From Octopus vulgaris (taxonomy: Eukaryota): a stretch of DNA of 64,000 nucleotides. The notes beneath the pieces were generated by a model, which saw nothing but the letters and a program-made list of their open reading frames with translations, was not told the DNA's origin and searched no databases. Shown one piece after another: positions 1 through 64,000 of the stretch; the stretch's first letter is position 1, and each line of letters starts with the position of its first letter. The DNA lies in NCBI GenBank assembly GCA_951406725.2, contig OX597841.1, positions 25,730,001-25,794,000 of the forward strand, in the 5' to 3' direction. The translations under genes were made by a program, and so were the position numbers.

Positions 1-24565: not shown

Positions 24566-24641
<76 letters not shown>

Positions 24642-24695
24642 ATATATACACACACAGAAACACATACATGCATGTTTACATAAATATATACATAC

Positions 24696-24756
<61 letters not shown>

Positions 24757-24892
24757 CTATATATATATATACACATACATATATACATATATACCATAAC
24801 GAAACGTGAAGGTGTGCAGTACGTAAGCAGGTAAAATTATTATTATCTAATCAGACAGGTGGAGACTTTCGTCATGTGTGTGTGTCTATATA

Positions 24893-24927
<35 letters not shown>

Positions 24928-25085
24928 TCTACATGTATATACATATACATATATATATATAAATGCGTTCGCTGCGTTAGGTAGCAAGTTGCCTACCGTG
25001 AAATGTTTTCCTTGAATTAGGTTGCTTTACCTACATAACCTTGATATGTTCTATAAATATTTATCACATAACGCTACAGGAACAC

Positions 25086-25162
<77 letters not shown>

Positions 25163-25264
25163 TGTATGTATGTATGTATGTATGTATGTATGTGTGTGTG
25201 CATATGAGTGTGTGTTAGTGAGTATAAAAGTATATACGTATATATGTTTGAATGTATGTATATG

Positions 25265-25297
<33 letters not shown>

Positions 25298-25347
25298 GTG
25301 TGTGTGTGTGTACATGCATGTGTGTACGTGTGTATAAATAGATATGC

Positions 25348-25391
<44 letters not shown>

Positions 25392-25577
25392 TTACAGACT
25401 TAGACATACACACACGTTTATACACAAACGGATGTATATGTATGTATGTATGTATTACAGGTGTCACTCCAGAATCGAAATATCTTTTGTCCTGGTGTAT
25501 AACACGAACCACAGAAAACTTCGAGTAACTCCCAAGTACAATTGAATACAAAAGCGTCCCCCCCACACACACACCCC

Positions 25578-25621
<44 letters not shown>

Positions 25622-25880
25622 CCTGTACATAAACAATCAAACACGTACCACATTGGAAACATCCTACGCCAAACCTCCAAGAACTTGAAACCGAAATATA
25701 AATAGAATCGCATGATAACTGTCTCGTGAATGTATCGTATCACACACGGAGAGATATCCAGCACTATCGTATTACACCACCATAGACATACACCGAGGTA
25801 TCAAATGAAGACAGTTTGAATATTCTAAATATACTGTATCATAACACACACGCCACGCACAGTGCACTAACACACGCATA

Positions 25881-25931
<51 letters not shown>

Positions 25932-25935
<4 letters not shown>

Positions 25936-26299
25936 CAGTATCGCCCGGCGTTGCTCAGGTTTGTAAGAAATAACTATAAAGCATTTTTAGAGAGTTATAG
26001 CCAAAAAATAGAAAAAAATGATGGTAAATTTTTTTTGAGAGTTAAAACAGGTGGAGTTGCGTCCCCTAGACGGTCTGTGGTTTGGGTTTCTCATTCTCGA
26101 CCCCATGTCGAATTTATCGATTTTTCAGAACTGGGGAACTTTTCAAAATTTTCGCTGCGTTAGTTTTGAATTATGACATTGGGCTATGTATGTGTCAAGT
26201 TTCATCAGAATCGGTTGAAAGCCGTGGTCAGAGTGAGGGTACGAGAAAACAGACACACAGAAACACGCACAGACAAACTGCCGTTTATATAGAGAGAGA
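25932..26299 (-). mobile_element. Non-autonomous Helitron-like element
   Basis: Reverse complement of 48486-48865. Confidence 0.75.
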
Positions 26300-26334
26300 T
26301 ATATATATATACATATATATACATAAATAAATAT

Positions 26335-26535
<201 letters not shown>

Positions 26536-26544
26536 TATATATAC

Positions 26545-26601
<57 letters not shown>

Positions 26602-26647
26602 CACATATATATATACATATATATATATACATAAATATATATATTAA

Positions 26648-26780
26648 TCAAGATTAATCAGCCGAAATTGCGAGGATGATCCGGTTCTTGACTGAAGATT
26701 GAAGGCTTCGAATGTCCCGCCCGTGTTTTTTTATCGTCTTCTAAATGTTTTGCGTTCTTGTCCCAGTTTGTATTTTTTTA
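26648..26780 (+). mobile_element. 5'-truncated copy of the permuted-hammerhead element
   Basis: Near-identical to the reverse complement of 9068-9199; embedded in (TA)n. Confidence 0.85.
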
Positions 26781-26781
26781 C

Positions 26782-26890
<109 letters not shown>

Positions 26891-27324
26891 TACATATATA
26901 TATATACATATATATAATATCATTTCGCTAAGGTATAACGCTACTAATAACCTAGTATTATAGCTCAGTATACATATAATTTAGAACAAAGTCTTAGTCG
27001 AGTACAAAGAGGTAATGAGACACTGAAATGACAGAGGAACAAAAAAGTCACGTTATGAATTGTATTAGCTTACAGCTGTTTCGAGAATGTGACGTACTAA
27101 TATTCAATTACGGGTGCATTGAATCTTAGGGCAGGTACAAGCTCTAAGATGTCCACACTGGAGAAAATAAGCGTTTAAACGATTTAAATAAAGTGAAGAT
27201 TTCGGCCTTGGAGATGAAGATCGAACAGGACATCCTGTTGAATTAAATGTTAAGCTCATTAAATATAACATTTGATCCCTTGTTTTCTTTATTCAAAATT
27301 CAGACAGAACTTATGGGATGACCG

Positions 27325-27378
<54 letters not shown>

Positions 27379-27471
27379 TATACATATACACACACACACA
27401 CATATACATATATATATATATACATATACATATATATATACATATATATATATATACATATATATATATAC

Positions 27472-27526
<55 letters not shown>

Positions 27527-27574
27527 CACATATATACATACACATATATATATACACAAAATAATACAAAAAAA

Positions 27575-27608
<34 letters not shown>

Positions 27609-27648
27609 CACAAACAAATACACACATATATATATATATACATATAAA

Positions 27649-27710
<62 letters not shown>

Positions 27711-28374
27711 GTATGTGCGTATGTATGTATGCTGTATGTATGTATGTATGTATATATATATATATATACACACACAAATATATATATATATACACACACA
27801 AATATATAATATATATATACACAAACGCATACACACACACATATATATATATACATATAAATCACTATATATATATATGTACATATATGCACTGATATAT
27901 ATGCATGTATATACATAGATACATACATATGCACAGATATATATGCATATATATACAAGATGCATACATATGCCCACACACACATATATATGCATATACA
28001 TACATACAGATACATATACATATATACATATATATATATACACACACACATTTACAAGTATATTAGGCATAAACTTATACAAAGATATAGATGTGTGTGT
28101 GTGTGTGTTTCTATGTGTATACACACACACACACACACACGTACATACTCATATGTATATATATGAATGTGAATGCGCATGCTCTCTTGTCTTCTTTTGT
28201 TGGAGACAATTGTTTGGTTGCGTGTGCGGACCCCATATTTCCCTTAAGTTGCAAGATTCTCTCCAACAGCCCACACAAGGTATGATACCAACCCGCACCG
28301 ACTTACACCATCACCTGACTCTGCACCACTGCAGCGCAACACAGCCCTTTACTCCACACTACACCGCACCGGAT

Positions 28375-28555
28375 GAGGGCGCGTGGCTTAGTGGTTAGGG
28401 CATTCGGCTCATGATCGTAAGGTTGTGAGTTCGATTCCTTTAAAAAACACCGCACCGCACCGCACGAAATTACACGGAAAGACTCTACGTAGCAAACTGA
28501 TTTGCAAGAAATAGCAGCTAAATTTCCCTCGATAATGACATGGTGGATAACAGGA
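28375..28555 (+). mobile_element. tRNA-derived SINE (degenerate, internally deleted)
   Basis: A box TGGCTTAGTGG, B box GAGTTCGATTCC; downstream AAATAGCAGCTAAATTTCCCTC. Confidence 0.65.
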
Positions 28556-29044
28556 ACCTCGAAGGCTCTTCGCATTTGCTGGTTTTAGTTGAATATACAA
28601 GTACACACACACACATACACACAAACATACACACACAAAAACACATGCACACACTCACACACGCGTACACGGAAACACACGCACACGTGCATACACACAC
28701 ATGCACGTGCATACACTGACGCACACAAACATGCATACACACACACAAATACACACGCATACACACACACAAATACACACACTGACATGCATACATTCAC
28801 ACACGCACACACACACACACAAATACAAACATGCATATACACGCACTCACATACGCATAAGCGCATGCATACACACACACACACACACACACACAAAGAC
28901 ATGCATACACACACACACACACACACGAATACACATATACATATGCATACACTCACACACGCACACACACACGTGTACAAGCACACACAAACACACAAAG
29001 ACTTGCATATACACACACTCACATATGCATAAGCACGTGCACAC

Positions 29045-29212
29045 TTACTCTTTTACTTGTTTCAGTCATTTGACTGTGGCCATGCTGGAGCACCGCCTTT
29101 AGTCGAGCAAATCGACCCCAGGACTTATTCTATCGGTTTCTTTTGCCGAACGGGGACGCAAACACACCAGCACCGGCGATGTTGTGGGGGACAAACACAG
29201 ACACAAACATAT

Positions 29213-29253
<41 letters not shown>

Positions 29254-29391
29254 CGCCGGGCTTCTTTTCAGTTTCCGTTTTGGTCGGCCAGAGGCTATAG
29301 TAGAAGACACTTGCCCAAGGTGCCACGCAGTGGGACTAAACCTGGAACCATGTGGTTCGTAAGCAAGCTACTTACCACACAGCCACTCCTA
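29045..29391 (-). mobile_element. SINE A with internal deletions
   Basis: Head and tail match 3142-3563. Confidence 0.85.
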
Positions 29392-29624
29392 CTTGATGAC
29401 ATTTTTGAATTTCTTTTTTCCTATATTAGAATGATTTTAGTACCTTTGAATATGTATTGTTTCAAAGCGTAAGTTTGCTTCACGCACCGAAATATTTATT
29501 TTACACATAAATTTTTCCTGAAGCATTTAATCGGTTGAAATTGTTTCATATGTAAACCGATAATCCAGAATCTTGTCTCAAATCCTAAATCTTCTTGTAA
29601 TATTCCAATTGCCTAATTAACTTA

Positions 29625-29724
29625 CGACGATGATGATGATGACGACGATGATGATGATGATGGTGATGATGATGATGATGATGAAAACGATGATGATGAT
29701 GATGACGATGATGATGATGATGAC

Positions 29725-29792
<68 letters not shown>

Positions 29793-29883
29793 CGGCAATA
29801 ACGACGATGATGATGATGATGATGACAATGATGATGATGATGACGGCAATAACGACGATGATGATGATGATGATGATGATGAC

Positions 29884-29936
<53 letters not shown>

Positions 29937-30069
29937 CGGCAATAACGACGATGATGATGATGATGATGATGATGACGATGATGACGATGATGATGATGAT
30001 GATGATGACAATGATGATGATGATGATGACGGCAATAACGACGATGATGATGATGCTGATGATGATGAC

Positions 30070-30116
<47 letters not shown>

Positions 30117-30345
30117 CAATGATGATGATGATGATGACAACGATGATGATGACAATGATGATGACGATGATGATGATGATGATGACGACGACAATGACAA
30201 CGACGACGATAATGATGACGATACTGATGATGGTAACGATGATAACGGAAATGACGACAACGATGATGAGAATAATGACGATGGTGATGAGGATGACGAT
30301 GGTGATGATGATGATGATGATAATGGAGGTCATAATGATGATGCT
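29625..30345. repeat. (GAT/GAC)n microsatellite with higher-order GACGGCAATAACGAC units
   Basis: Direct inspection. Confidence 0.95.
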
Positions 30346-30724
30346 GCGGCTGCGGTCAACACTGCAGCAATTCCATTTGATTGGCCACAAGGGCAAAAAC
30401 GCATTAATAATAATGACCTGTTGGACCGCCCGCGGTTTCAGCTCTTCTCTGGATTCGATCGATGGACCCTCCCGTAGCGATCTGTCACATTGATTGTAGA
30501 ACAGTTCCACTTGTTTATCGTTTACACCGACTGAACACACGTTGTTTATATTCACCTTCCCCCTTCTTTTTCTCATTATATATGTGTGTGCGTGTATATA
30601 TATATATATATGTGTGTGTGTGTTTGTGTGTGTGTGTGTATGTATATATGTGTATGTATGTATAGACAAAGTATATACATAGACCGGGAGTTTGAGGGAG
30701 GAAGTACACGCGTACGAAGATAGA

Positions 30725-30769
<45 letters not shown>

Positions 30770-30838
30770 TACGTAGATATGAATACATAGATATATATGT
30801 ATGTGTGTGTGTATGTATTTATACACGTATATATATAC

Positions 30839-30897
<59 letters not shown>

Positions 30898-31023
30898 CGT
30901 ATACATATACATATATATAAATATATATATATATATATATGTATATGTATATATATTTACATATATACATATATATATACATATATTACATATATATATA
31001 TACATATATTACATATATATTAC

Positions 31024-31055
<32 letters not shown>

Positions 31056-31133
31056 GTATATGTATATATATTTACATATATACATATATATATACATATA
31101 TTACATATATATATACATATATTACATATATAT

Positions 31134-31195
<62 letters not shown>

Positions 31196-31941
31196 CACAG
31201 ACACACACACACACACATATATATATATATGTGTGTGTGTGTGTGCATGTATGTATTTTTGCATGCATGCATGCATGTGTATATGTATGTATATGTCCCT
31301 TCAGATCACCATACACGTACAATAGATGCCCAAACGAATGAATACCACGCACAACAGATATAGGTGTGGAATAATAAACGTAACAAAATATAATCGGAAA
31401 AGCGTTGTCATACACAAATATATATACATATAATATATATACACACATATATAGATATATATATATATATATACACACACACAATAATGGCAATGGTGTG
31501 GCAAGAAAGGAATGCTGCACAACAATAATACCAAAACCGTTTTCTCAACATTAAAGAGCTCACAGTCAGTGGCGTTCGAATGGAAAACAGGGCGCAAACA
31601 ATGAGCGGCTGGAAACGAAAGTAAACAGCAACACGCCCGATATAGTAATCGTGGATATAAAGGAGGAGGGGGAGGAGGAGGAGGAGGAGGAGGAGGAAAG
31701 AGGGGGCAGCGGGCGGCGGCGAGGAAAAAAGAAAAAAGAAAGATAAGGTTAAAGAATAATATATATATAAGTAGATAAATAAAGAGATGAAAGAAAGAAA
31801 AAGAGAAAGAAGAAGAAAAAATACAACAAAACAAAGACGAAGGAAAGTAGATCAAAAGTCGGAATTAGTAAGAAGCAAAAAAAAAAAAGACTGTAAGAAC
31901 CATCTAGAAGGAAAAATAATGAACGAATCTATATCAAAACA

Positions 31942-32018
<77 letters not shown>

Positions 32019-32107
32019 ATATGTGTGTGTATATATGTATATACATATACATATGTATATATATATATATAAATATATATATATATGTGCGTGTTTGTGT
32101 GTGTGTG

Positions 32108-32152
<45 letters not shown>

Positions 32153-32232
32153 ACATATAAATATATGATATATATATATATGTATACATTCATGCACTCA
32201 CACATGTGTGTAGACACACGCACGCACACACA

Positions 32233-32275
<43 letters not shown>

Positions 32276-32348
32276 ATAAGCACATATTTATATATCCATA
32301 CGCATATATATATATATACATCTATACATATGCATATATGCATGTCTA

Positions 32349-32399
<51 letters not shown>

Positions 32400-32586
32400 T
32401 ATAATTCTGCAATGCATGTACATTCGTTTGCAGCATTTAGTCCCTTCCCGCCGAAAATTTTGTCAGAGAAAACCGCATTGTAAGGTTAGCAAGGAAAAGG
32501 AACAATGGCGGTCGAGATATTTCAAATGCGACGATGTTGTTGACATTGCTGTTGTTACCATTGCAGTTTTTATTATAGCAAGACAA

Positions 32587-33208
32587 GGAGGCGCAATGGC
32601 CCAGTGGTTAGGGCAGCGGACTCGCGGTCGTAGGATCGCGGTTTCGATTCCCAGACCGGGCGTTGTGAGTGTTTATTGAGCGAAAACACCTAAAAAGCTC
32701 CACGAGTCTCCGGCAGGGGATGGTGGTGGTCCCTGCTGTACTCTTTCACCACAACTTTCTCTCACTCTTACTTCATGTTTCTGTTGTACCTGTATTTCAA
32801 GGGGCCAGTCTATATATATATGTGTGGAGGCGCAATGGCCCAGTGGTTAGGGCAGCGGACTCGCGGTCATAGGATCGCGGTTTCGATTCCCAGACCGGGC
32901 GTTGTGAGTGTTTATTGAGCGAAAACACCTAAAAGCTCCACGAGGCTCCGGCAGGGGATGGTGGTGATCCCTGCTGTACTCTTTCACCACAACTTTCTCT
33001 CACTCTTACTTCCTGTTTCTGTTGTACCTGTATTTCAAAGGGGCCGGCCTTGTCACTCTCTGTGTCACGCTGAATATCCCCGAGAACTACGTTAAGGGTA
33101 CACGTGTCTGTGGAGTGCTCAGCCACTTACACGTTAATTTCACGAGCAGGCTGTTCCGTTGATTCGGATCAACCGGAACCCTCGTCGTCGTAACAGACGG
33201 AGTGCTTC
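32587..33208 (+). mobile_element. Two tandem tRNA-derived SINEs, family C (32587-32808 partial; 32826-33208 full)
   Basis: Head GGAGGCGCAATGGCCCAGTGGTTAGGGCAGCGGACTCGCGG..TTCGATTCC, tRNA-Arg-like; may correspond to the described octopus OR-type SINEs (not verified). Confidence 0.8.
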
Positions 33209-33536
33209 CCATAGCAAGACATCAGTAATAATTTGAGCCCCTGTTTTGGGAAAGCCTATGATCAGTGGATATTCCAACCATGACCAACCATAACGTCTGC
33301 AGTATCGTTTGTTAGAGATATTTTCAATTTCTGTCATTTTTACCATCTTTTCTTTTCCGATTGGTTTTTGCGTTTTTAAAGATGGCGTCCTATGGGACCT
33401 CTCCGCCAAATTTTTTTAAAGGCTCTCCTGGAAATATCTTCCTTTGTGACAATTATAATTCTCTTTTTTCTCTTCTTAGCTTCGGCCGTGACAGATAGAT
33501 TCATCGAAAAATAGACAGATAGATAGACAGACTGAC

Positions 33537-34140
33537 AGGCGGGGTCGTGCTGGCAGAACCGTTAGCACGCCGGGCGAAATGCTGAGCGGTATTTCGTCTG
33601 CCGTTACGTTCTGAGTTCAAATTCCGCCGAGGTCGACTTTGCCTTTCATCCTTTCGGGGTCGATAAATTAAGTACCAGTTACGCACTGGAGTCGATTTAA
33701 TCGACTTAATACCTATGTCTGTCCTTGTTTGTCCTCTCTGTGTTTAGCCCCTTGTGGGTAATTAAGAAATAGGTATTTCGTCTACCGTTACGTTCTGAGT
33801 TCAAATTCCGCTGAGGCAGACTTTGCCTTTCATCCTTTCGGGGTCGATTAAATAGGTAGCAGTTACGCACTGGGGTAGATATAATCGACTTAATCCGTGT
33901 GTCTGTACTTGTTTGTCTCCTCTGTGTTAACCCTTTATGGGTAGTAAAGAAATAGGTATTTCGTCTGCCGTTATGTAGTGAGTTCAAATTCCGCCAAGGT
34001 CAACTTTGCCTTTCATCCTTTTGGGGTCGATTAAATAAGTACCAGTTACGCACTGAAGTCGATATAATCGACTTAATCCGTTTGTCTGTCCTTGTTTGTC
34101 TCCTTTGTGTGTAGCCCCTTGTGGGCAGTAAAGAAATAAG
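33537..34140 (+). mobile_element. SINE family B (Deu/Nin-domain-like), tandem trimer with one head
   Basis: Three ~183-bp units containing GAGTTCAAATTCC..GCCTTTCATCCTTTCGGGGTCGAT.AA..AGTACC..AGCCCCTTGTGGG.A.TAAAGAAATA. Confidence 0.85.
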
Positions 34141-34174
34141 AAAGATAGACAGGCAGACAGACAGACAGACAGAC

Positions 34175-34221
<47 letters not shown>

Positions 34222-34268
34222 CAGACAGAGAAACAGATGGATGGATGGATAGACAAGTAGATAGACAG

Positions 34269-34325
<57 letters not shown>

Positions 34326-34922
34326 GTGTGGTGAATAAATTGTCTAATTGCGCAAAAATGGAAATAACACTGACACCTCATTTTAACAGATATATTTACC
34401 AAAATTACATAAAAATATCTTGAAATACTAAAGAGTAAAATTATTCACTAAAATCGCCATTGGCTTCAACCATATCCTCCAGATGAATTCGGAATCTCTT
34501 GCAGCTTTTCTTGATGGTCTTGTTTAAGTTGGTCAATGCTGCCATAATCCTTGCCTTCAGTTCATCTTTGGTGTTACAAGGAGTTTTGCTGGCCTCCTGC
34601 TCAACTGCGCCACACACATAATAACCAAGGGGGTTACAGTGTGGCGAGTTAGGTGGCCAGATGTTAGGGGTGGTGTAGTCGCAGAAATCGTCTGACGGCC
34701 ATGACTGGGTTCTCCTGCTTGTGTGGCGTGGTGCAGAATCCTGTTCCCAGACTTAGGGTATCCCAGCAACCACCCTCTTGACCCAAGGCAGCACTACCTC
34801 CTCCAGGCACTTGATGTAGGCCTCCGTGTTGAGTCTGAGGCCGTGTGGGAAGATGAATGGAGGCATAACGTCGCCATCACTAATGATCACTCCAAACACC
34901 ATGATGGTGACTGGAAGTTTGA

Positions 34923-35505
34923 TTTTTATCACTCTCGGTACATGTTTTGGGGACACAGCAAGCCAACGGTTGTTCTGTGTGTTTACCATCTTGTCCTGGC
35001 AGAATTTTTTCTCGTCTGAGATACACCAAAGTATGTTTGGTTGGAAGATATACTTGAATTTGTTCCAAAGCTTCGTAGAAGCTTGAGATTAAAATTGGCC
35101 CTTTCTCACCTTGTATATTTTTATCACTCTCGGTACATGTTTTGGGGACACAGCAAGCCAACGGTTGTTCAGTGTGTTTACCATCTTGTCCTGGCAGAAA
35201 TTCTTCTCGTCTGAGATACACCAAAGTATGTGTGGTTGGAAGATATACTTGAATTTGTTCCAAAGCTTCGTAGAAGCTTGAGATTAAAATTGGCCCTTTC
35301 TCACCTTGTATATTTTTATCACTCTCGGTACATGTTTTGGGGACACAGCAAGCCAACGGTTGTTCCGTGTGTTTACCATCTTGTCCTGGCAGAAATTTTT
35401 CTCGTCTGATATAAGCCAAAGTATGTGTGGTTGGAAGATATACTTGAATTTGTTCCAAAGCTTCGTAGAAACTTGAGACTAAAATTGGCCCTTTCTCACC
35501 TTGTA
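34923..35505. repeat. 195-bp tandem triplication inside the transposase
   Basis: ACTCTCGGTACATG at 34931, 35126, 35321. Confidence 0.9.
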
Positions 35506-35715
35506 AGATGAAAACCGAATGTCTACACGCGTTTCCTGCCCGATAAGGAACTCAGGCACTGAGTTCCTGGTGATGGACCTCATTGACTTGGAGGGATCGC
35601 TGTCAATAATGGCCTGGATCTCACCAACAAATTCAAGAATTCTTTTCTTATCAGAACGATCCGACTGAGTTTCCCGAGCTGCCGTACACTTGTAATCACC
35701 ATTAGACTCATCCTG

Positions 35716-36022
35716 TGGAGGCACATGGCCGAGTGGTAAGAGCAGCGGACTCGCGGTCGAGGGATCGCGGGTTCGAATCTCAGACTGGGCGATGTGTGTG
35801 TTTATGAGCGAAAAACCTAAGCTCCACGCGGCTCCGGCAGAAGGTAATGGCGAAACTTCTGTTGACTCTTTCGCCACAAAATTTCTCTCACTCTTTCCTC
35901 CTGCATCTGGCAGCTCACCTGCGACGGACCGGCGTCCCGTCCAGGTGGGGAACCTATACGCCAAGGAAACCGGGAAACCGGCCCTTATGTGCCAGGCATG
36001 GCTAGAGAAGGAACAAACAAAA
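35716..36022 (+). mobile_element. tRNA-derived SINE related to family C but with a different 3' half, inserted in the transposon
   Basis: Head GGAGGCACATGGCCGAGTGGTAAG..GGTTCGAATC; CTGCGACGGACCGGCGTCCCGTCCAGG; degenerate TSD ATTAGACTCATCC / ATTGGACTCAGCC. Confidence 0.8.
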
Positions 36023-36293
36023 ATTGGACTCAGCCAACTCTTTCCGAATCCCCTGTACTCTCCACGGATTGACACCCAAACACCCAGAAACGTTTGTATT
36101 TTAGCTCCCGGTGCGAATGCCAAACAGTACAAAACGTCGGTTCCAATTTCTGGCGGAGTGAATTGCATCTTGGTGCTGTTTTCCTCACAGACGGTGCCCA
36201 ACTGACCCTATTATACTGTGTTGTTGACAAAATGAAAGACAAACAATGTGCATGCACGAAATTAAAAATGTAAAAAATTTACCCATCACACCC

Positions 36294-36374
<81 letters not shown>

Positions 36375-36395
36375 ACATATATATATATATATGTA

Positions 36396-36452
<57 letters not shown>

Positions 36453-36623
36453 AATATATGTATATATATACATGCATGCATACATACGTACATACATATA
36501 AGTAGTAAGCAACATAGTCAATATACGCAAATTTATACAAACATACATACACACAGACAGACAGATATATATATGCATTCATATATAGATAGATACATGC
36601 GTACATATATCAATATATAAATA

Positions 36624-36661
<38 letters not shown>

Positions 36662-36759
36662 CGCATATGTATGCATATATATGTAGACACACACACATAC
36701 ATACGTGCATACGTAATTACATACATATATAGATATGCATGTATAGACATATATGTATG

Positions 36760-36864
<105 letters not shown>

Positions 36865-37162
36865 GTTTGTGTGTGCAAGTATGTATATATTTGTGTATAT
36901 ATGTATGTATGTGTGCATGTATGTATATGCGTGTCCGTAATAAGCCGCAACAAAATGGAAAGGTGAGGTGGAGGAGAAGGAGGAGATGAAGGGAGAACAG
37001 TAACAAGGTGAACTGCAGGGGGCACGAAATCAAGTCACGTAAGGAGAAACAGGTCCGTTTGATAGGTGCAATGTGTGTGTGTGTGTGTGTGTGTGTGCGC
37101 TTGTACTATTGCGTCTGTGCAAGTGTGTGTGTAGGTCCGTCTATGCGGGCGCATATATACGC

Positions 37163-37213
<51 letters not shown>

Positions 37214-37372
37214 TATATATGTATATATGTACATATATATGTATATATGTACATGTATATGTATATATGTACATACATATATATATATGATATATATATA
37301 TATATGATATATATACATATATATATACATATATATATATGATATATATATGTATATATACATATATATATG

Positions 37373-37480
<108 letters not shown>

Positions 37481-37575
37481 AATTGAGATAGGTGTTGTAA
37501 AGAGCTAAAAATCTATATATGTATATGTTAATATATGTATGTTTATATATAAGCATGAATGTATGTATGTGTATG

Positions 37576-37617
<42 letters not shown>

Positions 37618-37725
37618 TATAATTAAATGACTTGGATATGATTTGGCCAGAGATAGATAGGTAATGTCTGTGGTTATCTATTTCTCTCTATCCCTCTCCC
37701 CCTCCCTCCCTCTCTTTGCATATGT

Positions 37726-37760
<35 letters not shown>

Positions 37761-37895
37761 CGTATACACACATACACACACACAGACAAACAGACAGATA
37801 CACATATAACGAAAGAGAGAGATATGAATACGTATATGTATGTATGTATCGACCCATGTATGGAAGTACACACAGCTATGCATGTGTACATTTGA

Positions 37896-37950
<55 letters not shown>

Positions 37951-38124
37951 TGTGTGTGTATGTGTGTGTGTGTATGTAGTGTGTTAAGGCTAACGTGAGA
38001 AGCGAAGCGAAAACATGAATAAAACACGAAGAATAACAAAAACGTCAACGGAACACTTCGGACCAAATAAAGTAAATGATAATAATAACAATAATAATGA
38101 CGATGATGATGATGGTGATGATGG

Positions 38125-38155
<31 letters not shown>

Positions 38156-38514
38156 AATAATAGTAATAATAATAATAATAATAATGATGATGATGATGAT
38201 AATACTACTACTACTACTAATAATAATGATGATGATGATGATAATGATGATGATAATAATGATGATAACGATGATGATGATGATGATGATGATTCTTATA
38301 ATAATAATAATAATAATAATAATGATGATAATGATGATAATGATGATGATGATGATGATAATAATAATGATGATAATAATAATAATAATGATAAAACACC
38401 CACCAAAACTGAGATCTGTGAAATAATAAATGGGAAACATGAAGGTATATCAGATTGGAGAGGGAGAGAGAGAAAGGGAGAGGGTGTGTAGGAAGGGAGA
38501 AAGAGAGAGAAAGA

Positions 38515-38648
38515 GAGAGAGAGAGAGAAAAAAAGAGAGAGAGAGAGTGGGGAGTGAGAGAGAAATTGGAAAGTGTTGAGGATGAGAGAGAGAAAGAAAA
38601 GAGAGAGAGAGTGTGTGTAAGGAGTGAGAGAGATTAGAGAGTGTTGAG

Positions 38649-38689
<41 letters not shown>

Positions 38690-38960
38690 AGAGAGTGTGG
38701 GGGGAGTGAGAGAGAGATTGGAAAGTGTTGAGGGTGAGAAAGAGAGAGAAAGAAAAGAGAGAGAGAGAGAGAGATTAGAGAGTGTTGAGGGTGAGAGAGA
38801 GAGAGAGAGAGAGAGTGTGTGAGGAGTGAGAGAGATTAGAGAGTGTTGAGGATGAGAGAGAGAGAGAGAGAGAGTGGGGAGTGAGAGAGAAAATGGAGAG
38901 TGTTGAGGGTGAGAGAGAGAGAGAGAGAGTGGAGAGAGTGCTGAGGGTGAGAGAAAGAGA
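38515..38960. repeat. (GA)-rich minisatellite, ~60-70-bp unit
   Basis: Recurrent GGAGTGAGAGAGATT.GA.AGTGTTGAGG.TGAGA, about 7 copies. Confidence 0.8.
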
Positions 38961-38996
38961 TAGAGAAAGAAAAGAGCGTGTGGGAGAGTGAGAGAT

Positions 38997-39028
<32 letters not shown>

Positions 39029-39219
39029 TAGAAAAACTGAGAAAGAGAAAGTGGAAGAGTGGAAGTGAGAGAGAAAGAAGGACAGAAAGAAAGAAAAAAG
39101 AATGAAATAAAGAAGGAGCCGCACGGAAAGAGAACAGAAAAGAAGGAAAAACAAGGAGAATACACGAGCGTTCGTATGAAAGTGAAATGGACGCCATTTT
39201 GTTTTTGTCCTTTCTAGAG

Positions 39220-52929: not shown

Positions 52930-53420
52930 GGTGGTGGTGGTTTGTAAAACGGGGAGCGGTGGGAGTAGGTGATTGAAGGCGGTAGAGAAAAAACTGTGGA
53001 GCGGAATGTGGCGGTAGGGGTGGTGTGAGTAGAGGGGTTCAGAGGTGGTGGTTTTGTAAAATAGGGGAGCGGTGGGAGTAGGTAATTAAAGGCGGTAGAG
53101 AAAAAAAAAACAGGGGAGCGAGAGTGGTAGTGGGAGGAGGTGTGAGTAGAGGGGTTCAGAGGTGGTGGTTTTGTAAAATAGGGGAGCGGTGGGAGTAGGT
53201 GATTGAAGGCGGTAAAGGGCTAAAGAGAAGAAGGAGAGTGGAAGTGGGAGTAGAGAGAATTAAAGGTGGTGGCGAGGATGGAAGGGTGGTGGGAGTAGGG
53301 GATGAACTGAAGTGATAAGTAAAATGAAGAGGAGTAGTGGTGAGAGTAAGGAATAAACAGTGGTGGTAAGAAAAATAAGAATGGGAGCGGTGGTGAGAGT
53401 AGATGATCATAAAGGTGGTG
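52930..53420. repeat. ~115-bp purine-rich tandem repeat (3 copies), with a displaced copy at ~54345-54545
   Basis: GGTGGTGGTTT(T)GTAAAA..GGGGAGCGGTGGGAGTAGGT.ATT.AAGGCGGTA. Confidence 0.8.
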
Positions 53421-53914
53421 GTAAGAAAAGAAATAGGGTGGTAGTGGCAGTAGAGGATTACAGGAAGTGGAGTGAAAAGTAGGGAAGTAGAGGTGATAGT
53501 AAGAGGAGACAGTGAAGATGCCAGAGGTGTGTGTATGTGTATAAGCGTGTATGTATGTATGTATGTATGTATGTATGTATGTGTGTGTGTGTGTGGTGGT
53601 AAAGAGGGGAGTGGAAAGAGATGGTGGTAGTGTGTGTGGTAGTGGTGGCGGGAGTGAAGTTATACAACAAACGGGAGCAGTACGGGTAGTTGTTGTGGTG
53701 GTGGTGGTAGTGGTGGTATTGGTGTTGGTAGTGTGTGTGTGTGTATGTATGTGGTTACGTTGCAGGAAGTTGTTGTACAGGTTGTAGTATCGGTGGTGTT
53801 ATTTGAGGTAGTGGTTGAAGCAGTTAAGTGTCCTCGTTAAAGTGCCGGTGGTAGTTGTGGTGAAGAAGGAGGTAGCGTTTGTTGTATAGGTGCCAGTAAT
53901 AGTGGTGTCAATGA

Positions 53915-54070
53915 AGGCTGCTAGCTGGCAGAATTGTTAGTACGCCGGACGAACTGTTTTGTAGCACTTCGTCCGTCTTTACGTTCTGAGTTCAAATTCC
54001 GCCAAGGTTGACCCCTTTCGGGGTCGATGAAATAAGTACCTGTTACGTACTGAGGTCGATGTAATCGATG
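53915..54070 (+). mobile_element. SINE B, diverged
   Basis: AGCTGGCAGAA..GTTAG..GTTCTGAGTTCAAATTCCGCC..CTTTCGGGGTCGAT. Confidence 0.75.
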
Positions 54071-54204
54071 GTAGTGGTGGTGGGACCTTTTGTTTTGTGG
54101 CAGTACTTTTTGGCACTTAAGGTAAACACACTCTCACACACACGTACGCAGAAATAATTCACATATAGAGAAAGAAATAAAGAAAGAAAGAAAGAAAGAA
54201 AGAA

Positions 54205-54250
<46 letters not shown>

Positions 54251-54902
54251 TGCAATGTATTTATTGGACGCTTTTCTTCTCTCCATATACACGAAGAGAA
54301 ATACGTTCAGAAAGAGAGGGGGCGGGGATGTGAGCGGTAAGGAAGGAGTGGTGGGAGTAGGTGATTGAAGGTGGTAAACGGCTAACGAGAAGGAGAGTTG
54401 AAGTGGGAGTAGAGAGAATTAAAGGTGGTGGCGAGGAAAGAAGGGGGGCGATGGTGTTAGTTGGGGGATAAACAGAGGTGATAAGTAAAATGAAGGGGAG
54501 CAGTGGTGAGAGTAAGGGATAAACAGTAGTGGCAAGAAAACTAAAATAAGGGAGATAAAGAGAAATAGAAAGACAGAGAGAGAGACAGACAGAGTAGAAA
54601 ACGGGAACAACGTTAAAACAATAGTTGTCAGATAAGTCAGCGTCGATTCACGGACGCCAAAAACGCGGAGCAGGATCACAGTAGGTCAGTCGCAATGGAG
54701 TACATACAAACTGACTAAAACCAACTAAATCCCTTTAAAAACAACCCTCAAAACTTATATGATGCTATGAAAATAGCATCACCTCACAACACACGTACAT
54801 ACAAAATTTAGCCGAAACCTCTATATTGAATTGGGGAAATCAACATATCTAATTCGTTATCATATCGTGTTTTCCACGCAAGATATTTTAGTCGAATACC
54901 AT

Positions 54903-55117
54903 TCTTTTATTCTTTTGCTCTTTTATTTGTATCAGTCAGTTGAGTGCGGCCATGCTGGAGCACCGCCTTAAAGGGTATTTTAGTCGAAGAAATCGACCCC
55001 AGGACCTATTCTTTGTAAGCTTAGTACTTATTCTACCGGATACTTTTAGCCGAACCGCTAGGTCACGGGGACTTAAACACACCAGCATCGGTTGTCAAGC
55101 GATGGCGGGAAGTCAAG

Positions 55118-55150
<33 letters not shown>

Positions 55151-55155
55151 GTATG

Positions 55156-55194
<39 letters not shown>

Positions 55195-55732
55195 GACGGA
55201 CTTCTTTCAATTTCCGTCTACCAAATCTACTCACAAGAATCTGGAGGCAGATGGCCTAGTGGTTAGAGCAGCGGACACGCGGGTTCGAATCTCAGACCAG
55301 GCGATGTGTGTATTTATGAGAGAAACACCTAAGCTCCACGCGGCTCCAACGGCCATGCTGGAGCACCCCATTTTTGTTGAGCAAATCGATACCAGGACTT
55401 ATTCTTTAGAAGATAGTACTTATTCTATCGGTTTCTTTAGCCGAACCGCCACGTTACGGGGGACGTAAACACACCACCATCAGTTGTCAAGTGATGTTGG
55501 GGTAACAAACACAGACACACAAACATATACACATACACACACATACATACATATATATATATATATATGTATACGTGGGGCTTCTTTCAGTTTCCGTCTA
55601 CCAAATCTGTTCACAAGGCTTTGGGCAGCCCGAGACTATAGTAGAAGACACTTGCCTAGGTGCCACGCAGTGGGACTGAACCCGGAACCATATGGTTGGT
55701 AAGCAAGCTACTTACCACACAGCCACTCCTGC
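54903..55732 (-). mobile_element. Two SINE A copies (54903-55238, 55350-55732) separated by a plus-strand family C-type head (55242-55348)
   Basis: Matches to 3142-3563 and 35716-35835. Confidence 0.8.
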
Positions 55733-55892
55733 GTTATATATTCACACAAATACACACACTCAGATATGTATATGCACACAAACACACACACTTGCAGACA
55801 TACACACACACACACGTGTGTGTTTGCGTGTTTCACGAACCTGACAGATTTAATCGGTTATATGTATGATTGTAAAACACAAGACAACCGCA

Positions 55893-55952
<60 letters not shown>

Positions 55953-56027
55953 GTGAGTGTGTGTGTATGTGTGTGTGAGTGTACACACACACACACACAT
56001 ATATGTACAAGCATTGATATATGTGTA

Positions 56028-56086
<59 letters not shown>

Positions 56087-56306
56087 ACAGATATCAATGC
56101 ATGTACATATATATGTGTGTGTGTGTGTGTACGAGTGTATGTGTGTGCGCCAGTAAATATGTATATATAGGTTCACTGTGTGTGTATGTGTGCGAACGCG
56201 CGTGCGAGTGTATAGAATTATGTTAGTGTATATATGTATACATTCATTTATATTTAATTTATACTTCTGAGTAAATGTTTATAAATATCATAATGCATAC
56301 ATACAG

Positions 56307-56340
<34 letters not shown>

Positions 56341-56462
56341 GCACACATTTAAAAAAAAAATTATGTGTGTGATTGTATATAATATATACATATGTAGATA
56401 CTAATAAATATATCTGGAAATACTTATAGACACGCGCATATATTTATATAAGGAAATTCGGT

Positions 56463-56559
<97 letters not shown>

Positions 56560-56765
56560 ACATCACAAGAGATACCAACACCCTGACCCAGTAACGTTAT
56601 ACATACATATATATATATAAATACTTACATATATATGTATACATATAGATAATAAATGTATATATATATATATAGATATATATATGCATATACATACATA
56701 TATTTCATGTATATATATTATATGTATATATATATAATATATATGCATATATATATACTACATAT

Positions 56766-56803
<38 letters not shown>

Positions 56804-56955
56804 GTATGTATATGCATATATACATATATATGTGTATATATATGTGTGTATATGCATATATATACTACATATGTATATAAGTATAACTACACACACACGA
56901 GATACCTACACCCTGACCCAGTAACGTTATACATACATATACATATATAAATACC

Positions 56956-57073
<118 letters not shown>

Positions 57074-57301
57074 TGTATATGTATATGTGTATGTGTATAT
57101 GCATATATATACATATGTATAAATACACGCAAACACATACACACACACATATTTGTACATATGACATCTATCTTGTACATATCTATCACCACAACCACAA
57201 CCACAACCACCACCACCACGTACACCCTCCGCTACCCTCACCGCCTTCACCACCTGCCGCAGGTGACATTTACTGATATCGCAACTCGGTATTGTAGTAA
57301 T

Positions 57302-57355
<54 letters not shown>

Positions 57356-57407
57356 CGTGTGTATATATATATATGTATGTATGTGTGTGTGTATGTATAT
57401 ATGTATG

Positions 57408-57448
<41 letters not shown>

Positions 57449-57479
57449 ATATATATACGTGTATATATATGTGTCTGTG

Positions 57480-57511
<32 letters not shown>

Positions 57512-57661
57512 TGTATGTATATATATATATATATGTATATATATATACACAGACACATATATATATATACAAATATGTATATATACATATATATGTATAT
57601 ATACATATATATGTATATATGTGTATATATATATATATATATACATATATATGTGTATAGG

Positions 57662-57693
<32 letters not shown>

Positions 57694-57914
57694 TTGCTGC
57701 AATGACGGTGTTGGTTGTAGTGATGGTAGTGGTGATTGTATCGATGGTGTTAATGTCAATGTTATTGTTTTCTAATGATTGTGTTGTTCTTGTCGATGTT
57801 GTTGTTGTTGGTCATGGTGGTGGTGGTGGTGCTGGTGTTTGTGATGAAGATGTTGATGGACAACCGTAATGTAAATGATGCTGCTGCTGCTGATGATGAT
57901 TATAGTGATGCTGC

Positions 57915-57954
<40 letters not shown>

Positions 57955-58022
57955 AGCTGTGGTGGTGGTTATGGAGGTGGTGATGGTGGTGCTGATGATG
58001 GAGATATTGTTGGTGATGCTGG

Positions 58023-58058
<36 letters not shown>

Positions 58059-58230
58059 CTATGGTTGTGGTGGTGATGGTGATGATGGTGGTGGTGATGG
58101 TGATGATGGTGGTGGTGATGATGATGTTGATGCTGACACTGATGGTGATTATTATGATTGTGTTAGTGAGGGCTGGTTGTGTGTGTGGGGGGGGATGGTG
58201 ATGCTGGTTGTAATAGTGTTTGTTATTGGT

Positions 58231-58261
<31 letters not shown>

Positions 58262-58411
58262 GTGGCGGCGACGATGATGATGATGATGATGGTGATGATG
58301 ATTATGATAATGAGGATGATGATGACATGAGGAAACGGCGACTAAGTAGTTGATGATAAGGAAGAGGAGAATGAAGCAGAAGGGAGAAATGAGGAAAAAG
58401 ATGGCCGTGAC

Positions 58412-58444
<33 letters not shown>

Positions 58445-58489
58445 AATGGTAGCAGGGAAAGTGGCAGGGGCAGTAACGAAATATCTTCA

Positions 58490-59040
58490 TGTAATACAAC
58501 AGAAACATTTGAACTGATAGGGTTTTTTCTAAGGATGTGGGCTGTACTTGTCTGTACAATTATTTGGATTTCTCTGAGAGATGGCTCTCCTGGGATGTTA
58601 TCCAGATGTTTCTGGCATACCTTTTTTATCATACCTAGGGCACCTAAAAACAACATTTCTCATCCTAAGATGCCACATCGTTTGTATTTCAATTTCCAGC
58701 TCCTTATATTTACTTAATTAGTCAAATTCCTTTACAGATATATTTTTCATCAGTGGGAAATCTTACATCTATTAGTTTACAAGTACATACGTTCTTCTCT
58801 TTAATAATTATGCCTGGTCGATTAACCTGGATCGTTTTGTCGGTATTGACTGGAAAATCCCAGAGGATAGTGACATTCTTACCTTCAGTGACTGGTTCAG
58901 GATGATGTTCATACCTGTAAGCAGGAGTGCTGATTTTGTGGTGCTTACGTACTTTCCAATGTAAATACTGTCCTACACTATCGTGGCGATTTTTGTATTC
59001 GTTTGGTATCAGCACTGGACATCCCGACACGAGATGGTCT
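58490..59040 (-). pseudogene. R4/Dong-like restriction-like endonuclease fragment, 5'-truncated at (TAA)n
   Basis: HLVSGC..EYKNRHDSVGQYLHW..ILWDFPVNTDKTIQVNRPGII..LIDV.FP..LGALG..SLREIQ..TAHILRK, frameshifted. Confidence 0.8.
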
Positions 59041-59077
59041 ATTATTATTATTATTATTATTATTTCTAAGACCACAA

Positions 59078-59475
59078 GCAGGCAGAATCGTTAGCGCGCC
59101 GGGCAAAATGTTTGGCGGTATTTCGTCTCCCGCTACGTTCAGAGTTCAAATTTCGTCGAGGTCGACTTTGCCTTTCATCTTATCGGTGTCGATTAAATAA
59201 GTACCAGTTACGCACTGGGGTCGATATAATCGACTAAATCCGTTTGTCTGTTCTTGTTTGTCCTCCCTGTGTTTAGCCCCTTGTGAGTAGTAAAGACATA
59301 AATAAGTATTTCGTCTGTCTTTATGCTCCGAGCACAAATTCCACCGAGGTCGACTTTCAGGGTTGAGCTCATCCTTTCAGGGCCGATAAATAAAGTACCA
59401 GTTGTGAACTGGGTTCGATGTAATCGACTTAATATTTCCCCCCAAATTTCCGGCATTGTGCCTTTAGTAGAAAGG

Positions 59476-59478
<3 letters not shown>
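59078..59478 (+). mobile_element. SINE B copy followed by a related variant
   Basis: GGCAGAATCGTTAGCGCGCCGGGC..GAGTTCAAATT..AGCCCCTTGTG; second unit ends CCTTTAGTAGAAAGG(ATT)n. Confidence 0.8.
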
Positions 59479-59512
<34 letters not shown>

Positions 59513-59514
<2 letters not shown>

Positions 59515-60290
59515 GAGTGAGAGGGCAGTGCATGCCATCAAAGTGACACTGCGGTAAAATATACGAAGCCCAGTATACCCATCATGACTACCCGTCTGAT
59601 AAGGGTACACTAGGCACATGCATCACAACCATATGTGCGTGACATGGTGATCTCATATCAAGATAAACAGCGCATGACCTTGCAGGTGGGGCCCAGTTAG
59701 AATTTTCTTCTGGACCCATCCCGCTCAAAAGGTCCCTGAATAAGGGTTGTTTAAGGATGTTGAACGAAACACCCATGTTTCCAAAGGTGAATTATTCAAA
59801 CCCCAAAGAATCCCTTCAACACATGGCTATGATGCTCCCCCACTGTTTCTGCTCGTGATCAGAGATGCACACATTATCAGCCACTAAGGGACATGCTCAA
59901 CTGGTTAAGGTCAAACAACTGACCAAGCAAATCTTGGTAGAAACGTTAGCACGCCGGGCGAAATTCGTAGCCGTATTTCGTCTGTCGTTACGTTCCGAGT
60001 TCAAATTCCGCCGAGGTCGACTTTGCATTTCATCCTTTCGGGGTCGATAAATTACGTACCAGTTACGCACTGGGGTCGATGTTGTCGACTTAATCCCTTT
60101 GTCTGTCCTTGTTTGTCCCCTCTGTGTTTAGCCCCTTGTGGGTAGTAAAGATATATAAATCTGTGGTATTGAGCAGAATATTTGCTGTAGCCCATCTTTT
60201 ATACCAAGACAAAACAATGTACATGATAACACTTCCAATCAGTTAAGATCAGAAGCCATGAGAGCCACTGCCTGGTACTGCATCAGGGCT
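59513..60290 (-). mobile_element. Second copy of the (TAA)n-inserted element, interrupted by SINE B (59938-60155)
   Basis: Reverse complement of 50126-50669; SINE flanked by AAATCT(G)TGGTA duplication. Confidence 0.85.
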
Positions 60291-60327
60291 TTTATTATTA
60301 TTATTATTATTATTATTATCATTATTA

Positions 60328-60382
<55 letters not shown>

Positions 60383-60486
60383 TATCATTATTATTATTAT
60401 TATTATCATTATTATTATCATTATCATTATTATTATTATCATTATCATTATCATCATCATTATTATTATTATTATTATTATCATTA

Positions 60487-60541
<55 letters not shown>

Positions 60542-60563
60542 CATTATTATTATTATCATTATT

Positions 60564-60598
<35 letters not shown>

Positions 60599-60638
60599 CA
60601 TTATTATTATTATTATTATCATTATTATTATCATTATC

Positions 60639-60694
<56 letters not shown>

Positions 60695-60720
60695 CATTAT
60701 TATTATTATCATTATTATTA

Positions 60721-60752
<32 letters not shown>
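60291..60752. repeat. (ATT/ATC)n microsatellite
   Basis: Direct inspection. Confidence 0.95.
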
Positions 60753-61673
60753 TTAAAGGTGGTGTACTGTCAGATTCGTTAGCACACTGGACAACATTCT
60801 TAGCGTAAGAATAACAGTAAGAGTGATGATGGTGTTGGTGGTGGTGGTGTTGTTGTTGGTGGTGGTAGTAGTGGTCTAGTGCTATAATTGCTGTTGTTGT
60901 TGTCGTTGTTGTTGTTGACCGATGATTTCGTTGGTGATGTTACTGCCGCTGCGACCCGTCGCCGTCTGCGTCTGCGCTGTCGTCGAAGAGTCGCTGATGG
61001 GAGAGCCAGTTGGTAGTGAAATTTGATGGCGGCGGTGTCGCTTATTATTTGTGGTGGTGGTGGTGGTCGTGGCTGGAAGAGAGCTACGGAATAGTTATGA
61101 GTATAATGCTGCTGCTACTGTGATGGTGGTGGTGGCGGTGGTAGTGGTGGTGGTGGCGGCGGTGGTGGTGGTGGTGGTGGTGGTAAAGTTGCTGTCGTAG
61201 TTGTTGGTGCTGTTGTTGGCAGTGGTGGGTGTTTGCAGTGGTGGAGATGGCGGTGATGATAATGATAGCGATGATGATAATGACGGTGATGATGATGATG
61301 ATGATGATGATGATTAGGAGGTGGAGGAAGAAGAGGAGGAGATAGAGTAGTAGCAAGATGCAGACGACGACGATGATGATGATGATGATAAAATGCAGGA
61401 GGGGGCGGATACCAGTAACGGCAACGATGATGATGATGATGATGATGAGGAGGATGAGGAGGAGGAGGAGAGGAAGGGGGAGGCAGAAGTGGAGAAGGAG
61501 GATGCAGATGATGGCGAGAAAGAAGAGTCAAAGGCAGGAGATGGCTGCTGCTGCTGATGATGATGATGATGTCGATGATGATGATGACGACGACGACGAC
61601 GACGACGATGATGATGATGATGACGACGATGATGACGATGATGATGTTGATGATGATGATGATGTTGATGACA

Positions 61674-61707
<34 letters not shown>

Positions 61708-62159
61708 CAATGATGATGATGGTGATGATGATGGTGATGTTGATGATGATCATGATGATGATGACGACGACAGTGGGTAACGAAACCAGTAGATAATTGT
61801 TTTCACTTTACACACTTTTTTTGTTTTTATTCATCGTTGTCTCTGTTGTCGCTGAAGTGGTGGTGGTGGCGAGGGGTGGCGGTGGCGAGGGTGGCGGTGG
61901 TGGTGGTAGGGGTGGCGGCGGCGGTTAGCGTTGTTGTTTAGCTAGGTTTTTAATCACAAATCGATTATTTGTCTATCTTTATCGGCCTCTATGATAAATT
62001 ATACATACACAGATATAAACATATGTATATGTGTATATATGTATATGTGTATATATACATACATATATATATATACATATATATATATGTATATATATAT
62101 ATACAAATATATATTTTTATATATGCACAAAATGTGCATATGTGCGTCTGTGTGTGTGT

Positions 62160-62207
<48 letters not shown>

Positions 62208-62486
62208 GGATATAAGAACAGAAGTACAGAAATGTATGCGTATATGTATGAGTGTGTGTGTGTGTGTGTATAAGTATGTTACTATATACACGAGTGGATA
62301 TACGAATACGTAAGCACGCACACACACAGATTCTATACACACACACACACACATATATGTATATATATATATATATATACACATATGCTTCTGTGTGTCG
62401 CATGTGGTTGTAATTATCTGTAAAATATAAGTACATAAATGTGTATGTATGTATATAGCTATTATTATCTACAAACAAACATACAT

Positions 62487-62522
<36 letters not shown>

Positions 62523-62681
62523 GAATAGGTTTCCGTAAGTATACACACGCATACACACAGACACGCACACACAGAAATACACATACGCACGCACACAGAT
62601 ATACACCCATGTTTGTTTGAGAGTGTGAATACGTGCGTATGTGTGTGTACGTGCACCTATATACATATACATACATATATG

Positions 62682-62714
<33 letters not shown>

Positions 62715-62864
62715 ACATACATACACATGTCGGTTGTGTAGTACAGCATGCGGCACACCATTGCCGCACGCCGTTACACACGAAATCTCTCTCTGCTCTA
62801 CGCAAAACTGCATAATACTGTACCCTGTTTCACACAAGACTAAGAGGGCGTCCTGCACTTGGTT

Positions 62865-63991
62865 ATCATCATCATCATTGTTCGACCGTGGTCGAGACAA
62901 TGGAATTTACCATGTTTCGCCAGACTTCACGGTCCATCATGGCATTACGGAGGTCCTGTTGCTGGATGCCTGTATCCCTGGAGATTACATCAGGGTAGGA
63001 GAGTGTGCGCCCTCTGGTATTGCGAGTAGATGGCTTCCAGAGGAGAAGAGTAGAAATTACTTCTTTTTCAGCTCTGCAACAATGTCCAGCAAACTGGACC
63101 CTCCTACCTTTCACAAGAGATGACACAGGTGGTAGTTTCCCATATATTTGTACTTTGGTTGGATGACGCTTCCACGAGAGATTTTGAGCCCTCATAAGGA
63201 GGCGAGTGTAGGTTCCATCCAACCGCCTCTCAAGCTTCTTTGATAACGTCCAGGTTTCTGAGCCATAGAGTAGAATTGGTTCGACTGTGGTAGGATACCA
63301 TCATCATCATCATTGTTCGACTGTGGTCAAGACAATGGAATTTACCATGCTACGCAAGACTTCACGGTCCATCATGGCATTACGGAGGTCCTGTTGCTGG
63401 ATGCCTGTATCCCTGGAGATTACATCAGGGTAGGAGAGTGTGCACCCTCTGGTATTGCGAGTAGATGGCTTCCAGAGGAGAAGAATAGAAATTGCCTCGT
63501 TTTCAGCTCAACAACAATGTCCAGCAAACTGGACTCTCTTACCTTTCACAAGAGATGACACAGGTGGTAGTTTCCCATATATTTGCATTTTGGTTGGATG
63601 ACGCTTCCACGAGAGATTTTGAGCTCTCATAAGGAGGCGAGTGTAGGTTCCATCCAACCGCCTCTCAAGCCTCTTTGATAACGTCCAGGTTTCTGAGCCA
63701 TATAGTAAAATTGGTTCGACTGTGGTAGGATACCATCATCATCATCATTGTTCGACTGTGGTCAAGACAATGGAATTTACTATGTTACGCCAGACTTCAC
63801 GATCCATCATGGCATTACGGAGGTCCTGTTGCTGGATGCCTGTATCCCTGGAGATTACATCAGGGTAGGAGAGTGTGCGCCCTCTGGTATTGCGAGTAGA
63901 TGGCTTCCAGAGAAAGAGTAGAAATTACCTCGTTTTCAGCTCTACAACAATGTCCAGCAAACTGGACTCTTCTACCTTTCACAAGAGATGA
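62865..63991 (-). mobile_element. RTE-clade LINE 3' end in a head-to-tail tandem array (435-bp period, ~2.6 copies)
   Basis: ILLYGSETWTLSKKLERRLDGTYTRLL..QFAGHC.R..LLLWKP..RGR..AMMDREVWR then (TGA)n tail; equivalent positions 62881, 63316, 63751. Confidence 0.9.
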
Positions 63992-64000
63992 TATGTATGT

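Follow-up and report, generated by a model that had tools for sequence, protein, structure and literature searches.

In Octopus vulgaris, genomic copies of a non-coding repeat show a sharp upstream edge in their 5′ ends, and this edge coincides with the bond at which a predicted hammerhead ribozyme within the repeat would cut its transcript. Judging from the sequences of the copies, it is likely that the edge marks where the hammerhead cut the RNA before it was reverse transcribed into a (TA)n site. The window is a stretch of 64,000 nucleotides (GenBank assembly GCA_951406725.2, contig OX597841.1, positions 25,730,001 to 25,794,000, forward strand) and contains a long copy of the repeat at 9.1 kb and a short copy at 26.6 kb. 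Positions in the repeat are numbered from the first base after the predicted cut, 0 being 26648 (+) and 9199 (-) of the window.

Two copies of the repeat in the window

The short copy and its flanks comprise the following features.

26288..26647 (no strand): TA-rich microsatellite, 5′ flank and insertion target (sequence)
26648..26783 (+): short copy, family A; runs from 0 through the common 3′ end and has exactly the extent of the predicted 3′ cleavage product (sequence, alignment, blastn)
26648..26653 (+): stem I 5′ strand, pairing with 26686-26691 (six complementary pairs, two changing on both sides between families)
26659..26671 (+): stem II 3′ strand, GAAA core and stem III 3′ strand; their partner strands are absent from the short copy (family comparison, covariation)
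26672..26676 (+): predicted k-turn, with a variable 3-nt bulge and GA; the A/G difference is at 26674 (copy comparison)
26686..26698 (+): stem I 3′ strand, then the CUGAAGA core (family comparison)
26784..26918 (no strand): TA-rich microsatellite, 3′ flank (sequence)

By blastn, 26648-26806 (+) matches 9199-9041 (-) at 96.2 % identity over 159 nt. Both blastn and pairwise alignment open the homology at 26648/9199, and 9199 (-) is the first base past the AUC triplet, which occupies 9202-9200 of the minus strand. This agrees with the initial annotation, which had placed the start at TCAAGA, the first nucleotides 3′ of the predicted AUC cut, directly after a (TA)n tract; the TA-rich sequence does adjoin position 26648, and the copy sits between TA-rich tracts on both sides. 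The two copies align from 0 through the common 3′ end, with differences at four of 139 positions (+26, +72, +83 and +129). Only the first of these lies inside the ribozyme region, at the third bulge base of the predicted k-turn (26674, A to G), as had been noticed from the sequence. At +26, G is present in 86, A in 22 and C in four of 112 family A copies; since G is the majority state of the family, it is a subfamily polymorphism and not a private change of the 26.6-kb copy. Likewise, the 26.6-kb copy need not descend from the 9.1-kb copy, because sampled copies elsewhere are equally close to it (2 %).

Two cautions had been attached to the 26.6-kb copy. The first is the alignment ambiguity from the AA/AATC flank, for which the alternative is a start at -4 in a copy whose TCTC, spanning the cut, is shorter by one TC; such a contraction was found in none of 91 copies with upstream sequence, therefore a start at 0 is much more likely. 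It was also said that one copy may be a coincidence, and by itself this copy is not above chance; the population of copies is.

Structure of the repeat element

The element is a non-coding repeat with a unit of about 700-900 nt and insertion structures of Penelope type. Exact anchors at +37..+62 and +107..+129 have 2,127 and 2,380 matches genome-wide, which are lower bounds on a copy number of more than 2,000. All copies stop at the same 3′ end, near +130, beyond which lies an AT-rich tract, and the opposite end is variable, which fixes the transcribed strand. Full units carry a partial repeat of the 3′ end in front, and some have an inverted 5′ copy or a 30-40-nt tail of the type also present on the 9.1-kb copy (9004-9030). 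Partial tandems, inverted 5′ copies and 30-40 bp tails are listed among Penelope-like insertion features (PMC8557442); with the microsatellite target, the layout of the repeat is that of a non-autonomous Penelope-like element. The family A/B region was present in three further organisms when four contig sets were compared.

The inverted double copies (L070, L139, L189, L196, L096 and L143; D type L388 and L412) have switch points mostly at +8..+35, inside the ribozyme, and it is the inverted arm that bears the tail. Upstream partial repeats often begin at +71..+84 (family A loci L085, L088, L114, L119, L146, L192 and L122), as do, at +71..+74, three short copies from the first round (L181, L195 and L207). 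It is possible that these starts represent a second fixed RNA 5′ end, maybe a transcription start inside the repeat.

The genome has numerous GIY-YIG elements, with frames of 781 aa; loci such as L357 and L362 presumably belong to a Neptune-like clade, based on the zinc-finger linker. In a search for an autonomous partner sharing the 3′ end, 30 GIY-YIG loci showed neither similarity to the repeat nor the motif, and 29 of the 30 matched one ORF with a C-terminal endonuclease. ORFs upstream of motif copies included none that was informative. Among 13 window ORFs compared with Pfam, a single match was obtained, unrelated to the element.

The long copy lies on the minus strand and is divided by a later insertion.

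9004..9030 (-): short tail past the 3′ TA tract; in full copies the repeat unit opens with this sequence (copy comparison)
9067..9313 (-): family A long copy, 3′ part (copy comparison)
9137..9271 (-): complete predicted ribozyme (alignment, folding, family comparison)
9320..9773 (no strand): later insertion, flanked by identical 6-mers at 9314-9319 and 9768-9773 (blastn, sequence)
9774..9998 (-): upstream part of the long copy, split from the 3′ part by the insertion (copy comparison)

The insertion consists of a short repeat found elsewhere in the window and a decayed coding remnant, which we take to be of LINE type. The motif was considered as the 3′ UTR of this remnant (9.45-9.76 kb) and this was rejected, the remnant being a later insertion that is absent from other copies. 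The short interspersed repeat, at 9319-9446, matches 40053-40182, 3148-3209, 5809-5858, 29051-29100 and 51893-51942. Elsewhere in the window, a 523-aa open frame at 16319-17890 (+) has a zf-RVT match (E 3.8e-8) and is a LINE remnant of another kind, and a tRNA-like repeat head, recognized by eye at about 28375-28440 (+), is probably a SINE.

The predicted ribozyme

Within 9137..9271, the upstream elements and the closing helix are placed as follows, all on the minus strand.

9271-9262 with 9146-9137 (-): closing helix P1
9259-9222 (-): hairpin P2
9221-9217 (-): stem II 5′ strand
9216-9206 (-): helix and GA of the k-turn
9205-9200 (-): stem III 5′ strand and AUC
between 9200 and 9199 (-): predicted cut

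Read 5′ to 3′, the long copy has the P1 5′ strand, hairpin P2, the stem II 5′ strand, a helix with GA, the stem III 5′ strand and AUC at the cut; after the cut come the stem I 5′ strand, a 5-nt linker, the stem II 3′ strand, GAAA and the stem III 3′ strand, and finally the 3-nt bulge with GA, its helix, the stem I 3′ strand, CUGAAGA and the P1 3′ strand. The hammerhead core (CUGANGA, GAAA and an NUH cleavage triplet) is present in families A, B, C, D and E, with variation limited to N7 of CUGANGA (A, G or U).

Comparison of families A-C supports the stems. Stem I is 96 % paired, with both-side changes in two of six pairs, and stems II and III are each 100 % paired, with such changes in three of five and two of five pairs. 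P1 is the weak helix (77 % paired, no both-side change), and its two core-adjacent pairs are U-U in family A. Overall, 10 of 38 pairs change on both sides and 90.8 % of cells are paired, compared with at most 51 % and three both-side pairs in slid controls. Ten covarying pairs were reached by 81 of 500 shuffles and the covariation score by none of the 500, three families representing few independent events. The sequences of stems I and III differ again in the D and E types, and the ribozyme region folds strongly (z -3.6).

The order of the blocks is S, G, C, as in type-SGC hammerheads. An uninterrupted block C, with at most 1-2 nt between CUGANGA and stem II, is not present: the strand before GAAA pairs upstream and not with the strand right after CUGANGA, which pairs elsewhere to form P1, a helix that interrupts the core there. 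A stem II formed from four bases five positions after the core, which is possible in family A, was rejected as it is not kept in B or C. The motif thus resembles a type-SGC hammerhead but differs in one defining feature, and its function is predicted. The window gave no Rfam match at the gathering score, as expected for a permuted order. Families A, B and C keep the pattern of the kink-turn consensus, in which a first helix is followed by a bulge of 3 nt, tandem G-A and A-G pairs and another helix; the bulge is variable, and a k-turn is predicted there. In the D type, a different internal loop is found at this place. Read by eye, this type has no P2, and the direct partner of the strand following the core is an upstream strand.

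When 1.19 Mb of loci were scanned with a descriptor, 85 distinct hits were obtained, among them D and E types with unrelated stems, and 7.1 Mb of resampled sequence had none; the scanned loci had been chosen for families A-C, and the resampled null also required the upstream stem II partner. D-type (L078, L107, L027, L135, L185, L195, L271) and E-type (L152, L311) loci are sequence-unrelated repeats carrying the same permuted hammerhead. Because D and E types were met by chance in about 1.2 Mb of flanks, it is likely that the genome holds many thousands of intact motifs.

Distribution of 5′ ends in family A

A histogram of 5′ ends had been set beforehand as the test of the cleavage reading. 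The first 100 listed matches of each of the two anchors on one contig (C1) were taken regardless of their 5′ end, and ends were called by extension against natural copies, giving 100 and 104 records that merged into 155 rows. Hand curation kept 119 first-round copies, 63 with an end and 56 running past -110. This removed duplicate rows and upstream partial repeats, 11 inversion junctions, some of the internal deletions, one member of a duplicated pair and a single end that lay beyond the anchor. Six ends flagged automatically as inversions or deletions were kept, as they abut a simple repeat or the 3′ end of another copy; without them, 29 instead of 34 ends fall at 0..+12. Two earlier DNA searches, biased by the extent of the query, are left out of the rates.

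The ends are not uniformly distributed. Of 103 copies reaching +12, 34 end at 0..+12, compared with one of 69 at -13..-1 (p 4e-8). Ends per base at risk, in the direction of reverse transcription, were as follows.

+68..+106: 0.0013
+37..+67: 0 (0 in 2,387 base-copies)
+21..+36: 0.0022
+13..+20: 0.0094
0..+12: 0.0304
-13..-1: 0.0011
-110..-1: 0.0019

In a Poisson fit with terms for TA microhomology, the rate ratio at 0..+20 is 14, with a likelihood ratio of 99. When the edge was scanned over -30..+30, the best position was exactly 0; -2 came next, 4.1 log units lower, with -1 also about 4 log units worse and +1 8 worse. In total, 42 of 111 copies reaching +20 end at 0..+20 (38 %, with a background of about 4 %), and about 60 % read through. 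The ends begin to rise at +20, the commonest is +9 (eight ends), and just three of the 42 fall at 0 itself. The peak that had been anticipated at TCAAGA therefore takes the form of a band whose upstream edge lies sharply at the cut and which tails off to +20, and not of one peak.

Controls and other families

Exact junctions between (TA)n and the element were counted genome-wide, with 104 at 0/+1, 10 at -3..-1 and 12 at the TATA at -81..-77, the best upstream microhomology site (p 4e-21; 2e-6 when the smaller number of copies at risk is taken into account). The sites at -3..-1 offer more microhomology and more possible starts, yet have only the 10 junctions. From a separate search for TA-flanked copies, whose raw counts are inflated by overlapping TA-tract starts, 28 distinct loci, some of them already in the 119-copy sample, were read by eye: 24 start at 0..+12, none at -1..-9 and four at -10..-15.

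Mean distances are 6.6 % between short copies, 6.5 % between short and long and 6.5 % between long copies, and short copies span all subfamilies. Being as distant from each other as from the long copies, they are not one amplified stub.

In family B (849 exact matches), 12 of 59 scored copies end at 0..+20 and 12 over -110..-1 (ratio 4.0, p 0.001); 71 copies were examined and 12 dropped as inversions, deletions, upstream partials or ambiguous, including two at 0 and one near -8. In the D type (1,099 matches), eight of 67 scored copies end at 0..+20 and 10 over -95..-1 (ratio 3.0, p 0.02); 72 were examined and five dropped, and one end at -1, compatible with 0, was counted as upstream. Family C had been sampled with a query spanning the cut and is left out of the rates. 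The excess is thus replicated but clearly weaker outside family A. A small cluster of ends is seen at -8..-15 (family B L320, L321 and L327, and TA-flanked loci), beside the upstream GA of the predicted k-turn.

Origin of the edge

What the sequences show directly is the common 3′ end, the edge at 0, the conserved core and the covarying stems. The initial annotation proposed that the 26.6-kb copy was retrotransposed from the 3′ cleavage product, and the concentration of family A ends immediately downstream of the cut supports this. It also offered the copy as independent support for cleavage in vivo. That part stands in qualified form: many templates ended at the bond 9200/9199, which is indirect evidence, cleavage being the best and not the only reason for such an end.

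Under the cleavage model, tandem or partial-tandem transcripts would probably self-cleave at the hammerhead. A Penelope-type reverse transcriptase/endonuclease supplied by another element would nick (TA)n DNA, priming would be internal, at the AT-rich tract at +130, and the enzyme would run off after about 130 nt on RNA that begins at the cut. The junction would then shed 0-20 bases as second-strand synthesis finds microhomology with the target, which parallels R2 and would account for the band at 0..+20. Cut template would have been used by about a third of the family A copies that reach +20, and the read-through copies would come from uncut or re-joined RNA. A cut-to-cut monomer closed into a circle may also give copies longer than the unit. 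A ligation scar in such a circle that stopped the enzyme would look alike, and it too requires cleavage. The short copies would be dead ends, because the upstream half of the ribozyme is missing from them.

Of 22 upstream partial repeats, some from the biased searches, seven start at +71..+84. Thirteen of them reach +20; two of these have their end at 0..+20, and the other 11 continue through a second cut site (p 0.08, compared with 38 %). These repeats point to circles, which is suggestive only, as re-priming on another RNA explains partial tandems equally well.

It is unlikely that the edge reflects a transcription start inside the repeat, at 0..+2, from which uncut RNA begins. Penelope transcripts do start inside the upstream repeat (PMC6765202), and a start site would likewise yield a sharp edge. 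There are also loose matches to an initiator and to Pol III boxes near 0..+66 in family A, seen by eye. However, the edge tracks the predicted cut in differing sequence contexts (A/B and D), and runs of 5-8 T at +78 (A) and +56 (D) precede the shared 3′ end, which means that the priming site would be missing from a Pol III transcript. A start site also predicts upstream partial repeats beginning at 0, which the positions given above do not show. Junctions at 0..+3 have no extra G.

Stalling of the reverse transcriptase on folded, uncut RNA, or on a protein bound to the k-turn, is if anything slightly less probable still. The fold is strong, the band lies inside the structured domain and the rate begins rising at +20, as stalling would have it. 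Against this, no ends are found at +37..+67, where the enzyme meets the first helices, and the long hairpin (-24..-60) has few; the fit does not improve when a term is included for the structure that the enzyme is about to meet (log likelihood -124.5 against -125.0), and the window effect stays in place. Neither the position of the edge, at the scissile bond, nor the invariance of the catalytic bases is predicted by stalling.

Least probable of all is a pile-up caused by AT-rich microhomology at the joint with the (TA)n target, or by one amplified short master copy. A TA flank is present on 34 of the 42 short copies, A/T starts (+9, +5 and +2, for example) are preferred, and microhomology does contribute to the fit, with a coefficient of 0.46 per base. 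However, sites richer in it have far fewer junctions than 0/+1, the D type still shows the excess although it is GC-richer after the cut, and the short copies have 15 different end positions and come from all subfamilies. Microhomology is largely refuted as the cause of the edge and is likely to be the cause of the fine structure within the band.

Comparison with known systems

The type-SGC and type-CSG non-circularly permuted hammerheads (Eckert et al., 2023, PMC10085705) share with the octopus motif all core bases, the order of cleavage block, GAAA block and CUGANGA block, a short linker between stems I and II, and a pseudoknotted core. Unlike these types, the octopus motif has its stem II 5′ strand upstream of the cleavage block, a separate helix after CUGANGA that breaks block C (P1, with hairpin P2 in A-C), a predicted k-turn extending stem III, and as its host an animal retroelement with thousands of copies. 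For all hammerheads, that study assumes pairing of the strand after CUGANGA with the strand before GAAA; its main text and one supplement do not mention octopus, molluscs or kink-turns.

Animal non-LTR retrozymes (Cervera and de la Pena, 2020, PMC7229834; Li et al., bioRxiv 10.64898/2026.07.22.740005) are likewise non-coding, hammerhead-bearing units, proposed to be moved by Penelope-like elements, and the octopus unit falls in their reported range of 51-972 bp. Retrozymes have type I hammerheads in head-to-tail arrays, with circular RNAs shown, whereas the octopus family has a permuted, split core in S-G-C order in place of a type I hammerhead per tandem unit, consists mostly of single truncated copies and partial tandems, and is known here from genomic copies. 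No mapping of genomic 5′ ends to the cut was found in the available text of either report.

Naiad-clade Penelope-like elements (Craig et al., 2021, PMC8557442) have the same (TA)n targets and strong 5′ truncation, and also share partial tandems, inverted 5′ copies and 30-40 bp tails with the octopus family. The octopus unit, unlike Naiads, has no coding sequence, and the likeness rests on the insertion layout. That study reports only Naiad remnants in cephalopods, and describes Naiads whose half-cores, spaced 35-50 nt, are matched by none of the hammerhead descriptors. The HDV-like ribozyme of the R2 retrotransposon (Eickbush et al., 2013, PMC3774820) is of a different class; its cut makes the 5′ end of the full element, where the junction is joined through microhomology with the target, whereas the octopus cut lies 130 nt from the 3′ end and yields stubs. 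Internal initiation of priming has been shown for an anole Penelope element; this element could insert in vitro without being cleaved, and none of its RNA reads had an end at the cut (PMC11167929).

In the open literature searched, no paper was found with the wiring of the octopus motif, with a permuted hammerhead placed in an animal retroelement or with a mapping of genomic 5′ ends to a hammerhead cut. Lunse et al. reportedly described hammerhead variants in Penelope-like elements in 2017, which may bear on novelty.

Implications

An edge at the scissile bond across many copies is evidence for cleaved RNA as a germ-line template. It bears on whether and why Penelope-like hammerheads cut in cells, cleavage having been dispensable in the one element rebuilt in vitro (PMC11167929). 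In addition, the edge suggests that a wiring at odds with the block rule of PMC10085705, the only paper found on such permutations, is active. Such wiring would escape the descriptors from which some Penelope clades were concluded to be without a ribozyme.

A wider proposal is made tentatively, with the odds lying somewhat against it: an undescribed split-core, non-circularly permuted hammerhead may be active in the germ line, cutting tandem transcripts into monomers of 700-900 nt that become circles, with both products kept in the genome, since linear RNA would give the 130-nt stubs and circles the copies longer than the unit. If this is true, the partial tandems of Penelope-like elements would be products of rolling-circle reverse transcription, and 5′-end histograms would be a general read-out of ribozyme activity in vivo.
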